NCBI GenBank assembly: GCA_018238205.1
Contig: JABCTV010000003.1
Coordinates: 323-64,322 of the forward strand
Length of the DNA stretch: 64,000 bases
Source: Candidatus Thorarchaeota archaeon
GTDB lineage: Archaea > Asgardarchaeota > Thorarchaeia > Thorarchaeales > Thorarchaeaceae
Reading direction: 5' to 3'
Shown here: piece after piece, positions 1 through 64,000 of the stretch
Layout of the letters: every line of letters begins with the position of its first letter
Numbering within the stretch: the first letter of the stretch is position 1
Translations under genes and position numbers: made by a program
Notes under the pieces: model-generated
What the model was told of the DNA's origin: nothing
Databases searched by the model: none
The model's input: the letters and a program-made list of their open reading frames with translations, nothing else

Positions 1-498
1 GACATCGGCAACACACAGGGTAGTATTGAAACTATGCATCGTGCAGTACGTGTGGACAATGGACTGTCACAGACCCTTGTCCTGTTCAATAGGGCAGTGG
101 TCATGCCCCTGAATATTGGTGACGAGCTGTGGGCTGTAGGGAAACGCGAGCCAGCAGGAAGATTCCGTGCTATGGCAGTGGTGGTTCCATCACTACAAAT
201 GTATGCGGACCTAACAACCGAATCTGGTTTCCTAGGGTCGATCAAACTGCATGTACTCATTTCAGTCATGATTGGATTGGTGGGGTACGTCCTCTATGCT
301 CAGGTAGAGTCTTGGCACCAACTTTCCCAGTATATCCTCGGTCTTGTACTAATGGCACTCAGTTTCATACTGTTGACCACAGGGTTGTGTATGAAGCTGG
401 TTTTTGGAATTTCCGAAGTCAGAGGTAGTAGAGTCAGCGCTAGTGATTGGTTCATGATCGAGAAGGTCTTTGGTCGGACTGACCAATTAGTTGCGTGA
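1..498 (+). CDS. hypothetical membrane protein, 5' end probably outside window
   Basis: Frame 1 is open from base 1 to the stop at 496-498. The C-terminal half has hydrophobic helices (LISVMIGLVGYVLYA, ILGLVLMALSFILLTTGLCM). No family recognised. Confidence 0.4.
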   Translation, partial: DIGNTQGSIETMHRAVRVDNGLSQTLVLFNRAVVMPLNIGDELWAVGKREPAGRFRAMAVVVPSLQMYADLTTESGFLGSIKLHVLISVMIGLVGYVLYAQVESWHQLSQYILGLVLMALSFILLTTGLCMKLVFGISEVRGSRVSASDWFMIEKVFGRTDQLVA

Positions 499-535
499 TG
501 CAATCATTTGAAATTGAGGGCATGAAAATGCGGAG

Positions 536-3274
536 TTGTACAACTTGAGAGATATCGAAGAACTTTCAGATGAAGAATGTAAACTTGAAACCAATGACCT
601 CAAGGAACATTCACTAACCACTGAAGAGCGAGATGATATCATTCGCAAATACAATGCTGATTTTCTTGGCGAAAGTAGTAAAGATACAAGAGAAATACAA
701 GAAATCAAAGAGCACGAGGTCAAATTCTGGGGACCACAGATTTTGGGTACCCCTGTTGATTCTGAGGAGGAAGTTATTACAATTCTGCAGGACCTCATTC
801 CAGGCATCTTCAAGCATCAGAGGTTTGACAACATAAGACATCAGATTTCCATGCATATGAGGACCACCCATGAATTCGGTCATCGAAATAGAGTGACTTA
901 CGGGGAGATTGCAGATTTCGCCAAACAGAATGATTATCCTTCTTCCACAATGGAAGGTTGGGTGCTTCAAGGAGTACAGCCCAATTCATATCGCATTATC
1001 AATGAGAATGCTCTGACAAAAGAAAAAGCAGAAATTTTGGTGTCTGAGATACGGGAAAAACTTCAGGGACTCGACACTCAGGCACGTTTGGATAAAGGCC
1101 TAGACACGTCTCATCATGAAATGAGAACGAAGACCTTGCCATACTTCAACAAAGACTATGAGAATGCTTGTGGTTTCTATAGATTTCTTGATGAACTAGT
1201 AGATGGCGGTGTGCTTAGTGATATTGCTAAACGAGTAGGGATTGATCGACTGGACGCACGTCGGTATATAGAGGAAAAGAGCATCCCACGAGTAATACGC
1301 AAGGTCCTGAACCAGTCGTTAGATGAGGTTGAAACCATCGAAAAGCGACAACTCATCAAAGACGAGGTTCAGTATGAGCAACTCCTCTGTAGGCATCCCC
1401 ACTTCCTCGATATGGAAGGATTTAGTGATATGGACCGCCATATGCGTGGGTATCTACACCTGAAGGAGATGCAGCAGTCTGATACAATACCCGATATCCC
1501 TCAAGAAGAACTGGCAGAGATGCTGAATATCTCGGGAGATCGATTGAACCTCTACCTGTCAGGTAAGTCTGCTCCCAAGCTACAGTCTACATTGTTGCTG
1601 CATGAGGATTTGAGGCTCATATACGAGGGAAAGCTTCCCCCTCTTGCCTTTGAGAGCAGGGTAGAACCTGAATTGGTCTTCAGAGAGTTACATCAGTACA
1701 AGGATTTGGAAACCCCAGATATTGATACTCTTGCATCATCTATCAGGACTATCTACGAGAAGACCGATATCTCATCCAATGTACGATGGCTCGATCTCCA
1801 TAGATATGCTCCTACTGGACAGGAGTGGTTCAAAGGAGTCGCCAATTTTTGTGAGAATAACCGTGCTGAGATAGAACACGCATTGAATCAGCAATTAGGA
1901 TTCGATAAGCACAGTCCACAACGGTTACGTCTGGGTGTTATCTCATCTAGAGTCTACCTAAGACTTGAGAATATCCGAGAAACTGATTGGATGCAGCTCT
2001 ACAATGACGAGATGTTCCACTTCCAAGATCAGGAAACAGTAGATGTACTTCTCTCTATGGCAAAGGAAAGGCTTGACATCAAGGGAGAGATATCCCTCAG
2101 TCGTCTTGTTCATCAAGTTGCTGATTATGATAGGACTGTGACTAGTCGTGGAATGAACTCTGACCTACATTCCCAAGCATCTTATCTTAAGGGGTCCACG
2201 TTGTCATTGCTACTCGATTCGTGCGATTTGACCATTCAGGACATACAAGACGAAATCTTTGCAATTGGTAGGTTCGATAGACGTCTCATACGTAATCCCG
2301 AATTTTCTGATGATGCCTTGGAGATTGACAAGGCTTTCGCAAGGCTGTTTGGTGCTGGGTTATCAGATGGGCATATTGATCAGTTTCGGGTCTTCTGTTA
2401 TTGTGAGGCGGATGTTGACCGTATCAGGATATTCAAGGAACATGTAGAGTTCTTCGGGGGTGTTGATTATACAGAAACAGTTGATGAGAAAGGCACTCAT
2501 GATCTCAGATATTCAAGTGTATTAGGTAGGATGCTTGAAAATCGTGGTTTTACAGTGGGCGACAAGACGGTGCAGAACAGAGGAATCCCTGATTTCATCC
2601 TGAATGGACCGATCGAGGTACAGATAGAGTATCTGAAACAGTTGTGGCCTGAGGATGGAGAATTCGTATACAATGATGGATTTCACAAGTATTTCAGATG
2701 GACAAGAGCAGTAGCATTTGTTGACCCTGAGAAAGATATGAAATATAATATTGACCGTGCTTTCGCACAAGAGATTGTATCACTTATTCAGAAATATGGT
2801 ACTTATACTGAGAAGAGCTCATTCCCAAACCGAGAGTCATATCCCCGATATATTTTGACTAGCGCTGATTTATCAGGATTCGCAAAATGTAAGGATACAA
2901 TGGTATCAGAACCAACAAGTTGGCTATATTCGTTTATCGAATCAAACAAACCTCTATTGATGAGGCATGAACAAGCTCTACTAGATAGCTTTGGTGTTGA
3001 TACTAGAGATTCCTTCGATGATATTACATATTATGTTGGAACGGGTAGAGTTTCTGTACTATTCCGTGCAGCCACTAGAACTCTTGACGATGCTATGCTA
3101 GTGGCAATTATTGCTCCTCCTGATGATAAGCGAAAGAGGATGAAAGTGGTGGAATGGGTTCTGTCGAATTTAACTTTGTACCAACGAGTTCGCAATGATG
3201 TATTGGCAAATGGATATCAGATATCGCTCAAAGAGATTGAGAATCCTAGTTACAACTATCTAGATAGGGAATAA
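536..3274 (+). CDS. large HTH-repeat protein with C-terminal double-motif LAGLIDADG homing-endonuclease-like domain
   Basis: Uninterrupted 912-codon ORF with a TTG start in the track; the true start is uncertain. LFGAGLSDG (nt 2345-2371) and LKQLWPEDG (nt 2633-2659) both fit LxGxxxxDG or LxxxxxxDG and lie 96 aa apart, as in single-chain LAGLIDADG enzymes. The N-terminal part has three HTH-like segments: YGEIADFAKQNDYPSSTMEGW, LSDIAKRVGIDRLDARRYIEE and QEELAEMLNISGDRLNLYLSG. Confidence 0.6.
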   Translation: MYNLRDIEELSDEECKLETNDLKEHSLTTEERDDIIRKYNADFLGESSKDTREIQEIKEHEVKFWGPQILGTPVDSEEEVITILQDLIPGIFKHQRFDNIRHQISMHMRTTHEFGHRNRVTYGEIADFAKQNDYPSSTMEGWVLQGVQPNSYRIINENALTKEKAEILVSEIREKLQGLDTQARLDKGLDTSHHEMRTKTLPYFNKDYENACGFYRFLDELVDGGVLSDIAKRVGIDRLDARRYIEEKSIPRVIRKVLNQSLDEVETIEKRQLIKDEVQYEQLLCRHPHFLDMEGFSDMDRHMRGYLHLKEMQQSDTIPDIPQEELAEMLNISGDRLNLYLSGKSAPKLQSTLLLHEDLRLIYEGKLPPLAFESRVEPELVFRELHQYKDLETPDIDTLASSIRTIYEKTDISSNVRWLDLHRYAPTGQEWFKGVANFCENNRAEIEHALNQQLGFDKHSPQRLRLGVISSRVYLRLENIRETDWMQLYNDEMFHFQDQETVDVLLSMAKERLDIKGEISLSRLVHQVADYDRTVTSRGMNSDLHSQASYLKGSTLSLLLDSCDLTIQDIQDEIFAIGRFDRRLIRNPEFSDDALEIDKAFARLFGAGLSDGHIDQFRVFCYCEADVDRIRIFKEHVEFFGGVDYTETVDEKGTHDLRYSSVLGRMLENRGFTVGDKTVQNRGIPDFILNGPIEVQIEYLKQLWPEDGEFVYNDGFHKYFRWTRAVAFVDPEKDMKYNIDRAFAQEIVSLIQKYGTYTEKSSFPNRESYPRYILTSADLSGFAKCKDTMVSEPTSWLYSFIESNKPLLMRHEQALLDSFGVDTRDSFDDITYYVGTGRVSVLFRAATRTLDDAMLVAIIAPPDDKRKRMKVVEWVLSNLTLYQRVRNDVLANGYQISLKEIENPSYNYLDRE

Positions 3275-3300
3275 ACTGGACAATCATCCTTCCTTAATTC

Positions 3301-3741
3301 TTACAATAATCCTCTCTCTTCGAGCCAAGGTTGAGCAATATCACGTACTCTTTCATACAGTGGTCCTGAACCATCTACTCCTTCTTGTGTTATTCTTATT
3401 TTGTTCATGATCACAATAACACCCCCACCTGTTTCAGGAAAGAATCTGACACCACCAGGAGGGAAGGTCTGCTCTAACTCTTTTACTAAGCCTTCAAGAC
3501 TGACCTCTTTCTCAGCTACGGAAAATGATACAATGCTGTTTCCATAGATGAAGATTTTAGGTATGTTAGACCCATCTTTCAAATCGACAACCTCTGATAG
3601 AACAATGCTCAAAGTATTCTGATCAATTCCCTTGAGAATACCTGAGTAGTTTTTACCATCTTTTGTTGCGACTTCTATTGTTGCGCCTACAACTGCTGCA
3701 AGTTCGCGGTTGAAGGATCTCATTGCTGCGACATCTGACAT
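3301..3741 (-). CDS. Sm-like (Lsm) RNA-binding protein with C-terminal extension
   Basis: Sm1/Sm2-like segments: VGATIEVATKDGKNYSGILKGIDQNTLSIVLSEV and IFIYGNSIVSFSV. A further ~70 aa domain follows, resembling archaeal SmAP3-type architecture. Confidence 0.6.
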   Translation of the reverse strand: MSDVAAMRSFNRELAAVVGATIEVATKDGKNYSGILKGIDQNTLSIVLSEVVDLKDGSNIPKIFIYGNSIVSFSVAEKEVSLEGLVKELEQTFPPGGVRFFPETGGGVIVIMNKIRITQEGVDGSGPLYERVRDIAQPWLEERGLL

Positions 3742-3911
3742 TTAGATTCACCACTAAAGTAAGTAGTATCCGGACTTTTTGCTGCGGACTTCCAGTTTTA
3801 AAATTGCTGTTAGCGCGGAACTACACTTCAGACTACCAAACCAGAATGTCGGTGCTTAAATTGTAAGAAACTGACCACATTGCAGCTCATACTAGAATTG
3901 AGGCCAGATTT

Positions 3912-4886
3912 ATGGTAACAACACAGATACAAGAAAATGTCGAGTCTGAACATGAAGGTCTATCATCGTGGACTTCAGAAGGTCTTTTGAAGATAGCAGG
4001 TATCATGCTCATAATTTCTGTGGCTTGGAGAATTGTGGATCAGTTCGTACTCGGTCTTGGTAGTACCTGGATGAACATTTTCCCATCAAAGCTGTTTCCA
4101 TTTTTAATCCTGCTAGGATTTTTCTGGAAATATCGTCCACACGAAATAGGTTCAGTCCTTGGGTTATCTCGAGATAAATTACAGGCTCGTTTGACAATTG
4201 GAATTATGATTGGTATAATATTCGCTATAGGGATTGACCTTGGTGGAACTATCGTATTTGCCCTCTTTATTGACCCTACTTACCCTCTTCAACTACATAT
4301 CATAAATGAAGGATTACTTGGATACATGTTCATCTTCTTCTTGGTCAATGCATTCCTTGAAGAAACTCTTTTCAGAGGTCTTCTACAAAACGCTTTCAAA
4401 ACACGATACAGTGTGAATGCATCGATTATGATATCTGCTGTGCTGTTTGGCTTATGGCATGCAGGTTGGCCTCTTGTCAATGGGGCTGTGGGTATTGAAG
4501 CTCTAGTTGACATTTCAACAATGGTATTCTTCACCTTGATCCTTGGGATATTCTTTGGTGTCTATTATGAAAAGTTCAGTTCTGCGAAATCTCTTTTCGG
4601 ACCCATAGCAGTCCATACAATTGTCAACTTTGTCAACGAGTGCTTCAAGATTGGTCCCGAACCAATAATTCAAGGTCCTGACATGGTCTTTTCTAATAGT
4701 GGAATGATGACTGTCACCTTGTTGATATTCATCTTGATATTCATACCCCTGAGCATATTCCTCTGGAAATTCAAACTAGAACAAGTGACTGCTTTTTGGC
4801 AGAGGACAATTGGTAACAATAACGACGAAGGACAGGACGCTTCTAAGAATGAGAATAAAGCAAAAGTGAATGATTATGTGGTGTAA
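3912..4886 (+). CDS. CPBP (CAAX/Abi) family intramembrane glutamic protease
   Basis: Polytopic membrane protein with the EExxxR motif (LEETLFRG), the FxxxH motif (FGLWH) and a distal His (VHTIVNF). Confidence 0.8.
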   Translation: MVTTQIQENVESEHEGLSSWTSEGLLKIAGIMLIISVAWRIVDQFVLGLGSTWMNIFPSKLFPFLILLGFFWKYRPHEIGSVLGLSRDKLQARLTIGIMIGIIFAIGIDLGGTIVFALFIDPTYPLQLHIINEGLLGYMFIFFLVNAFLEETLFRGLLQNAFKTRYSVNASIMISAVLFGLWHAGWPLVNGAVGIEALVDISTMVFFTLILGIFFGVYYEKFSSAKSLFGPIAVHTIVNFVNECFKIGPEPIIQGPDMVFSNSGMMTVTLLIFILIFIPLSIFLWKFKLEQVTAFWQRTIGNNNDEGQDASKNENKAKVNDYVV

Positions 4887-4889
4887 AAA

Positions 4890-5585
4890 ATGCAAGTAGA
4901 CATAGGTACAGAATTTATTATTTTATCTGGAATCATGACGATTATACTATCCCTAGCACTGAGTACGTTTTTGGGCTGGAAATGGTATAAACAGAAAGTA
5001 CGACTTATGACCGACCTTCCATTGGTCTTTGCAATAACTGGAATATTTCAAGTACTGAATATGACGATATTGACATTATCTCACATCGGCGTGTTAGAGC
5101 CCACAATGGAACTGTTTCGACTTCGTTCCATGGTGATCGGTGGTGCAATAGTACCAATCTTAGGTACAATCCTTCAGATCTGGGCACCATCTCATCAGAA
5201 GTATCACAAAAGGATTGTAATTCTTCTCACTCTGTACTGGTTCTCAATAGCGCTTCTTGGAACATCTGAAACAATTATCATGATATTGACCATTCCTATA
5301 CTGCTTATCATCAGTATCGTGATGATGATTACATTCATCGTAACCTGGAAAACTGGAAGATTGAAAGAAATTCGAAGCGAACTCATGATAGTGTCCGTTA
5401 TCTTCATGGTGGCAAGTCAAATCTTGAGAGTTCCTTTCATGTCAACTCCGCTGTTCTATGTCCCCGATTTATTACTAGGAGTTTCAATGATTTTGATTGC
5501 ACTAGGAATAGCTAATCCATGGTACTCTAGAGAGAAGAAAGTTCGTCAGGAAGAACCACCACAAATGGCTCCAATTACAGAATGA
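4890..5585 (+). CDS. hypothetical polytopic membrane protein
   Basis: Starts 4 nt after the CPBP gene on the same strand. About 6-7 hydrophobic helices. No recognisable motif. Confidence 0.5.
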   Translation: MQVDIGTEFIILSGIMTIILSLALSTFLGWKWYKQKVRLMTDLPLVFAITGIFQVLNMTILTLSHIGVLEPTMELFRLRSMVIGGAIVPILGTILQIWAPSHQKYHKRIVILLTLYWFSIALLGTSETIIMILTIPILLIISIVMMITFIVTWKTGRLKEIRSELMIVSVIFMVASQILRVPFMSTPLFYVPDLLLGVSMILIALGIANPWYSREKKVRQEEPPQMAPITE

Positions 5586-5662
5586 CATTCAATCAATCAT
5601 TCACAAAAGTAGAAAGAGGGATCTGAACTTGACGTTTTGATCCCTCTCGAATGTTGTACAGA

Positions 5663-7141
5663 TTATGCTTTTCTTTTCACGAAGAAAACACCAACAAGGA
5701 TGATTACGACTGCACCTCCACCAATCATCAAAAGATCCATAGGAATTTCCCCACCAACTCCAGTTCCGCTTGTTGTTCCTCCAGTTTCAGGTGGAACTGC
5801 ATCCGGGTCTGCAAGAGGATACGGATCTTCATTCCCTGCTCCACCATCTATAGTGTATGGGACATCAACAATCTGATCCGCGTCTGCATCAGGTGACACC
5901 CAGTCATCATAGTAATTGTAGATGTATGTGTTGTTTTCACCCTCATCATAGACTTGTGCTGCAACACCGTTATTGATGAACACATTTCGAGTGATTTCCA
6001 TACATTCAGTATTTACTGAGGTCTTCAAACCATAATTAGTAGAATCTTCAATATGATTGAATCTGAGTGTTGAATTTTCTCCTGAGGCTACTGAGATTCC
6101 AACACCATCAGTACCAACTACTGAATTGTTGTGGATTAGATCAAAACTAGAATCCTTCAGAAACATACCATCCTCTTCTACATTGACGAGTGAATTATTG
6201 TATAGTTCAATATCATAGGACTCCACAACGAAGACTCCATATCCTGATACGTTCGAGAGTTCATTATGCATAATCTCAACAGACGAAGCGTTTCCCAGAT
6301 GAATACCTAGACCAGTCACCTCGTCCACATAATTATCCGTAATCTGACAATTTGTTGCAGTTATTGGCACCTGAATTCCTGTACCCTCACAGTTTGTGAC
6401 AGTGTTTTCAGAGATTTCGGAGTCAACTGCAGTCAATATACGAATCCCTGATCCAGTGTTTCTGGTTATAGTATTGTCAGAGATCAAACATCCATTGATA
6501 TAACCCGCACATTCGATTCCGTGGAGAAGATTGTCTTCAATGATATTGTTAGTTATAGTAACATCATCGATGTCAATCAACCACAATCCCCGATACCTGT
6601 TGTGAATTAGATTGTTTGCTACATATCCATTTGCGGAATTAGAAATCTCCACTCCACACCAGACGGTTGAGTCACCAGGACCATCCACCTCATTATCAGT
6701 GAAAGTCCAGTATAGGTCTATGTTCCGAATCTCAACTGAATGTTGTACATCGTAGAAGTAATAGCCAGTTATCTGGTATGGGTTTCCTTCAGTTCCATCC
6801 CCTGGCCAGACCTCTGCGTCTGCCTGAGCTATCATTTCCGCATTTCCATCAAGCAAGATTGCATCATGTGGTATGTATGCTGTGGTAAAACTATCATGAC
6901 CCTCCAGTCTGCTCTCTTGTAGAACACCTGCAGTCATCAACGGATTACCAATAGCAAACACCATTAGACCAATCAGCAAGCATAGTGTGATCTTTTCTTT
7001 CGTGATTATTCTCATAGAATCACCCTTCTGGGTATTTTCTCCTATTGTGGTGGTAACAATCACATTACTTAGAATAAAAAGAATCGAGATTGGAGCAACG
7101 CCAAATATCTGGAGATGATAATTGATAGATGTCATTAGCAC
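5663..7141 (-). CDS. secreted right-handed parallel beta-helix (PbH1/NosD-like) repeat protein with C-terminal membrane anchor
   Basis: Repeated ~22-aa units of the type NNxIxxNxxxGIxL (NNLIHNRYRGLWL, NNIIEDNLLHGIE, DNTITRNTGSGIRI, ENTVTNCEGTGIQV and others). The likely true start is MRIITKEKITLCLLIG at nt 7015. The C-terminus is LLMIGGGAVVIILVGVFFVKRKA. Confidence 0.65.
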   Translation of the reverse strand: MLMTSINYHLQIFGVAPISILFILSNVIVTTTIGENTQKGDSMRIITKEKITLCLLIGLMVFAIGNPLMTAGVLQESRLEGHDSFTTAYIPHDAILLDGNAEMIAQADAEVWPGDGTEGNPYQITGYYFYDVQHSVEIRNIDLYWTFTDNEVDGPGDSTVWCGVEISNSANGYVANNLIHNRYRGLWLIDIDDVTITNNIIEDNLLHGIECAGYINGCLISDNTITRNTGSGIRILTAVDSEISENTVTNCEGTGIQVPITATNCQITDNYVDEVTGLGIHLGNASSVEIMHNELSNVSGYGVFVVESYDIELYNNSLVNVEEDGMFLKDSSFDLIHNNSVVGTDGVGISVASGENSTLRFNHIEDSTNYGLKTSVNTECMEITRNVFINNGVAAQVYDEGENNTYIYNYYDDWVSPDADADQIVDVPYTIDGGAGNEDPYPLADPDAVPPETGGTTSGTGVGGEIPMDLLMIGGGAVVIILVGVFFVKRKA

Positions 7142-7191
7142 ATAGAGAATGGGTTATTAGTCTATCATATCAAACACGGAAGTAGATGTAG

Positions 7192-8019
7192 GTGAATTTC
7201 ATGCCACACCCATCATTACAATATCTTCGTATGGAGAGCTTGCCCTCACCCTTTTGTCCTGGCTGCGGGAACATGGAAACCGGTAGTGCATTCCTTAGAG
7301 CTGTTCGTGATCTAGGTCATGAAGATCTTAGCGCGTTTGCTTTTGTTTCTGGTATTGGATGTGGTGCATGGATTACATCACCCCACTTCAAAGCTGATAC
7401 GCTTCACACAACCCATGGAAGAGCTATTGCATTCGCTACTGGTTTGAAGTTATCCAATCCTAAACTGAATGTGGTTGTAATCAGTGGTGATGGTGACTTG
7501 GCTGCAATCGGTGGTAATCACCTCATTCATGCAGCAAGACGTAATATCGACATGACTGTGATTTGTTCTAACAACTACATCTATGGAATGACTGGCGGAC
7601 AAGTTGGTCCCACAACCTTCACTGGTGATCGGACAAGCACTTCCCCATATGGCAATCCAGAGCGTCCATTTGATCTAGCTCGTCTTGTTGCTGCAGCTGG
7701 AGCTAATTATGTGGCAAGATGGACAACAGCACATCCCATACAGGCATCACGCGCAATGAAAACAGCTCTTGGGAAGAAAGGATTCTCTTTCATTGAGATG
7801 GTATCCCAGTGTCCAACTGCCTATGGTCGTAGGACCAAGATGGGTGAGCCAGTTGATATGATTAAATGGTTCAAGAAATTCCCAGTGCGCAAGAGAGGCG
7901 AACCGATAGAACAGAAGACTCCTACTAGAGATGGTGTAGACCTTGGTGTATTTGCTGACAGAGATGAGATTGAATTTATTGAATCGATGAAGGCAACATA
8001 TGCTGGCTTGGAGGTCTAG
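7192..8019 (+). CDS. 2-oxoacid:ferredoxin oxidoreductase, beta (TPP-binding) subunit
   Basis: N-terminal CPGCG motif. TPP motif VISGDGDLAAIGGNHLIHAARRN. Length and C-terminal region are typical of KorB/PorB-type subunits. GTG start. Confidence 0.85.
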   Translation: MNFMPHPSLQYLRMESLPSPFCPGCGNMETGSAFLRAVRDLGHEDLSAFAFVSGIGCGAWITSPHFKADTLHTTHGRAIAFATGLKLSNPKLNVVVISGDGDLAAIGGNHLIHAARRNIDMTVICSNNYIYGMTGGQVGPTTFTGDRTSTSPYGNPERPFDLARLVAAAGANYVARWTTAHPIQASRAMKTALGKKGFSFIEMVSQCPTAYGRRTKMGEPVDMIKWFKKFPVRKRGEPIEQKTPTRDGVDLGVFADRDEIEFIESMKATYAGLEV

Positions 8020-8025
8020 ATTACG

Positions 8026-8550
8026 ATGAGAACAGAGATTCGACTTGCAGGTACTGGTGGCATGGGTGTAGTTCTTGCAGGAGTCATCCTAGGTCACGCG
8101 GCTGTGACATATGCGGGTCTTGAAGCAATCCAGAGTCAAAGCTATGGTTCTGAAGCCCGTGGGACGGCTGCTAAGAGTGAAGTGATAATCAGCGATGAAC
8201 CAATCAAGTATCCAAAGGTACGTGAATCAGACTACTTCATTGTAATGTCCCAGAAAGCCCTAGAGATGTACCTAAGTGGAGCCAAGAAAGGAAGTGTGGT
8301 TCTCGCAGACCCTGACCTTGTTAATATTGATGATATCGAAGGTTATGAGGTCGTAGAAGTTCCTGCAATGAAGACTGCTGATGCAATGGGTATGAGGCTT
8401 GTATCCAACATGGTAATGCTTGGAGCTTTTGTGAAAAAGTCTGGAGTTTTTCCAATTGAAGTCTTGGAAAAGACGCTGGCTGCGTTCGTAAGTGCAAAGT
8501 ATCTACAAGTTGATATTGACGCAGTTCGTGCTGGCGCTAAGCTAGTTTAG
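8026..8550 (+). CDS. 2-oxoacid:ferredoxin oxidoreductase, gamma subunit
   Basis: Starts 6 nt after the beta gene. N-terminus IRLAGTGGMGVVLAGVILG and the segment QSYGSEARGTAAKSEVIIS are typical of the gamma subunit family. Confidence 0.8.
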   Translation: MRTEIRLAGTGGMGVVLAGVILGHAAVTYAGLEAIQSQSYGSEARGTAAKSEVIISDEPIKYPKVRESDYFIVMSQKALEMYLSGAKKGSVVLADPDLVNIDDIEGYEVVEVPAMKTADAMGMRLVSNMVMLGAFVKKSGVFPIEVLEKTLAAFVSAKYLQVDIDAVRAGAKLV

Positions 8551-8879
8551 CCTCCATGGACTAGGGGTACGATTGTAAGAATATCTCCATCCTTCAATGT
8601 TGTTTTGAGACCACCTGTAACTCCGATATCAACCTCATTACAGAGAATCATAGAATCACGGTCAATTTCTGCAGGTTTCTTCCATATACTTTGTAGATAG
8701 GAGTTCTGCTCAATTATCTTAACAAACAAATTATTGAGTATGAAACCGTTTTCTATCTCCATCTCCAGAGTCCCGTTCTCTATTTCTCGTGCAATTGGTC
8801 CCCGAAATCTGACTGTGATTTTCATAGTACGTACCGCTCGTTTTGGTCGAGGGAATGCTTGATAAATTACTTGCTTCAT
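8547..8879 (-). CDS. MoaD/ThiS-type ubiquitin-like small protein ending in Gly-Gly (SAMP-like)
   Basis: The C-terminus is DGDILTIVPLVHGG followed by a stop. The probable true start is MKITVRFRGP at nt 8825, giving about 92 aa. Confidence 0.65.
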   Translation of the reverse strand: MKQVIYQAFPRPKRAVRTMKITVRFRGPIAREIENGTLEMEIENGFILNNLFVKIIEQNSYLQSIWKKPAEIDRDSMILCNEVDIGVTGGLKTTLKDGDILTIVPLVHGG

Positions 8880-10439
8880 GCTGGAGTGTTAACCTCTATA
8901 TGGGAAGACCGTAGGTTGAACATTATGGCTGTGGATTGTGAAACTGAAACAACTCCAGAGGTGGTTTCAAGCAGGTTCGCTCGCATTTTTGGTCTAGAAG
9001 ACCCAACACCTGACGCCGTGCGCTATGTCAAAATAATCTCAGTCTTACTACCAGCTTTTGCACTCAGCTTCCAAATCAGCACTACTTTCTGGATGATCCA
9101 TATGGCTGAAACACTCGGAGGCGGTGACTACTTTGCAGGTCTAACGCTTGTTGGGTTCCTAGTGGTTATCCAGATGGCAGTTCAGACGGCATTAGATTAT
9201 CCAACCGGTGCACTTGGGGACGCAATAGGACAACGTTATGTCATTGCTTCAGCTCTCCTCTGCTACGCGATAGCTTTCTATCTATCTTCACAGATTATTA
9301 TCGGTACCCCATTCTATATCTACGTGGCCATTTACGCCCTCTTTGGGTTGGGTTCGTCGCAGGAGAGTGGCGCCTTCAGTGCGTGGTTTGACAATAATTA
9401 CAAGGTTGCCATGCCTCATGACAAGGACCGAAAGCAGTACGGTGTGTTTCAAGGTCGACTGGGTATGGTTTGGCAGGTGTCTTCGACACTTGTGCTGATT
9501 CCTGGGTCTTGGCTTGCTTGGTTATACAGCCGTCAATTTGTCTTCGGGCTTCAAGCTATATTTGCAATCTTCCTTGCCATAGTAGTTCTGAAACTTGTAA
9601 AGGACTTGCCTGGAGTTAGAGAGGCGAAAGATGAGAAACCCACCCTCTCAGAATACACGACTCTCTTGAAAGATGGATTCAAGTTTCTATGGTCAAGTCG
9701 GTTTGTAACTCTGCTTATTCTCGGTGAAGTAGTGATGTGGAGTACTTCTCCTGTTTGGTGGAATTTACTTTTGTTCCCACTTTACTTTAGTTTCCTTGTC
9801 ACAATGGTTGCAGTTTCAGCCTTCCGAACGCTTGTGTTTCTCCCTCAAGCGGTAGCAAATGAAAGAAGTGGTGTTCTAGCTAAGAGATTCGAACCAAAGA
9901 AATGGATTCCACGTTTCAGGTTGCTCCAGTTCATGGGGGTGATTTTCTACTTGATATTAGCAGCAATTGTACACTTCTTCCCAGGAATTGAACCAGGAAC
10001 TGACCCCGCAAGTATTGAATTCTTGAGCATAATGATCCCCTTCACAAATCTTCCTTTGATTGAGATACCTACTGTGACTCTAGTGCCAGTATTTCTCATG
10101 TTTCTGGCATTCATTTCCTTCAACCTGTTTGGGGGAATTGCAGGGATTCTCACTCAACGAGTCATGCTGGATGTCATTCCAAACCGGATTCGAAACTCAA
10201 TGTATTCATTGCAACCCACTTTGATTATGTTGGTTTCAATGCCTCTCATCGCATTCTTCGGGTGGTTTATCCCCTTCACTGGAGGATTCACATGGACTTT
10301 CATCATCTGTGCTTTCATTTCTCTCTTGGGTACATTGATGATTTGGCAGGCATTCAAACATCCTATACCTAAAGCAGAAGCAGTTGTTAAAGCGGATGAA
10401 ACCGAAACTGAGGATGTCCAAGAGATGGATATAACTTAG
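8859..10439 (+). CDS. MFS-type membrane transporter
   Basis: About 12-14 hydrophobic helices with an MFS-like loop (DYPTGALGDAIGQRY). The likely start is MAVDCETE at nt 8925. Substrate unknown. Confidence 0.55.
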   Translation: MINYLLHAGVLTSIWEDRRLNIMAVDCETETTPEVVSSRFARIFGLEDPTPDAVRYVKIISVLLPAFALSFQISTTFWMIHMAETLGGGDYFAGLTLVGFLVVIQMAVQTALDYPTGALGDAIGQRYVIASALLCYAIAFYLSSQIIIGTPFYIYVAIYALFGLGSSQESGAFSAWFDNNYKVAMPHDKDRKQYGVFQGRLGMVWQVSSTLVLIPGSWLAWLYSRQFVFGLQAIFAIFLAIVVLKLVKDLPGVREAKDEKPTLSEYTTLLKDGFKFLWSSRFVTLLILGEVVMWSTSPVWWNLLLFPLYFSFLVTMVAVSAFRTLVFLPQAVANERSGVLAKRFEPKKWIPRFRLLQFMGVIFYLILAAIVHFFPGIEPGTDPASIEFLSIMIPFTNLPLIEIPTVTLVPVFLMFLAFISFNLFGGIAGILTQRVMLDVIPNRIRNSMYSLQPTLIMLVSMPLIAFFGWFIPFTGGFTWTFIICAFISLLGTLMIWQAFKHPIPKAEAVVKADETETEDVQEMDIT

Positions 10440-10449
10440 ACCATCTGGG

Positions 10450-11403
10450 TTACATGCCTAACGATTTCTTTAGGACTTCAGGATTAAGTTTGCCCGCATG
10501 GAAAACTTTCCCACACTCAATGTGGTTGATTGTGATTTCTGCAGGACTAAAGAGTAGAGGATCTACCTTGTAGAAATCATATTCAAAGCTCTTGAAGAGG
10601 TCATAGAAGGGCTGACCATACTGATCCGATGTTGACGACGGGACCTTATCCACAATCTCTTGCAAATTATCATCTTCCGACCTTACAAAATAGGTTGTCC
10701 GTCCACCATAGAGAATGCAATCATTAGTCACTCCCATTGCTCTATTATCATTCTTCGCAACTGGTGCAATGGGCGCCACACCAAACCCTCTTCTTACACG
10801 TTCAGGGTCAAAACCAATCTCGTGGAGTTTGTGCATGCCCACCTCAACAATTCTAGATGATATTTGAACTGACCCTGCTATGCTTGCTGTGGGTACTACA
10901 ATGCAGTACAGGTTTGAAGTGGAAATTCCACATTTCTTAGCAATATATTCTGTAACCTCTTCATTGGGTTTTACTCTACTCTCTAGCACTATGACTCCCT
11001 TTTTCGATTTATCTTTGTAATCTAACTCTTCATACAGTTTCTTTTCTACTTGAGCCAAAGCTCTAGCCGGACCTGAACCCATTGCAAAGTATTTTCCAAC
11101 TTTGATGGTCCATCCTGAATATTGTGAACCAAGAGTAGAAATCTTTGGATAGTCTGTTCCTACAATTACTGCAGGTAATTCGAGGTCTCCGATATACATC
11201 ATGTTTAGCTTGACTGAACCAAGCCCTCCCAAACACACCTCTCCGATGAGTCTTCCAAGCTCTGCACTACCCGTACACTCAATTCCAGCATCAATTATCT
11301 TTGCACCATTATTGCTCTCTTCCACTCTACAATCTAGAGCATCCTTACTATCCATTATTGTCTTGATAGTCTTTAGAGCTCCTTTATTCACACTGTGACT
11401 CAT
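10450..11403 (-). CDS. mch: methenyltetrahydromethanopterin cyclohydrolase
   Basis: 317 aa. The N-terminal region SVNKGALKTIKTIMD...IIDAGIECTGSAELGRLIGEVCLGGLG and the overall length match Mch. It overlaps the upstream fwdC-like gene by 4 nt. Confidence 0.85.
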   Translation of the reverse strand: MSHSVNKGALKTIKTIMDSKDALDCRVEESNNGAKIIDAGIECTGSAELGRLIGEVCLGGLGSVKLNMMYIGDLELPAVIVGTDYPKISTLGSQYSGWTIKVGKYFAMGSGPARALAQVEKKLYEELDYKDKSKKGVIVLESRVKPNEEVTEYIAKKCGISTSNLYCIVVPTASIAGSVQISSRIVEVGMHKLHEIGFDPERVRRGFGVAPIAPVAKNDNRAMGVTNDCILYGGRTTYFVRSEDDNLQEIVDKVPSSTSDQYGQPFYDLFKSFEYDFYKVDPLLFSPAEITINHIECGKVFHAGKLNPEVLKKSLGM

Positions 11404-12281
11404 TTCCTAACCTCCGAGAGCAAGTGTGTGTTTGAAAAGGCACGTATGTAAATCTCTTCGTTTGTATCAGCTTCTGCAAAATCTCCGATGAACTTCATCC
11501 ATTTATCGCTTGTATCAATATCCTCTCTCAAAAAATCTGGCCTTCGAGACCTCAGATAACGAAGATAGTAGTTCACAATCGCTCTCTCAGATGTACCACT
11601 ATACTTGTAGGTGGGTAACATCATTTCGAGTTTTCCAAGGCAGATAATCATCCCTCTTGTTGCCTGGATTCCCATGCGTTCTGTGACATTTCCCACAACG
11701 ATTATGGTACCCCCCATTATTCTAACAGCGCTTGGTGAGCTGACGTTCCCTTTTACTGCGAGGAATCCTTTTCGCATATGAGCTGCCATCTCCCGACCTA
11801 CGTCACCTGCAACATAGACTCGCCCGCCTTGCATTCCATCCCTACTTCCCCGATATCCTGCACAGAGATAATCTCCTGCATCTCCCTCTATCTGGATATT
11901 ACCACCTTTCATTTCAGCAGCTGCCCATGCATCCACTGATTCTTTCACATGAATTCTCCCAGATACCATCTCTGCACCAAGATACATACCTGCATTTCCT
12001 TCGACAGTGATTTTACCACCGTTCATAGATTTCCCTATCATCTTGACTTTTCGCAAATCCCCCTTGATAACAATCTCAGTATCAGCAGGGGTCTTCCCCG
12101 CTTTCCCTGTGATTTTAAAGAATTCCTTGAGAATTAGCGTCTGATTTCCATGGTGAATTGATAGGTTGCCTATCTGTGTGACAGTCTTCCCTGCAAAATG
12201 ACTAGGTGTTATGCAATCAGCCTCGATTGGAATATCTAGAGATTCCTTCAGTTCCAGGATAACAGTCATGGTTTCCAGCAA
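11400..12281 (-). CDS. fwdC: formylmethanofuran dehydrogenase subunit C-like protein
   Basis: Repeated Gly-rich beta-helix units (ITVEGNAGMYLGAEMVSGRIHV, NIQIEGDAGDYLCAG, GGRVYVAGDVGREMAAHMRKG, GGTIIVVGNV) characteristic of FwdC/FmdC and the GltB C-terminal domain. Confidence 0.75.
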   Translation of the reverse strand: MLETMTVILELKESLDIPIEADCITPSHFAGKTVTQIGNLSIHHGNQTLILKEFFKITGKAGKTPADTEIVIKGDLRKVKMIGKSMNGGKITVEGNAGMYLGAEMVSGRIHVKESVDAWAAAEMKGGNIQIEGDAGDYLCAGYRGSRDGMQGGRVYVAGDVGREMAAHMRKGFLAVKGNVSSPSAVRIMGGTIIVVGNVTERMGIQATRGMIICLGKLEMMLPTYKYSGTSERAIVNYYLRYLRSRRPDFLREDIDTSDKWMKFIGDFAEADTNEEIYIRAFSNTHLLSEVRK

Positions 12282-12378
12282 ATAAGTTCACTACTGATAA
12301 AGACTCCCAGTGCTATTCTTACGGAACAGAGAAAAGACAGGAGAGTATAGGAGCAGTTACTTGACTAGGTGAAGTATT

Positions 12379-13275
12379 ATGGAGATCAACGGAGTACCAA
12401 TCGAAGATACATTTGCTGAAGCATTCAGTATGCACATGAACCGAACAATAATCACTGCCTATCAAGAAGACTGGGCTAGAATAACCGCACTAGAAGCAAC
12501 AGGACTTGCGACGTCACTTATTATGTCACCTGCAGAGGCTGGAATTGAATATGTCCTGAGCCCTGAGGACTCTCCGGATGGTCGTCCAGGGGTAAGAATC
12601 ATGTTTGCCACATCGAAAAAAGAAGCCCTTGAACAACAGCTCATTGCGCGAATTGGACAGTGCATTCTCACCAGCCCCACTGCTTGTGCCTATGACGCTA
12701 CCCCTGAACCAAAAGAGCACTATCTTATCGGAAAGCAACTGGGTATGTTTGGTGATGGATATCAAGTGAAGAAAGGACCGATTGATGGCAGGGTCTTATG
12801 GCTAGTTCCTCGAATGAGTGGCACCTTTATAATTCAAGAGAAATTTGGTCGACAAAAGGGAGTTGCCGGTGGAAATATCATATTCTTCTGTAGTGACCTT
12901 CATAGCGGAATGAAAAGCGGTCGAGCAGCAATTGATGCAATTGAGAAAGTAGAAGGTGCATTCACACCTTTCCCTGGAGGTCTCGTTGGTTCTGGATCCA
13001 AAGTGTCTTCAAAATACAAAGGTCTTACAGCATCTACAAACGAACGATTCTGTCCAACAATCCGTGCTAAAGTTCCTAATACAGAGGTTCCTCCAGATAG
13101 TGAATTTGTTCTGGAGATTGTTATCAATGGTTTCTCTGAGGAATCAGTTGCAAACGCAATGAGGGTGGCAATCAACGAAGTATGTACTCATGAAGGAGTC
13201 ATGAAAGTGACTGCTGCGAATTTTGGTGGAAAGTTAGGAAAGTTCCAAATTGGCCTTCACAATCTCTTTTCATAA
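12379..13275 (+). CDS. ftr: formylmethanofuran--tetrahydromethanopterin N-formyltransferase
   Basis: 298 aa. The N-terminus MEINGVPIEDTFAEAF...RTIITA and the length are typical of Ftr. Transcribed divergently from fwdC-mch. Confidence 0.9.
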   Translation: MEINGVPIEDTFAEAFSMHMNRTIITAYQEDWARITALEATGLATSLIMSPAEAGIEYVLSPEDSPDGRPGVRIMFATSKKEALEQQLIARIGQCILTSPTACAYDATPEPKEHYLIGKQLGMFGDGYQVKKGPIDGRVLWLVPRMSGTFIIQEKFGRQKGVAGGNIIFFCSDLHSGMKSGRAAIDAIEKVEGAFTPFPGGLVGSGSKVSSKYKGLTASTNERFCPTIRAKVPNTEVPPDSEFVLEIVINGFSEESVANAMRVAINEVCTHEGVMKVTAANFGGKLGKFQIGLHNLFS

Positions 13276-13373
13276 ACGATTTGAGGTCCAGCGCAATATG
13301 TAGTGCTTCTTATGTGTCGGAACATACCACATTATTAAGCAAGGAGTGTGCTGCACACGTGGTTGATTCACAG

Positions 13374-13988
13374 ATGGACGATATAACAATCTGGAGCGAG
13401 ACAAAGAAAGGCGGTAAGGTAGTCGAACGATTCCCCCCGAATACAACATCAATTAATCTTGGTGACAAACGTATTGGTTCTACAGACCTCTCACCACTAG
13501 ACCAATTTCCTGACCTTGAGGCTTTGACTCTTTCAGGGAATGAGCTAAAGAGTATTGACCTCTCTAATTTGAAAACCTGCGAGAATCTACTGGAACTATC
13601 TCTTCAAAGCAATGTGATAGAAACGATTGATATTTCCCCCCTGGCAAATTGCACCAGTCTAATGCATCTTGATATTTCATTCAACAAACTTCGAGAAATC
13701 AATCTCACGCCTCTTGCTCAGTGCAAGGAATTGAAGGCACTTCATCTCTATGAGAATAAGCTTGAAACTATTGACCTGTCAATCCTTAGTAAATGCAAGA
13801 AGTTACGCAATCTGACTCTCAATAACAATGGAATCAAGTCCCTCGATATCTCAGCTCTATTCAGGTGTCCTAATCTCATGAAATTGGGTTTGGATGAAGG
13901 TGTAAAACTTACTGCTGATAAGAAACTCAAAGAAGTAAATCCCCCTCGAGCATTGAAGCCACTTCTTGGGACAGTGGATTGGTACTAG
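13374..13988 (+). CDS. leucine-rich repeat (LRR) protein
   Basis: Six consecutive 24-aa repeats of the form DLSxLxxCxxLxxLxLxxNxLxxI, for example DLSNLKTCENLLELSLQSNVIETI and DISPLANCTSLMHLDISFNKLREI. The start is set at the first in-frame ATG; the track ORF begins at 13281 with TTG. Confidence 0.8.
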   Translation: MDDITIWSETKKGGKVVERFPPNTTSINLGDKRIGSTDLSPLDQFPDLEALTLSGNELKSIDLSNLKTCENLLELSLQSNVIETIDISPLANCTSLMHLDISFNKLREINLTPLAQCKELKALHLYENKLETIDLSILSKCKKLRNLTLNNNGIKSLDISALFRCPNLMKLGLDEGVKLTADKKLKEVNPPRALKPLLGTVDWY

Positions 13989-14192
13989 ACAAAATATCTC
14001 TCCGGCAAAATTCCAATACTATTTCATAGGTACGGTAAGATTTGCCTGAGGTTTCATCTTTGATATGATAGAACTCTTGATTTTCTCTACTTTTTTGTAT
14101 TATATTGTCAGTATAGATAATGTAGCCTGTCTTTCTGTATTAAGAAAACGGGATTCAGTCAGAAAGGAATATTAGGAGGCAAATTTATGCTG

Positions 14193-14210
14193 GGATAGGT
14201 TAACCTATCC
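14193..14210. promoter_or_regulatory. perfect 18-bp palindrome GGATAGGTTAACCTATCC immediately upstream of the 14221 operon
   Basis: Read directly from the sequence. It lies 10 nt before the GTG at 14221 and 19 nt before the ATG at 14230. It is a candidate operator for a dimeric regulator. Confidence 0.5.
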
Positions 14211-14220
14211 AATAGATGGA

Positions 14221-14745
14221 GTGAAACATATGACTAGAAAGCATTTTGGTCTACTAGTTATGGTAATTGCATTAACCCTATTCATGAACCTAGCAATAAG
14301 TAGTGGTTTGCCTGTGCAGTATGTATCTGCTGCAACAGAAGTTTCACTTACCGTGGATTTTGGAAATGGAACAATTCAAGAGTTCACTTCCCTTGAAGGG
14401 ACAAACGTTCTTGAAGCCACGAACTCGACGACAACTGTTGATGTGGAGTGGTATGGGGACCTAGTCTTTGTAACTGCTATCTCTGGCGTGAGTCAAGATT
14501 ATGATGCGAACTTGTATTGGCAATACTGGGTGAATGGTGAACTAGGACCCTGTGCGGCTAACATATACATTCTTGAGGATGGAGATTCGATTGAGTGGAA
14601 ACTGCCATCCCATGGATCTGAATCCACTACCAATACCCTGTTAGAATCTGAACTGGATACTTCATTGATTGTTGGGTCAGCTCTTCTTGGGATAGCTGCT
14701 TTGGGATTTCTTGTGTTAATCAGAATAAGAACATCTAGAAGATGA
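14221..14745 (+). CDS. secreted DUF4430-like (transcobalamin-like fold) protein with C-terminal TM anchor
   Basis: Signal-like N-terminus. The segment YWQYWVNGE...LEDGDSIEWK is the pattern I associate with DUF4430. C-terminal anchor LLGIAALGFLVLIRIRTSRR. Confidence 0.55.
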   Translation: MKHMTRKHFGLLVMVIALTLFMNLAISSGLPVQYVSAATEVSLTVDFGNGTIQEFTSLEGTNVLEATNSTTTVDVEWYGDLVFVTAISGVSQDYDANLYWQYWVNGELGPCAANIYILEDGDSIEWKLPSHGSESTTNTLLESELDTSLIVGSALLGIAALGFLVLIRIRTSRR

Positions 14746-14751
14746 TTTGAA

Positions 14752-15519
14752 ATGAGAGAGAAAATTATACTAACTATAGTATTGATATTGATGCTTGCTA
14801 CACAAGTTGTGGCAGTCACAGATAATAACTATAATGAAAGACTTTACCCTACGGAGGAGAGTAACACTATCATAACATGGGACATCATTGATGTACCTGA
14901 GGTTGCCTTCTCATGGTGGGGTTCTGGTTTTGTATTTATTGGGAACTGGATTGCTGATGATAGTACTAACATAACATATGAGATTACTGAGATAGGGGAG
15001 TCTGACGAGTATCTTACTGGTGACCTCGTCCTTGGCAACCTATCACTCACAACAAATGACACTGAGATTGCAAATAATCTCATTCTCGGTATTTCAGGAT
15101 TGGCTCCTTGGACTCCGGGTCTGGTGATATCAGTGGGTGAGGAGAATATTCAGAATGAGAACGAAACAGCATATGCTGCTGCTGAAAGAGTTGAAGGAAA
15201 TTGGGGCAACGGAACCGTGGAGTCTTGGTATGAAACCCTTGCAATCAATGGAGTGAATTACGACTGCATTATCTGGAACTTCACACAGGACCAACCTAGC
15301 TATGGTGACCCCCAACTAACCTATCTTGCATATGATCTTGTCACAGGAGTACTGGTCAAATGCAATTCCACATATAGGTTCAATGTTCCATACGTGTTCG
15401 TAATGGAGATTAACAACATCGCGTTCCCCAACATTAGTATACTGCCATTAGTGATCTTAGGTGTGGCGGGCGTATCTATAGTAGTCATAATAGCTGTGAT
15501 TGTTCTGAAGAAACGATAG
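14752..15519 (+). CDS. hypothetical secreted glycoprotein with C-terminal TM anchor
   Basis: Signal peptide, many N-x-S/T sequons and the C-terminal anchor LVILGVAGVSIVVIIAVIVLKKR. Same operon as 14221. Confidence 0.5.
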   Translation: MREKIILTIVLILMLATQVVAVTDNNYNERLYPTEESNTIITWDIIDVPEVAFSWWGSGFVFIGNWIADDSTNITYEITEIGESDEYLTGDLVLGNLSLTTNDTEIANNLILGISGLAPWTPGLVISVGEENIQNENETAYAAAERVEGNWGNGTVESWYETLAINGVNYDCIIWNFTQDQPSYGDPQLTYLAYDLVTGVLVKCNSTYRFNVPYVFVMEINNIAFPNISILPLVILGVAGVSIVVIIAVIVLKKR

Positions 15520-15536
15520 TGTAGAGAGGATAGTAA

Positions 15537-16160
15537 ATGGAGGTCAAGAGAAGAAAGCTCACGATTTCACCCAGTCGCAAAGTTGCAATTGTTGCTAACA
15601 TGACTGCATTGGCTTTGGTTGGGAACTACTCGCTTGTGGGGATTCCCAACGTGGAGCTAGGGACCGTGGTACTCTTCATAACCGCACTTGTGTTTGGAAC
15701 ATCAATGGGAGTATGGTGTGCACTCTTGACTTCTATTATCTTCGCTACCATAAACCCATGGGGTCCCTTCATTCCACAGATATGGATTACACAGCTTATC
15801 GGTTGGCTGTTTGTAGTGACCACTGGCGGTTTGTTGGGAAAGGGAAACCAAGTACACTATAGAAGTGTTGGACCTACTGAGTTATTATTCATTGGAGCTT
15901 TTATGACCGCAGTATATGACCTCGTGACAAATATTGGATTCTCGTTAGCTTTTAATGTTCCATATATCGTGGCAGTTGTGTTGGGGCTACCATTCATGAT
16001 TGTGCATGTCGTGTCAAATGCTATTATCATTGCGTTGGTTGTACCTATTGTGGAACCGATACTTAGACAAAACTTTGCTTCAATGATATGGGAATCACCA
16101 TGCACAGACTTGGAAACACATACTGAAGGAAAGGATGTACAATATCAAGATATGAGGTGA
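15537..16160 (+). CDS. ECF-transporter S-component-like membrane protein
   Basis: About 200 aa with 5-6 TM helices. The N-terminal segment KVAIVANMTALALVGNYSLVGIPNVELGTVVLFITALVFG resembles substrate-capture S components. No EcfA or EcfT gene is nearby. Confidence 0.45.
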   Translation: MEVKRRKLTISPSRKVAIVANMTALALVGNYSLVGIPNVELGTVVLFITALVFGTSMGVWCALLTSIIFATINPWGPFIPQIWITQLIGWLFVVTTGGLLGKGNQVHYRSVGPTELLFIGAFMTAVYDLVTNIGFSLAFNVPYIVAVVLGLPFMIVHVVSNAIIIALVVPIVEPILRQNFASMIWESPCTDLETHTEGKDVQYQDMR

Positions 16161-16168
16161 CTTGATGA

Positions 16169-16798
16169 ATGTCAATCTGGAAAGAGTCCATTCAAATGAC
16201 TGAACCCGGTGATGGAAGAGTATCACCTCTATTCCAAGCACATCATGTAGTTATTACGTTGATTCTTGTTGGTGAACATCCACCTTTAGGACGATATGAA
16301 CTACGTAGTAATCTTACTATCGGTGAAGGGAGCATAAGAACTCTAATTGAGCGTCTTACTCAGAGTGGATACATTGCTCCATATGAAAGAAAAGGACAGA
16401 AATTGACTACCAAAGGAGAGAGGGCATTCAACATGATCATGAAGAGCATTCCTATGGGGATGTATCTAGACCTTAAGAGGCTGGTTCTCCATCGATATGC
16501 CTACGTGAGTATTGTGAAGGGACTTGCATCCAAAATAGTGGACGGGATGCGACAGAGAGATGAAGCTATAATTTGCGGGGGATATGATAACGCAGGAGCA
16601 ACAACCCTCGTAATGAGAAATGGGTTGCTTGTCATACCTCCGAAAGATATCGAAGCTTCCTCTGTAGATGAGAACGATGCATCCCTAATAATGAGTAGCC
16701 TGAAACCTGAAGACAATGACACGATAATCATTGGCTCTGCAATTAATGGGAATCTTGCACGAGAGGTGTCTATTGCTGCTGCGATGACTCTTTTCTAA
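16169..16798 (+). CDS. winged-helix transcriptional regulator with C-terminal ligand-type domain (DUF4443-like)
   Basis: wHTH-like segment LGRYELRSNLTIGEGSIRTLIERLTQSGYIAPYERKGQKLTTKGERAF. Last gene of the 14221 operon. Confidence 0.5.
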   Translation: MSIWKESIQMTEPGDGRVSPLFQAHHVVITLILVGEHPPLGRYELRSNLTIGEGSIRTLIERLTQSGYIAPYERKGQKLTTKGERAFNMIMKSIPMGMYLDLKRLVLHRYAYVSIVKGLASKIVDGMRQRDEAIICGGYDNAGATTLVMRNGLLVIPPKDIEASSVDENDASLIMSSLKPEDNDTIIIGSAINGNLAREVSIAAAMTLF

Positions 16799-16933
16799 GA
16801 TGATTGACCTTTATACACTGGTGGTGAAAAGCTGGAACAATGATGTTCGGGGAAGGACCTATGCATTTTCGAGAAGACCATAATCCTCTTCGAAAGCTTT
16901 ATCTAAAATTCTTATACGCTGTCCATTCACAAT

Positions 16934-17012
16934 GCCCCAGTAGCTCAGACTGGTTTAGATCGCATCCTTGGTAAGGATGAGGCCGCGAGTTCAAATCTCG
17001 CCTGGGGCTCCA
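16934..17012 (+). tRNA. tRNA-Thr(GGU), intron-less, CCA encoded
   Basis: Hand-folded. Acceptor GCCCCAG/CTGGGGC. Anticodon arm CATCC-TTGGTAA-GGATG, giving anticodon GGT. T arm GCGAG-TTCAAAT-CTCGC. Discriminator T followed by CCA. One C-U mismatch in the D stem. Confidence 0.9.
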
Positions 17013-17020
17013 CTTCTTCT
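16990..17020 (+). repeat. direct repeat copy 1 (tRNA-Thr T-loop to CCA plus 8 nt downstream)
   Basis: TTCAAATCTCGCCTGGGGCTCCACTTCTTCT is identical to 17130-17160. Its last 28 nt, minus the final T, recur at 17630-17657. Confidence 0.9.
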
Positions 17021-17044
17021 CGTTCTATTAATGAATACAAACAA

Positions 17045-17152
17045 CCTTGGTAAGAGAAAAGGAACTTGCTTCCTTTCCGACTATGAGGAGGCCGCGAGAC
17101 TCCATGGACGTTAGGTCATGGGGCGCGTATTCAAATCTCGCCTGGGGCTCCA
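17045..17152 (+). pseudogene. 3' fragment of a tRNA-Thr(GGU) gene (from anticodon stem to CCA) interrupted by two hairpin insertions
   Basis: The order is: CCTTGGTAAG (17045-54), a 28-nt insert (17055-82), ATGAGGAGGCCGCGAG (17083-98), a 31-nt insert (17099-129), then TTCAAATCTCGCCTGGGGCTCCA (17130-52). No 5' acceptor or D arm lies upstream. Confidence 0.6.
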
Positions 17153-17160
17153 CTTCTTCT
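17130..17160 (+). repeat. direct repeat copy 2
   Basis: Identical 31-mer to 16990-17020. Confidence 0.9.
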
Positions 17161-17230
17161 TGAATAGTTCAGTAACAAAATATTTCAGGGTCTACTGATA
17201 TGGTGATAGTGAAACTAGTAATTTGAGGGG

Positions 17231-17620
17231 ATGTCTTTGAATGATGTTGAGAAGCAAACAGGAACTAGAAACGCTACTATCTTGATGGTCTTTGTGGGGG
17301 CACTCCACATCTATAATGGCTTTGTATTTTATCTTGGCTCAATAATATTTCCATACCCCTCTCAGACGATAGTTGCACCAGTCATGATAGTGTTTGGACT
17401 TCTCACTCTTTGTGCAAGTCTTATAATATGGCTACAGAAACCATGGGCTACAAAAGTAATCACTGTTGTTGGTATTGCTGTTTGTGGAACTCTTCTCCTC
17501 ACTGGATTCTATCTAATGGGTATCATACTAGCGCCAATCTATTGGTTTGCGATAAAATGGATTAGGACCAGTCAACCTACAGAAATCCCAGATTGGGCTC
17601 CAGATTGGAATGAGGACTAG
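17231..17620 (+). CDS. hypothetical small membrane protein (4 TM)
   Basis: 129 aa with four hydrophobic helices. It is the only ORF between repeat copies 2 and 3. Confidence 0.5.
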   Translation: MSLNDVEKQTGTRNATILMVFVGALHIYNGFVFYLGSIIFPYPSQTIVAPVMIVFGLLTLCASLIIWLQKPWATKVITVVGIAVCGTLLLTGFYLMGIILAPIYWFAIKWIRTSQPTEIPDWAPDWNED

Positions 17621-17629
17621 ATCAAAAAC

Positions 17630-17657
17630 CAAATCTCGCCTGGGGCTCCACTTCTTC
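17630..17657 (+). repeat. direct repeat copy 3 (28 nt of the tRNA-Thr 3' end plus downstream CTTCTTC)
   Basis: CAAATCTCGCCTGGGGCTCCACTTCTTC lies between the convergent ORFs 17231..17620 and 17662..18171. Confidence 0.85.
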
Positions 17658-17661
17658 ATTT

Positions 17662-18171
17662 TCATTCGGCACCGAGCCAATCTGGTGAGAATCGCAGCTC
17701 ACACACAGCATCCGCTCCATGACCATACTGCAAAGTAGAGTTGAGATATGCTTGGGTTCTTTCTATGAATAGTTTCAGAGTCTTCGGGTTTACGCTTAAC
17801 TCGACAGTAAAATCATCAAGAATGAAGGGTTCGTTATCTAGCGCATCAAATCCGAGTCGCACAACCAACAAATCCAGCCACTGAATCTGAATGCCATGTT
17901 CCTGTCCATAGGATTTGAAATCAAAATCTGTAGGTGGATTGCATTTGAATTTCTTCGTTCCCTTTCCATATGTTTGGAAGAGATTCAACAGTGATTGCAG
18001 GCCATCGCTGAGAGTCTGTAGAGCCTCATTATCGCCTATGATATAGACCTCATCTCTCCATTTTCCATCCCGTTCGTCTTTGACCCGCCAAATCTGGAAG
18101 TTCAGGTCATTGTACTCTTTTCTATTACTTACAGAACTCATCTTAATCACCATTGACTCTGCAGCTAACAA
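17662..18171 (-). CDS. hypothetical protein
   Basis: 169-aa soluble ORF with no motif I recognise. The real start is possibly MSSVSNRKEY. Confidence 0.45.
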   Translation of the reverse strand: MLAAESMVIKMSSVSNRKEYNDLNFQIWRVKDERDGKWRDEVYIIGDNEALQTLSDGLQSLLNLFQTYGKGTKKFKCNPPTDFDFKSYGQEHGIQIQWLDLLVVRLGFDALDNEPFILDDFTVELSVNPKTLKLFIERTQAYLNSTLQYGHGADAVCELRFSPDWLGAE

Positions 18172-18221
18172 TCGTTACTCCCGTAGCAGATTATAATAAT
18201 ATAATCACGACAAACATCGAC

Positions 18222-18626
18222 TTAATCTGAGTTCTGATATTCGTCAATCAAACCGGAAACGTCTTTACAACTATCTCGAAGTTTCTCAGTAGCCTTGATT
18301 TTCTGAAGTGATTTGATAACCAAGTATGCACCAATTGAGGATAGAGCAATTATTCCAATCACCAAACCAAATACAAATGATAGAACACTGTCTATTGAAT
18401 AATAATTTGAAGTTGCTATCAGAATAGTCAGCAGGGACATTGGAATTGTTAGAATACCTATCCCAGTTCGAAGTTCTGCAAGGTGTGTACGTTTTTCAGC
18501 ATCTATCGTTCGAATGAGGGCTAATGCAGTTTTCAGGTCTTGAGGTTCTTTGCTCAAGGTCAACTCACACTCTGTTCCACGGGTCTCCAGGTTTAAGTTC
18601 TCTTCCTGTTTTCTTGCGCTGAGCAA
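18222..18626 (-). CDS. DUF202-like membrane protein
   Basis: The segment EKRTHLAELRTGIGILTIPMSLLTILIA followed by two more TM helices resembles the YidH/DUF202 pattern. Only a TTG start is available. It overlaps the upstream ORF by 62 nt. Confidence 0.5.
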   Translation of the reverse strand: MLSARKQEENLNLETRGTECELTLSKEPQDLKTALALIRTIDAEKRTHLAELRTGIGILTIPMSLLTILIATSNYYSIDSVLSFVFGLVIGIIALSSIGAYLVIKSLQKIKATEKLRDSCKDVSGLIDEYQNSD

Positions 18627-18807
18627 TCAGACGTCTTGCTTCATCTGGACCTACTAGTTCTGATAGCCTCTTGAACATTTCAGGGTCATCAATTCTATCA
18701 AGCCATCTCTCGATCTCTTTAGCTGCTGAAGGCGACAGGTCCTTTGCCAGTTTCTTCTTTCGACCCTTCCTATCAAGGTCAAAGTCGTCGGGTCCTAACA
18801 AACTCAT
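18565..18807 (-). CDS. hypothetical small basic protein (possibly the N-terminal part of the DUF202 gene)
   Basis: 80-aa ORF with an ATG start. Its frame is offset by one nucleotide from 18222..18626. Confidence 0.35.
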   Translation of the reverse strand: MSLLGPDDFDLDRKGRKKKLAKDLSPSAAKEIERWLDRIDDPEMFKRLSELVGPDEARRLIAQRKKTGRELKPGDPWNRV

Positions 18808-18927
18808 TTCTCTTTCACATTAGTTCTTTCGGCATCAAACGTTATGACCTTGTTCATATCACAATGAATCAACATGTACCTGTCCGTTATTCTTATAACC
18901 ACAGATGAAAGTCTGGCCGTTTAGCAA

Positions 18928-19064
18928 GGGTCGGTGGTCTAGATTGGCTACATTCAGTCATTCGTGACTATTGCCAAAAATGATTCCTGGTTTGGGTCTT
19001 GTGGACTCTTGTCCGCATGCAAGACTCCAGGGGATCGGGAGTTCAAATCTCCCCCGGCCCACCA
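18928..19064 (+). tRNA. tRNA-Pro(UGG) with two introns (D-loop ~18951-18980; canonical 37/38 at 18997-19025), CCA encoded
   Basis: Hand-folded. Acceptor GGGTCGG/CCGGCCC with a U4-G69 pair. Anticodon stem CCTGG (18986-90) pairs with CCAGG (19027-31), and the loop TTTGGG..T gives anticodon TGG. The intron helix is GTCTTG/CAAGAC. T arm GGGAG-TTCAAAT-CTCCC. D stem GTCT/TGAT with a U13-U22 pair after removing 30 nt. Confidence 0.8.
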
Positions 19065-19170
19065 TTCTGTTTTTGAATAAATGACCAGAGTCTGTAAGTC
19101 AAATCTGATTTGGCACCCACATCGACAATAGTCGAAATCCTTATGTTCAAACTGCTCAAAACTTCGTGTA

Positions 19171-19896
19171 ATGTCGTATCAATCCTCAGTTCGAGACCGC
19201 CTTGCAAGGCGCATAGCAGGAGAGATTGCTCTTTCAGAGAGTCCAGGCAAGGCTATGCGGATGTGGCGGGAGCGATTCAGACAACCCCAGATTTTACTTG
19301 CTAAACATATTGGAATCAGTCCAAGTGTAATCAGTGATTATGAATCAGGGAGAAGAAAGTCCCCAGGGACCTCAACCATACGACGTTTTGTTATGGCTCT
19401 GCTCACACTTGATGAACGGAATGGTGGGCAGACTGTGGCTGCGTTCGTCCGACTGATGGATGTTAGCTTGGTCGATCTCAATATTGTACTGACAATGAGT
19501 GACTTTTCATCACCAATCACAGCCAAAGATTTTTGCAAGCACATGAAGTGTACCATCCTTGCCGGAGAAAAGTATCTAGATCGAGAACTCTTCGGCTATA
19601 CTCTCGTTGATGTGGAGCGAGCAGTGAAGGAGCTCAACAGCGATGAGTTTCTCAAATTGTTCGGTGCAACTACTGAACGATGTCTACTCTTCACAAAGGT
19701 AAATACTGGGCGAGCCCCCATGATTGCAATCAAGTCTCAGGAGTTCAAACCATCTTTTGTCATACTTCACGGTGTTGGTGAAGTGGACCGCTTGGCGATA
19801 GAGCTAGCTGAGCAAATGCGAATTCCTCTTGCGGTGAGCAAGATCGGGTCTATTGAAGCTCTTTCAAAAGAACTTCGAGCTCTTGAACCAATCTAA
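19171..19896 (+). CDS. XRE-type HTH transcriptional regulator with C-terminal domain
   Basis: HTH segment QILLAKHIGISPSVISDYESGRRKSPG. 241 aa. Its 3' end overlaps the convergent pyrB by 4 nt. Confidence 0.6.
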   Translation: MSYQSSVRDRLARRIAGEIALSESPGKAMRMWRERFRQPQILLAKHIGISPSVISDYESGRRKSPGTSTIRRFVMALLTLDERNGGQTVAAFVRLMDVSLVDLNIVLTMSDFSSPITAKDFCKHMKCTILAGEKYLDRELFGYTLVDVERAVKELNSDEFLKLFGATTERCLLFTKVNTGRAPMIAIKSQEFKPSFVILHGVGEVDRLAIELAEQMRIPLAVSKIGSIEALSKELRALEPI

Positions 19897-20807
19897 CCAA
19901 GAATCATTTTCAATACTGCCATTCTAAGAATGACACCATTGTAGACCTGATCAAAGTACTTTGCTTGGGGTAAGTCGTCAATATTGGAGCTTAGTTCATC
20001 TACTCTTGGCAGGGGATGCAATACAATAGCATCATCTCTCAATAGTTCTGCCTGTTCTGACCCGATTCGAAATCGACCTTTGACCTTGTCATATTCTCGA
20101 ACATCAGGGAACCTCTCTTTCTGGATACGGGTCATATAGACGACATCAACATCTTGGATAGCCTCTTTGACATCATCTACTTGAGTAACTTCTACTCCTG
20201 CTTTCTTCATTTCATTAACAATTGTAGGTTTCATCCTCAATTGTTGTGGAGCTGCTAATTTGATTTTGACATCGTAATGTGAGAGCCCCATACCTAATGA
20301 ATGGACAGTTCGACCATACTTCAGGTCTCCACAGAGGGAGATTGTAAGTCCATCAATTTTACCTTTGAATTTCTTTATTGAATACAGGTCTAAGAGTGCC
20401 TGGGTTGGATGCTCTTCAGAACCACTCCCTGCATTGATTACAGGAATACTTGAAAACTCTGCAGCTACTCTTGCTGAACCATCTAATGGATGTCTCATTA
20501 CGATAATATCTGCGTATCTCTCAACAGTTCTGATAGTATCTGCAAGTGTTTCTCCTTTTCCACCAGCACTGGAAGTTCCTGCGTCTGCAAATCCCAGAAT
20601 ACTTCCTCCGAGACGTAACATAGCACTCTCAAACGACAGTCGTGTTCTTGTTGAAGCTTCAAAGAAAAGAACAGCCATAATCTTTGACTCAAGATCTTTG
20701 CTTCTTTTTACAGATACAGATTCCATCTTGGCTGCAACATCAAGGATTTCATCAATCTGTTCTCTGTCAAGGTCATGAATACTAATTAGATTGCGGAGCT
20801 CGCCCAT
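19893..20807 (-). CDS. pyrB: aspartate carbamoyltransferase catalytic subunit
   Basis: Carbamoyl-phosphate motif STRTRLSFE, plus HPTQALLD and HPLPR motifs. 304 aa. No pyrI gene is adjacent. Confidence 0.9.
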   Translation of the reverse strand: MGELRNLISIHDLDREQIDEILDVAAKMESVSVKRSKDLESKIMAVLFFEASTRTRLSFESAMLRLGGSILGFADAGTSSAGGKGETLADTIRTVERYADIIVMRHPLDGSARVAAEFSSIPVINAGSGSEEHPTQALLDLYSIKKFKGKIDGLTISLCGDLKYGRTVHSLGMGLSHYDVKIKLAAPQQLRMKPTIVNEMKKAGVEVTQVDDVKEAIQDVDVVYMTRIQKERFPDVREYDKVKGRFRIGSEQAELLRDDAIVLHPLPRVDELSSNIDDLPQAKYFDQVYNGVILRMAVLKMILG

Positions 20808-20870
20808 GTGTATCTACACCTGGGTTCGATTGGGGAAATGATTTCCTCTTTAAGCTTTCCAGCTTATTGG

Positions 20871-21359
20871 TCATTTTGAAGAATTTCGACCATATTTTCT
20901 AGGAATCTCAACTTTTCTGAGGATAAGATTTGATTCTTTCACCAGTTGAGCAGCCAAGTCATCATCATATTCCTCGATATAGATGATTTCTTGAATACCT
21001 GCATTGATAATCATCTTTGTACAAATACTACAAGGTCTCGTTGTGCAGTAGATCTTAGATTCTCTGACACTTATCCCATGATATGCTGCTTGAATTATTG
21101 CATTCTGTTCAGCATGAAGCCCTCTACATAATTCGTGACGTGTTCCTGGTTTAACGCCCAGTTCTTCTCTGATACAACCAACTTCATCACAATGTGGTAG
21201 GCCCTTTGGAGCTCCATTATATCCTGTACTAAGAATCTGTGATTCCTTAACTATCACCGCACCAACTTGATTTCTTAGACATGTGCTCCTTGATGACACT
21301 AGGTCTGCAATTTCTGCAAAGTATACATCCTTGCTCTTTCTTTTCAATTCGTTCTTCAC
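20871..21359 (-). CDS. deoxycytidylate (dCMP) deaminase
   Basis: Zinc-binding motifs HAEQNAI and [14 protein letters not shown]. 162 aa. Confidence 0.85.
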
Positions 21360-21487
21360 CTATATGCAGTTACTTGAGGGTCCATCTGCCACGCTTAAGA
21401 AGTTCCCTCTTAATTATGAAACATGACTTATGGGAAAGGTAAAAAGAGTAACAAACTGAGATTGAGTATCAGACTGTGGTGTAATTA

Positions 21488-21856
21488 ATGAGAAAACGTG
21501 ATGGGATGGTTATATTCTGGCCCGCATATTTTGACCAAAATTACACTAGATCCCAGGGTCGTAAAATTCCGAGCAAACTTTCTGCTCCAGATGTTACTCT
21601 TGCCCTGCTCAAAAAGGCAGCAGAATCATTAGAATTAGAATATGAGCTAGAACCTGAAAAACGGTATCCAAGAAACTGGACGGAGTCTCAAGGATACATC
21701 GTTATAGCTAATGATGAAGGTCACAAAAAGAAGAGACTCATGCTAATGTTAGCAAAGGGTGTTCGAAGAGCTGCTGCTCAGAGGAAATCTGCACTATTAG
21801 CTGCTGAACAGAAGAAGGGAAAGGGAAAGAAGAAAGGTAAGAAGAAGAGGAAATGA
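21488..21856 (+). CDS. srp19: signal recognition particle protein SRP19
   Basis: N-terminus VIFWPAYFDQNYTRSQGRKIP and a Lys-rich tail, typical of archaeal SRP19. Confidence 0.85.
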   Translation: MRKRDGMVIFWPAYFDQNYTRSQGRKIPSKLSAPDVTLALLKKAAESLELEYELEPEKRYPRNWTESQGYIVIANDEGHKKKRLMLMLAKGVRRAAAQRKSALLAAEQKKGKGKKKGKKKRK

Positions 21857-21878
21857 AATTTACTAGGAGTCATATTAC

Positions 21879-22118
21879 TTGCGGCGATTAGGAAAAGTAC
21901 TCCACATTTCAAACCGTGGTTCAATCATCATTCGTACTGAAAAGACACCTCCAGTGGGAAGACAAACTATTGTGATGGATAAGAAAGCGCAAGAAGTAGG
22001 TACAATCATCGATGTGTTTGGACCAGTGAAGTTTCCTTATGTTGCAATCAAACCAAATCGTGGATATGACCCTCAGAAACTTGTCGGTCAGATGCTGTAT
22101 TTATACAAAAAGCAATGA
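21879..22118 (+). CDS. gar1: H/ACA ribonucleoprotein component Gar1
   Basis: The pattern LGKVLHISNRGSIIIRTEK...PPVGRQTIVMDKKAQEVGTIIDVFGPVKFPYVAIKP matches the Gar1 core. TTG start. Confidence 0.8.
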   Translation: MRRLGKVLHISNRGSIIIRTEKTPPVGRQTIVMDKKAQEVGTIIDVFGPVKFPYVAIKPNRGYDPQKLVGQMLYLYKKQ

Positions 22119-22246
22119 ACACTTGTGTACATCCATGTCAACTATAATACGACGTTTGCCGATAATGGTTAGTAGCTTCCGATTATTTAATATCTGTTCG
22201 TGCAGTTCGTACTATGTTGCCATGTGTCTTATCAAAGGTCATTTCA

Positions 22247-22591
22247 ATGAACGATGCTATTGATTCGATTCTTAGCGAATTAAAATCCGCAAAAATGGGT
22301 CTAGGCATTGATGAACTGACTAAGAAACTTGGCATCGATAAAAAACAGATCACGTTAGCTCTAACGACTCTGATGTCCGAGGGACGGATAATGCAGAAAC
22401 AAGAACTCGAAAACGACAAGTACATGATAAAACCAGCAATCACTGATGACAGCGAGCCCAGTGGTCTATCCGATATGAATGGGTGTCCATGCTTCCATTG
22501 TTTGCGAATTAGTAAATGCGGTATTAGACAACCAGATTCACCAGCCGAGTGTAGTGAATTGGAAGAATGGATGGGCGCAGATATTCGGTAG
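22247..22591 (+). CDS. small winged-helix protein with C-terminal cysteine cluster (TFE-beta/RPC34-like, tentative)
   Basis: wH-like segment LGIDELTKKLGIDKKQITLALTTLMSEGRIMQ, then CPCFHCLRISKC followed by a further Cys (AEC). The start is set at MNDAID; the track ORF begins at 22214. Confidence 0.45.
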   Translation: MNDAIDSILSELKSAKMGLGIDELTKKLGIDKKQITLALTTLMSEGRIMQKQELENDKYMIKPAITDDSEPSGLSDMNGCPCFHCLRISKCGIRQPDSPAECSELEEWMGADIR

Positions 22592-22597
22592 TCTGCA

Positions 22598-23227
22598 CTA
22601 TTTCTTCTTACTTTGCGCTTTTTTGCGCGGTCCAATGGCTAGTAGATATATCTCTGCACTAGTCTTACGTGAAGCTGGAGGTTTGATTATTTTAACAGAG
22701 TTGAAGCGTTTCCGTGTTTCTACTAAGAACTCATGAAATCCCTGTCCTTGGAATACTTTGGCTAGGGCTTTACCTTTTGGGCCAAGAACTTTGTGTGCAA
22801 TATCATAGGTACGTTCTGCCAGTTCAAGCTGTCTGACTACATCCAAATCCCATTGTCCCGACACTTTTGGAGAACAGTCTGAGAGTACTAGATCAAACGG
22901 GGTTCCAGCTAAATTCTCGGCTTTTGCTATGATTTCATCATCAAGAATACTTCCTTGAATGAAATGAACTCCTTGAACAGGGGGCATAGGGTCTAGATCT
23001 ATTGCAACAATCTGCAGGCTCCCATCAAGCTCGCGTAAGACTTGAGTCCAACCACCTGGAGCACTACACAACTCCAGTACAATCTCTACTCCTTTCAAGA
23101 GTTTCTGATTCTTAGCAATCTGTCTGATTTTGAAGGCTGACCTGCTCCGATATCCTGCCTTCTTTGCCGCTATGTAATACGGATCTTTTCTACGGCGCCC
23201 TCCTTCTGAACTTCTTGCTATTTCTTT
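22598..23227 (-). CDS. rrmJ: rRNA (uridine-2'-O)-methyltransferase RrmJ/FtsJ family; start codon unresolved
   Basis: SAM motif VLELCSAPGGW plus later DLVLSD and K..G..L.KVFQG motifs. The conserved N-terminal segment RKDPYYIAAKKAGYRSRSAFKI lies upstream of the track's TTG start at 23098. There is no ATG, GTG or TTG before it, back to the in-frame TGA at 23228-23230. Confidence 0.8.
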   Translation of the reverse strand, partial: KEIARSSEGGRRRKDPYYIAAKKAGYRSRSAFKIRQIAKNQKLLKGVEIVLELCSAPGGWTQVLRELDGSLQIVAIDLDPMPPVQGVHFIQGSILDDEIIAKAENLAGTPFDLVLSDCSPKVSGQWDLDVVRQLELAERTYDIAHKVLGPKGKALAKVFQGQGFHEFLVETRKRFNSVKIIKPPASRKTSAEIYLLAIGPRKKAQSKKK

Positions 23228-24433
23228 TCACCTTCCTATCAAATCTATAATTACTGTCTTCACATCAACAACAGAGGCACTTGTTCTAATCGCAGTTGGT
23301 CTGAAGTGTGTTCTGGCCACTTTGTGTCCTGCATTTTTGAGGTATTCTATAACATCTCTATTCTTAGGTGGAGTAAGGTTGTACAAGTCACAGAGGACAT
23401 GAAGGTCAATGTATGGATACTCTATTAGAGCATACTCTTCAAGCATTTCTTCTAGGATTCTTGGAACTCGTTTATGGTAAATATTTGCATCATCCTTCTT
23501 GAATACATCATTTGTTCTCTTCAATATTTTCGAATCGAATAGATTCCCGATCCAAAGGGGTCCTGCCTCTCTAACTGGTCCTTTACAGTTCTTAATGTCA
23601 TGTTCAAAGTCTATATTTTCATGCCTTGCTTTTAGTGGAATTGTCTGGGTTCGCATACACCCTTGACAATATCGAATTACTCCGAGATTGTCTGCTTGGC
23701 GATTAGATTTCTTTCTATTAGCTTCAATCTTAACCCATGTTCTGACATAGTGATCTGTACTCAGCACCGCTATTGGAGTCATTGAGCAATCATTGAGACC
23801 TGCTATTCTAAATGCTATTGCATCAAGGAGCCTAACGGCCAGTTCATGCACAAAGGGAGCTCTTATAGAAAATCCTCCGTATCGTCGCATGGCTACCTTT
23901 GGATATGCTCCACATAGAACTGGCATATCAGTAGCAGTGAGAGCAAGTAAACCTCCTTTTGGGTTCAGGGACTGAATTGCTGCATTCAGATATGGTGCTG
24001 GTGTGCCAAATGGATCAACATCCACATAATCAAAGCGCTTCTCTCTTGACTCTGTCATCAATAAAAGCTTAGCATCACCCTTCAGTACCTTTGCTCTGTT
24101 CTCCAATCCAAGTAGTTTGATATTTTTAGTTGCTGTTTCCACCGCGGTTGGGTTGACATCGAACATATCAGCAGAAAAATCTCCAGTGCATTCATTCAAG
24201 TACCGGAGAGTTCTGACACCAGACCCAGTCAGTGGTTCACACATTGATTCGATATTGTTACTCTCCAAGTATCCAGAGAGAAGTAAAACGGATATGTCTC
24301 GATTGAGCTGCATTCGAGGGTTGTAGAATACTGGAAGGCTGGCTGAGATCTGTTTCTTATCACCACTATAGTGCTCTACATCTGCACTCAGGAATGTTGT
24401 CCTGCCTTCTGTATACTCTTTCTCGACTGTCAT
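23228..24433 (-). CDS. trm1: tRNA (guanine26-N2)-dimethyltransferase Trm1
   Basis: 401 aa. FYNPRMQLNRDISVLLL, DVDPFGTPAPYLNAAIQ and a C-terminal Cys-containing domain (RYCQGCMR) are typical of Trm1. Confidence 0.9.
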   Translation of the reverse strand: MTVEKEYTEGRTTFLSADVEHYSGDKKQISASLPVFYNPRMQLNRDISVLLLSGYLESNNIESMCEPLTGSGVRTLRYLNECTGDFSADMFDVNPTAVETATKNIKLLGLENRAKVLKGDAKLLLMTESREKRFDYVDVDPFGTPAPYLNAAIQSLNPKGGLLALTATDMPVLCGAYPKVAMRRYGGFSIRAPFVHELAVRLLDAIAFRIAGLNDCSMTPIAVLSTDHYVRTWVKIEANRKKSNRQADNLGVIRYCQGCMRTQTIPLKARHENIDFEHDIKNCKGPVREAGPLWIGNLFDSKILKRTNDVFKKDDANIYHKRVPRILEEMLEEYALIEYPYIDLHVLCDLYNLTPPKNRDVIEYLKNAGHKVARTHFRPTAIRTSASVVDVKTVIIDLIGR

Positions 24434-24550
24434 CTAATTCAAATATGCCAATAGGCAAGGCTATGACTATTCCGATATGTCTAAGTAGACAAGGATGAGG
24501 AATCAAGTAATACGACGGTGTTCGTAAACTAGTTTGTAAGGTGTTTAAAC

Positions 24551-25039
24551 TTGCCAACAAAAATTAAGATTCAAACAAACCGTGGCGATATGGTAGCAGA
24601 ATTCTTCAATGATGATGCAATCAACACGGTCAAGAATTTTGTCACTCTTGCTCAGTTAGCCTATTATAACGGGCTTACTTTTCATCGAGTTGTTGATAAA
24701 TTCGTAATCCAGGGCGGAGACCCTACAGGAACTGGTTCTGGAGGTCCTGGATATGCTATCCCCTGTGAAACCCGAGGTCACAGACAGAAGCACAAGGTTG
24801 GTGCTTTCTCAATGGCACATGCTGGAAGAGATACCGGCGGAAGTCAATTCTTCATTGTACTTGATGAGGGCAACACAAAACACCTCAATGAAAAACACAC
24901 AGTTTTTGGTCAGGTAATCGAAGGACTTGATGTGGTCCCACAAATCCAACAGGGTGACAAGATGTTGAAAGTTGAAGTCATTGAAGTTGACCCTGCAATT
25001 GAAAGCCACGAGCTTAAGAAATTGAAGTCATGGCGTTAG
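24551..25039 (+). CDS. cyclophilin-type peptidyl-prolyl cis-trans isomerase
   Basis: The segments FHRVVDKFVIQGGDPTGTGSGGPGY, SMAHAGRDTGGSQFFI and HTVFGQV are classic cyclophilin signatures. TTG start. Confidence 0.9.
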   Translation: MPTKIKIQTNRGDMVAEFFNDDAINTVKNFVTLAQLAYYNGLTFHRVVDKFVIQGGDPTGTGSGGPGYAIPCETRGHRQKHKVGAFSMAHAGRDTGGSQFFIVLDEGNTKHLNEKHTVFGQVIEGLDVVPQIQQGDKMLKVEVIEVDPAIESHELKKLKSWR

Positions 25040-25066
25040 TTTTGATTATGTAGTGAAGAGGAGACC

Positions 25067-26029
25067 ATGGTTTCCTGCTTCCCACCTTTAAAATACCATA
25101 CTTTATCGGGACGATATCGATTGAACAAAATCATGCCTCTAAGATTTGGTCAAACCGCTATGGAATTTGAAGCCACAGCTCAGCGAATAATTGTAGATGG
25201 TATTCCGGATTTTTCTAGGGTTGATGCTGTAGATGTAGTACGTGATTGTGTGCAGGAGGGTTTCTCGGTTGTAGAACTCACTTTGGATGCACAACACATA
25301 ATCCCTAACTTGTTCACACCTGAGTCTATCAACAGGCTAGTCGACCTTAAGGATGAACTTGGACATTCATACACTGCACACCTTCCATTTTGGTCAATAG
25401 AACTAGCATCATTCAATGAGCATGTGCGAAAGGGATGCATTGAGAGTACAATAGAATCAATTGAGCTGACCAAACCTCTGAACCCAGAAGCTTACGTCTT
25501 ACATACGACTGGGGACCTTGGTGCCTATGTTTCTTCGCTAAACTATGGCGGTAGTGTAGTTCAGTTACTTTGCACCCTACTAGCCGGTTATGCAGCAACA
25601 AGTGTTGAAGAGATAATCAGTAGAACCGAGATTGATCCCCGTAAGTTGGCTATAGAGAATGTAGAGTTCCCATTTGACATCATGCGACCCGTTATCGATG
25701 ATTTGGATGTGAGTATTTGTTTTGATACCGCGCATCTTCTTTCTGAGATGTCAGGTACTGAATCCATCATGGATTTCTACCAAGCTCACAAGGATAGAAT
25801 CACAGAAATTCATCTACAAGATGGAACAATCACAAGATACGACGGAGCTGTAGCTCGTGAAGACCATATTGCACTAGGTCGTGGAATAATGGGAGATGAG
25901 GTTCTTAGGGAATTTCTGCTAGCTTTGATTAAGGATGACTTTGACGGTCCTGTCATTTTCGAGCTCACTAAACAGGAAACAAGAGAGTCCTTAGATCGCA
26001 TCAAGAAAGTTGTCCCTGAAGTACTATAG
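25067..26029 (+). CDS. xylose-isomerase-like TIM-barrel (sugar phosphate isomerase/epimerase family) protein
   Basis: Pattern of conserved acidic and His residues (VELTLD, HLPF, VLHT, ENVEFP, FDTAHL, IHLQD, IFEL) typical of the AP-endonuclease-2/TIM-barrel family. The likely start is MPLRFGQ at nt 25133. Confidence 0.6.
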   Translation: MVSCFPPLKYHTLSGRYRLNKIMPLRFGQTAMEFEATAQRIIVDGIPDFSRVDAVDVVRDCVQEGFSVVELTLDAQHIIPNLFTPESINRLVDLKDELGHSYTAHLPFWSIELASFNEHVRKGCIESTIESIELTKPLNPEAYVLHTTGDLGAYVSSLNYGGSVVQLLCTLLAGYAATSVEEIISRTEIDPRKLAIENVEFPFDIMRPVIDDLDVSICFDTAHLLSEMSGTESIMDFYQAHKDRITEIHLQDGTITRYDGAVAREDHIALGRGIMGDEVLREFLLALIKDDFDGPVIFELTKQETRESLDRIKKVVPEVL

Positions 26030-26054
26030 GAAAAAATTCTCTTTATCTATTCAA

Positions 26055-26699
26055 TTACGGATAGCAAAGTTCCCATGTTGGTTGAAAGCTCTGAATTAGG
26101 CTCATAATCTCATTGTAATCATCTTCGCCCATAACGAGTCTTGGACAGATGGCATCGTTGAGGTATACACTGAAGTGAACGTGATCATACTCGGTGGGTC
26201 TGTTGAATCTACCAATCTGGTCTCCTTTGGCCACCCAATCTCCAATTTCCACATCAATCATTGCAGCCTGTTGTGCCCTTATTGCTACATCAGTCGAGAA
26301 CCCTTCAAATCCATATTCGATAGTTATTGTGCTATTGAATCGGATGTGCACTGCAACCTTGTAGACTGTACCATTTGCCACGTAACCAAGCTCGATATCT
26401 TCCACAAGACCAGGAGCCGCAGCGATTACATCGGAGTTATTGAAAAAGAAATAATCGAGACCATTATGTATGAAACCCCATGGGCAGCTATCACTCTCAC
26501 TATATCCATCATTCCACATAACAATGTCTGACTGGTTGGTGTAAATCACGCCCATGTTGTCGAGAACGGTCGAATCATATCTTCCTTCATTATCGAAGGT
26601 ATCTATTAATCCTCCACCATCAAAATCTCCAAAATAAATGACCGCGGCGGCAGCGGCTACAACTAGAATTATTCCAACAATACAAGCCTGTTTTTTCAT
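26055..26699 (-). CDS. membrane-anchored M23/LytM-like peptidase domain protein
   Basis: N-terminal TM helix. The C-terminal segment GDWVAKGDQIGRFNRPTEYDHVHFSVY resembles the M23 HxH region. Confidence 0.5.
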   Translation of the reverse strand: MKKQACIVGIILVVAAAAAVIYFGDFDGGGLIDTFDNEGRYDSTVLDNMGVIYTNQSDIVMWNDGYSESDSCPWGFIHNGLDYFFFNNSDVIAAAPGLVEDIELGYVANGTVYKVAVHIRFNSTITIEYGFEGFSTDVAIRAQQAAMIDVEIGDWVAKGDQIGRFNRPTEYDHVHFSVYLNDAICPRLVMGEDDYNEIMSLIQSFQPTWELCYP

Positions 26700-26831
26700 G
26701 AATAATCATTAATCAAACTGACTCTAAAGATTATCTGATTACCACCAGGATAAGAAAATGCAAAGAAAAAATAGTTCGAATACATAATGCTTTTATCCGA
26801 TTCAGTTGTGCTCCTCGTCTACGGACATATT

Positions 26832-26966
26832 GGGCCCGTGGCATAGACTGGAAAGATTAACTCTGTTGGTCTTAGTCAATTATTGCGCCGCTCTGATAAG
26901 GCGGATGTCCGGAGTTCAAACGGTGCGGGATTTCCCCATCCGGAATTAATCTCCGCGGGCCCACCA
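26832..26966 (+). tRNA. tRNA-Ile(GAU) with two non-canonical introns (D-loop ~26855-26882; T-loop ~26921-26949), CCA encoded
   Basis: Hand-folded. Acceptor GGGCCCG/CGGGCCC. Anticodon arm CCGCT-CTGATAA-GGCGG, giving anticodon GAT. The T stem CGGAG (26910-14) pairs with CTCCG (26951-55), and the loop TTCAAA..T is split by 29 nt. D stem GCAT/TTGC after removing ~28 nt. Confidence 0.8.
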
Positions 26967-27097
26967 CTTCTCATTGCTTCTGTCAAATCACTAAACAGAC
27001 CAACTGATACACTAGAATACTCATTCATCAAAAAACGAAAAGAATAAACGCAAGTATGTGCATATATTAGCATCCTTAAAGGAGGAGAGGCGATTTA

Positions 27098-28153
27098 TTG
27101 AGAAGATTTGCTACATTACTTGTGGCTGTTGTCCTTTTGATAGCTTTTATGCCAACGAATGCTCTTGCATATACTCCAGTGGACGATTCTTTTGTCATAG
27201 ACCTAATAGCTTGTCAAAATATCAATGTAGGACAGGTCACTGTATGGAATGACGGTGACAACTTATACGTTGAATATGAAACAAACGAGGAATGGTGTAT
27301 TATTGAAACCCACCTTGAAGTGGCAACCTCATTAGAAGGGATTGCACAGACGAAGAAGGGAAACCCGAAACCTGGTCAATTTACATACTCCAGCTCGCAT
27401 GAATTATTTACTAGTGAATATACATATACCATACCTTTGGAATGGGAGTATGATACAGAACTATTCATTGCAGCACATGCAGTTGTTGTAAATTCGGACA
27501 ATATCATAACACTTACCACAGACAGTAATCTTGGAGTTGCAACAGTAAGCTATTGTATGCAAGAAACTGCTTGGGGAGATGGATATGACTTCCCGGGTCG
27601 CAATTGGGCCACTTATTTCATATACGAACTACAAGAACTGTATAGGCCATTAAATTTGCCCACTGATCCTATAGGAATCCGTATCTATTCCGGTATTGTT
27701 GGCAGCTACTATGACATGCAATTGTACCAAGTTGGGGATGGATATGATATTGAAGACGGTTATTGGATGGGGTGGACTCCAGACTCCAGGTCCCAATTTC
27801 CAGTTCATGATTGCCTAGCCTTGGCCTACTCTAGCTGTGATCCTAATCTTCCATACTGGTTAATATACGATGAAAACTGGGATTATGTTAACTATCTGTT
27901 GAATAACAAAGACCCAACAGCATCATGGGAGGAAATCCAAGCCGCAATATGGTACTTTACAGAAGTCGATCACGCTAATCTGGGAGAATGCTACTACTGG
28001 TACTTCACCCTAAAATCCCAAGCAATGATTGACGATACTCTGGCTAATGGTGCTGGTTTTCAGCCAAGTCAGGGGCAGGTTGTTGCCGTAATACTCGCAG
28101 TAGTTACACCAGGATTTCCTGAAACAGTTCCTCTAGTGTTCATCGAAGTCTAA
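27098..28153 (+). CDS. hypothetical secreted protein
   Basis: Signal peptide MRRFATLLVAVVLLIAFMPTNALA. Trp/Tyr-rich 351-aa ORF. No family recognised. Confidence 0.5.
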   Translation: MRRFATLLVAVVLLIAFMPTNALAYTPVDDSFVIDLIACQNINVGQVTVWNDGDNLYVEYETNEEWCIIETHLEVATSLEGIAQTKKGNPKPGQFTYSSSHELFTSEYTYTIPLEWEYDTELFIAAHAVVVNSDNIITLTTDSNLGVATVSYCMQETAWGDGYDFPGRNWATYFIYELQELYRPLNLPTDPIGIRIYSGIVGSYYDMQLYQVGDGYDIEDGYWMGWTPDSRSQFPVHDCLALAYSSCDPNLPYWLIYDENWDYVNYLLNNKDPTASWEEIQAAIWYFTEVDHANLGECYYWYFTLKSQAMIDDTLANGAGFQPSQGQVVAVILAVVTPGFPETVPLVFIEV

Positions 28154-28361
28154 TCGTGAATCAACTAAAAGGGGTTTGAAGCAACTAAGTATTGAGCTTG
28201 TGTGAGAAAGCTGAGATCAAACCCCCTGCTACTTTTTCTACATAAATCCAAAATATAGTTGGACTCACAATTGTTTCTCATGGATTCAGTGACTAATGTT
28301 CAGGATTGGACTGTGTTCCTCATACTTTCAATTTATTACTTGTCAAATCTGAGTAATAGCC

Positions 28362-28910
28362 ATGAAATCCCTCATTGCATACTTTACCCAGACTAATAAT
28401 ACCAAAAAAATAGCTGAGGCAATTTTTGAGGTTTTATCTGCTCATGATGAAACAAACATCAGCACAATCAGGAAAGTGGATATTGAGTCCTTAGATGAGT
28501 ATGATTTGTTATTTGTAGGTACTCCATGCCATGATAGCGATTTAGCACCTCCAGTGAAAGGATTTCTTGAGAATCTACCGGATTCACCCAAATTCAAACT
28601 GGCTGGATTCTTTACTCACTCAACTTTTATGCCTGATGATACTGAACGAAATAGAGAACTCTATGACCAATGGGCAGGACTGTGCACTCCAACTTTTGAA
28701 AACGCATGCAAAAACAAGAAAATTGAATTTCTGGGTTATTTCAATTGTCGTGGAAAAGCTAATCCGGGTATTGAAGCCTTCATCAGACAAGTAGTAATCA
28801 CCGATGATGATGAATGGAACGAATATCTACCGGAACTTCGAAAACACCCAGATTCGAATGATATTGAGGATGCAAAGGTGTTTGCACAGGAAATTCTTGA
28901 CAAACTTTAG
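28362..28910 (+). CDS. flavodoxin-family protein
   Basis: N-terminus MKSLIAYFTQTNNTKKIAEAI, the FMN phosphate-binding loop type, and the segment LLFVGTPCHD. Confidence 0.7.
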   Translation: MKSLIAYFTQTNNTKKIAEAIFEVLSAHDETNISTIRKVDIESLDEYDLLFVGTPCHDSDLAPPVKGFLENLPDSPKFKLAGFFTHSTFMPDDTERNRELYDQWAGLCTPTFENACKNKKIEFLGYFNCRGKANPGIEAFIRQVVITDDDEWNEYLPELRKHPDSNDIEDAKVFAQEILDKL

Positions 28911-28961
28911 CATCAACTCCAATTTCATAGGTCCATCATTAATTATTGAGTTGACAGCCTC

Positions 28962-29282
28962 ATGATGACTGATTTCCACAAGTCTAGGACTTTAAATCTG
29001 AAAGAAAATACTCTGATTTGGGTCTTGCTTATGAGTCCGGTACTACTACAATCACCTCTTCAGAATTTTGCACAGCTTGTTGGTGGATATTTTATTGAAA
29101 TCTGGAGCTTTCTGATTTTTCTAGGTCAGGTTTCAGGAGTCATTATTGTACTCATAGGAGCGATTCTCTGGTTCACTGAAACCAATCAGAGCAGGGGAAA
29201 AGGTCTTGTCTTTGGTGGGGTCGTGTTATCTATAATCATAGAGTATTTTGTCCTTTTTCCACCAGGTTTTGTAGTAATATGA
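28962..29282 (+). CDS. hypothetical small membrane protein
   Basis: 106 aa with 3 hydrophobic helices. Confidence 0.35.
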   Translation: MMTDFHKSRTLNLKENTLIWVLLMSPVLLQSPLQNFAQLVGGYFIEIWSFLIFLGQVSGVIIVLIGAILWFTETNQSRGKGLVFGGVVLSIIIEYFVLFPPGFVVI

Positions 29283-29296
29283 CTGATGCAATAAGA

Positions 29297-29485
29297 TTAG
29301 ACCCTTAGAGCGTTTCTAACCTCTTTTTGAAGTGCTTCAATTGAATCTGGCGCATTACAAACACCGAATTGGTCATGATAGTCTCTATATTCATCAGAAT
29401 CAAGCATCTTCAGAACTCTATCTATTGCTTCAAGCTGATCCCGAGTGAAATGTTGAATTACAGAAGTAAGAGTAGTGTCTGTCAT
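29297..29485 (-). CDS. hypothetical small acidic protein
   Basis: 62-aa ORF with an ATG start. No motif recognised. Confidence 0.3.
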   Translation of the reverse strand: MTDTTLTSVIQHFTRDQLEAIDRVLKMLDSDEYRDYHDQFGVCNAPDSIEALQKEVRNALRV

Positions 29486-29708
29486 AGTATCAAGTGTGAA
29501 AATTGGAATATATTCTCGTAATTTTTCTAGGTGCTTATTAAGCCTGAATAGAACAATATTCTGAAAGGCGCCACGAATCCAATACTGTTCCTTAATGAAC
29601 GGTCCCTTATTTGACTTCTAATGTCTGTCTTGTCCGCATCCCGGCGGGTGGCGTCTCTCTTCATTCACACAATGTGACTTTCTTCAATATCGAATTCTTG
29701 CTGTAATG

Positions 29709-30821
29709 TTAGAGATCATCAATAAGCTCTTGTCCTTCGATATTTTCTTGAACTTCTCTACTTTCATGTGAAGGTGTCTTCCCTCTCAACTTTGAAGAGA
29801 TTCTGGTTCTAAATGGAACTCTAATCATATTCTCAGTATCGGAAACTGGTAGACGTACATACTTCATTACAAAAATTATGAATATCTGAAAGATGGGTAA
29901 TGGAATATACACATGCGGAGAAACACCCATAATCACAATGCTGGGAATCGCATAGACCAGAAAAGAAAGGGTCATGAGAATGTAGACTCTTCTCTTTGTA
30001 GCTTCTCCTTTGACGAAGTTTAAAGCCGTGATTCCAGTCCACATATTAAGAGTCCACACCAGTAGATCACTCATTGTTATACAGCCTGCGGTGATAAGAT
30101 AGAAATCCGACCAGAAAGTTGGATAGTATCCTCTTCCGATGATGGAAAAATATTCATGCTGTATGTTATAGAGCCCACCTGCTAAAGTGAACACGTATGT
30201 GACATGAGATTCAATAATAGTGATATTAATCACAGTGATAATTGCAGGCATGATAGCCAATGCAACCCATACTGCTGTTGCAGCATTGAGAGGAATTACA
30301 CGGACTATGTTGTTTCTCAATCTCGTCATGACGCCTTCTTTTTCTTCTCTTTCGTTTCTCGTGACATGAGTTGAGGACCATGTTTTCTGAAGAAGTGGCC
30401 AGAAGACGAAGATGAATATTGATAGGGAAATAACATTCGGAACGACATTATATGCCCTCCAACTTAGTGGGACGAAGTAGAATTGTGGTGTGAATAGATA
30501 GGTTGCAATACATGAAATGGAAACCGCCCCTAATGCTGACAGAATGCATCGTCTGTCAACTTGCTTCTGCCGATAAACATATGCGAATATTATGAGCGGT
30601 GTAATAAATAGCAATGCGATTAAGAGCTGGTATGGTTGCCAAAATTGATATACAACAGGCGGAGTAAAAATCTGTAGTGGCCAATGCCCCCAAATTCCTG
30701 TTATGAAATTGATTGAAGTAGTTCTTGTGGAGATGTTAACTAGGTAATAAGGAATGATTAGAACTATCATAATTTTGATTAAAAAAGGGAAGTACTTTCT
30801 AGCTACATCCATGAAGTTCAC
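29709..30821 (-). CDS. hypothetical polytopic membrane protein
   Basis: About 9 hydrophobic helices with an acidic C-terminal tail. The likely start is MDVARKY at nt 30812. Confidence 0.5.
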   Translation of the reverse strand: MNFMDVARKYFPFLIKIMIVLIIPYYLVNISTRTTSINFITGIWGHWPLQIFTPPVVYQFWQPYQLLIALLFITPLIIFAYVYRQKQVDRRCILSALGAVSISCIATYLFTPQFYFVPLSWRAYNVVPNVISLSIFIFVFWPLLQKTWSSTHVTRNEREEKEGVMTRLRNNIVRVIPLNAATAVWVALAIMPAIITVINITIIESHVTYVFTLAGGLYNIQHEYFSIIGRGYYPTFWSDFYLITAGCITMSDLLVWTLNMWTGITALNFVKGEATKRRVYILMTLSFLVYAIPSIVIMGVSPHVYIPLPIFQIFIIFVMKYVRLPVSDTENMIRVPFRTRISSKLRGKTPSHESREVQENIEGQELIDDL

Positions 30822-31000
30822 CCAAAATCATAAATCTTTCTTAACCAAATAAGTATACTGTCACAAATTCTGTTAGTCAATGATTTTTCTTCTTCCCCGC
30901 CTAGCAATTGCCATACGCTATGTATTACATAAGCACTCAAGCCCAGACAATCACGCTTTAATGCAGCATCAACTTTTCCTCTCGATAGAGGAGATATCTC

Positions 31001-31822
31001 TTGACCGCTACCCAAATACCAATTGTGAAGAGTATTGACGAAATTGATGATGTAATGGCCCGCGAACGTCTTGAAGAACTTGTGAAAGAGCCTCACGTCC
31101 TTGGCGTAATGATATGGGGCAGTAGAGCAACAGGTTTTGGTACTCCAACAACTGATTGGGATGCGTTAATCTACGTCACTGAGGAGTATTACGATAATCT
31201 TGAACTCAAAGATACGATTTGGTTAGAATTCGATGAATCAGTTGAGCCCAAAAAATTAGTGATTGACTTCTCTCCAGTTTCTGATGCCTGGTTTAGGCAG
31301 CAGATTGATTCACCTCTGGATATGGACCACTTTCCTTATGCTGAAGGTGTTGTAATTCATGATCCTTCAGGAAAATTGGAAGAATGGCGTCAAAAACTTG
31401 CTAGATATCCTGAAGAAGAACATCTTGACAGGCTCAAAAACAAGTATGTTACATTACTTGGAGCTCTATATTATGCAGACATCAACAACCAACGCGGTTT
31501 CACGTACGATTCCAAATTGAACGCTTTCAGGACTGTCGTTGCTGCTGCTAACCTCTGGTTTTCCATACAGAAACAATGGACTCCACCTCTGAAGTGGTGG
31601 ACACCTCATGTGAAGAGTATGGGTATGTCTGATGAAACCTACAAATTATTCTGCAATGCTCTGGATGATCCTAAAATCGAAGTACTCCTAGAGTTATTCA
31701 AGAAGCTCAAGCAGGAACTTCTAGACCAGGGATTCGAATTTCCAAACGATACCATGTCAACGTTTCTCGAAACAATTCATGTGAAAGGTCGTCCCGCTCA
31801 GATACGTCATACATACATCTGA
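31001..31822 (+). CDS. nucleotidyltransferase-domain protein (Pol-beta superfamily)
   Basis: The segment VLGVMIWGSRATGFGTPTTDWDALIYV gives the GS-x(n)-DxD NTase signature. A helical C-terminal domain follows. The start is uncertain: TTG at 31001 or ATG at 31055. Confidence 0.6.
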   Translation: MTATQIPIVKSIDEIDDVMARERLEELVKEPHVLGVMIWGSRATGFGTPTTDWDALIYVTEEYYDNLELKDTIWLEFDESVEPKKLVIDFSPVSDAWFRQQIDSPLDMDHFPYAEGVVIHDPSGKLEEWRQKLARYPEEEHLDRLKNKYVTLLGALYYADINNQRGFTYDSKLNAFRTVVAAANLWFSIQKQWTPPLKWWTPHVKSMGMSDETYKLFCNALDDPKIEVLLELFKKLKQELLDQGFEFPNDTMSTFLETIHVKGRPAQIRHTYI

Positions 31823-31828
31823 GTTATT

Positions 31829-33037
31829 TCATCGCTCGATTACTATCTTGCCTTTCAGAAAGACTCTCTTGATATTCTCCTTATCTTGGAGTATAGTAAT
31901 ATCTTCAAGGGGGTTCTTTCCTAGCGCTAGAACGAGAAGATCTGCAGATTTTCCAACCTCAATAGTTCCCACTTTATCATCTATACTGAGTGACCATGCT
32001 GCGTTCTTGGTCCCCGCAATGATTGCAATCATTTCAGATGCTCCACCTAACCTGACCATCAATTCCATCTCTTCTGAAGTCGATTTACCATAGTACGTGT
32101 AGGGCATTCCTGAATCGGTCCCGACAACCAGTTCTATACCTGCCTTGACTGCATTTCTAACACCTTCTTCAATGAGTGGGAATATCTCCTTCTCCTTTCT
32201 AACCATATACTCTGGAAGGTCACCATCATTATGGTGAAGCTGTGATTCATAATAGGTCACGATTGTGGGCATGTACATCGTCTTGTGTTTCTTCATCAAC
32301 TCGATATTCTCTTGGCTCAATGGATGTCCGTGTACTAATACATCTACTCCAGCTAGAATCGTGTTTTTGATTCCTACATCGCCGTAAGCATGTGCATGTG
32401 ATTTCAATTGGACCTTGCGGGCTTCATTTGCAGCAGCTTGCAGCTCATCTATATCAAACTGCGAATTGAAGCTCTCTGTGTTCGGTGATGATATTGCACC
32501 AGTCGCAGCAAGCTTGATGTAACTCGCGCCACGACCGATTTCTTCTCTAACAGCACGACGAACATCATCAGGGCCATCTGCTTGATTTGCCCCACCAAAG
32601 TTTCTACCTCCACTGATAGTAATCATTTTTCCACAAGGAAGAAAGCGTGGGCCATTGATAAGCCCCTTCTCAATAGCTTCTTTCACTGCAAATGGAACAT
32701 TCCCTCTTCCTGCAGCATCTCCTACTGTTGTAACCCCGTACTCAAGCAAGATTTCTACTAGTTGAACACCCCGTATAGCGAGTAGCTCATCTGAGAAAAG
32801 TTTCACTTCTTCAGGATTCGTACCGCCATCAAAACATACATGGACATGCGGATCAATGATTCCCGGCATCACGACTCGATCTGAAAAGTCCAATACTTCA
32901 GTATCTGGGGGTGTAGTAAGATCTTGCCCAATCTCCGATATTTTCTCTCCTTGAATAAAAATTGATACATTTTCAAGGGTCTTTCCATCACCGACAATAA
33001 GTTTTCCAGCTTTCAGTAGAAGATTGCTCATACTCAA
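31829..33037 (-). CDS. metal-dependent amidohydrolase (imidazolonepropionase/prolidase-related family)
   Basis: GIIDPHVHV (HxH), a later HAHAYG, HGH and a distal GTDSG motif. 402 aa. Confidence 0.8.
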   Translation of the reverse strand: MSMSNLLLKAGKLIVGDGKTLENVSIFIQGEKISEIGQDLTTPPDTEVLDFSDRVVMPGIIDPHVHVCFDGGTNPEEVKLFSDELLAIRGVQLVEILLEYGVTTVGDAAGRGNVPFAVKEAIEKGLINGPRFLPCGKMITISGGRNFGGANQADGPDDVRRAVREEIGRGASYIKLAATGAISSPNTESFNSQFDIDELQAAANEARKVQLKSHAHAYGDVGIKNTILAGVDVLVHGHPLSQENIELMKKHKTMYMPTIVTYYESQLHHNDGDLPEYMVRKEKEIFPLIEEGVRNAVKAGIELVVGTDSGMPYTYYGKSTSEEMELMVRLGGASEMIAIIAGTKNAAWSLSIDDKVGTIEVGKSADLLVLALGKNPLEDITILQDKENIKRVFLKGKIVIER

Positions 33038-33103
33038 CCTCTCTAAATTATTAATTCCCTAAACCTACCTTTGAGTGTAGCGGCTGAAGCAAATGTATCC
33101 AAT

Positions 33104-35137
33104 CTACAGTTTGAGACGAAAGACATATTCCTCATCTTGGATTGATAGTTTACTCTCAACAACTCTATCAGTTCTGTGAATAAACCGAATCATTGGTTGA
33201 TTCTGTGGGTGCACATATGCAATGAATGCATCTACTCCCTTACTCTTTGCAATTCTCATAAGATGATTCAAGAGGTATGTACCAATACCGCGACCTTGAA
33301 AATCATCACGAACGGTCAGTGCAAACTCAGCTTCATTTGTACTTCTGTTTAGCAGGTATCTCCCCGCACCAATGATTGTTTCAGTTTCTCCTTCTTCATC
33401 AGATTTGATTACCGCAACCACGCTAATGTCACGTGACTGATCCACATTATAGAAGTCTTGGAGTGTTTGTCTTCGAAGGCTCTTGAGCGGAGTTAGGAAT
33501 CTAAAGTAGATACTCTCTTCGCTGAGGTCATAGAACAATTCCTTGATACGGTCAGAGTCATCTGGGCGAATCAATCTGAAATACACGTCAATTTGGCCGT
33601 CTGGCCCTTTGAATCTCTCAGTCATCTCATATTCTGAAGCAAAATACGTACCTTGTACTAGGAATGGTACTTGATCTTCGAAAACGTAGTGCATTGATTT
33701 TGCAGCTTCTAGAAGATCATTTCTGAATGCTGGATGTGCAATTGCAATAAGTGAGAGTACACGTTCTCTGATAGTCTTTCCAGCTAAGTTTGCGAGACCG
33801 TATTCTGTGATTACAACATCAACATCTCCTCGAGTTGTAACTACTCCTGCCCCCTCACTAAGCCGTGGTACTATTCTAGATACAGACTCATCTACCGCAG
33901 TTGAAAGAAGACAGATTATTGCTTTGCCTCCTGGAGACCTCTTTGCACCTCGAATGAAATCAACTTGTCCCCCAATTCCACTATAGAATCTATGACCAAT
34001 AGAATCTGCACAAACCTGTCCTGTTAGGTCAACTTCTAGAGCTGAATTGATTGCTATCATCTTCCTGTTCTGGCCTATGACATAGGGATCATTCACGTAT
34101 GCTGTATCATGAAATTGAAACATGGGATTATCATTGATATGCTCATAGAGTTTTTCTGAACCCATAGCAAAGCTTGCGATTACTTTGTCCTTGTGGAGTG
34201 TTTTCTTCTTATTCGTCACAACTCCCTTGTCAATGAGTGGAATTAGACTATCACTAAACATCTCAGTATGAATACCGAGGTCTCTAACTCCAGTTTCAAG
34301 TAGATTGTTACAAACAGATTGAGGTAAGGCGCCTATACCTAACTCTAAGGTAGACTCGTTTTCAACCAATCTTGCAACATAGCTACCAATTTTATCAATG
34401 GTTTCAGTGACCTCGGCACCTTGAAATTCGCGTAGAGGTTCATTATAGGGTACAAGGTAGTCAATCTCCCTTATGTCAATGAACGAGTCGCCATGTGTTA
34501 CTGGCATCTTACTATTGACCTGAGCAATGATGGTATCTGCACTCTCAAAAGCTGACTTGGTAATATCCACTGAGATACCAAGCGAACAGTAGCCATACCT
34601 GTCTGGTGGACTGACCTGAATCATTGCAACATCCAGTGGCATCCTCTTTTGCCTGAACAACTCTGGAATATCTGAAAGCATGATAGGTGTATAATCTGCA
34701 CGTCCTTCTGAAACAGCATCTCGAATATTAGCACTAACGAAGAAAGTGTTGTGCCTGAACTGGTTCTGGAATTTTGGATTCGCTGATGGTGTATCACCAA
34801 GAGTCAGAAGGTGAACAATCTCATTATCTGCCATCTGGTCTGCATTAGCAGCTAATTCTTGAACAAGATGATACGGTACACCACAACCAGTTCCCAAGAA
34901 GATTCTTGAACCTCGTGAAATCTTCTTGATGGCCTTTGATGCAGTTAGAATCTTCTTCTTGTATTTTTTAGTCCAATCAGCTGCAGCAGTCATAGCCGTT
35001 ACCTCTGTGGATGAGTTCTTCGCTCTGTTATATAGGCGTTTCCAAGGGGTACAAGTGTAAATGACAAAATCACCACATCGAAGAAGTCGGAAAGCTTTTA
35101 GTAGAGGACATCTCGCCAGCGATATAATACCTGACAA
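33104..35137 (-). CDS. acetyl-CoA hydrolase/CoA-transferase family domain fused to a C-terminal Pat-type GNAT acetyltransferase domain
   Basis: The N-terminal ~470 aa resemble the 4-hydroxybutyrate/acetyl-CoA transferase family (IFLGTGCGVPYHLVQELA, GIGALPQSV, MIAINSALEVDLTGQV, GIGGQVDF). The last ~159 aa (nt 33107-33583), IRPDDSDRIKELFYDLSEESIYFRFL...FQGRGIGTYLLNHL, are GNAT with the Pat-like YFRF motif. The likely start is MTAAADW. Confidence 0.8.
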   Translation of the reverse strand: MSGIISLARCPLLKAFRLLRCGDFVIYTCTPWKRLYNRAKNSSTEVTAMTAAADWTKKYKKKILTASKAIKKISRGSRIFLGTGCGVPYHLVQELAANADQMADNEIVHLLTLGDTPSANPKFQNQFRHNTFFVSANIRDAVSEGRADYTPIMLSDIPELFRQKRMPLDVAMIQVSPPDRYGYCSLGISVDITKSAFESADTIIAQVNSKMPVTHGDSFIDIREIDYLVPYNEPLREFQGAEVTETIDKIGSYVARLVENESTLELGIGALPQSVCNNLLETGVRDLGIHTEMFSDSLIPLIDKGVVTNKKKTLHKDKVIASFAMGSEKLYEHINDNPMFQFHDTAYVNDPYVIGQNRKMIAINSALEVDLTGQVCADSIGHRFYSGIGGQVDFIRGAKRSPGGKAIICLLSTAVDESVSRIVPRLSEGAGVVTTRGDVDVVITEYGLANLAGKTIRERVLSLIAIAHPAFRNDLLEAAKSMHYVFEDQVPFLVQGTYFASEYEMTERFKGPDGQIDVYFRLIRPDDSDRIKELFYDLSEESIYFRFLTPLKSLRRQTLQDFYNVDQSRDISVVAVIKSDEEGETETIIGAGRYLLNRSTNEAEFALTVRDDFQGRGIGTYLLNHLMRIAKSKGVDAFIAYVHPQNQPMIRFIHRTDRVVESKLSIQDEEYVFRLKL

Positions 35138-35145
35138 TCTGATAG

Positions 35146-36429
35146 GTGTGTACTATCATGTCTGATGAAAAAATTGGTAATAGGAACCTTGTCATTCTCG
35201 GCGCGCTTATTGTTCAGCTGTGCTTGGGTTCAATCTACGCTTGGTCCTTCTTTCAGACTGCTCTGAGAGACGCTACTGGTGCGTACATTTGGCCCTCACT
35301 TTATACACAGCTTCCATTTGCAGCTGGTTTGGCATCGTTTGCTCTCTTTATGATCTTTGCAGGAAGATGGCAAGATCGTGTTGGTCCCAGAAAGGTCGCT
35401 ACTGTTGGTGGTATCCTTCTGGGAATTGGATATATCTCAGCATACTTTGTTGATATGGTCACAGGCGGCGATGCATTTCTTGGTACAGTATACCTTGTCA
35501 TTACCTATGGTATAATTGGTGGTGCAGGTATTGGTTTTGCTTATGTCTGTCCAATTGCAGCTTTAGTAAAGTGGTTCCCTGACAAAAAGGGTACAATCAC
35601 AGGTATTGCTGTTGCTGGTTTTGGTGCAGGTGCCCTTGTATTTGGTTACCTAGAACAATATCTCTTGACGCTTTACAATGTACCATCCACACTCAACATT
35701 GGCATGCCTATGTTGGTACTTGGTGTTATCTATCTCGTTCTAGTTATACTAGGTGCTCAGGTACTAACCAATCCTCCTGAAGGCTGGTTACCTGCCGGTT
35801 ATACTCCCCCAACTACCACAGCTGATGGTAAGGGTGAGGATATTATGCCTGGTTCGATGATTAGAACCTCAACTTTCTGGCTACTCTGGCTGATGTTTGT
35901 ATTTGCTGCAACTGCTGGTCTTATGACCCTCGGTAACGTAAAAACTGCTGCTCTATTGATTGATCCTGCTGCTGATGCAGTAATACTTGTAGGGGTCATG
36001 AGCTTGCTCAATGCTGCTGGTAGAATCGTCTGGGGCGCAACTTCTGATAAGATAGGTCGCGAGAACACAATGATTCTCATGTTCATCACTCTAGCTATTG
36101 GAATGTTTGCTTTCGCCTGGATGTCAACCATTGCTATCTCTTGGTATGCAGTAATGGCTATTGCTTCATTGATTGGCTTCTGTTTTGGTGGTAACTTTGC
36201 ATTGTTCCCATCAGCTACAGCAGACTTCTTTGGCACCAAGAACGTCGGTAAGAACTATGGTGTAATGTTCACTGCATATGGTATCGCTGGAATCACCGGC
36301 GCATTTGTTGCTGGTCCTATTGTAGATGCCACTGGGTCATACTTCATGGCCTTTGTCGTGACTGGTGTACTAGCAATTATTGCTGTACTATTCACATTTG
36401 TTCTGAAGTCCAAGCGTAAGAACGCATAA
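35146..36429 (+). CDS. MFS transporter, oxalate/formate antiporter (OFA) family-like
   Basis: 12 TM helices. The N-terminus LVILGALIVQLCLGSIYAWSFF and the segment GRWQDRVGPRKV are typical of the OFA family. Confidence 0.75.
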   Translation: MCTIMSDEKIGNRNLVILGALIVQLCLGSIYAWSFFQTALRDATGAYIWPSLYTQLPFAAGLASFALFMIFAGRWQDRVGPRKVATVGGILLGIGYISAYFVDMVTGGDAFLGTVYLVITYGIIGGAGIGFAYVCPIAALVKWFPDKKGTITGIAVAGFGAGALVFGYLEQYLLTLYNVPSTLNIGMPMLVLGVIYLVLVILGAQVLTNPPEGWLPAGYTPPTTTADGKGEDIMPGSMIRTSTFWLLWLMFVFAATAGLMTLGNVKTAALLIDPAADAVILVGVMSLLNAAGRIVWGATSDKIGRENTMILMFITLAIGMFAFAWMSTIAISWYAVMAIASLIGFCFGGNFALFPSATADFFGTKNVGKNYGVMFTAYGIAGITGAFVAGPIVDATGSYFMAFVVTGVLAIIAVLFTFVLKSKRKNA

Positions 36430-36443
36430 TCTGTTTGATGAGA

Positions 36444-36484
36444 GGTCGAGGATTTTTCCTCGGCCTCCCCTCTCTTATTTTTTT
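36444..36484 (+). terminator. stem-loop plus T-tract after the OFA transporter gene
   Basis: GGTCGAGG-ATTTTT-CCTCGGCC forms 8 bp with one G-U pair. It is followed by CCCTCTCTTATTTTTTT. Confidence 0.45.
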
Positions 36485-36619
36485 GAATTCAACCATTGTG
36501 ATAATGTGGAATGAATCATCGTCAGAAACCATGTCTTATCAAATACTTCGATTGGACAAGCTTCATATAGGACAGCTTTGTCCATCGGCCAAATCAGCGA
36601 CTAAATTTGGTGACCAATT

Positions 36620-38614
36620 TTGTCAGAAGATAAAAAGATTAAAGTTTATAGCCAGGAAGAAAGGCGTTTTGACCCTCCGAAGAGCTTCATCGATAAGGCT
36701 TTTGTAAAAAGCCATGAAGAGCGAATGAAGATCTGGAAAGAGTCTGTCGAAAACACTGACGAATACTGGCTCAAAGCAGCCAAGGAACTTTGTTATTGGA
36801 AGAAAGAACCAACTATAGGATTTGAGTGGGAAGATATGAAGAACATTCAATTTTCCTGGTTCAAAGACGGTGTAACCAACATGGCTTACAACTGTCTTGA
36901 CAAACATGTCGAGGCAGGCAAGGGCGACCAGATCGCTTTGATCTGGCAAGGTGAACCCCTTGAAGAGTCAAAGACTTACACTTTCAGTCAGCTTCTAAGC
37001 GAAGTCAATAAAGCTGCAAACGTCCTGAAGAACCTAGGTGTTAAGAAGGGCGACCGGATTACTATGTATCTCCCCATGATTCCTGAACTCGCAATCATCA
37101 TGCTTGCATGTGTCAGAATTGGTGCGGTACACAGCATTGTCTTCGGTGGTTTCAGCGCCGATTCAGTCAAGGACAGAATCATTGACTGTGAAGGAAAAGT
37201 GCTTGTCACAGCTGACGGTTACTACCGTTCTGGTAAGACCATCCCACAGAAGAAGGGTGCAGATAATGCAGTTGCAGACCTAGATATTGTTGAGAAGGTT
37301 CTTGTTGTCAAGAGAGTCGGAATCGACGTTCCATGGACTGAAGGCAGAGATGTCTGGTACCATGAAGAATACGCAAAAGTTGACGACAAGTGTGAACCCG
37401 AGTGGGTAGGTGCAGAGGATCCATTATTCATCCTATATACCTCCGGCTCAACTGGTAAGCCAAAGGGTGTTCTCCACACAACTGGAGGATACATGACCTA
37501 TACAACTCACACCTTCAAGCATATTTTCGACTATCACCCAGGTGATGTCTACTGGTGTACTGCTGACATTGGCTGGATCACTGGACATTCATACATTGTC
37601 TATGGTCCCCTCTCAGCTGGAGCTACAACCCTGATGTTTGAAGGGACTCCTGCAAGCGAGGCCGAAAATATGGAACGCTTTTGGCTAGAAGTCCAGCGAT
37701 GGAAAGTTAACCAATTCTACACTGCTCCCACAGCAATCAGAGCAATCATGAGATTCGGTGACGAACCCGTCCTGAAATATGACATGTCCAGTCTGAACTT
37801 ACTCGGTACTGTTGGTGAACCAATCAACCCAAAGGCTTGGATATGGTACCACGAAATAGTCGGTAAGGAAAAGTGTCCAATTGTTGATACATACTGGCAG
37901 ACAGAAACTGGTGGTGTTATTCTTACACCCCTTCCTGGTGCCAACGCAACAATCCCTGGAAGCACAACCTTCCCATACTTTGGTCTTGATCCTATCATTG
38001 TTGCAGAAGACGGTGTTCCCGTAGGTGCAAACGAGGGTGGTTATCTGTGCTTCAAGAAGCCTTGGCCTGGTCTTATGAGAACAGTCTATGGTGACCACAA
38101 ACGCTGGATTAACACTTACTGGTCCCAGTTCAAAGACCCCAAATCTGGTGACCCAATGTACTACACTGGCGATGGTGCCCGATTCAATAGTGATGGCTAC
38201 TACTTCGTCATGGGTCGTCTTGATGACGTTCTCAAGGTATCTGGTCACAGACTCGGTACTGCTGAGATTGAGTCCTCACTGGTCAAGCATCCTTCAGTTG
38301 CAGAATGTGCAGTTGTTGGAATGCCCCACGAAATTAAGGGTGAAGCGATTTACTGCTTCGTGACCCTTAAGATGGGAATCGAAAAGACCGAAGAGCTTCG
38401 TCAGGAGCTCCGCAAGCATGTACGTTCTGATGTAGGTCCAATTGCAACTCCTGAAAAGATTCAGTGGGCTGATGCATTGCCAAAGACTCGTTCTGGAAAG
38501 ATAATGCGTCGAATCCTGAAGCTTATTGCAGCTGGAAAGGTTGATGACCTTGGTGACGTTACTACCTTAGCTGACCCAACAGTCGTAGAAAATCTTGTCA
38601 AAGAACGCGTCTAG
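36620..38614 (+). CDS. acs: acetyl-CoA synthetase (AMP-forming)
   Basis: 664 aa. YTSGSTGKPKG (A3), YWQTETGG, YYTGDGA and LPKTRSGKIMRRIL (A10, Lys codon at 38498-38500) are all canonical for Acs. Confidence 0.95.
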   Translation: MSEDKKIKVYSQEERRFDPPKSFIDKAFVKSHEERMKIWKESVENTDEYWLKAAKELCYWKKEPTIGFEWEDMKNIQFSWFKDGVTNMAYNCLDKHVEAGKGDQIALIWQGEPLEESKTYTFSQLLSEVNKAANVLKNLGVKKGDRITMYLPMIPELAIIMLACVRIGAVHSIVFGGFSADSVKDRIIDCEGKVLVTADGYYRSGKTIPQKKGADNAVADLDIVEKVLVVKRVGIDVPWTEGRDVWYHEEYAKVDDKCEPEWVGAEDPLFILYTSGSTGKPKGVLHTTGGYMTYTTHTFKHIFDYHPGDVYWCTADIGWITGHSYIVYGPLSAGATTLMFEGTPASEAENMERFWLEVQRWKVNQFYTAPTAIRAIMRFGDEPVLKYDMSSLNLLGTVGEPINPKAWIWYHEIVGKEKCPIVDTYWQTETGGVILTPLPGANATIPGSTTFPYFGLDPIIVAEDGVPVGANEGGYLCFKKPWPGLMRTVYGDHKRWINTYWSQFKDPKSGDPMYYTGDGARFNSDGYYFVMGRLDDVLKVSGHRLGTAEIESSLVKHPSVAECAVVGMPHEIKGEAIYCFVTLKMGIEKTEELRQELRKHVRSDVGPIATPEKIQWADALPKTRSGKIMRRILKLIAAGKVDDLGDVTTLADPTVVENLVKERV

Positions 38615-38630
38615 AAGTTAAATTAGTTTA

Positions 38631-38668
38631 AGAGAGACCTGGAAGGGTTTCTCCTACCTCTCTTTTTT
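38631..38668 (+). terminator. stem-loop plus T-tract after acs
   Basis: AGAGAG...CTCTCT arms flank a 21-nt loop and are followed directly by TTTTT (38664-38668). Confidence 0.35.
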
Positions 38669-38680
38669 CAAAATTCAAGT

Positions 38681-39406
38681 TCAGTTCTCAACAATATTTT
38701 GATTTGCCAGAATTCGGATTAATGAGAAACCAATTGTTAGTCCTACTACTACCGCCATTAACACTTTCAAGGGAGTAACAAATCCCGCCCCCCACCACAA
38801 TATCTGTAATCCTTCAACGGTAAGGCCGTAGAAAAACCAGTATGTCTGGCACGGAACAAGAAAGAATACACGAAGCAGAACATCAGATTCTAATCCTATT
38901 ACAGTTGCAAAAAGAAGGCCTATAACATTTCTGCGATCTCCAGACTCAGGCCACAATCTCGTATTGACAATCACAGAGAATAATACTAGAACTCCAAATC
39001 CAACTAGAACATCCCAAATCCCCCATAAAGGAAGTTGCCAAGAAACTGGTGTTACCAAGTATGCAAGAAGTAATCCCGTGTAGATAATAAAAACAGGTTT
39101 CCATCTTCGTTGAAAAACAAGCCCCGAAATTCCTGCTCCTAGCGGAGCTCCCCACATGAAGAGTAGCTCGTAGGGGTTTCGGAAGTAGACTAGATGTCCG
39201 ATGAAACTACCCATAGCAATCGATGCTGCACCACCAATTGGTCCTAGAATAATCCCAAAGAGGGGACTCATTAGGAATAACCAAGAGTCCCAAACACCGC
39301 CATAGAATCCTGGAATGATTGGTATGGAGTCAAGGACGGCTGCTAGCGCGGTAAAAATTGCCATGAATGCAACAAAACGACTACTTGTTTCAAGAGAAAC
39401 TGTCAT
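38681..39406 (-). CDS. hypothetical polytopic membrane protein (S-component-like)
   Basis: 241 aa with 6-7 TM helices. The N-terminus FVAFMAIFTALAAVLDSIPI resembles ECF S components. Weak call. Confidence 0.45.
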   Translation of the reverse strand: MTVSLETSSRFVAFMAIFTALAAVLDSIPIIPGFYGGVWDSWLFLMSPLFGIILGPIGGAASIAMGSFIGHLVYFRNPYELLFMWGAPLGAGISGLVFQRRWKPVFIIYTGLLLAYLVTPVSWQLPLWGIWDVLVGFGVLVLFSVIVNTRLWPESGDRRNVIGLLFATVIGLESDVLLRVFFLVPCQTYWFFYGLTVEGLQILWWGAGFVTPLKVLMAVVVGLTIGFSLIRILANQNIVEN

Positions 39407-39498
39407 CTCCTTTTTGAGGTTTGGAAGGTTGATTTAAATCCGTTCCTTTCAACCCCTCCAAGTTAGGAGTGGTCTATTGAACCACTCCCTAGGTTGTA

Positions 39499-40653
39499 TT
39501 ATTTCCTTTTCCACATCACAACAATTACTCCAACTACTACGACCACTCCACCAATCATAGCTCCAGGAATCATCCATTGCATAGCGTCCTGTCCTTGCGT
39601 TGTTGTTATAGGAAGTTCCTCTAAAACACTGAACTCTACAGCATCGATGAACTCAACATAATTCAAGAAGCAATCCCAAACATAGAGATCCACGGTATAG
39701 TTACCAATATCCAAATCTCTGATTGTGCATTCAAACAGACCTACTGTTTCAGTACCATTCATTCCTACGTAGTACGTGAAAAGATCAAATCTCCCTCCAG
39801 TTTCATTCAATTCGAAGATCTTACAATTGACCATATGAACCAATGTTTCATCATCAAGACTAACAGTTAATGTTGTATCGATATCCACAGCACTGGGCGA
39901 TGGACTTAGTGATGCGCTCATCAATGTAGGTGCATTTGGATCATAGTAATCTACTGCTGCAGCAATCGCATTGCAAGTATCTTCTCTGTAGAATGAACTT
40001 CTAACGCTCGTGATGATGTTTCCATCTGTAATCGGGGGTACAGACGCAAAGAATGTTGCTCCAGCAGCTTCATACTCAGTTTGGTAATCCCGATGTCCCG
40101 TGACGTTCTTTCCATCAATAACACCGGCATCTGCTAACACTCGTACCGCGCGGCACCATGCCGTGACAACAAGATTCTGACTTACTGCATCTCGGATCAC
40201 ATCCAGAGCAGTTCCATTCGCTCGCAGTGTATCATGAGATGAACCAGGCATTACAGTAAGAATATCATATTCTGTTACATCATCAATCTCAGTAAGTATG
40301 ATATCAACATCTAACGGTGTACCCCCACCGAATGTGCATTCATTGATGGTTTGATTGAGCGCAGTTGTTGTTATGTCCCACCCAAAGCGCTCAAAGACAA
40401 TTCTGATATAACTGTAACAAGTTCCGTACTCGTTGTCCATTACAAAGAGAATCTTAATTGGATCTGCTGCCTGAGTATCTGCGTAAACAAGAAACGGAGA
40501 AGTAATTCCAACACTGATAGTTAGAGTAAGAAGAAAACACACTCCAAATATTAGATGTCGCGTTTGTTTTCTTTTCAAATATGAATTAATCATGGCTATT
40601 GCACTAGGCCATATTCCTGCACAAAATTCCCTAATATAATATGGTTGACGCAA
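39499..40653 (-). CDS. secreted DJ-1/PfpI-like (class I glutamine amidotransferase-like) domain protein with C-terminal anchor
   Basis: The segments ILFVMDNEYG, DILTVMPGS and VVTAWCRAVRVLADAGVIDGKNVTGH contain a nucleophile-elbow-like Cys. An Ig-like C-terminal region follows. TM anchor GGVVVVVGVIVVMWKRK. Confidence 0.5.
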   Translation of the reverse strand: MRQPYYIREFCAGIWPSAIAMINSYLKRKQTRHLIFGVCFLLTLTISVGITSPFLVYADTQAADPIKILFVMDNEYGTCYSYIRIVFERFGWDITTTALNQTINECTFGGGTPLDVDIILTEIDDVTEYDILTVMPGSSHDTLRANGTALDVIRDAVSQNLVVTAWCRAVRVLADAGVIDGKNVTGHRDYQTEYEAAGATFFASVPPITDGNIITSVRSSFYREDTCNAIAAAVDYYDPNAPTLMSASLSPSPSAVDIDTTLTVSLDDETLVHMVNCKIFELNETGGRFDLFTYYVGMNGTETVGLFECTIRDLDIGNYTVDLYVWDCFLNYVEFIDAVEFSVLEELPITTTQGQDAMQWMIPGAMIGGVVVVVGVIVVMWKRK

Positions 40654-40677
40654 GTTTTTACAAACTCATATTGAAAA

Positions 40678-42774
40678 TCAGCGCCAGACTTCTCCGTACT
40701 TCTTCTTGAAGCTTTCCGCCTTCTCATGAAAGCCATATTTAATCCAAGCTGAGTGTGCGGTATCAAAGGTTTCTCGAGCTAATTTTAGATATTTCTCACT
40801 CTCTAGTTTCTTCCAGACGTGGATAAGTATCTCAATGAGAGGACTAGCCATCATTGCTACTTCATAATCATACTTGCTACTATCTTGGACTGCAATTCTG
40901 TTTAGTGCAATGACTCTGTTGGTCATCCTTTCTAAATCTGAATCATTTAGAATATCTAGGACCAGTGTCGAATGGAAACTAGCAGTGATAATATCATCTC
41001 GACAAATCACACCCTTGGATACAAACCATTCTTGGATGTCAAGGATGATTTCTATACATCTCTTCAGAACTTTGATTCGTTCTTCCCCTTCCAAAACTAA
41101 TGATGCCATGGACGTTAGTGTAGATATCGTATTTCCAAAGTTCGTTGCATACATTTCCGGTCTTGTTATTTGTGAGGCATCAACTGTATTGATGTCAAGC
41201 AAACTCATAGCTAGGAATACCATTCGCACTGCAACTTCTGGCATGTTTTTTGATCTAGTTAGTACAGGACATAGGGCGTTTGCAACAACAAATAGTGAGA
41301 AACGCACTCGTGATTTTGGCCATTCCTCATCGATCACACTGAAAATATCAGACACAAACTCAATGGATTGGTCCATGTGTTGATTGCGCATTTCACCAGT
41401 GGCTAAGAAATAGTACTCCGCATGTGCAACACTCAAACTCTGAAAAACACTATCCAGAGTGTATGCAAATAATGGAATATCTGCACCCATCAGTCCTCTG
41501 AAGTAATCCTTGTACAACATCAATACTTCTTCAAGTATCTCTTTTCTCTCACCTATTGTAAGTACCGGCGATTCAGTGAGAGCAGTGAGTACTGCAATGT
41601 AATTTTGAAGCTTGAGCGAAGCTGTTATCCCTATCTCAATACCCTTTCCTTCTTTTTTCAATTCCCAGAGAAGGTCCGAATCCATTACCCAATTGATATT
41701 GCTTAGAATGCTTGAGATATTTGACTTGTATACTCCCAGTTCACTACGAAAACCATCATAGCTTGTGATTGAATAGAGCTTTTCAAATAACTTACCTCTT
41801 TCATCTATCGCTTCAATGAATGAGCATACAACCTCTGACCTCTCCTTGTATATATTGACTAGATTTGATGCAAAATCAGGATAGTCTACTACATAGGCAT
41901 CAAGAAAGAGGAAACCCAGCATTAGATGCTCAGTATCATTTAGAAATTCAAACCGTTTGATTGCCACTCGAAAAGCACGTGAATAATCCGCAGGAATATT
42001 GGCACCAGATATATAGCCGACTAGTGTTCTTGCTAGATCAGTGAAAGGATAATCCTCCGAGAGCTGCGCAGATATTTCTATTAACTCTGCTAATGTTGGT
42101 GACACGACTTTTGTCATAGAGTGTGTCAATGCTCCCATCTTGATACTGAATACTCCTGCAAGTGGTCCTTCTATGTCCATTGCAATTGCACATGCACGAT
42201 CAAATTCACCCTGAAGAGCACATTCCAGAGCTTCTTCAAGAGTACCACTCACTTTTGACTTGAACCCATTCCATTTCTCAATTGGTTCAGATCTACCAAG
42301 TAGTGCTTCCACGTCATTGATTGCTTTCGATAGTTTAGCATCCTTTTTCATTGCTTGAACAATAGGTTCCCATACCATTGTCAAAGTTTCTGGAAAACCT
42401 GCATCAATATGCTCTCTCACGTAGGTTCCCAATATCTCATCTACAATGATCATATGATTATCATTAACGGCTCCGTCTGCAGGTGCTATATCTGAGTCAT
42501 CAATCGCATCTGCAATAACTCTTAGGAGACTGTCCATGTAGTCCTCTGCTTTACTAACTAAGGCAACAATCGTGTACCCTTTACTCGTTTCTGTTACGAT
42601 TAGGGTATTATCTCGAAAACCAAGTTTCCTAACCTCTCCACTACCCATAACATTACTCAGTGCCTTTGCTGCTTCTATCAGAGGACCAAGAATAAGTTCC
42701 CCCTCTGCATCCATCGAGCTTTTGACCGTTACTGGAACTCCGCCATGTGTAAGAATACCAATTAATCGTATCAT
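40678..42774 (-). CDS. Roadblock/LC7-like N-terminal domain fused to a ~600-aa alpha-helical domain
   Basis: The first ~95 aa are MIRLIGILTHGGVPVTVKSS...LIVTETSKGYTIVALVSKAEDYMDSLLRVIADAI, which has the alpha-beta-alpha Roadblock/MglB pattern. The remainder is helix-rich with no motif I recognise. Confidence 0.55.
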   Translation of the reverse strand: MIRLIGILTHGGVPVTVKSSMDAEGELILGPLIEAAKALSNVMGSGEVRKLGFRDNTLIVTETSKGYTIVALVSKAEDYMDSLLRVIADAIDDSDIAPADGAVNDNHMIIVDEILGTYVREHIDAGFPETLTMVWEPIVQAMKKDAKLSKAINDVEALLGRSEPIEKWNGFKSKVSGTLEEALECALQGEFDRACAIAMDIEGPLAGVFSIKMGALTHSMTKVVSPTLAELIEISAQLSEDYPFTDLARTLVGYISGANIPADYSRAFRVAIKRFEFLNDTEHLMLGFLFLDAYVVDYPDFASNLVNIYKERSEVVCSFIEAIDERGKLFEKLYSITSYDGFRSELGVYKSNISSILSNINWVMDSDLLWELKKEGKGIEIGITASLKLQNYIAVLTALTESPVLTIGERKEILEEVLMLYKDYFRGLMGADIPLFAYTLDSVFQSLSVAHAEYYFLATGEMRNQHMDQSIEFVSDIFSVIDEEWPKSRVRFSLFVVANALCPVLTRSKNMPEVAVRMVFLAMSLLDINTVDASQITRPEMYATNFGNTISTLTSMASLVLEGEERIKVLKRCIEIILDIQEWFVSKGVICRDDIITASFHSTLVLDILNDSDLERMTNRVIALNRIAVQDSSKYDYEVAMMASPLIEILIHVWKKLESEKYLKLARETFDTAHSAWIKYGFHEKAESFKKKYGEVWR

Positions 42775-42953
42775 TAGGGGGACTCCTCGATGTCACAACT
42801 ATGCAGAATCTCGGAGAAAAGGATTATGGGTATTGTTTAGGTCAGTTTTCTTTTGAAGTTCTTCTATCAACATAGTAAAGTATCTCGAAAGTATTTTCGA
42901 GCGTCTTAAATATTAGCAATTGCACACCAAGTCTGTTGCATAGGTGATAATTA

Positions 42954-43823
42954 ATGTGTGAGTGGTGTCTGAAACACGGTGACGGTGGAAAATGGTATGA
43001 GAATGCTAGACTCTATCATCAAGAGCTTGCTGACGAGTACAATTGCAGTGAATACCTGGAAGAACAATGGAAGAACATGGAAACACTATTTATCCGTAAG
43101 ATTATGGGTTTCAATTCCATCGGTCTAGGATATAAGATGAGGATGCCAATCATTGGCCGAATTATTCGACATGTGGTTGAAGGCCAAATTCACAGTGAGA
43201 AGAAGAATAGAAATCCTGTGCGGGCTGATGGACACTTTGGTCAGGTTCTACCTCTAGAGGATGCTCAACATATTATAGGTAATCTTGCTGCAGAACCTAT
43301 AATCAAGAACTACTGTGTGTGCAGATGGATGCAGAGAGGCGTCAAGGATGCAGTATGTATCAACTTTGGTCAATTATCCGAAGTCATTGAAAAACACACA
43401 AGGTACATTCCAGAAGGTGTGAAGTATCGATTGGATCGTGAAGAAGCAATTGAGGCGCTTCAGGAACAGAACGAGAAAGGATACGTTGCATCTGTATGGT
43501 TCCAACCTGTACCTTACATTAATGCAATCTGTTCATGTGAAACTCCCGAATGTGGTGGTCTCCGATTAAGGAACGATTTTGATTTGAGAACCGTTTACAA
43601 GGGTGAATATGTAATCGATATTGACATTGACAATTGCCAAGGCTGCAAAGAATGCGTTTCGATGTGTCAGTTCAGTGCATTACGGTATCTTCCATCAATA
43701 AAGCGAGTAATTGTAGACTTGGACAAGTGTTTCGGGTGTGGAGTCTGCAGACATGCATGCAATCATGATGCACTCAATCTGATCCCACGTGATGAAGTTC
43801 CAGGACAAGCAGGAAAGTACTGA
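42954..43823 (+). CDS. Fe-S protein with C-terminal 2x[4Fe-4S] ferredoxin domain
   Basis: CQGCKECVSMC and CFGCGVCRHAC motifs at the C-terminus. Additional Cys motifs are present at the N-terminus (CEWC) and mid-protein (CSCETPEC). Confidence 0.6.
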   Translation: MCEWCLKHGDGGKWYENARLYHQELADEYNCSEYLEEQWKNMETLFIRKIMGFNSIGLGYKMRMPIIGRIIRHVVEGQIHSEKKNRNPVRADGHFGQVLPLEDAQHIIGNLAAEPIIKNYCVCRWMQRGVKDAVCINFGQLSEVIEKHTRYIPEGVKYRLDREEAIEALQEQNEKGYVASVWFQPVPYINAICSCETPECGGLRLRNDFDLRTVYKGEYVIDIDIDNCQGCKECVSMCQFSALRYLPSIKRVIVDLDKCFGCGVCRHACNHDALNLIPRDEVPGQAGKY

Positions 43824-44121
43824 GGTATTTCTAATGGTAAAAAAGACAGTTATCAAGGTGGATTATTCCAAGTGTCATACCGGAGCAAGCACCGACCCTC
43901 GCGATTGTAGAAAATGTCTTCTAATATGTGACCCCGCAGTATTTCTTATGCATCCTACGTTAGAGGATGACCATCCAGACCCTCATAATCCTGAGATTTG
44001 GAGAATTGATCCGATTTGGCTTTCAAAGTGTACTGGTTGTATGAAGTGCGTGGAAGCATGTCCTGAACAGGCAATTACGGTTATTCCAGGGACTTCACTT
44101 CATGAGATGAAGGCACGCTGA
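43789..44121 (+). CDS. small ferredoxin-like Cys-rich protein
   Basis: CRKCLLIC and CTGCMKCVEACP motifs. The likely start is MVKKTVIKV at nt 43834. Its 3' end overlaps the convergent gene 44081..45073 by 41 nt. Confidence 0.5.
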   Translation: MMKFQDKQESTEVFLMVKKTVIKVDYSKCHTGASTDPRDCRKCLLICDPAVFLMHPTLEDDHPDPHNPEIWRIDPIWLSKCTGCMKCVEACPEQAITVIPGTSLHEMKAR

Positions 44122-45073
44122 GCGTAGTTATTGGTCTTGACTGAAGAATTACAAGGCCGCCATCGGGACGAATACACCATTCGATATCCTGAGGGGATTC
44201 CATGCCACTTTCGACTTTCATTCCAACATCCGCAATATCGAACAGCGTTTGCTCATCCAGAGAAAATTCAGATTGTTTGTTCGTTGGAGTTTTTGATATG
44301 GTTGGTTGATCTCTCGCAGGCAGAGAGGTGAATTCTTTCCCACCTAAAACACGTTGAATCACACTCAGTGGATTCTTAGTCAGAATGTATGTATCAGGCA
44401 CTATTTTCCCTGAAACTAAAGAATCACCTAGGCCCCACGTTGCATTGATCAAAATCTCTTCAGTATTATTATTAACAACATTAGCGGTAAACATCACGCC
44501 CGAGATATCTGCTGGAATCATTTCCTGAATTATAACAGCCATCTTGACCTGTTTCATGGGAATTTTTTTGGTCTTTAGATAGATGACCGCACTTTCCGAA
44601 AACGCCGATTGCCATACCCTCTTTACCGATTCAAGGATGTCCCTTTGATTCTCCACGCAGAGAAAACTCTCCGCCTGTCCAGCAAACGAGATATCGATAC
44701 GATCCTCGATTGTTGCTGAAGAACGTACAGCGAAACCAATCTCACTGTTCTTAGTTATCTCTTGGAGGTGTTTGAACTTTTCAAAAATTTCAGTTTCCAG
44801 AATCTCAGGTAAGCTGTAGTTTCCTATTATTTCCTGTAAACTAGCAGAAATCTCAATTATCTTTTCAAAATCATCAGAATCGTCTATTATTTTTAGCAAG
44901 CTAACAAGATCTTGATTACTCTCTACCATTTGGACAAATGCATTACTGGAAATGGAAAGACTTCTTGGAACACGAAATCCCAAATGTGCCAATTTCGCAA
45001 GATTTGCTGCCTTTCCTCCATGAATTTCAACATCTTTTGGTTGAATGTCTTCAAGAGAGTGAACCATTTGCAA
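44081..45073 (-). CDS. PEP/pyruvate-binding (PPDK N-terminal ATP-grasp) domain protein
   Basis: The segments GGKAANLAKLAHLGFRVPRSLSIS, AVRSSATIED, AGQAESF and VIIQEMI are the nucleotide-binding domain signatures of PEP synthase, PPDK and RPH. Confidence 0.75.
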   Translation of the reverse strand: MQMVHSLEDIQPKDVEIHGGKAANLAKLAHLGFRVPRSLSISSNAFVQMVESNQDLVSLLKIIDDSDDFEKIIEISASLQEIIGNYSLPEILETEIFEKFKHLQEITKNSEIGFAVRSSATIEDRIDISFAGQAESFLCVENQRDILESVKRVWQSAFSESAVIYLKTKKIPMKQVKMAVIIQEMIPADISGVMFTANVVNNNTEEILINATWGLGDSLVSGKIVPDTYILTKNPLSVIQRVLGGKEFTSLPARDQPTISKTPTNKQSEFSLDEQTLFDIADVGMKVESGMESPQDIEWCIRPDGGLVILQSRPITTLSVPSSHEVKSLE

Positions 45074-45077
45074 TTAA

Positions 45078-45467
45078 TCACTCACTCCGTAACAAGAGTA
45101 CGCCAGTAGTTCCTTCATCAGGTCTAATCATTACATGTTTTCTGTCTAAATTCTTGGGATGCTCTACTTTAGTGCCCATCAGTGCTGGTATTTCGAATTC
45201 CCTAGTAACAATAGCAAGGTGTGATCCAAGGGCTCCAGTTATGCAGACCACGCCTGCAAGCTTTGATAGAACTGGTGCTAAGAAAGTGGTTCCACCATCA
45301 TTTACGAGGACAATTTTTCCATCAGCACCCTCCTTCAGGAGCTGGATTACTTCTTTCATGGTGGTGATGTACCTTAGCTCTCCCTCAGCTGTACGTTTCA
45401 GTGAGATGAGTCCTCGTGCGACCTCTTTCAACTTGACATCCTTCCTCAGGCTCTCCGCGTGACACAT
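45078..45467 (-). CDS. PEP-utilising enzyme mobile (swivelling phospho-histidine) domain protein
   Basis: The segment GVVCITGALGSHLAIVTREFEIPALMG contains the conserved catalytic His context. 129 aa. Its coding region ends 4 nt upstream of the ATP-grasp gene's start codon. Confidence 0.75.
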   Translation of the reverse strand: MCHAESLRKDVKLKEVARGLISLKRTAEGELRYITTMKEVIQLLKEGADGKIVLVNDGGTTFLAPVLSKLAGVVCITGALGSHLAIVTREFEIPALMGTKVEHPKNLDRKHVMIRPDEGTTGVLLLRSE

Positions 45468-45568
45468 TTAGCATGTAATAAGCTTCACGTTACTATTCTG
45501 AAACGCTTAATACTCACGTTTTCGTTGGTCCTGCTTCAGATATGCAATAATTTACAGGAGCAATAGCA

Positions 45569-46726
45569 ATGGATGCTGGCGATACAAACAAGATGATTAA
45601 ACACGTTTCTGACACTTTTTCAGACATTCTGGCTGAGCGAGGTCTTTTGGAGTCTGAGATATTTCCAACAAACGAGTATATCTCTGTGTCATGTTACCAC
45701 ACTTATGACCATCTCTATGATGTCATGAAACAGGTCTGGACTAAAATAACGCCAGAGGAGCTTGCGAAACAGAGCAAGACCCTTCTGTCTGAAGTCAACG
45801 CTCTCTCCATTACATATCTCTGGCTATATTATTCCCTTGGACGAATGGGAATAGTATTTGAGAAGTGTAAAGATGATCCGAAAAATGAACCCCAAGAAAA
45901 ACAGGATCAGTGGAAATGGATGTTGGAGCAATGGTATAAACTAGGTACAAACTACTTCAACACGGGAGAACCTACCGTTGCACAGTCTGGAGGGAAGAAT
46001 CTCGCCTTGGGAGATGACTCTTTGAATTGGTTGAAGGACAACCTCCAGCCAGTTAACGCAGATCAGGTGAAGAAGATTCGGCGTTCTCTAGGTCAGGTGG
46101 AGCTCTATGCATTCATGGATGAGTGTGAAGCTCGAGCCAAGTTGATAGATCATGGACCTTATCCAATCTCTAATGATGAGATACTTGTTATTTCAGAGTT
46201 CACTAGACTACATGATGGGCAAGGAGACCTCTGGCTTCCTTGGTCTGATACTGAAACAAAGATACCTTCTGCTAAATTGGGTGTAGCCATGACTATCAAA
46301 GGAGCAACCGCTACATTCAATGATATTGGTACGATGACTATCGAGCCTGGTGACTACTCAGGTCTTGTCACAAATGTTGCAGCATATACAGAAAGGGGCT
46401 CTAAGATTGTATCTCTGGGACTCGATGAGTTACCATCTTATGCGGATGCTGCAGAAGCTTCACTCTCTGAGCTCTATATGAAGTTCGCAGAATGGGATAA
46501 GAAGAAACTCATGCTAGCAGGTGCTGTAGCCTACTGGCGGGGATATGCCCGATACACCGATAGAGTGGGCATCACAAACAAGATAGATTGGACCATCTCT
46601 CAGTCAGTGATTGATGAATATGTACCATTCTTCATGGATAACGATGCTGATCCAGCATTCCTTCGATTCGGTCGTTTTGACGAAGACATGGAAGAAGATC
46701 CTACTCTCTATTTACTACCCGAATAG
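45569..46726 (+). CDS. hypothetical protein
   Basis: 385-aa soluble ORF, divergent from the phosphotransferase pair. No motif recognised. Confidence 0.5.
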   Translation: MDAGDTNKMIKHVSDTFSDILAERGLLESEIFPTNEYISVSCYHTYDHLYDVMKQVWTKITPEELAKQSKTLLSEVNALSITYLWLYYSLGRMGIVFEKCKDDPKNEPQEKQDQWKWMLEQWYKLGTNYFNTGEPTVAQSGGKNLALGDDSLNWLKDNLQPVNADQVKKIRRSLGQVELYAFMDECEARAKLIDHGPYPISNDEILVISEFTRLHDGQGDLWLPWSDTETKIPSAKLGVAMTIKGATATFNDIGTMTIEPGDYSGLVTNVAAYTERGSKIVSLGLDELPSYADAAEASLSELYMKFAEWDKKKLMLAGAVAYWRGYARYTDRVGITNKIDWTISQSVIDEYVPFFMDNDADPAFLRFGRFDEDMEEDPTLYLLPE

Positions 46727-46738
46727 GAGTATTGTAGA

Positions 46739-47647
46739 ATGAAAGGCACATCACAACTCACAGAATCCGATGAGTATGCTCATACTGCTGATGAAAAACC
46801 TGATTGGCGCGAGAGTTACTATTTCAATTGGGTTGATCTTGATACTGGAATCTCTGGATTTTCTACAATTGGTTTACTCCCGAATACAAAGAAGAGAGAA
46901 TTTGTCTTTGCCCTCTTTTATGATAATGAACGTGAAGTCTATTTCCAAGAACCTGAAGGACCATTTTCCGATGATTTCTCGGAATCACTAACTGATGGCA
47001 CACTAACATACAAGTTGGTTGAACCGCTGAAAGAATGGCACATTATCTACAATGGAGATAAAATCAAGGCTGCCATTGTTTGGCCCGCAAGATTTCCTGC
47101 GTATGACTTTGGAAGTGGAAGTGGTACTTCTTGGGCTGGACACTTTGAGCAATCCGGAGCGCCTCACGGTACAATAGAATTTCCAGATGGAAAGATTGTA
47201 AAATTCAAGGGATATGGTGAACGCGATAAGAGCTGGGGATCTCGAAACTGGCACATAGAGAGCTGGTTTGCTCTTCATGCCCAGTTTGATGATGTATCTA
47301 TTGGTCTTCGTCGTGATGAAGTCAAGGGTGCTATTCACTCCTCCGGAGGAATTAGTAATGCTGCTGGTCATGAATCAATCAAGAGCGTTGACGTTGCTAC
47401 AGAAACCCATCAAGAGTTTGGTATACCCGTAGGTGCCAAGACAAGAATTGTAGGAACTGATGGTTCTGTCTATAATCTCCGTTCCAAGTTAATCACACCT
47501 AAGAGCTTTGTTCGATTTGCGCGTGAGTTTCCCGGAGGTACTACTGAGCTTTACGAGGGTATGGCAATTCATACCTGTAAGGAACTGGAAAATACTGGTA
47601 CGGGTCTCATTGAATGGCTATTTACCCATCCAGAGAAAAAGAAGTAG
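46739..47647 (+). CDS. hypothetical protein, CrtC/AttH-like (lipocalin-like hydratase fold) candidate
   Basis: WRESYYFNWVD near the N-terminus and GYGERDKSWGSRNW mid-protein resemble the hydroxyneurosporene-synthase/AttH-like superfamily pattern. Recalled from memory and not verified. Confidence 0.45.
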   Translation: MKGTSQLTESDEYAHTADEKPDWRESYYFNWVDLDTGISGFSTIGLLPNTKKREFVFALFYDNEREVYFQEPEGPFSDDFSESLTDGTLTYKLVEPLKEWHIIYNGDKIKAAIVWPARFPAYDFGSGSGTSWAGHFEQSGAPHGTIEFPDGKIVKFKGYGERDKSWGSRNWHIESWFALHAQFDDVSIGLRRDEVKGAIHSSGGISNAAGHESIKSVDVATETHQEFGIPVGAKTRIVGTDGSVYNLRSKLITPKSFVRFAREFPGGTTELYEGMAIHTCKELENTGTGLIEWLFTHPEKKK

Positions 47648-47649
47648 GA

Positions 47650-47669
47650 ACGGGTCACTAAAGACCCGT
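47650..47669. terminator. perfect 7-bp hairpin between convergent genes
   Basis: ACGGGTC-ACTAAA-GACCCGT lies in the 38-nt gap between 46739..47647 (+) and 47686..49413 (-). Confidence 0.35.
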
Positions 47670-47685
47670 CACCTTTCAAAGTGGT

Positions 47686-49413
47686 TTATCCTCTAAATGA
47701 TAGAATAGATGCTAGAAGCCATGCACATAGTAATGCATTGACCATTGCACCCAACCATCGATTACCAGTCACACGATATGCAAACATGGTAATCACTGTG
47801 CATACTGCAAACCACGGAGTGAATGCATAGAAGAACAACCACGAGAAACCGATTAAACCGGGTACTAGAGTTGCTCCTGCTAGGAATCCACCTACAAATT
47901 CGAATACTATCAGAGCAATATATGGAACTGTTTTGATAAAGACTGCTTTCGCAGTTATATTCATCTGACTATTGAACCATGTTCCTGAGCTTTTCTGTAG
48001 CATCGGACCTGTTAACCATGCTCCTTCCACTATGAAATAAAATAGAAACACACCAAAATAGAGAGGCACAATTGTTGCTTGAGCTATGGTAAGATCATGC
48101 AACCCAGGTAGGAAACACCGTAAGTCTGCTATGAACCCTAAATCTGCCAAGAGTGCGAGTACATACAGCCATGCGAATATAACGAGTGATAAAATGAGGG
48201 TCTTGACCCATGTCAGGTAGGTCTTATTATTTCCAAATCCTAGTAATCCTCGCATTGTCAAACTAGGCGTGTCTGATTGACCTTGTTTTCTAAAACGCAA
48301 AATTAGAAAGAGTACTATGAGTGCAACGAGTGCACTACCTGTCATCCATGTCATAACTGATAATCCATAGGATTGTGGGAAGGGAATCATGTATGATGCA
48401 AGTAACCCTATAGCGAGTAATGGGAAGAAGGTTCCCGCACCAATCAAAGCATAGATCGTTCCATTTGTCAATAATGATTTTGTATCACCTGCATGTTCAT
48501 CCAAAGGTGTTCCTTTCACATCAGCAAAGAGTGGAGTTTCAATCAGAATCAAAATCATTGGAAATACTGTGAGTAATGCTCCCATTAGTCCTGCGAGTCC
48601 ACCAAATAACCAAAGAGAATAGTTGAGACTAGTACTTGCAATCCAATGCTCATCTTCAACTCCTCCCTTCAGACTATTCTTCATCCAATCAATGCTCTCA
48701 CTCACTATAGTCGGATCAATTGTTTCAAAGAGGTGGTTTGTACTTGGAAAGATAGCCCTTCTTGCAGTGTTGTTGATGAAATCACCATATGTTGTGTCAG
48801 GAACTACTCCTGTTACATTGAAGTACGGATCAAGTTTGGTATAGTTGTGAGGATAACTGGAGAGTGAATCAAAATTACCTGTGGCCAAGAGGGTATTTGG
48901 AGTATAGGATGCATCAGACCTAAACCCAGCACCAACAAGAACTAATGCTCTTACATAGACACTGGAATCCTCAATTGCACTCCACGAAATTCCTCCTCCC
49001 ATACTATGTCCTATCAATCCAATCTGTGAACTATCGACATAATCTAGGGAGGCAATGTAATCCAATGCAGCGGTGCCACTTCCTGAACCCGGATCCGAGT
49101 TTCCATGTCCATTAGCATCGATTGTGAGTACTACAAATCCTCGTCTTGCTAATTCAATACCAAATGCCATCAACCACTCCTTGTTCTGAAGCGAACCATG
49201 GATAACAACCACACCGGGAAGTGGGTCTGCATTGGTAGCGTAAGTAGGTCGTTGTAAAGTACTGTGAATCAAAGAACCATCTGCAGCCTGGAAATCGACT
49301 TCTGTTACGTTAACAATTCCAAAGCCACTCTGAGTACTTGCCGCCAGAGTTACTCCTGATAACATTACAATTAGACCGAGAATCAGCACAATATATCGTC
49401 TTTTTAGTGTCAA
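47686..49413 (-). CDS. alpha/beta-hydrolase domain fused to a C-terminal polytopic membrane domain
   Basis: N-terminal signal anchor. Nucleophile elbow GHSMGG. About 280 aa of hydrolase fold are followed by ~8 hydrophobic helices. Confidence 0.65.
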   Translation of the reverse strand: MTLKRRYIVLILGLIVMLSGVTLAASTQSGFGIVNVTEVDFQAADGSLIHSTLQRPTYATNADPLPGVVVIHGSLQNKEWLMAFGIELARRGFVVLTIDANGHGNSDPGSGSGTAALDYIASLDYVDSSQIGLIGHSMGGGISWSAIEDSSVYVRALVLVGAGFRSDASYTPNTLLATGNFDSLSSYPHNYTKLDPYFNVTGVVPDTTYGDFINNTARRAIFPSTNHLFETIDPTIVSESIDWMKNSLKGGVEDEHWIASTSLNYSLWLFGGLAGLMGALLTVFPMILILIETPLFADVKGTPLDEHAGDTKSLLTNGTIYALIGAGTFFPLLAIGLLASYMIPFPQSYGLSVMTWMTGSALVALIVLFLILRFRKQGQSDTPSLTMRGLLGFGNNKTYLTWVKTLILSLVIFAWLYVLALLADLGFIADLRCFLPGLHDLTIAQATIVPLYFGVFLFYFIVEGAWLTGPMLQKSSGTWFNSQMNITAKAVFIKTVPYIALIVFEFVGGFLAGATLVPGLIGFSWLFFYAFTPWFAVCTVITMFAYRVTGNRWLGAMVNALLCAWLLASILSFRG

Positions 49414-49527
49414 TGAGGTTTCTCTCCCAATATCTGTGAAAACTTGACTAACTTCCCCAGTCTTTTATTTCTCCCTATATTTTGAAAATTAACAAAATCC
49501 ATATCTGGTTCATAATTGTGAAGAGGT

Positions 49528-50160
49528 ATGCCTGACTGGGAAAAAATCTTCGAAGAAAAGGGGCATATCTTTGTAAATTCCCATCCAGATATGTCACGAC
49601 TAAATAGTATATTCAAAAATGAAGATGTAAAAAGAATCCTCGATTTAGGATGTGGAACTGGAAGACACCTCGTGCACTTTTCCAGAGAAGGCTTCGAGGT
49701 ATCCGGTTTTGATGCCTCCAAAACAGCACTTGATTTAGCAGTAAAATGGTTGAAGGATGAAGAACTCGATGCAGATGTCCGTCTAAACAGGATGGAGGAA
49801 CCATTCCCATATCCTGATGATTTCTTTGATGCTGTGATTTCAATTCAGACCATCCATCATAATCTAATGCAAGATATTCTTACTACTGTTAGAGAAGTTG
49901 AACGAGTCTTGAAGATTGGAGGATATCTTTTCATTACGGTACCAATTCTTGGTCCGAAACCGGAAAACCCAGAAGATGATTGGAAACTGCATCAGGTAGA
50001 GGATGGAACGTTCATTCCACAAAGTGGACCTGAGAGTGGTATCCCACACCATTATTTCACTGAAGACGAATTACTTGAAGTGTTCAGAAATTTCAAGACA
50101 CTTGAGATGTACAAGGATATCACAAATCATCGGTGCCTGTTGGGAATTCGGAAATATTAG
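49528..50160 (+). CDS. class I SAM-dependent methyltransferase
   Basis: Motif I ILDLGCGTGRH, followed by GFD and an acidic post-II region. Confidence 0.8.
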   Translation: MPDWEKIFEEKGHIFVNSHPDMSRLNSIFKNEDVKRILDLGCGTGRHLVHFSREGFEVSGFDASKTALDLAVKWLKDEELDADVRLNRMEEPFPYPDDFFDAVISIQTIHHNLMQDILTTVREVERVLKIGGYLFITVPILGPKPENPEDDWKLHQVEDGTFIPQSGPESGIPHHYFTEDELLEVFRNFKTLEMYKDITNHRCLLGIRKY

Positions 50161-50166
50161 GCTGTA

Positions 50167-51354
50167 CTATTTTTCTAAACCGAAAACAGGAAAGATGAGT
50201 TCCTTTACTTTGTTTATTGCATCATCTACAGCTCGCTTGACCTTTGGGTGGTTTTCATCATCCATTCTCCTCGGCCTATCTGTCCATCCGCCTCTGCTTA
50301 CCTTGAAACCATACTTTTGAGCAAGTCGAATCCACTCTGCTGGTAGTATCGGAGGAAGTGCAATATCCGCCAAATCTGTAAGAACAATAGTCCAGACTTT
50401 AGCAGCAGTTACAGGATCGTATCCACCACCACCCACTGCAACTAGTTTCCTATTTCCTAAGTGTACAAGTTGTCGAATTGTCATGGATAATCGGTGATAT
50501 GTATCATAGGTGAGCATAAGGTCTGCTAAAGGATCATCCATGTGAGCATCTGCGCCTACTTCCCAGAAAACAAAGTCTGGTTTGTAAGATAACCAGATTG
50601 GAACTACCACATCTTCGAAAGCTCTCCAATACTCTACATCATCGGTCAGTGGTGGTAATGGGATATTAACAGAGTATCCTTTTCCTTCACCAATCCCGAT
50701 CTCTTCAACTCTACCTGTTCCAGGGAAGAATCCCATACTCATCTCGTGAAGGGATATTGTGAGAACATCAGGATCGTCATAGAATGCCATCTGAGTTCCG
50801 TCTCCGTGATGAACATCAGTGTCGATATATAGCACCTTTTTACCAGGATTGAGTTCTTTGAACTTCTTGATAGCAATTACAGTATCGTTTAGATAGCAAA
50901 AACCTGCTGCTTGGCTCTCCGTTGCATGATGAAAACCCCCAGCAAAGGAAATTGCATTTTTGAATTTGCCTTCTGAAACACCTATTGTTGCATCAATAAC
51001 TCCGCCTACTGGAAGACTGGCATACTTGTGAACGTCTTGGAATATTGGACATTCAGCTGTATCAAGACCAAATCTAGCAGAGAACGCCGAGCCTGTATTT
51101 CCAAAGAGATCTAGTGTTTCGACGTATGACTTGTCATGGAATACCAATAACTCGTTTCGTGAGGCTTCCCTCATTTGTTGAATTGAAATTCTACTGTTCT
51201 TGGTCAATCCTGACATTACTGGAAGGCTCCATGTCACATCCAAGCGAGCCCTGTTCCAGAATGGATTGACTTCTGCGCTCATTTTATCTAACTCATCTAT
51301 TCCATCCATGGCTAGAAGTTTTTCAAGACTATAGAGGGCAGTCAATTCAGTCAA
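50167..51354 (-). CDS. histone deacetylase / acetoin-utilisation AcuC family (zinc-dependent lysine deacetylase)
   Basis: GGFHHA, YIDTDVHHGDGTQMAFYDDPDVLTISLH and GGGGY motifs. Confidence 0.85.
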   Translation of the reverse strand: MTELTALYSLEKLLAMDGIDELDKMSAEVNPFWNRARLDVTWSLPVMSGLTKNSRISIQQMREASRNELLVFHDKSYVETLDLFGNTGSAFSARFGLDTAECPIFQDVHKYASLPVGGVIDATIGVSEGKFKNAISFAGGFHHATESQAAGFCYLNDTVIAIKKFKELNPGKKVLYIDTDVHHGDGTQMAFYDDPDVLTISLHEMSMGFFPGTGRVEEIGIGEGKGYSVNIPLPPLTDDVEYWRAFEDVVVPIWLSYKPDFVFWEVGADAHMDDPLADLMLTYDTYHRLSMTIRQLVHLGNRKLVAVGGGGYDPVTAAKVWTIVLTDLADIALPPILPAEWIRLAQKYGFKVSRGGWTDRPRRMDDENHPKVKRAVDDAINKVKELIFPVFGLEK

Positions 51355-51471
51355 TCAATTTCCACCTTGCGCACAAAGACGCAGTACTTCTCCATACTGA
51401 AGTCTACTTATGTCTGATGGCATATCCTCTTCGAAAGCCTCATTATCATCAATGAGAGTTAGAGAAGTGCC

Positions 51472-52500
51472 ATGTCTAAGTTTGATTTACTAAAAGAAAC
51501 CCTACTTGGAAATCTCGGAGACCAAATACCTCTCTCCCTCTGGAAGCATCATCCAGATAGAGATAGAACTCCCGAGGGTCTTGCTGAGGCTGAAATTGAG
51601 TTTCATAAGAAAATGAACCACGATCTTCTCAAGATTTCATTCTTTGGTCATTACCCGTGCCCAGACTTCGGTTGTACCGCAGAGTATGATGGTGCGATTA
51701 CAGGTTCCACTTCTATGACATCCTATCCTATTCATGATGCATCTGGATGGGAAGTGCTAGAACCAGTCGATGTGAATGCTGGAGAGTTTGGAAATCAGGT
51801 TCGTGCAGTGGAACTAATTAAAAAGTACGCTCATGGAACAGTGCCTACTATGGCCACAATTTTCGATGGTCCTATGGTTGCAGATAGATTGTGTGGTCGC
51901 GAGTTCATAAAGTATGCAGATGAAAGCCCAAAGATATTGAAGAGTGCGCTTGATTTAATTACCAATGTAATGATTGATTTTGCTAGGACAACACTTGAAG
52001 CTGGAGCTGATGGTCTATTTCTTGCATCACAACATTCTACACATTCATCCATCTCTGATGACTATTACAAGGAATTCATCTATCCTTATGACCTCAAATT
52101 AATATCCAGACTGCGTGGAAAAGCCAAGTTCATTATGATTCATCTTCATGCTCGTGAAGAGAATGAAGAAATTCGGTTTGATAAGATTGCTAAGACACCT
52201 GGTGTAGATGGTATCAATTGGGAGGATCAGAGCTCAGCTCTATCACTGAAAGAAGGTAAACAACGATCACGTATCACTGCATTGGGTGGAATTGATCACA
52301 ACGGAGTGTTGAGAACAGGTACTCCTGATGAGGCAAGAGATCAAATCATGAAGGCTGTTGATGAAGCCGGTTTCAAACGTCTAATTGTAGCTCCTGGTTG
52401 TGTTGTCACAGTTGACACCCCTCCAGAGAACTTAGTGGCTGTGAGAGATGCTGTTCGTGAGATTGACCCATACAAGGATGAATTGGATTTAAACAAATAA
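51472..52500 (+). CDS. uroporphyrinogen decarboxylase (URO-D) family protein, MtaA/CmuA-like
   Basis: Length and segments (PLSLWKHHP, GADGLFLASQ, IHLHA, APGCVV) fit the URO-D TIM-barrel family. The specific function cannot be determined. Confidence 0.65.
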   Translation: MSKFDLLKETLLGNLGDQIPLSLWKHHPDRDRTPEGLAEAEIEFHKKMNHDLLKISFFGHYPCPDFGCTAEYDGAITGSTSMTSYPIHDASGWEVLEPVDVNAGEFGNQVRAVELIKKYAHGTVPTMATIFDGPMVADRLCGREFIKYADESPKILKSALDLITNVMIDFARTTLEAGADGLFLASQHSTHSSISDDYYKEFIYPYDLKLISRLRGKAKFIMIHLHAREENEEIRFDKIAKTPGVDGINWEDQSSALSLKEGKQRSRITALGGIDHNGVLRTGTPDEARDQIMKAVDEAGFKRLIVAPGCVVTVDTPPENLVAVRDAVREIDPYKDELDLNK

Positions 52501-52542
52501 CTAAGAATATCGAAGTAACCGATGTTGAGTCTAATAGAAAAA

Positions 52543-52664
52543 TGGTGCCGAGGACGAGATTCGAACTCGTGAACTCCTACAAGAGTGGATTTCTCATGGG
52601 AGTCAAGCCATCAGCTTGAAGGATCTTGAGTCCACCGCCGTTGACCGGGCTTGGCTACCTCGGC
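52543..52664 (-). tRNA. tRNA-Leu(CAA) with canonical 37/38 intron (~52591-52624), CCA encoded
   Basis: Hand-folded on the minus strand. Acceptor GCCGAGG/CCTCGGC. Anticodon arm GTGGA-CTCAAG[34-nt intron]A-TCCAC. Long variable arm. T arm ACGAG-TTCGAAT-CTCGT. Discriminator A followed by CCA. Confidence 0.85.
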
Positions 52665-52712
52665 TTGAGTAATAAAATCAGAATAACTGCTGGTTTTAAC
52701 AATTTCCGTGGA

Positions 52713-53015
52713 TTACTTAGTTGTTCCTGTTTCTTCCAGATGAGGTTTCATACTATCGTAAAAATCTGCAATTATCTTGGATTTGGGGTCTTCTGTTTCT
52801 AGAATGAACAAGCGAATCTGTTGTCCTACTTTTATCTCTTTGACAATTCCCATGTCTACAAGTGGCTGCATGACACGATGAATGGTTGAATGAGCCAGTC
52901 CTGTTTCTTTAGCTACTCTACTCAGATTGAAAAAGTCCTTTGGACGGTCCAAGAAGTGCTGGATAACACGGGTCTGAGCACGGGAAGCGAATACTCTCTC
53001 AAGCAATTTTTTCAT
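52713..53015 (-). CDS. small winged-helix (ArsR/MarR-like) DNA-binding protein
   Basis: The segment FFNLSRVAKETGLAHSTIHRVMQPLVDMGIVKE is an HTH-plus-wing pattern. 100 aa. Confidence 0.55.
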   Translation of the reverse strand: MKKLLERVFASRAQTRVIQHFLDRPKDFFNLSRVAKETGLAHSTIHRVMQPLVDMGIVKEIKVGQQIRLFILETEDPKSKIIADFYDSMKPHLEETGTTK

Positions 53016-53027
53016 CTTTAGTTCACC

Positions 53028-53717
53028 TTAATCATTATGGACAATACGTGTCCCGATATTCTCACTAAGAAAGATACGTGTAAGATTGTCAGGGTTTCTA
53101 CCATCAAATATGACCGTGGGTATCTTTGAGCGTTCTACGACTCTGATAGCTACAGAATCAAAGAGCTTGTACTCACCAGCCTTAGTACCACCGCCAGAGA
53201 GTACCTTCTTCAATTCGACTATGGTAATTGTGTCGAATCGTTTAGCACCTGATTCTTTTGGATCGCGGTCATAGACTCCATCGACATTTGTTGCGTTGAA
53301 CAGGGTTTCTGCATTTACTGTTTCAGCGGCAAGTGCTGCAACTGCATTGGTAGATTGACCAGGTATCAAGCCTCCCATCAGCACTACTTTTCCAAGTTTC
53401 ACAGCGACTTCTAGTTCATCTAGAGTTTCTACAATCTTTGGATACGCAATGTCACCAAGACCTGCACACAATAGTTCTGCATTGTTTCTGGCTAGTTTAA
53501 TTCCTAACCAATCACACTGTGCTTCACTTGCTCCTAGATCTCTAGCAGCAGAAATGAATACTCTAGCAGGTATTCCTCCGCCCACAACAACAACTAGCGA
53601 ATGTCCATCCTTAACTAGGGACTTTATAGCAACAGCATAGTTTCTCACCTTTTCGACAAGAATATTGCCGTCCTTATCATAGAGGAGAGAACCTCCTATC
53701 TTCAACACTGCTCTCAT
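53028..53717 (-). CDS. pyrH: uridylate (UMP) kinase, archaeal type
   Basis: MRAVLKIGGSLL, VVVGGG, NVDGVYDRDP and the ~229-aa length fit the amino-acid-kinase fold of archaeal PyrH. Confidence 0.9.
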   Translation of the reverse strand: MRAVLKIGGSLLYDKDGNILVEKVRNYAVAIKSLVKDGHSLVVVVGGGIPARVFISAARDLGASEAQCDWLGIKLARNNAELLCAGLGDIAYPKIVETLDELEVAVKLGKVVLMGGLIPGQSTNAVAALAAETVNAETLFNATNVDGVYDRDPKESGAKRFDTITIVELKKVLSGGGTKAGEYKLFDSVAIRVVERSKIPTVIFDGRNPDNLTRIFLSENIGTRIVHND

Positions 53718-53949
53718 ATAGAGTCCTCACTAAGCTAAGCAAGTACTGCTTCATCTCGTTGTTAAAGAAGCTTTCTTGAATAGACCAGTTTGCCGAAATT
53801 TCGAATACAATAACACGGCTTTGGTCACTCTATCGCGCCAAATCCTCCTATTTTGTCCATGCAGTCTGCTGATGGATAATCAAAACTGACCAAAGGCCTT
53901 TTAGGCTATGCACAATCAACGAGCCTGAGCGGCGAGTGAGTGCCGACCC

Positions 53950-56448
53950 TTGCTGACATCAAGGAGACTGATCCTTTTGTCAAAACTAGAACCGAAAATT
54001 AAGTCTAAACGCTGGAAACCTCATGCAGAGGCTGAATTACTTGAAATTTGGCAGAATGAGGATACGTACAAGTTCAATATGGATTCAGGAAAGGAGATCT
54101 ATACTGTAGATACACCACCTCCTTACATGTCTGGACCTATGCATGTAGGTCAGGTAACTCATTACACCCAAATCGATACCATTGCTCGTTACAAACGAAT
54201 GCGTGGTTTTGAGGTTAATTTTCCTCTGGGAATAGACCGTAATGGTCTGCCGGTGGAAGTAAGAGTAGAGAAAGATCTCAAAATCAGTATGCACGAAACT
54301 CCACGAGCAGAGTTTCTTGAATTGTGCAAAAACCGTCTGGATGAAGATGAAAAAGTTGTAATTGAAGCTTTCAAGAGACTTGGAATTGCTTTCAATACCT
54401 ATGAAAATGAGGGAAGTTATCGTACTGATAGCCCCAAATTCCGTGCAGTGACGCAGGCTACTTTCATTGAAATCTGGAATAAAGGATTGGTATATCCTGA
54501 TGCACGACCCAATAATTGGTGCTTTGACTGCGGTACAACTATAGCTGATGCAGAGGTCGAGTACTCGGAGCGTCCCACAACTCTGAACTACGTTCACTTT
54601 GAAGTAGAAGGTCTTGATCCTATAGAGATCGCAACCACACGACCTGAGCTCCTTTGCGCTTGTGGTGCAGTATTCGTTCATCCTAAAGACGAACGCTATA
54701 CCGCCTACCATGAAAAGATTGCTAAGGTTCCATTATTTGATTTGGAAGTAACAATAACAGCAAGCCCAACGGCTCAGATGGAATTTGGTACTGGTGCCCT
54801 CATGATCTGCAGTTATGGTGACCAAGGTGATGTGGTGGCATTCAGGGACTATGCATTGAAGCCAATCGTTGCAGTATCACCTGATGGTACCATGACAGAA
54901 GCAGCAGGCGAATATGCTGGTATGAAAATTGCTGATGCTCGTAAAGCAGTCCTTGCAGAATTAAAGAAGCGAGATTTACTCCTCAAACAGGAACAATCCA
55001 TGCAGAGAGTGCCCCTATGCTGGCGTAGTGGAACTCCGATAGAGTTCATTGCAATGGATGAATATTATGTGAAACAAGTGAAATTCATTGATGAACTTCT
55101 CAAAATTGCAAAGGAAACTACATTCTACCCAGCATTTCATAGACAAATCCTCATTGATTGGCTCAATAGGGTGTCTATGGACTGGCCTGTAAGTAGACGC
55201 AGATATTATGGAACAGAGCTTCCAATCTGGTATTGCAATTCATGCGAAGAACCTGTAGTTCCAGAATTAGATGGAGAACCAAAATATTACCAGCCGTGGA
55301 GAGAGGACCCACCATTTACAAAGTGTCCCAAGTGTGGAGCAGAAGAGGGATTCAAGGGTGAAGAACGAACATTTGACACTTGGATGGACTCATCAACTAG
55401 TGGTCTACAAGCAGTAGGCTACATGCGTAATGACAAACTGTTCAAGAAAGCATTTGGTAACATTTTACGTCCTCAAGGAAAGGATATCGTACGAACGTGG
55501 CTCTACTATTCTCTTCTAAGAACACTACAGTTGACAGGTAAGCCTGCTTTCAAGGAAGTATGGGTATCAGGACATGTAGTAGATGAGAACGGAGCAGCAA
55601 TGAGTAAATCGAAAGGTAACTCACCTCCTCCTATGCCCTTTGTAGAGAAATATGGTGCTGATGCTATGCGTATGTTTGGAGCACTTGAGGCTGGACTTGG
55701 AAGTGATGTTCGCTTTTCTGAGGATCGCCTAGCTGGCGTGTCAAAGTTCACAACAAAGCTCTGGAATATTGCACGATTCATCTCAATGTTTCCAATTCCG
55801 AAAGAAATTGCATTCAATAAACTACTACCTGTAGATCAATGGATTCTTGCAGAAGCAAACAAAATGATAGAGCGAATCATTCCAGAGTGTGATGTTCTTG
55901 ATTTCCATAAACCCGCAATGGAAATTCGTGGATTTACTTGGAACTTGTTTGCAGACCACATATTAGAGATGATCAAAGGCAGAGCTTTCAATACTGAAAG
56001 TAAGTTCTCAAAGGATGAACAAGAATCAGCTTGGTTCACTCTGCATGAAGTACTGAAGATCATAACTCGTGCCTTAGCTCCAATAACTCCTTACATAACT
56101 GATAGGATTTATCGAGACCTATACGATGAGAAAGGTATTCATCATCAAGACTATCCGGCAGCTAAGAAAGAGTGGAACTCTATACTCACAGAGCATACTG
56201 AACTCTTGAGTCAGACCAACTCAGCTTTCTGGAAATTCAAACGCGAAGCTGGTATTTCATTGAGACAGGGTCTTCCTGCAGCATATATCTCAAAAGACTT
56301 GAAAGCATGGCTGAAAGATTTGCAAGCTATGCATGGTGTTGAGAAGATCAGCTTTGGCAAACCAAAGGATGATAAATTCGTGGAAGTAAATCTACCAGAA
56401 TATGATGGTGTGATTTACGTACTTCCACCAGTAGAAGAGAAGGAATGA
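53950..56448 (+). CDS. valS: class Ia aminoacyl-tRNA synthetase, most likely valyl-tRNA synthetase
   Basis: DTPPPYMSGPMHVGQ (HIGH region), IARYKRMRGFEVNFPLGIDRNGLPVE, the CP1 segment GTGALMICSYGDQGDV, DTWMDSS, and AMSKSKGN (KMSKS region). TTG start; an alternative TTG lies ~24 nt downstream. The ValRS versus IleRS choice rests on size (832 aa) and on CP1 motifs recalled from memory. Confidence 0.7.
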   Translation: MLTSRRLILLSKLEPKIKSKRWKPHAEAELLEIWQNEDTYKFNMDSGKEIYTVDTPPPYMSGPMHVGQVTHYTQIDTIARYKRMRGFEVNFPLGIDRNGLPVEVRVEKDLKISMHETPRAEFLELCKNRLDEDEKVVIEAFKRLGIAFNTYENEGSYRTDSPKFRAVTQATFIEIWNKGLVYPDARPNNWCFDCGTTIADAEVEYSERPTTLNYVHFEVEGLDPIEIATTRPELLCACGAVFVHPKDERYTAYHEKIAKVPLFDLEVTITASPTAQMEFGTGALMICSYGDQGDVVAFRDYALKPIVAVSPDGTMTEAAGEYAGMKIADARKAVLAELKKRDLLLKQEQSMQRVPLCWRSGTPIEFIAMDEYYVKQVKFIDELLKIAKETTFYPAFHRQILIDWLNRVSMDWPVSRRRYYGTELPIWYCNSCEEPVVPELDGEPKYYQPWREDPPFTKCPKCGAEEGFKGEERTFDTWMDSSTSGLQAVGYMRNDKLFKKAFGNILRPQGKDIVRTWLYYSLLRTLQLTGKPAFKEVWVSGHVVDENGAAMSKSKGNSPPPMPFVEKYGADAMRMFGALEAGLGSDVRFSEDRLAGVSKFTTKLWNIARFISMFPIPKEIAFNKLLPVDQWILAEANKMIERIIPECDVLDFHKPAMEIRGFTWNLFADHILEMIKGRAFNTESKFSKDEQESAWFTLHEVLKIITRALAPITPYITDRIYRDLYDEKGIHHQDYPAAKKEWNSILTEHTELLSQTNSAFWKFKREAGISLRQGLPAAYISKDLKAWLKDLQAMHGVEKISFGKPKDDKFVEVNLPEYDGVIYVLPPVEEKE

Positions 56449-56450
56449 TT

Positions 56451-56470
56451 GGGCCGTAAGTATTCGGCCC
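56451..56470. terminator. 6-bp GC hairpin between convergent genes
   Basis: GGGCCG-TAAGTATT-CGGCCC lies in the 31-nt gap between valS (+) and 56480..56923 (-). Confidence 0.35.
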
Positions 56471-56479
56471 ACACTCATT

Positions 56480-56923
56480 TTATTCTACAATTACTTCGTT
56501 TTCGTGCTCAGTAGAACATTTCATACTGTTCGTTACAAGACAGTACTTTCCTGCTAGTTCTAACGCTCGTTCAGCTTTTGGTACTAACTCTGCTGACTCT
56601 ACAGTAACCTTCGCTTTTAGAAGCAATTTAGTGAACTGGAATCCTTTCTCTACTCTTTCTAGGGTTCCATGACCATCGCATGAGAATGACTTGAACTCAA
56701 TTCGCATTTTCTTCGTGAAAGTAACGAACGTTGTCATAAGACAGGTTGTTGCTGCAGCCACAAAGAGATCCTCTGGAGAGATTATTCCCTCTGGACCATC
56801 GAACTCCGGTGGTGTTGCTACCTGAATCTTGGGTTTTCCTTCAACATTGAGGTCTCCGACCTTACCATGTGTCCAATCCAATTTTACAAGATATTCATGT
56901 GAATCGTCACTCATCACTATCAC
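56480..56923 (-). CDS. OsmC/Ohr family protein
   Basis: PEDLFVAAATTCLMTTF and a distal CLVTNSMKC region (two conserved Cys), typical of the OsmC fold. Paralogous to the next gene. Confidence 0.75.
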   Translation of the reverse strand: MIVMSDDSHEYLVKLDWTHGKVGDLNVEGKPKIQVATPPEFDGPEGIISPEDLFVAAATTCLMTTFVTFTKKMRIEFKSFSCDGHGTLERVEKGFQFTKLLLKAKVTVESAELVPKAERALELAGKYCLVTNSMKCSTEHENEVIVE

Positions 56924-56964
56924 TAAATCCGGTTTGATATCATCTCTGGGAAAAGGGTTTGGGT

Positions 56965-57378
56965 CTACTCTACAATGACTTTTGCGTTATGTGTGATTGG
57001 GCACTTCATACTATTTCCAACAAAACAATATTTAGCTGCAAGATCTAATGCTCGATTAATCTTCTTGCGTAAGTCTTCCGACTCAACTACTACCTCGGCT
57101 TTCATCTCAATCTTTGTAATCTCAAAACTGCGACCAACCTTTTCCAAAACTCCCACTGAATCGCAATCAAATGATTTGAAGTCAATATGCATCTTTTCTG
57201 TAAAATTCACAAATCCATTCATGTAACATGTTATTGCCGAGGCTACAAAGAGATCTTCCGGTGAATGATAACTTGCTTCACCAGTTTTGATTACAGCTTT
57301 GCCTTCTACTGCAAGACTACCACTCTTTCCACCAGTCCAAACAAGATTAACGGGAAATAATCTAGACTCATCACTCAT
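56965..57378 (-). CDS. OsmC/Ohr family protein (tandem paralogue)
   Basis: PEDLFVASAITCYMNGF and CFVGNSMKC. Clear similarity to 56480..56923 along its whole length. Confidence 0.75.
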   Translation of the reverse strand: MSDESRLFPVNLVWTGGKSGSLAVEGKAVIKTGEASYHSPEDLFVASAITCYMNGFVNFTEKMHIDFKSFDCDSVGVLEKVGRSFEITKIEMKAEVVVESEDLRKKINRALDLAAKYCFVGNSMKCPITHNAKVIVE

Positions 57379-57433
57379 CCAATAAACACCTACTCAACAT
57401 CAATATTTAATCGAAAAAGCGTTTGGAAGTGGT

Positions 57434-58207
57434 CTATTTCTTCTCTGTCTTAAACACAGCAAAGAAGGGTATACGCCGCTCCCTGTCAAAGAATGGGTTG
57501 TCATCCAAAGGTCGAGGCTCCCTGAAATCTACAAGATTAAATCCAGTAGTAACAAGAGAATTCAGATAGGTAGCTAAGGTCCTATGGAAGAAGCTTATGG
57601 GTGCTGGGAACTTCTCCCCTTTTCTTGTTCTCCAATATCTCTCGAATTCTTCTTCATCAAAATAATTGTCTACTTTGAAGAACAATCCCTCTCTTCTATT
57701 CGTATCAGGGTCCTTTTCTCCCATTTCCCATGCACCAGGTCCATAGAAATTGAATGCTGGGTGTACAATCGAAAAAACAAGATGACCCCCCGTTTTTAGA
57801 ACACGATTGTATTCCTTGAGGGCAACAACAAGATCTGGTATATTCAATAACACAAGATTAGACAATACGATATCAAACGTTTCATTCGGAACGGATTCAA
57901 TATGACAGACATCACCAACTCTATAGTCTACTTCAAGACTTTCGCTGTCTGTTATCATCTTAGAAGTTTCAATCAAACTTGGAGAAAGATCAATTGCTGT
58001 TACATCTGCTCCTTTCTTAGTGTAATATCTAGCTAGGTATCCTTCACCACACCCAGCATCAAGCAGACTCTTTCCTTTGACATCTCCAAGTAGCTCTTCA
58101 ACACACGGATTGAGGATGCTCTCATGATGTGGAGTCCCTGTTCCTGCAATGAGATCCGCAAATGCTTCAGCATTGTCTTCCCATTGCTTCTGAATCCTGT
58201 CTACCAT
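57434..58207 (-). CDS. class I SAM-dependent methyltransferase
   Basis: Motif I LLDAGCGEGYLARY, followed by AIDLS and FDIVLSNLVL. Confidence 0.8.
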   Translation of the reverse strand: MVDRIQKQWEDNAEAFADLIAGTGTPHHESILNPCVEELLGDVKGKSLLDAGCGEGYLARYYTKKGADVTAIDLSPSLIETSKMITDSESLEVDYRVGDVCHIESVPNETFDIVLSNLVLLNIPDLVVALKEYNRVLKTGGHLVFSIVHPAFNFYGPGAWEMGEKDPDTNRREGLFFKVDNYFDEEEFERYWRTRKGEKFPAPISFFHRTLATYLNSLVTTGFNLVDFREPRPLDDNPFFDRERRIPFFAVFKTEKK

Positions 58208-58252
58208 GTTTTAGAGAAATGTATAGGGACTTCTGAATCTTTCGACTACATT

Positions 58253-58654
58253 CTAGATTTTATCCCATACTTTGCGAACTCGTTTTCCGGTTTCTTCAAT
58301 GACTGAGGCCATTGCATCCTCGGAAGCAAGCCCTAACTCAGAAGCTACTCTCATGATTGAAGTGTGAGATACCATGACTTTACCTTCATCTTCGTATACT
58401 ACAAAGCTACAAGGGAAGAGCGTTCCAACATCCTTTGAAGCATCTAATCCCATTTTTGCAAGTTCTGGTGCGCACGCAAGGACAGTCGTATATCGTGGAT
58501 AGTCAATTCCAAGTTTCTGTTTGAAGATATCTTCTATTCCCTTAGTAAGCAGGAGACCAAATCCTTCACTAGCAAGCGCTTCTTCAGCTCTCTTCACTGT
58601 TTCATCAAATGTATGGGATGATTCCTTACGTAAAACGTCGACCATGCTATACAA
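58253..58654 (-). CDS. DUF302-like protein
   Basis: 133 aa. The pattern FGLLLTKGIEDIFKQKLGIDYPRYTTVLACAP resembles DUF302. Confidence 0.55.
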   Translation of the reverse strand: MYSMVDVLRKESSHTFDETVKRAEEALASEGFGLLLTKGIEDIFKQKLGIDYPRYTTVLACAPELAKMGLDASKDVGTLFPCSFVVYEDEGKVMVSHTSIMRVASELGLASEDAMASVIEETGKRVRKVWDKI

Positions 58655-58746
58655 TATAATTCACTATTGTTAAATTACTTTCCATTAGACCTGAAATCTC
58701 AACCAATCAAAATATGAGGTAGTTAGAAATTAGAAGATTATGGTGG

Positions 58747-59937
58747 TTGGTAGTGACCCCTGAAGACTCAATCTCAACGGAAGATGAAATCGAGCGGAAT
58801 CCAGCACATGTTTTTGGAGCTGCGTCATTTCTTAATGATACCGGATCGGACATGATTGCACCCATCTGGCCGACCTTTCTTACTACTCAGCTTGGATTGA
58901 GTCCGGGTCAAGTACAGATGGTTGATGGATTAGCACTGATGATTGCCTCACTCTCTAAGCTAGGTGCAGGGTATGCTTCTGATAGAACGGGAAAGAGAAA
59001 GGCCTTCATTACATTAGGATATGCAATGTCATCTCTTGCGCGGATTGGATTTGTTCTAGCAACCTTAGGATACCAGTTCTTTCAGATAGTGCTCTGGAAA
59101 TCTATGGACCGATTAGGTAAGATACGTGGACCACCCCGTGATGCTATTGTTGCAGGTCATTCAACTGAGAAGAACCGGGGACGTGCATTTGGTGTACTGA
59201 GAGCACTCGATACAGCAGGTGCAGTTCTTGGAACGATAATCACATTCCTACTTTTCCAATACATTGGATATAATGGAATTATCCTGTTAGCGGTCATACC
59301 AAGCCTTGGTTCAGTAATCATAGTTTCCGTTTTTATCAAAGAAAAGCGTGGAAAAGATATTTTCAAGGGCGTCAATTTTCGAGGTCTTGATAATAATCTG
59401 AAAGTGTTTCTGGCGGCCTCTGTATTATTGTCACTTGCTACATTCAGCTATTCACTATTGATCCTCTTTTCCGCAGATTATGGATATTCAGTCCCGCAGC
59501 AGACGCTTCTCTATCTCTTGTTTACAGTTGTGTATGCAGTGACCGCTTACCCCTTTGGAAGACTATCTGATAGAGTGGGTAGAAAACCAATTTTGGTCAC
59601 AGCTTTTCTTTTTCTTATATTGACCTCACTTTGGGCTTACTTCTTTGTCTTTGATATGTTTACAATTATTCCTCTCTTCATCTTCTTTGGATTGATGAAT
59701 GGAGCATTAGATCCAGTTCAGACCAGCTTTGTGTCTGATTTGGTAGAAGAAGAGCGGCGGGCAAGTATCATTGGAGCTTTTCAGATGGCGGTTGGGATCT
59801 CTGCATTTCCAGCTGGAATTATTATAGGTTATCTATGGGACTCAATCAATCCCCTTGCAGCATTTCAATATTCGATTGTTCTCACATTCTTTGCATTGGT
59901 ACTTCTACTACTAATAAGAACAAAACGCATAGAATGA
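58747..59937 (+). CDS. MFS transporter
   Basis: 12 TM helices. MFS loop motifs GYASDRTGKRK and GRLSDRVGRKP. Its last ~63 nt are duplicated at 61618-61683. Confidence 0.75.
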   Translation: MVVTPEDSISTEDEIERNPAHVFGAASFLNDTGSDMIAPIWPTFLTTQLGLSPGQVQMVDGLALMIASLSKLGAGYASDRTGKRKAFITLGYAMSSLARIGFVLATLGYQFFQIVLWKSMDRLGKIRGPPRDAIVAGHSTEKNRGRAFGVLRALDTAGAVLGTIITFLLFQYIGYNGIILLAVIPSLGSVIIVSVFIKEKRGKDIFKGVNFRGLDNNLKVFLAASVLLSLATFSYSLLILFSADYGYSVPQQTLLYLLFTVVYAVTAYPFGRLSDRVGRKPILVTAFLFLILTSLWAYFFVFDMFTIIPLFIFFGLMNGALDPVQTSFVSDLVEEERRASIIGAFQMAVGISAFPAGIIIGYLWDSINPLAAFQYSIVLTFFALVLLLLIRTKRIE

Positions 59938-59994
59938 AAATGGTGGACCGGGGGGGATTTGAACCCCCGACCTTCTGATTGCGAACCAGACAAT
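59875..59994. repeat. 120-nt direct repeat, copy A (MFS gene 3' end plus the 3' 54 nt of tRNA-Ala)
   Basis: Aligned by eye to 61618..61737. The tRNA-derived 54 nt are identical. The other 66 nt differ at 6 positions. Confidence 0.9.
59941..59994 (-). pseudogene. truncated tRNA-Ala(CGC) copy (positions 23-76 only)
   Basis: Identical to the 3' 54 nt of the intact gene at 61684..61760. Beyond 59994 the sequence diverges (TTCTTTGC versus CTACCGGG), so the 5' acceptor and D arm are missing. Confidence 0.85.
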
Positions 59995-60048
59995 TTCTTT
60001 GCTTTTGATATAGGATAAATATAGTCCATCAATGATCTAGTGGATGGC

Positions 60049-60741
60049 CTAATCAAATGGTGTTGCACTTAGCTGGACAGCATATGGATAGACAAGTTTT
60101 GCACGAGCTATTACAGATTCTTTCTTTTTCGGCACTTCTGCATGATTATTGACACGGAAACAGGGAATAGCACTCTTCATACGCCATCGGCCACGAAGTT
60201 CCCACCCATTGATATCCTCTTCAATCATCATCCGGTATGGTTTTAGATCAATCCACACTTTCTCTGTCGGATCAGTGAACAACTCAAGGTCTTCAATAAG
60301 CAATCCATAGTAGGAAGTTGAGGGAGAAAGACCGCTGCCCGTTGGATATCTTTCTGGAAATAGTTCCAGCCCTCGTACATGCGGTTTCAAATATCGCCAA
60401 GCGCCTTTCTTAGGACCTAGGTCAAACTTCTGACGTAGAGTTTTGTTTTTGCATCCTTCACACCATGCATCATATGCCTTGCTGATTGGAGAAAACAAAA
60501 CATCAATACTAGATGGTTTTTCAGACATACTAGAAATATGGCGCTCAAGTAACATACGTACTGAATCAGGTGTGTAAGCACGTTCATAACCAAAGGGATA
60601 GAAAGCGTCGGGATTATCTACCTTTTCTGCTTCATATTGCGCCTTTATCCTTGGTAGAATGCTTGTTATTTTTTCACCATAGTATCCAACTTTCATTACA
60701 ATGATTATATCAGAAAATGATTCCATTATTATCACTCCCAT
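60049..60741 (-). CDS. hypothetical protein (islet cargo B)
   Basis: 230-aa ORF, 62 nt downstream of cargo A on the same strand. No motif recognised. The start is possibly MESFSD. Confidence 0.5.
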   Translation of the reverse strand: MGVIIMESFSDIIIVMKVGYYGEKITSILPRIKAQYEAEKVDNPDAFYPFGYERAYTPDSVRMLLERHISSMSEKPSSIDVLFSPISKAYDAWCEGCKNKTLRQKFDLGPKKGAWRYLKPHVRGLELFPERYPTGSGLSPSTSYYGLLIEDLELFTDPTEKVWIDLKPYRMMIEEDINGWELRGRWRMKSAIPCFRVNNHAEVPKKKESVIARAKLVYPYAVQLSATPFD

Positions 60742-60803
60742 CCATTAGTTGAAAGGACAACGCGATAGAAAAGTATTTGGCATAACTTTATTTATATCGT
60801 GAG

Positions 60804-61346
60804 TCAATCAGCACAATCGTTGAATAGAGATAGCATTTTACGTTGGTTCAGTGAAAGTATGGTTCGATGGTTTCGCTTCTCCGGATAAATTTCTGCTTGA
60901 GTCCAAAGCTCTTTTCGTAGACTCATTTCTCGTTTTATCTTACGGTCATTTACAGTGAAGTCTTTCTTGAGCTCTTTATAATCAAACAAGTATACATTGT
61001 GGATACACCAAGGAAGTAATTTTCCAGACTGATCTCTTGATCCTGCAAGTACGAGATAGATATCAGCTGGTGCATCATGGTTTATATCAAGCACTTTGGG
61101 AATTGTATACATTTTGACATTGACAGTCAATCCCCCTAAGGCACCCCACTTGAACTTGCCATCTATACCCGTATTGGTCCTTGACGTTTCCAACGTAATC
61201 CCGAATACTCTCGCTGCAATATACTCACCAACATTCCCAATCAAAGCAGGTGTGTCTATCTTCTTTGATATTTTTCTTGCAACATCGTTTCGCATCTTGA
61301 CAAGTTTGGCAAGACTACGTAACTCTTTCATTGAGTCACTGCTCAT
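60804..61346 (-). CDS. hypothetical protein with PD-(D/E)xK nuclease-like motif layout (islet cargo A)
   Basis: The segments GEYIAARVFGITLE, TGIDGKF, LTVNVKMY and DIYLVLAG occur in the order expected of a restriction-endonuclease-like core. The call is tentative. Confidence 0.45.
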   Translation of the reverse strand: MSSDSMKELRSLAKLVKMRNDVARKISKKIDTPALIGNVGEYIAARVFGITLETSRTNTGIDGKFKWGALGGLTVNVKMYTIPKVLDINHDAPADIYLVLAGSRDQSGKLLPWCIHNVYLFDYKELKKDFTVNDRKIKREMSLRKELWTQAEIYPEKRNHRTILSLNQRKMLSLFNDCAD

Positions 61347-61617
61347 TAGATTGATCTCATTATAGTCAATGTACTTGTTGTAATAAATTAACCCCAGCTT
61401 GAACCCAAGGAATTTTACTGTGTATTATACCTAGGGTGAATGGAAAAGTAGATTCGTGGCTTAGTTTGTAAAATACCCTCAATACACAAAACTTTCAATC
61501 GTTCTCCTTTGACAAGAGTCTATTGCATTATAAGGGGAGAGAAATTTTCGGCCCCGAGTATCTTCTGTAAAGAAAAACAGATTTAATATTGTATTTTCAA
61601 GGAAGCCCTGTACTCCC

Positions 61618-61737
61618 ATTGTTCTCACATTCTTTGTATTGATACTTCTACTACAAATAAGAACAAAAAGCACAGAATGAAGATGGTGGACCGGGGGGGA
61701 TTTGAACCCCCGACCTTCTGATTGCGAACCAGACAAT
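61618..61737. repeat. 120-nt direct repeat, copy B
   Basis: See copy A. This copy is contiguous with the 5' 23 nt of tRNA-Ala. Confidence 0.9.
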
Positions 61738-61760
61738 CTACCGGGCTAATCTACCGGCCC
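61684..61760 (-). tRNA. tRNA-Ala(CGC), intron-less, CCA encoded
   Basis: Hand-folded. Acceptor GGGCCGG/CCGGTCC with the G3-U70 identity pair. Anticodon arm TCTGG-TTCGCAA-TCAGA, giving anticodon CGC. T arm GGGGG-TTCAAAT-CCCCC. Discriminator A followed by CCA. Confidence 0.9.
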
Positions 61761-61814
61761 AATCTAGAAAGACGTGCCCGTTAGATTTCTTAAAACCTTG
61801 CCTGATTGGTTATT

Positions 61815-62108
61815 TTAGATATCAATTCCAAAGGCTTCAGAGAATCTCTCTATTCTAATAAACTCCCGTAGAAATTCTCGACCCTTCTCCGTGAGATAGT
61901 ATGTTCGGTTGTTACTGTTAGGGTCTTCTTCTAAAATGAGTTCTTTGTTCACAAGCTCGTCAATATACTGTTTCAATCTATCGTGGGATAAATTAGCGGC
62001 ATAGAGTATTTTTGTTGGTCCCGCACCTTCTTCTCCTTCACTCTGAATGGCACGCATCATATCAGCTAAGATGCGCATCTTTGAGCGATAGGCGCGTTTT
62101 CTACTCAT
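61815..62108 (-). CDS. small winged-helix DNA-binding protein
   Basis: 97 aa. The segment PTKILYAANLSHDRLKQYIDELVNKELILEE...YYLTEKGREFL is a wHTH pattern. It overlaps the upstream membrane-protein gene by 1 nt. Confidence 0.55.
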   Translation of the reverse strand: MSRKRAYRSKMRILADMMRAIQSEGEEGAGPTKILYAANLSHDRLKQYIDELVNKELILEEDPNSNNRTYYLTEKGREFLREFIRIERFSEAFGIDI

Positions 62109-62758
62109 TAGTCTCGTCCAGCCTTGATTAGCATGACTAAAAGTGACAAGAAACCCAATAGTTGAGCACCTTGACTCATTAGATAGAGTCCAGGAGCTGC
62201 AGCTACGGGAGCCGTAGCTACTTGAGCCATCCAGATATGACTCAATAGGAGTAAAATGAACCCAACCAAGACATAGCGGGCAAATTTACTCCCTGTCGAC
62301 AGGTAGTTCAATATTGATTGAAGAACTACTACAATAAGTACCATTATTGCGATGATTTCGAGAGAAGGATCAACAAGGAACGTTGCCATTAATAGCAAAC
62401 TTATTCCTGACCCATTCGACCTATTCTGATTTTCTTGATTATCTAATGTGTGCGAAGGTCTTATTGATATGAAAAAGAGAATGTATGCCAATATTCTGGA
62501 TACACCATAGGCAATCGTGACTATTGATATAATCAGATGACTGCCTTCGCCACCAAACTGGATGAAGAAATACCACGTACCAATTACTCTTCCAAACATA
62601 CCAGCTGAAAGCACGAGAAATCCCGTTGAGAGATCTGACAGTTTCTTTTGACCGGTAAGACGGTACGCCTTTGTTGCATAGTATGTTACAATCAAAGCGA
62701 TTATTCCACTAATCGTTTCGAAGAGTAAGTCCAATCTGATTAAACCTATTACTTGCAT
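62108..62758 (-). CDS. hypothetical polytopic membrane protein
   Basis: 216 aa with ~7 hydrophobic helices. Co-transcribed with the wHTH gene. Confidence 0.5.
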   Translation of the reverse strand: MQVIGLIRLDLLFETISGIIALIVTYYATKAYRLTGQKKLSDLSTGFLVLSAGMFGRVIGTWYFFIQFGGEGSHLIISIVTIAYGVSRILAYILFFISIRPSHTLDNQENQNRSNGSGISLLLMATFLVDPSLEIIAIMVLIVVVLQSILNYLSTGSKFARYVLVGFILLLLSHIWMAQVATAPVAAAPGLYLMSQGAQLLGFLSLLVMLIKAGRD

Positions 62759-62886
62759 ATGGCGACGCCTGTCCTATTCTTGTCAATTTAGGTCTTATTG
62801 GTAATGGATGAATCATCTAGCTTTTTGGCTGATTCGGTGATGAAATAATCTGAAAATTTGATGGTTTTCGCGGATATTTCTTCTAG

Positions 62887-63510
62887 ATGAATCATCTAGT
62901 GCAATCGTTCATTCTGCCTATATATACAAGATTCGTAGATTTCTTCGTGCAAAATATGAAACGCGCCAAGAAAACATTGACACTTATTTCCGCATTAGCC
63001 CTCGTTTTCATCATTGCGTTCCCGTTGATAACTACAACAGTGGACGCAGCTTCCGTCCTTGAAACAAAAGCCGCCGCCACCGCCAGTATTGGGGATACAT
63101 TTGAGATTCTGGCAAGGGGTCGTGGCGGCTTCACCATTGAAGATATGGACGACTTCGAGGCTGATTACTTGACACGAATGGATCTTGACTTCAAAATAAC
63201 TCGAAGGGGTGAACGTGGAGTCTTACTTGAAGTACTCGATGGCCATTTCTCATTGAATGATACGACCTTTGATTTCGATGAAGGCCTAGGTATCGCAGGT
63301 CGCCCTGAGGAAGGCAAGTTCAATGGAACTATTGTCTTTGGTTTTAGAATCAATGTAACTGGTCCTAACGGTGAAGAAGCCCAACTTGGATTCAGGGGAT
63401 TTGTTAAGCGCACAGAAGAACGTGGTCCACTCCTTCTCATGCAAGGAAGACTGGTTCTTGATGATCAGGTCTTTGTGTTTAGACAAATAGGTATAATTCA
63501 CAGGATCTAA
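62887..63510 (+). CDS. hypothetical secreted protein
   Basis: The likely start is MKRAKKTLTLISALALVFIIAFPL at nt 62959, a signal peptide. No family recognised. Confidence 0.45.
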   Translation: MNHLVQSFILPIYTRFVDFFVQNMKRAKKTLTLISALALVFIIAFPLITTTVDAASVLETKAAATASIGDTFEILARGRGGFTIEDMDDFEADYLTRMDLDFKITRRGERGVLLEVLDGHFSLNDTTFDFDEGLGIAGRPEEGKFNGTIVFGFRINVTGPNGEEAQLGFRGFVKRTEERGPLLLMQGRLVLDDQVFVFRQIGIIHRI

Positions 63511-63611
63511 ACTATGATGGAAGTTACCGACAACTGCAAGATGAGCGGGCAGGTCATACCTGCTTAGCTTTGAATGGCGGGGACAACCCCGCCCTTCCAT
63601 CGCCTTTTTCT

Positions 63612-64000
63612 CTATTCATTATTATTATCGAGTTTTGCTTCAATTTTATCCAGACGATCTTTGAGGTCTCTATTTTCTTTCTGGAGTTCCTCGATACTCT
63701 TTTTCAGTGAATCAATTTCCTTGGGTTGTTTCTTTTTACCAAGCTTTCTTATCGCAACTCGTGCATCTCGAACTATTCCACTATCAGCGGCTCGTTCTGC
63801 CAGTTTTGATAGTGTAGGTATCAATGAAGCATCTTCATACAATGAAGTAGCACCGATGGAAAATTGTTGAACTCTGTATGAATTATCCAGAATAGAGTTC
63901 TCCAAAATCGAACGAATTTCCGGATGATCTTTCTTGAAACGTTTTCCAAGGCGAGCAAGAATGCCCGGAATGTGTCGCCTGATCCAATCGCTTGTTCCAA
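63612..64000 (-). CDS. hypothetical protein with HEAT-like repeats and a C-terminal coiled coil, 5' end outside window
   Basis: The reading frame stays open from 63905 up to the window edge. The segment RDARVAIRKLGKK resembles a HEAT/PBS-lyase repeat end. The C-terminal KKSIEELQKENRDLKDRLDKIEAKL is a coiled coil. Confidence 0.4.
   Translation of the reverse strand, partial: GTSDWIRRHIPGILARLGKRFKKDHPEIRSILENSILDNSYRVQQFSIGATSLYEDASLIPTLSKLAERAADSGIVRDARVAIRKLGKKKQPKEIDSLKKSIEELQKENRDLKDRLDKIEAKLDNNNE

What the first reader, a model, noticed from the sequence alone, without database searches (positions are those of the whole stretch)
59875..61760. 1.74-kb insertion in tRNA-Ala(CGC) bounded by 120-nt direct repeats that extend into a neighbouring coding gene
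Repeat A (59875..59994) and repeat B (61618..61737) are co-linear. The 54 nt corresponding to tRNA-Ala positions 23-76 (minus strand, including CCA) are identical in both copies. The remaining 66 nt correspond to the 3' end of the MFS gene 58747..59937 and differ at 6 positions by my eye alignment. Only copy B continues into the 5' 23 nt of the tRNA (61738..61760). The tRNA is therefore intact at one end of the insert and truncated at the other, which is the classical footprint of site-specific integration into a tRNA gene. Three things are unusual. The repeat is long. It includes protein-coding sequence downstream of the tRNA, and that part has diverged while the tRNA part has not. No integrase or recombinase lies between the repeats. 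One reading is that the incoming DNA carried an att region captured from a related genome with the same MFS/tRNA-Ala synteny.
Basis: partly seen in the sequence, partly recalled or inferred. Interest (0 to 1): 0.7.

Follow-up and report, generated by a model that had tools for sequence, protein, structure and literature searches.

The report
Integrase-less mobile cassette in tRNA-Ala
A 1.74-kb two-gene DNA cassette without its own integrase has recently inserted into a tRNA-Ala gene of a Thorarchaeota (Asgard archaeon) genome, and it carries a 66-nt scrap of a previous host's transporter gene that records where it came from.

Summary
Repeats 59875-59994 and 61618-61737 are co-linear (114/120 identical). 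The 54-nt tRNA part is identical in both, and all 6 mismatches lie in the 66-nt MFS part. Only copy B continues into an intact tRNA-Ala(CGC).

The host is a Thorarchaeota MAG. Two conspecific contigs (L027, L022; 97-99.9% identical flanks) have the empty MFS|tRNA-Ala|HTH junction. They differ from the window by exactly one 1743-bp insertion plus the 120-nt duplication. Their single copy equals copy A, so the MFS part of copy B is foreign.

The same cassette, still carrying the MFS scrap, sits in the same tRNA of another species (L001-L003). There the cassette is 96.9% identical but the backbone only 80.5%, and the neighbouring gene is DsrE, not MFS. The scrap therefore travels with the element.

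The cargo is a 180-aa protein with a PvuII/NhoI-like restriction-endonuclease fold and a 225-aa orphan protein. No recombinase was found in the element or in the 30 window ORFs scanned.

Best reading: a non-autonomous integrative cassette, moved in trans by an unidentified recombinase crossing over in the anticodon stem-loop. In another genome a different integrase-less cassette (a Type IIG restriction-modification gene) occupies the same site.

This is real and tidy, and a new variant of a known kind. Interest is moderate.

The parts
58747..59937 (+). Host MFS transporter gene, intact. Its last 63 nt form the left part of repeat copy A.
   Evidence: Pfam MFS_1 E 1.8e-44. More than 800 orthologues, many named Thorarchaeota. 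It is 100% identical in protein sequence (P0016) to the MFS of the empty-site contig L027.
59875..59994 (.). Repeat copy A (attL): host MFS 3' end (59875-59937), a 3-nt spacer, and the displaced 3' 54 nt of tRNA-Ala (59941-59994, minus-strand sense).
   Evidence: Over the 66 MFS nt it is identical to the single copy in empty alleles L022 and L027.
59975..59991 (-). Inferred crossover interval in attL. It corresponds to tRNA positions 27-43 (anticodon stem-loop); the equivalent interval in attR is 61718-61734. Intersecting with the L011 cassette's repeat narrows it to positions 38-43, AATCAG (59975-59980 / 61718-61723).
   Evidence: In L001 the left fragment is host-type (identical to the native L023 tRNA) from position 27 to CCA. 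It differs at positions 24 and 26. The L011 repeat starts at position 38. This is an inference, not a measurement.
59995..61617 (-). Body of the inserted element (1623 bp). With one repeat copy the insertion is 1743 bp.
   Evidence: Absent from L027, L022, L023, L013 and L014. It is 96.9% identical to L001/L002/L003, where the backbone is 80.5% identical.
60049..60726 (-). Cargo gene 2: a 225-aa orphan protein. An alternative start at 60741 gives 230 aa.
   Evidence: No Pfam, PHROG, PADLOC or NCBIfam hit. 14 homologues and 18 representatives in 1.84 billion proteins. AF2 pLDDT 83 (2 of 5 models) with no PDB or BFVD neighbour. 98.2% nt identity to L001, with 7 synonymous and 4 non-synonymous codon changes.
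60804..61346 (-). Cargo gene 1: a 180-aa protein with a PD-(D/E)XK restriction-endonuclease-like fold and a weak DUF6998 match.
   Evidence: Pfam DUF6998 at 23.1 bits, below the cutoff of 27. AF2 pLDDT 78. Foldseek PDB hits to the Eco15I N-domain (E 1.7e-5), PvuII (4.6e-4) and NhoI (2e-3), probability 1.0. 98.3% nt identity to L001, 6 synonymous / 3 non-synonymous.
61618..61683 (.). Element-borne 66-nt copy of an MFS gene 3' end, the 'passport' of a previous host. It is the left part of repeat copy B.
   Evidence: 6 mismatches to the host copy. It is also present next to the tRNA in L001-L003, where the host has no MFS at this locus. The encoded tail is closest to other lineages' MFS.
61684..61760 (-). 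Intact tRNA-Ala(CGC). Its 3' 54 nt (61684-61737) are the tRNA part of repeat copy B (attR); its 5' 23 nt (61738-61760) are unduplicated host sequence.
   Evidence: ARAGORN; Rfam tRNA 62.4 bits.
61815..62108 (-). Host flank: HTH_45 winged-helix gene. In empty alleles it is separated from MFS only by the tRNA.
   Evidence: Pfam HTH_45 E 5.4e-21. Synteny in L013, L022, L023 and L027.

Best explanation
The segment 59995-61737 is a small non-autonomous integrative element, a mobile cassette. It entered the chromosome as a circle by a single reciprocal crossover between its own att region and the host tRNA-Ala(CGC) gene.

The att region has two parts: the 3' 54 nt of a tRNA-Ala, and 66 nt of a former host's MFS gene end. 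The crossover lay in the tRNA part, most likely in the anticodon stem-loop. After integration the host's own MFS end and displaced tRNA 3' half sit on the left (copy A). The element's MFS scrap and tRNA 3' half sit on the right, fused to the host tRNA 5' part (copy B). The tRNA therefore stays intact.

The element encodes no recombinase. I infer that integration was catalysed in trans by a site-specific (tyrosine-type) integrase of another element or of the host.

The 66-nt MFS scrap was picked up earlier. The most likely route is imprecise excision from a related Thorarchaeota genome with the MFS|tRNA-Ala arrangement. It has been carried along since, including into a species that has DsrE at that position.

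The cargo is a restriction-endonuclease-fold protein plus an orphan partner, plausibly a defence or addiction module.

Shown: the insertion, its exact borders, within-species polymorphism, cross-species spread, the foreign origin of the scrap, and the absence of a recognisable recombinase.
Inferred: the recombinase, the crossover position, the capture route and the cargo function.
For: Clean insertion.
- Conspecific empty alleles L027 and L022 differ from the window by exactly 1743 bp plus the 120-nt duplication.
- Against L027 the flanks have 2 mismatches in 1696 nt on the left and 0 in the ~600 nt right of the tRNA. All 6 repeat mismatches are confined to the MFS part of copy B.

Mobility.
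- The element is 96.9% identical between the window and L001/L002/L003, against 80.5% for the backbone.
- High identity stops at the att borders, 59932 and 61760.
- Three independent assemblies carry it.

The scrap travels with the element.

Crossover position.
- The left fragment in L001 is identical to a native variant tRNA (L023 type) from position 27 to CCA.
- The functional tRNA in L001 has the element-type 3' half. That is the pattern expected from a fixed crossover 5' of position 44.

The site is reused.
- L011 is 97% identical to the doubly empty L006.
- It carries a different 3.7-kb, single-gene, integrase-less insert (Type IIG REase-MTase, PADLOC E 6.5e-246) between the same tRNA and a 3' fragment starting in the anticodon loop.

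No recombinase.
- Nothing in the element.
- No integrase family in 30 mid-size ORFs of the window.

The genes look functional: coding regions are 98.2-98.3% identical, intergenic regions 90-95%, and synonymous changes outnumber non-synonymous ones.
Against: - No helper integrase, no autonomous relative with the same att, and no circular form was found. The viral-contig scan for the att gave 0 hits. The metagenome scan gave only 5 loci.
- The crossover mapping assumes that the two differences at tRNA positions 24 and 26 in L001 belong to the element rather than to that host's native tRNA. No empty site of the L001 lineage was available to test this.
- RadA-type homologous recombination over the 54-120 nt of homology would leave the same product in the window.
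- The defence role of the cargo rests on fold similarity of one protein. PADLOC finds nothing.
Confidence: 0.62

Rival explanations
1. Campbell-type insertion by general homologous recombination. A circular or end-repeated linear copy of the cassette, taken up from another cell, recombined with the chromosome through the 120 nt (window) or about 54 nt (L001) of shared sequence. No site-specific enzyme was involved.
For: The window's repeats offer 120 nt at 95% identity, including 54 identical nt. No integrase was found. The product is indistinguishable from site-specific integration in the window itself.
Against: In L001 the host tRNA 3' half differs from the element's at positions 44, 48 and 69. 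All three segregate to the left copy. The exchange would therefore have had to fall within a 17-nt identical patch or at the very edge of homology. A second, unrelated cassette (L011) shares only positions 38-76 with the tRNA and used the same site. The anticodon loop is the classical tyrosine-integrase core (PMC8371274).
Confidence: 0.2
2. In-situ remnant. A larger integrase-bearing element integrated at the tRNA and later lost everything except two cargo genes. On this reading the present 1.74-kb unit has never moved as such.
For: Decay of integrated elements and gene capture are common in archaea (PMC8371274, the section on horizontal gene transfer). There is no recombinase in the unit.
Against: The same 1.74-kb unit with the same internal borders, including the MFS-scrap/body junction, occurs in two species that are about 80% identical in backbone. 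It is 97% identical between them, and each copy is flanked by its own host-type left fragment. Identical independent decay is implausible, so the deletion must have preceded at least one transfer. That makes the short unit mobile. The flanks next to the insert are identical to the empty allele, so the insertion is recent.
Confidence: 0.1
3. Autonomous mini-element. One of the two cargo proteins, most plausibly the 225-aa orphan or the nuclease-fold 180-aa protein, is an unrecognised recombinase that integrates the cassette itself.
For: The 225-aa protein has a fairly confident model (pLDDT 83, pTM 0.85, though only 2 of 5 models) with no structural neighbour. Both genes are under purifying selection. 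PD-(D/E)XK enzymes can act in recombination.
Against: Homologues of the 225-aa protein in L004, L018, L019 and L021 have other neighbours and no tRNA or tRNA fragment nearby. None has flanking direct repeats derived from a target. The L011 cassette uses the same site with neither protein. Distant 180-aa homologues sit as single genes inside bacterial prophage-like contigs.
Confidence: 0.04
4. Assembly artefact. The contig is a chimera that joins an empty MFS|tRNA-Ala genome to an element-bearing genome through the shared tRNA sequence.
For: The window probably comes from a metagenome assembly. L003 and L012 both end at or near the tRNA, which shows that assemblers struggle at this locus.
Against: The left junction (…CAGACAAT|TTCTTTGC…) exists in neither the empty alleles nor L001 (…CAGACGAC|TTCTCTGC…). 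The window's element differs from L001's at 57 positions, so no known pair of sequences could produce it. The equivalent architecture is assembled independently three times.
Confidence: 0.03

Closest known systems
CIMEs (cis-mobilizable elements) and other non-autonomous att-flanked islands of bacteria, e.g. those related to the ICESt1/ICESt3 family in streptococci (reviewed in PMC5704250; my own knowledge for details)
   Same: A short DNA segment bounded by attL and attR of a tRNA- or gene-end-targeting integrase. It has no integrase or excisionase of its own, carries a few cargo genes, and is presumed to move by borrowing another element's recombinase.
   Different: Those are bacterial, and their helper ICEs are known and share the att. 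Here the host is an Asgard archaeon and no helper or autonomous relative was found. Cross-species spread of the short unit is shown only by comparative genomics.
Archaeal tRNA-integrating elements with tyrosine integrases (pNOB8-type, SSV-type 'suicidal', pT26-2/pTN3 families; review PMC8371274) and 'cryptic integrated elements' of Thaumarchaeota (PMC6563490)
   Same: [quoted passage not shown] The att is defined by attL/attR identity. Att sites longer than 100 bp (102 and 243 bp) are already reported in Thermococcales. Restriction genes are common cargo.
   Different: Those elements encode their integrase, which in the SSV type is split by the att. This one encodes none. The ORFs crossing its att are short and frameshifted in L001. 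The extra att length here is demonstrably a piece of a neighbouring host coding gene.
Aberrant (imprecise) prophage excision as in lambda gal/bio specialised transduction (textbook knowledge)
   Same: It explains how DNA lying next to the attachment site in a former host becomes a permanent part of the element, adjacent to its att.
   Different: No phage or packaging is involved as far as can be seen. Only 66 nt were captured. The event itself is inferred, not observed.
Integron gene cassettes, including the archaeal integrons reported by Ghaly et al. 2022 (my own knowledge)
   Same: One- or two-gene units without their own recombinase are inserted at a fixed docking site. Different cassettes (this one, and the Type IIG gene in L011) occupy the same site in different genomes.
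   Different: There is no attC-type imperfect hairpin, no adjacent IntI and no array. The recombination site is tRNA-derived. Membership was tested and not met.
PvuII / BisI-family (NhoI, Eco15I) PD-(D/E)XK restriction endonucleases
   Same: The predicted fold of the 180-aa cargo protein matches them (Foldseek E 1.7e-5 to 2e-3, probability 1.0, TM 0.4-0.48). It is small and has no adjacent methyltransferase, as in modification-dependent enzymes.
   Different: Sequence identity is 12-18% and there is no sequence-level hit. The canonical (D/E)xK is read here as D62…N76-x-K78, so activity is uncertain. The 225-aa partner has no counterpart in those systems.

Membership tests
tRNA-targeting integrative element (Campbell-type site-specific integration) | An intact tRNA at one end and a direct repeat of its 3' part at the other end of the insert | tested here: met
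   tRNA 61684-61760; 3' 54 nt repeated at 59941-59994 with 0 mismatches.
tRNA-targeting integrative element (Campbell-type site-specific integration) | An unoccupied attB with a single copy of the repeat in close relatives | tested here: met
   L027, L022, L023, L013 and L014 are empty, and the flanks overlap by exactly 120 nt. L006, L008, L009 and L010 are empty in DsrE-type genomes.
tRNA-targeting integrative element (Campbell-type site-specific integration) | An element-encoded integrase next to the att | tested here: not met
   Two ORFs only, with no integrase family in Pfam, PHROGs, PADLOC or NCBIfam. The predicted folds are REase-like or without a neighbour.
tRNA-targeting integrative element (Campbell-type site-specific integration) | An excised circular form carrying attP | not testable with these tools
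   No reads are available. No contig with the circular junction turned up in the scans.
Non-autonomous att-flanked element (CIME-like) | Flanked by attL/attR but lacking recombination and transfer genes | tested here: met
Non-autonomous att-flanked element (CIME-like) | A related autonomous element or helper that uses the same att and supplies the integrase | tested here: inconclusive
   None was found among the 5 metagenome loci, the 1 reference genome or the viral contigs. No integrase in the 30 window ORFs scanned. The rest of the genome was not available.
Non-autonomous att-flanked element (CIME-like) | Evidence that the short unit itself has moved | tested here: met
   The same unit is 96.9% identical in a species whose backbone is 80.5% identical, with that host's own tRNA fragment on the left. 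It is present or absent within one species.
SSV-type ('suicidal') integrase element | An integrase ORF that spans attP and is split into Int(N) and Int(C) at the two ends on integration | tested here: not met
   The ORFs crossing the att sites are 67 and 85 aa and would fuse to about 111 aa. Neither has a family hit where tested. The right-hand one is frameshifted in L001/L002.
Integron gene cassette | An attC imperfect-palindrome site at the cassette end and an IntI/attI platform nearby | tested here: not met
   No inverted repeat at the element ends. The recombination site is tRNA sequence. No integrase in the neighbourhood.
Insertion sequence / transposon | A transposase, terminal inverted repeats and a short target-site duplication | tested here: not met
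   No transposase, no terminal inverted repeats, and a duplication of 120 nt that includes foreign-type mismatches.
PD-(D/E)XK type II/IV restriction endonuclease (180-aa protein) | The restriction-endonuclease-like alpha/beta core fold | tested here: met
   Foldseek: Eco15I-N E 1.7e-5, PvuII 4.6e-4, NhoI 2e-3, probability 1.0. The model has pLDDT 78.
PD-(D/E)XK type II/IV restriction endonuclease (180-aa protein) | The catalytic D…(D/E)xK motif | tested here: inconclusive
   The alignment shows near-invariant D62, invariant K78 and near-invariant N76 on adjacent strands, plus E41. An Asn replaces the usual acid.
PD-(D/E)XK type II/IV restriction endonuclease (180-aa protein) | A cognate methyltransferase (type II), or demonstrated modification dependence (type IV) | tested here: not met
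   No methyltransferase in the cassette. Modification dependence cannot be tested here.

The most novel reading that the evidence does not exclude
The tRNA-Ala(CGC) gene of Thorarchaeota may be a dedicated docking site for a pool of tiny, recombinase-free defence cassettes. Examples are the REase-fold + orphan pair here and the Type IIG restriction-modification gene in L011. Each cassette would carry nothing but a tRNA-derived att, and all would be shuffled between species by one trans-acting recombinase that cuts at AATCAG in the anticodon loop. Functionally this would be an integron-like cassette system built on a tRNA gene. A second class of element (giant gene + TnpB) would dock on the 5' side of the same tRNA.
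Probability: 0.15. Interest if true: 0.7.

Novelty: new variant of a known kind. Interest (0 to 1): 0.42.

Why it matters
Very little is known about how genes move between Asgard archaea. Published integrated elements are proviruses, aloposons and a few integrase-bearing islands (PMC8813620, PMC11529989).

This locus gives a cleanly resolved case, with occupied and empty alleles and two host species. A two-gene unit with no recombinase of its own is nevertheless mobile across about 20% genome divergence. Its att region carries a dated fingerprint of an earlier host.

It identifies tRNA-Ala(CGC) as a variable hotspot where restriction-type genes are swapped. It also supplies two uncharacterised proteins as defence candidates, one with a restriction-endonuclease fold and one orphan with no structural neighbour. 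Finally, it defines a concrete att (core about AATCAG) with which the missing Thorarchaeota integrase could be searched for and assayed.

Tried and rejected
(1) The MFS gene as cargo of an older tandem element that replaced DsrE.
- I considered this because all the first empty sites found (L006, L008-L010) had DsrE.
- I rejected it because DUF302|MFS|tRNA-Ala|HTH_45 is a widespread native arrangement (L012-L017, L022, L023, L027). The MFS has hundreds of 75-100% identical orthologues in Thorarchaeota.

(2) An SSV-type split integrase across the att. Rejected: the ORFs are too short and are frameshifted in L001.

(3) The 225-aa protein as a known enzyme.
- Searches of Pfam, PHROGs, PADLOC, NCBIfam, a PDB sequence profile, Foldseek PDB and BFVD, plasmid collections, and Pfam on remote relatives all came back empty.
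- The 180-aa protein also has no match in the phage or plasmid collections.

(4) A conserved 180-aa + 225-aa gene pair. Rejected: homologues of the 225-aa protein have unrelated neighbours.

(5) A search for a virus or plasmid carrying the att or the cargo.
- 0 att hits in IMG/VR.
- No 225-aa relatives there.
- Only distant bacterial-prophage relatives of the 180-aa protein.

(6) An integrase elsewhere in the window. None was found in 30 ORFs of 200-500 aa. Six of these have no family at E<=1e-5 and were not pursued further.

(7) The 65-nt repeats in L019 as attC-like sites. Folding was unconvincing, and the motif is absent from the window.

(8) Import of the element together with flanking DNA by homologous recombination. 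Rejected: the flanks adjacent to the insert are identical to the empty allele. SNP clusters begin only about 600 nt away, inside other genes.

Full report
**1. The observation**

The sequence is as described.
- The repeat finder gives one long direct repeat in 58000-64000: 59875-59994 and 61618-61737, 120 nt, 95% identical, spacing 1743.
- The pairwise alignment is gap-free across the repeat and loses all similarity on both sides.
- The tRNA-derived 54 nt occur exactly twice in the window with no mismatch. No match appeared in any of 100 shuffles.
- ARAGORN and Rfam agree on one intact tRNA-Ala(CGC), at 61684-61760 on the minus strand.
- Copy A ends 23 nt short of the tRNA 5' end.
- The other 66 nt of copy A are the end of an MFS transporter gene (58747-59937; Pfam MFS_1 E 1.8e-44) plus 3 nt. 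Copy B differs from them at six positions.
- Two minus-strand ORFs fill the insert: 60049-60726 (225 aa, or 230 from an upstream ATG) and 60804-61346 (180 aa).

**2. Host and empty sites**

Relatives of the flanking genes and of the MFS are named Candidatus Thorarchaeota, so the window is from an Asgard archaeon.

Empty sites with the MFS arrangement:
- L027 (GCA_018238285.1) encodes an identical MFS protein and has MFS|tRNA-Ala|HTH_45 with nothing between.
  - Window 58299-59994 matches it with 2 mismatches in 1696 nt.
  - Window 61618-64000 matches it at 98.1%.
  - The two alignments overlap by exactly 120 nt.
- L022 (GCA_030606705.1) shows the same at 99.2% and 97.2%.
- L023, L013 and L014 are further empty sites, with flanks 91.7-96% identical.

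Against L027, the only differences between 61618 and 62338 are the six in the MFS part of copy B. The 600 nt to the right of the tRNA are identical.

The window therefore equals an empty conspecific allele plus one clean 1743-bp insertion that duplicates 120 nt. The single copy in L022 and L027 is identical to copy A. Copy A is host sequence, and the MFS part of copy B arrived with the insert.

**3. The element is mobile and carries the MFS scrap**

The 225-aa protein has only 14 homologues in 5.8 billion clusters. The closest (98%) lies on three independently assembled contigs: L001, L002 (213 kb) and L003.

On those contigs:
- Window 59932-61760 aligns at 96.9%.
- The surrounding backbone (tRNA synthetase, two OsmC genes, a methyltransferase, DUF302) aligns at 80.5%.
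- The neighbour of the insert is DsrE, not MFS.
- The 66-nt MFS fragment still sits between the element body and the intact tRNA.

The fragment is therefore part of the element. Its reading frame ends …IRTKSTE. This resembles MFS orthologues of other Thorarchaeota lineages (P0027, P0019) rather than the window's …IRTKRIE, and it has two private changes.

Between the two species, the coding regions of the element are 98.2-98.3% identical and the non-coding parts 90-95%. Synonymous codon changes outnumber non-synonymous ones, 7:4 and 6:3. Both genes are therefore maintained by selection.

**4. Where the exchange happened**

In L001 the left tRNA fragment differs from the element-type sequence at tRNA positions 24, 26, 44, 48 and 69.
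- From position 27 to CCA it is identical to the native tRNA-Ala of L023. That is a natural variant whose acceptor-stem change is compensated in its own 5' half.
- The functional tRNA of L001 has the element-type 3' half.

This is the pattern expected if host and element sequences were exchanged at a fixed point 5' of position 44. If positions 24 and 26 belong to the element, the exchange lay within positions 27-43, the anticodon stem-loop.

L011 gives an independent constraint.
- It is 97% identical to the doubly empty L006.
- It carries a different 3.7-kb insert at the same place: one 1065-aa gene (Pfam N6_Mtase + Type_ISP_C; PADLOC Type IIG REase-MTase, E 6.5e-246).
- The insert is bounded by the tRNA and by a 3' fragment that starts at position 38.

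If one enzyme serves both inserts, the core is AATCAG (positions 38-43). The anticodon loop is a classical tyrosine-integrase target in bacteria and archaea (review PMC8371274). This step is inference.

**5. No recombinase**

Neither cargo protein hits any integrase, transposase or recombinase model.
- The 180-aa protein is a weak DUF6998 match. Its AlphaFold model (pLDDT 78) matches the Eco15I N-domain, NhoI and PvuII restriction endonucleases (E 1.7e-5 to 2e-3, probability 1.0).
- The 225-aa protein has a reasonably confident model (pLDDT 83, pTM 0.85, but only two of five models). It has no neighbour in PDB or BFVD.
- A full HMM search of 1.84 billion representatives finds only 18 relatives of the 225-aa protein, and none of the ten scanned against Pfam shows a known domain attributable to this family.
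- The short ORFs that read across the att sites cannot be a split SSV-type integrase. They would fuse to about 111 aa, and one is frameshifted in L001.
- No integrase family appears in 30 other ORFs of the window.
- The viral-contig scan for the att found nothing, and the metagenome scan found no locus with an integrase-bearing element at this tRNA.

**6. Explanation**

The best-supported reading is a non-autonomous integrative cassette.
- It is a circle carrying att (tRNA 3' half + MFS scrap) and two genes.
- It was inserted by a single reciprocal exchange in the tRNA part, by a recombinase supplied in trans.
- The scrap is explained by one earlier imprecise excision from a genome with the MFS|tRNA-Ala arrangement. 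That excision took the displaced tRNA fragment and 66 nt of MFS along, in the manner of lambda gal/bio formation.

Rivals, with my estimated probabilities:
- Insertion by general homologous recombination (about 0.2). It gives the same product in the window but fits the L001 and L011 data poorly.
- In-situ decay of a larger element (about 0.1). It cannot explain the same short unit in two species unless the short unit itself moved.
- An unrecognised recombinase among the cargo (about 0.04). Homologues of the 225-aa protein elsewhere have no tRNA fragments or target-derived repeats around them.
- Assembly chimera (about 0.03). The left junction sequence exists in no other known sequence, and the architecture is assembled independently three times.

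**7. Comparison with what is known**

- The element works like a bacterial CIME or other att-flanked non-autonomous island (PMC5704250). It also works like archaeal tRNA-integrating elements (PMC8371274, PMC6563490), but fails their defining feature of an element-encoded integrase.
- Long att sites are not new: 102 and 243 bp are reported in Thermococcales (PMC8371274).
- New here:
  - an integrase-less two-gene unit shown to have crossed a species boundary in Asgard archaea;
  - an att whose extra length is demonstrably a fragment of a former host's coding gene;
  - reuse of the same tRNA site by another integrase-less restriction cassette.
- Published Asgard integrated elements are proviruses, aloposons, and ICE-like or defence islands in other lineages (PMC8813620, PMC11529989).

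**8. Verdict**

This is a new variant of a known kind, of moderate interest (0.42). The most novel reading still open is a tRNA-anchored, integron-like cassette platform. I put its probability at about 0.15.

Noticed in passing
L011 8288-12079 (SDBT01010476.1): The same tRNA-Ala site holds a different integrase-less insert. It is a single 1065-aa Type IIG restriction-methyltransferase gene (8521-11718; PADLOC E 6.5e-246), lying between the tRNA (8288-8363) and a 3' fragment (12030-12079) that starts in the anticodon loop. The conspecific L006 (97% identical) is empty.
   Followed up: partly
L011 715-8297; L001/L002 1-4965: On the 5' side of the same tRNA sits a roughly 7.5-kb unit with a giant ORF (1776 aa, no family or PDB hit) and a TnpB/Cas12f-like gene. 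Details:
- It abuts the tRNA with a shared flank, TCAC(T/C)AGACCAA.
- The old tRNA 5' end (GGGCCGGT) is left at L011 715-722.
- An extra GGGCCGGTAGATTAGA lies at L011 8191-8206.
- The D-loop of the L011 tRNA is of another lineage's type (L015-like).
- The unit is 87% identical between L011 and L002, against 76% for the backbone.
This suggests an element that docks on the tRNA 5' half. Compare pTN3-type 5'-half att sites (PMC8371274) and the giant-gene aloposons (PMC8813620).
   Followed up: partly
L001 4966-5042 and 6732-6794; L023 tRNA: The displaced fragment in L001 matches the L023-type tRNA, which pairs T5 with A69. The functional tRNA in L001 has C5-G69 throughout. Both halves of the working tRNA may therefore have been supplied by mobile elements, the 3' half by the cassette and the 5' half by the TnpB unit.
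   Followed up: no
L012 6180-6409 (ERZ27237543 k141_101730): In a genome whose MFS is 96% identical, the MFS gene is followed only by a roughly 22-nt imperfect tRNA 3' end (T-loop onward: TGGTGGACCAAGGGATTTGAA). Unrelated sequence follows, and the contig ends about 200 nt later. This may be a third kind of insert with a T-loop crossover.
   Followed up: no
window 58724-59929 versus L006 4840-5274: Between DUF302 and tRNA-Ala, Thorarchaeota lineages carry either an MFS transporter (the window, L012-L017, L022, L023, L027) or a DsrE-family gene (L001, L006, L009-L011). The replacement has sharp borders. Its direction and mechanism are unknown.
   Followed up: partly
L019 85-149, 1537-1601, 3122-3186 (Logan SRR30965932_38692): Three copies of a ~65-nt repeat (71-78% identical) delimit two ~1.5-kb gene blocks. 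One block holds a 71% homologue of the 225-aa protein; the other holds a FokI-cleavage-domain protein. This could be a cassette boundary or a regulatory repeat. It is not a convincing attC, and the motif is absent from the window.
   Followed up: partly
window 60049-60726: The 225-aa protein belongs to a very rare family: 18 representatives in 1.84 billion proteins. It has conserved motifs (MKVG, PFGY, IDVxFSP, AIPC) and a model with no structural neighbour. Its homologues sit near RAMP/PemK (L004) or FokI-like (L019) genes, which points to a possibly new defence-associated fold.
   Followed up: partly
window 44756-44851: ARAGORN calls a 96-nt tRNA-Cys with anticodon ACA. It lies inside an ORF with a strong PPDK_N match (44081-45073, E 4.3e-79), so it is probably a false positive.
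   Followed up: no
window 62339-62771 and 63265-63511: Against the otherwise near-identical L027, SNPs cluster in two genes to the right of the tRNA: the DUF7521 membrane protein and a 207-aa protein. About 600 nt next to the tRNA and the 1.7 kb to its left are nearly free of SNPs. This looks like mosaic recombination within the population.
   Followed up: no

Follow-up and report, generated by a model that had tools for sequence, protein, structure and literature searches.

The window analyzed here, a stretch of 64,000 nucleotides from a Candidatus Thorarchaeota archaeon (contig JABCTV010000003.1), contains an insertion of 1,743 bp at a tRNA-Ala(CGC) gene, made up of 1,623 unique base pairs and a 120-nt duplication. 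The intact tRNA gene (61684..61760, reverse strand), the target of the integration, was identified with ARAGORN and scores 62.4 bits against the Rfam tRNA model; it is 100% identical to the tRNA at the corresponding locus of a second Thorarchaeota lineage (L012). Its 3' half belongs to a direct repeat copy that resembles an attL site (R1, 61618..61737, reverse strand) and is 95% identical over 120 nt to an attR-like copy (R2, 59875..59994, reverse strand), which was delimited by a repeat search and a five-way alignment with the empty site. Between the two copies, all on the reverse strand, lie a non-coding leader (61347..61617), the gene for a predicted PD-(D/E)xK nuclease-like protein of 180 residues (cargo A, 60804..61346), a spacer (60742..60803) and the gene for an orphan protein, listed as an open reading frame of 230 residues (cargo B, 60049..60741). 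The islet is flanked by a host MFS transporter gene (58747..59937, forward strand), recognized by the Pfam MFS_1 matches of its homologs and by its synteny in four related contigs (L105–L108). The original prediction had described A and B as a co-directional pair, 62 nt apart, that forms the sole cargo of a tRNA-Ala insertion and is preceded by about 270 nt of non-coding DNA. This description holds: both reading frames and the 62-nt gap are present, the non-coding stretch measures 271 nt, and the repeats bracket A and B as the only genes between them, with no space for a third.

Each repeat copy comprises the last 54 nt of the tRNA and the 66 nt downstream of it. In R1, the genuine tRNA 3' half (61684–61737) is followed by a 66-nt copy of the sequence found after the tRNA in the empty site, namely the terminal part of the MFS gene. 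R2 consists of a displaced tRNA-Ala 3' half (59941–59994), which does not form a functional tRNA, and of the true MFS 3' end (59875–59940), so that R2 contains the last ~20 codons of the transporter gene, of which R1 carries a second copy. Within the tRNA part, a 33-nt core has exactly two occurrences in the window, where chance alone would give 0. The MFS gene is a core gene with hundreds of orthologs in Thorarchaeota, and blastn comparison shows R2 to be continuous with it in the same way as the empty-site sequence of L105 (8200–8310). In all four related Thorarchaeota contigs (L105–L108), the site is uninterrupted; an intact, convergent tRNA-Ala(CGC) gene lies 3 nt past the MFS stop codon, and neither A nor B is present. 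The islet has been inserted at this site, and its target was duplicated in the process. The leader, 94.8% identical to its counterpart in L012, contains no credible open reading frame, notable Rfam match or unusual RNA structure (z = -1.0); the promoter for A presumably lies in it, and it may have been left over from an attP arm. A scan for bacterial-type promoters and terminators was uninformative, the host being an archaeon. No integrase or recombinase gene is present in the islet, and neither A nor B has a recombinase match in Pfam, PHROG, PADLOC or NCBIfam.

For cargo A, a restriction-endonuclease-like PD-(D/E)xK core had been proposed from the segments GEYIAARVFG, IDGKF, LTVNVKMY and DIYLVL, followed by a basic C-terminal tail. 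The segments are found at residues 40–49, 61–65, 73–80 and 95–100, and the tail is indeed basic (24% Lys and Arg in the last 58 residues, pI 9.7). Structure prediction and Foldseek searches confirm the nuclease fold. The AlphaFold2 model (pLDDT 86.5, pTM 0.84) displays the PD-(D/E)xK core fold (alpha-beta-beta-beta-alpha-beta), with a helix at residues 36–48 and strands at 50–52, 63–65, 74–80 and 96–101, and it places E41, D62 and N76-x-K78 at the canonical positions of the alpha-beta-beta-beta core. These residues, which the original prediction had singled out, are also the conserved ones among 77 members of the A family, where E41 is invariant and D62, N76 and K78 are each retained in at least 90% of the sequences. 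In Foldseek searches against the PDB, the best 18 matches all belong to the N-terminal domain of Eco15I (E 3.4e-5), NhoI (TMq 0.5-0.55) or PvuII (E 3.5e-4), with moderate TM-scores of 0.4-0.55 against the solved nucleases; searches of the PDB sequences with A profiles built from 11 and 77 sequences yielded no match at E <= 10, NhoI and Eco15I included. The acidic position of the (D/E)xK motif is taken by Asn76, which makes it an NxK motif. An Asn at this position is also seen in some inactive family members. An amide likewise occurs there, as QxK, in active enzymes of the BisI family, the third motif of which reads QVK or QIK (PMC11347163). The model shows a nuclease fold with conserved residues in the expected places, and A may be an active nuclease; its dN/dS is 0.13.

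The closest Pfam family is DUF6998 (PF22522), which is not mentioned in the literature that we searched. Residues 34-105 of A align to positions 24-87 of its profile (E 7.6e-5, 23.1 bits), and 75 of 77 A relatives match it at E <= 0.01. Given that the score of A lies below the curated cut-off of 27 bits, and that no member of the A family does better than an E-value of 1e-7, we consider the A family a divergent sister group of DUF6998 rather than a clear member. It has more than 392 metagenomic relatives on contigs that span 30-69% GC, and there is no dominant partner among the immediate neighbors of its genes, 92 of 135 being singletons. Many neighbors are metabolic genes. Others encode Hhe/PDC-S37, DruA, Mrr, mREase_IV, MADS and Cas4-like proteins; by a rough estimate, one in ten immediate neighbors matches a defense-protein model and ~90% are non-defense genes, where the PADLOC matches at 1e-5 include generic helicases and kinases. 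A pairing with the Hhe/PDC-S37 helicase was considered as a family-wide rule and discarded, as it is limited to one A clade with 74-86% identity. The 25 neighbor families listed for A relatives include no DNA methyltransferase family. In support of the defense-linked context that had been proposed, A relatives often, but not always, adjoin defense genes; A and B themselves have no match in PADLOC-DB 2.0 at E <= 10. In sum, the A family is large, uncharacterized and solitary in variable neighborhoods, and it is missing from current defense catalogues.

Cargo B probably begins at the ATG at 60726 (MESFSD...), because all its homologs begin there; this gives a protein of 225 residues and widens the gap to A to 77 nt. 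By eye, the spacer contains an A/T-rich, TATA-like element and, ahead of this ATG, the Shine-Dalgarno-like motif GGGAGTGA, which may represent a promoter and a ribosome-binding site. B contains 6.2% Tyr, 2.2% Trp and 6.2% Arg. It had been flagged as matching nothing recognizable, and it has remained so: no match was found in Pfam, PHROG, PADLOC or NCBIfam, searches of PDB chains with profiles of 15 and 21 B sequences returned nothing significant, and Foldseek searches with its AlphaFold2 model gave no match (best E 1.2 in the PDB, 0.5 in BFVD). Confidence in this model is low (pLDDT 63, pTM 0.71), and the lack of a structural match is thus no proof of a new fold. A cluster of very weak Foldseek matches to YTH (m6A-reader) domains has a probability of 0.03-0.07 over ~76 aligned residues. 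The family is small, with 14 clusters in 5.8 billion and 18 representatives in 1.84 billion representative proteins, and its named members are mostly from Thorarchaeota. Only aromatic residues and prolines are invariant in it (F83, W93, W115, P129, Y144 and P219), and the alignments show no conserved charged or catalytic-type residues; since the conserved residues are aromatic and not catalytic, B would be more likely to bind something than to act as a catalyst. With a dN/dS of 0.14-0.30, it is a real orphan under purifying selection, and the range of 0.13-0.30 for the two cargoes indicates that both are functional genes. Two other ideas about B were rejected. An integrase or replication protein would be expected to show a conserved catalytic Tyr/Arg/His pattern, which B lacks, and other B loci contain no tRNAs or att-like repeats. 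Likewise, a conserved adjacency of B and the MFS gene, suggested by locus L007, did not hold, as the MFS gene of L007 gave no tblastn match to that of the window.

The reading that we favor, with a probability of roughly 60%, is that of an integrase-less mini-islet, inserted in the manner of Campbell, with two independent cargoes: a stand-alone defense nuclease and an orphan with no obligatory link to it. By Campbell-type recombination, the 1,743-bp element would have entered a Thorarchaeota chromosome within the 3' half of its tRNA-Ala(CGC) gene. The islet would be chimeric, its two single-gene cargoes being unrelated and independently distributed. A would be a small PD-(D/E)xK endonuclease of the PvuII/BisI structural type with a candidate E...D...NxK active site, and it most likely works alone, because neither A nor its relatives are accompanied by a methyltransferase or a fixed partner. 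By analogy with PvuII and NhoI, it may act as a homodimer. The host DNA would be spared if A required modified bases, which is possible by analogy with Type IV enzymes and the BisI family, or if the host had no sites for A. B would not be obligatorily linked to A, and any role that it plays would more likely involve binding than catalysis.

The islet has recently been exchanged among Thorarchaeota lineages. The segment from 61760 to 59932 is 96.9% identical to that in L012, and the A and B genes are ~98% identical to their counterparts there, whereas the flanking core genes are 80.8% identical; dS is 0.05 for A and B, compared with 1.6-2.0 for the neighboring DUF302 and methyltransferase genes. 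L012 retains a 66-nt fragment that resembles the MFS 3' end, though no MFS gene is called at this place, where a DsrE gene is found instead. Other mobile elements lie at the tRNA-Ala locus of relatives, namely TnpB in L012 and a DDE transposase in L108. Insertion by an integrase usually leaves behind an att-like repeat that takes in the tRNA 3' half between anticodon stem and CCA, and such a repeat is present here, in an islet that has no recombinase. Alternatively, the islet could be the stump left by the decay of a longer integrated provirus or plasmid, formerly equipped with its own integrase, with A and B as leftovers of functions such as superinfection exclusion or anti-host activity and not as host defense cargo. 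That the tRNA-Ala locus draws mobile elements and that A relatives occur on three IMG/VR contigs would fit such an origin. However, a lineage with only 81% identity carries the islet in this short form and with the same ends, which implies that it was the short form that spread, and a larger relative was not found. The tRNA-derived att sequence and B are both absent from IMG/VR, and neither A nor B occurs among GenBank phages or PLSDB plasmids. We regard a decayed stump as unlikely.

The central claim of the original prediction, that A and B form one defense or toxin module, is not supported. It had itself named a lack of conserved co-occurrence in other genomes as grounds for refutation, and this lack is what the searches show. 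The two genes occur together only in copies of the same islet, which are 97-98% identical; B was found in none of ~85 other A loci, and A in none of seven other B loci (by phmmer against the neighbors of B, and by an A-profile search for L103 and L104). A B-profile hmmsearch over all open reading frames of 102 loci likewise recovered B nowhere but in its own loci and the near-identical relatives of the window. The neighbors of B elsewhere were considered as hidden A homologs, and phmmer found none; a profile-profile comparison of A with B detected no relationship either (probability 0.2%). As A and B travel separately everywhere else, they are probably not a two-part defense or toxin system, in which B would act as immunity protein or antitoxin to a toxic nuclease A, or as a sensor that licenses it. 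A functional link of this kind would draw on the arrangement of the two genes, which are co-directional and 62-77 nt apart, and on their conservation at 98% identity with a dN/dS of about 0.13 in two lineages, which leaves room for a local connection. It would also explain what keeps A harmless without a methyltransferase, and in L005 and L007 B lies directly downstream of a different gene and overlaps it. Yet A relatives are tolerated alone in very diverse genomes, which argues that no antidote is needed, and B, without conserved charged or catalytic residues, matches no known antitoxin, immunity or sensor family. Moreover, conservation within the islet is lowest in the spacer between the genes (87% identity to L012, compared with 98% in the genes), and at the DNA level the B loci L008 and L009 resemble the islet no further than the limits of the B reading frame, B alone being common to them. 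A two-component system of A and B is, in our estimation, distinctly improbable.

A broader variant would give B an aromatic pocket (the invariant W93, W115 and Y144) and make it a novel module that binds a ligand or modified base and pairs promiscuously with interchangeable nucleases in an Asgard-specific, modification-dependent restriction system. Its sole structural hint is the cluster of very weak matches to YTH domains. The overlapping gene in the Thorarchaeota contig L007 encodes a different protein of 187 residues with a D...ExK-type motif, which would be such a nuclease besides A. The neighbors of B in other loci (187, 393, 180 and 173 residues) and the 188-residue domain that is fused to the N-terminus of B in P0026 have no match in Pfam or the PDB. 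We think such a modular system very unlikely.

Still less credit can be given to A as a selfish, homing-type endonuclease, which would cut the empty tRNA-Ala/MFS junction and spread the islet through recombinational repair. PD-(D/E)xK homing endonucleases exist, for example I-Ssp6803I, and homing would account for mobility without an integrase; the islet also shows much higher conservation than the flanking DNA, its ends fall within conserved tRNA sequence, and A-family genes are solitary and scattered over unrelated genomes. Homing, however, does not produce a 120-nt target duplication, as the Campbell-type insertion of a circle does, in a scan of 33 other A loci only three contained any tRNA, and the nearest structural relatives of A are restriction enzymes and not homing enzymes. 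Finally, an ordinary housekeeping role for A or B, or both, for instance as a repair nuclease or structural protein whose gene just happens to lie beside a tRNA, can practically be dismissed: both genes are under purifying selection and many neighbors of A relatives are metabolic, but A and B are missing at the same locus in closely syntenic Thorarchaeota, dS in the insertion is 30 to 40 times lower than in core genes, the B family has just 18 representatives in 1.84 billion, and neither protein matches a curated housekeeping family.

The claim of a new two-gene system does not hold. The islet is a clean, dated case of very recent gene flow between Thorarchaeota lineages, carried by a tiny element without an integrase at a tRNA hotspot, and it is informative as to how bacterial-type genes reach Asgard archaea. 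Should A turn out to be a restriction enzyme that works by itself, perhaps in a modification-dependent way, a gene family would be added to the known defense repertoire, possibly along with a new reagent for the mapping of DNA modifications. B, in turn, is a well-supported orphan that is largely confined to Asgard archaea.

Several known systems share features with this islet. Among them, archaeal tRNA-integrated islands show the same insertion into the 3' half, regeneration of an intact tRNA, a displaced partial copy, an empty site in relatives and accessory cargo. The islet differs from them in its size of only 1.74 kb, in the lack of an integrase and in a duplication that extends 66 nt beyond the tRNA into a host gene. 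Small circularizable elements, including one of 2.5 kbp, have been reported in Asgard genomes (PMC11529989).

With respect to A, DUF6998 is itself uncharacterized, and A matches its core yet stays below the gathering threshold. PvuII (PDB 1pvu, 1pvi and 1f0o) has the fold of the A model and a similar size of about 155-180 residues (Foldseek E 3.5e-4 to 6e-3). Unlike A, it possesses the canonical D...ExK motif and is encoded next to its cognate methyltransferase and a C protein, whereas the islet is free of methyltransferases; the nearest one (57434-58207) is a core-genome gene of the Methyltransf_11/UbiE type, which is also present at the empty-site loci. The best structural matches come from the BisI family, represented by NhoI and the N-terminal domain of Eco15I (PDB 8q5n, 8rpx, 8q5m and 8q5o; Foldseek E 3e-5 to 6e-3, TMq 0.45-0.55). 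Like A, its members are small, single-domain, PvuII-like PD-(D/E)xK enzymes without a methyltransferase gene. In both, an amide fills the first position of the (D/E)xK motif, Gln (QVK/QIK) in the BisI family and Asn (NVK) in A, and the core-helix glutamate of NhoI that takes part, Glu50 (PMC11347163), would have its counterpart in E41. BisI enzymes are 5mC-dependent with GCNGC specificity, and their methyl-binding pocket is marked by the motif (H/R)(V/I/T/M) plus an Arg (PMC11347163). The resemblance of A to this family is one of predicted structure, as no sequence similarity was detected, and A differs from it by a long additional N-terminal helix (residues 3-30) and by its basic C-terminal extension.

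The tRNA-Ala islet holds two minus-strand genes, one for the nuclease-like protein cargo A (60804..61346, 180 aa) and one for the orphan protein cargo B (60049..60741, 230 aa as annotated), which are bracketed by a 120-nt direct repeat (59875-59994 and 61618-61737, 95% identical) that overlaps tRNA-Ala(CGC) (61684..61760, minus). Both ORFs were found exactly where the original prediction had placed them, and its 62-nt gap between them is correct for the annotated frames; however, all B homologs begin at the second ATG (60726, MESFSD...), so that the true product probably has 225 aa and the gap measures 77 nt. The repeat comprises the last 54 nt of the tRNA (anticodon stem to CCA) and 66 nt of downstream sequence, and a 33-nt core of the tRNA-derived segment is present in exactly two copies in the window, where chance would give 0. 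Two further minus-strand ORFs (59865-60068 and 61479-61736; 67 and 85 aa) read through this repeat and have the peptide SGSQSEGRGFKSPPVHH in common; they were rejected as genes and represent translation artifacts of the duplicated tRNA.

The empty site is preserved in four related Thorarchaeota contigs (L105-L108), which have the same gene order, ValRS-OsmC-OsmC-methyltransferase-DUF302-MFS, and an intact, convergent tRNA-Ala(CGC) 3 nt after the MFS stop codon; neither A nor B is present at this site in any of the four. The gene for the MFS transporter belongs to the Thorarchaeota core, and hundreds of orthologs are known, many of them named Candidatus Thorarchaeota, which marks the host as a member of this group. 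When the window is compared with the empty site, 58001..59994 aligns continuously across the MFS gene and the 3' half of the tRNA, while 61618..61760 aligns with the MFS 3' end a second time and with the entire tRNA. The window has therefore gained 1,743 bp by an insertion in which 120 nt of the target were duplicated, the trace left when a circular molecule recombines into such a site. The tRNA-linked insertion proposed earlier, together with its mobility, is confirmed and is better documented than could be seen at the time.

Elsewhere in the window, the tandem OsmC-family paralogs (147 and 137 aa; 56480-57378, minus) lie between ValRS and a Methyltransf_11 gene, an arrangement kept in all related Thorarchaeota contigs. 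ARAGORN reports a 96-nt 'tRNA-Cys (aca)' at 44756-44851 (minus) without Rfam confirmation, and a 119-nt tRNA at 52546-52664 (minus), detected by Rfam (44.6 bits) and missed by ARAGORN, is probably an intron-containing archaeal tRNA.

The same islet is found in a second lineage (L012, L013 and L014; a 213-kb contig). Window positions 61760..59932 are 96.9% identical to it, compared to 80.8% for the adjoining core genes, and dS is 0.05 for A and B versus 1.6-2.0 for the neighboring DUF302 and methyltransferase genes. Inside the islet, identity to L012 is 98.3% for the genes and 87-95% for the non-coding parts; the homology stops at the 5' end of the tRNA on one side and where the displaced tRNA half ends on the other. 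At the L012 locus, a DsrE-family gene (L012 8841-9200) takes the place of the window's MFS gene (58747-59937). Because L012 retains beside its tRNA a 66-nt fragment matching the MFS 3' end without the gene itself at this locus, a genome resembling the window's was the source of its islet, including this fragment. As a 1.7-kb unit, the islet moves or has at least been transferred recently. It contains no integrase, as it has room for two genes only, neither of which is recombinase-like in HMM library searches; the obvious options for its movement would be an integrase supplied in trans by a helper, or homologous recombination via the 120 nt of homology. We regard it as a neat case of a mini-islet that spreads between Thorarchaeota without an integrase.

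On the far side of tRNA-Ala(CGC), no two of the Thorarchaeota lineages examined are alike, with a TnpB-like (Cas12f1-like_TNB) gene and a 76-aa ORF in L012/L013 (5054-6960), a DDE_Tnp_1 transposase in L108 (2296-3144), and an HTH_45 winged-helix protein and a DUF7521 membrane protein in the window (61815-62758). Several contigs also break at or near the tRNA: the start of L014 coincides exactly with the repeat, and L106 and L107 extend only 227 nt beyond the tRNA. The locus has the look of a mobile-element hotspot.

Cargo B is confirmed as an orphan, largely restricted to Asgard archaea, in keeping with the initial impression that it matches nothing. It has no match in HMM libraries (Pfam, PADLOC, PHROGs, NCBIfam) or PDB sequences, and its mediocre AlphaFold2 model (pLDDT 63, pTM 0.71) yields none in Foldseek searches of PDB and BFVD. 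The family amounts to 14 clusters in 5.8 billion and, among 1.84 billion representatives, to 18 at E ≤ 0.001, including a WD40 false positive; the two matches in the genome collection are both from Thorarchaeota MAGs, and none were found in IMG/VR, phages or plasmids. With a dN/dS of 0.14-0.30 at dS up to 1.0, B is nevertheless a real gene. Since a 21-sequence alignment has invariant F83, W93, W115, P129, Y144 and P219 but conserves neither acidic residues nor His, Ser or Cys, B is more likely to have a binding or structural role than to be an enzyme. In one relative (P0026, 421 aa), the B-family domain (189-418) is fused to an additional 188-aa N-terminal domain without Pfam or PDB match, the tail of which recurs in a second relative (P0027).

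The proposal that A and B constitute an undescribed two-gene defense or toxin module is not supported. When every ORF of 102 loci was searched with a B profile (hmmsearch), the matches were confined to B's own loci and to near-identical relatives of the window, a phmmer search with A against all neighbors of B gave no match, and the A and B profiles are unrelated; conserved co-occurrence elsewhere is lacking, a result that the original prediction had itself named as one that would refute it. Each locus gives B other neighbors: a 393-aa protein whose gene overlaps the B start, near type III CRISPR RAMPs, PemK and ParE (L005), a divergent 180-aa protein (L008), a nearby FokI-cleavage-domain protein (L009), a secreted 173-aa protein (L011), and, in Thorarchaeota GCA_016840225.1 (L007, JAEOSS010000363.1, 2517-3080), an upstream 187-aa ORF overlapping the B homolog by 4 nt. 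Neither Pfam nor the PDB sequences gave a match to the latter protein, whose segment 'GWIDIVI...VAIEVKY' resembles a D...ExK nuclease motif. The DNA similarity of the window to L008 (82%) and L009 (75%) begins 5 nt upstream of the annotated B ATG and ends at most 28 nt from the B stop. Because this similarity is confined to B, conservation within the islet is lowest in the A-B spacer, and A and B occur apart elsewhere, the islet is a chimera of two independently circulating genes.

The family of A is much larger than the 10 clusters of a first search suggested: at least 392 relatives were confirmed among the 600 matching stretches listed when metagenome contigs were scanned with a pattern. They share about 40-47% identity with A, and the GC content of their contigs ranges over 30-69%. 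Of the 135 neighbors immediately flanking A in about 85 loci, 92 were singletons, and no partner dominated. Recurrent neighbors include a 1600-aa DUF4011/AAA_11/AAA_12/MTES_1575 helicase-nuclease (PADLOC Hhe / PDC-S37), DUF2779/Cas4-like proteins, DruA, Mrr, mREase_IV, MADS proteins and TIR; roughly one tenth of the neighbors matched defense models, a share that the generic nature of the helicase and kinase models makes an upper bound, and the enrichment of defense genes is suggestive. The Hhe pairing is limited to one clade (74-86% identity), where it may be a real two-gene arrangement. In this clade, A homologs lie 25-43 nt upstream of the helicase-nuclease, which also carries DUF3320 (L001 6587-11389; L052 2790-7592; L046 4096-5670; L056); the L001 island additionally contains Type I R-M genes and an OLD/AAA_15 gene. 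No DNA methyltransferase family is among the neighbor families listed. A is a solitary, horizontally scattered nuclease-like gene, tolerated without methyltransferase or antidote. In the simplest mechanism, such a stand-alone endonuclease would spare its host by requiring modified DNA, as the enzymes nearest to it in structure do, or through the absence of its sites.

The motif reading of A was essentially right. Its quoted peptide segments are present at residues 40-49, 61-65, 73-80 and 95-100, and the last 58 residues form the basic tail described, which is strongly so (24% K+R). A has no match in PADLOC, PHROGs or NCBIfam, and its only Pfam match, DUF6998, is sub-threshold (E 7.6e-5; 23.1 bits, with the cut-off at 27); 75 of 77 relatives match it weakly. 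The AlphaFold2 model, built from an 11-sequence alignment, is confident (pLDDT 86.5, pTM 0.84), with a helix (36-48) followed by strands 50-52, 63-65, 74-80 and 96-101, a predicted core of canonical PD-(D/E)xK type. Structure prediction and Foldseek, among the checks originally suggested, confirmed this fold: the best 18 PDB matches are all the Eco15I N-terminal domain (E 3.4e-5), PvuII (E 3.5e-4) or NhoI (TMq 0.5-0.55). Over 77 family members, candidate active-site residue E41 (GEYIA) is invariant, and D62 (IDG), N76 and K78 (N76-V-K78) are each at least 90% conserved.

Two of these structural matches, NhoI and Eco15I, are modification-dependent enzymes of the BisI family. Its "(D/E)xK" motif reads QVK or QIK, a glutamate in a helix contributes to catalysis at the active site, and among classical enzymes PvuII is its nearest relative (PMC11347163). 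E41, D62 and N76-V-K78 are the residues of A in the corresponding places. While A resembles these enzymes in fold, profile searches of PDB sequences found no sequence-level similarity to any solved structure, and it is therefore not a BisI-family member but represents a separate family with the same fold: an uncharacterized, widespread and solitary group of PvuII/BisI-fold nuclease-like proteins absent from defense catalogs.
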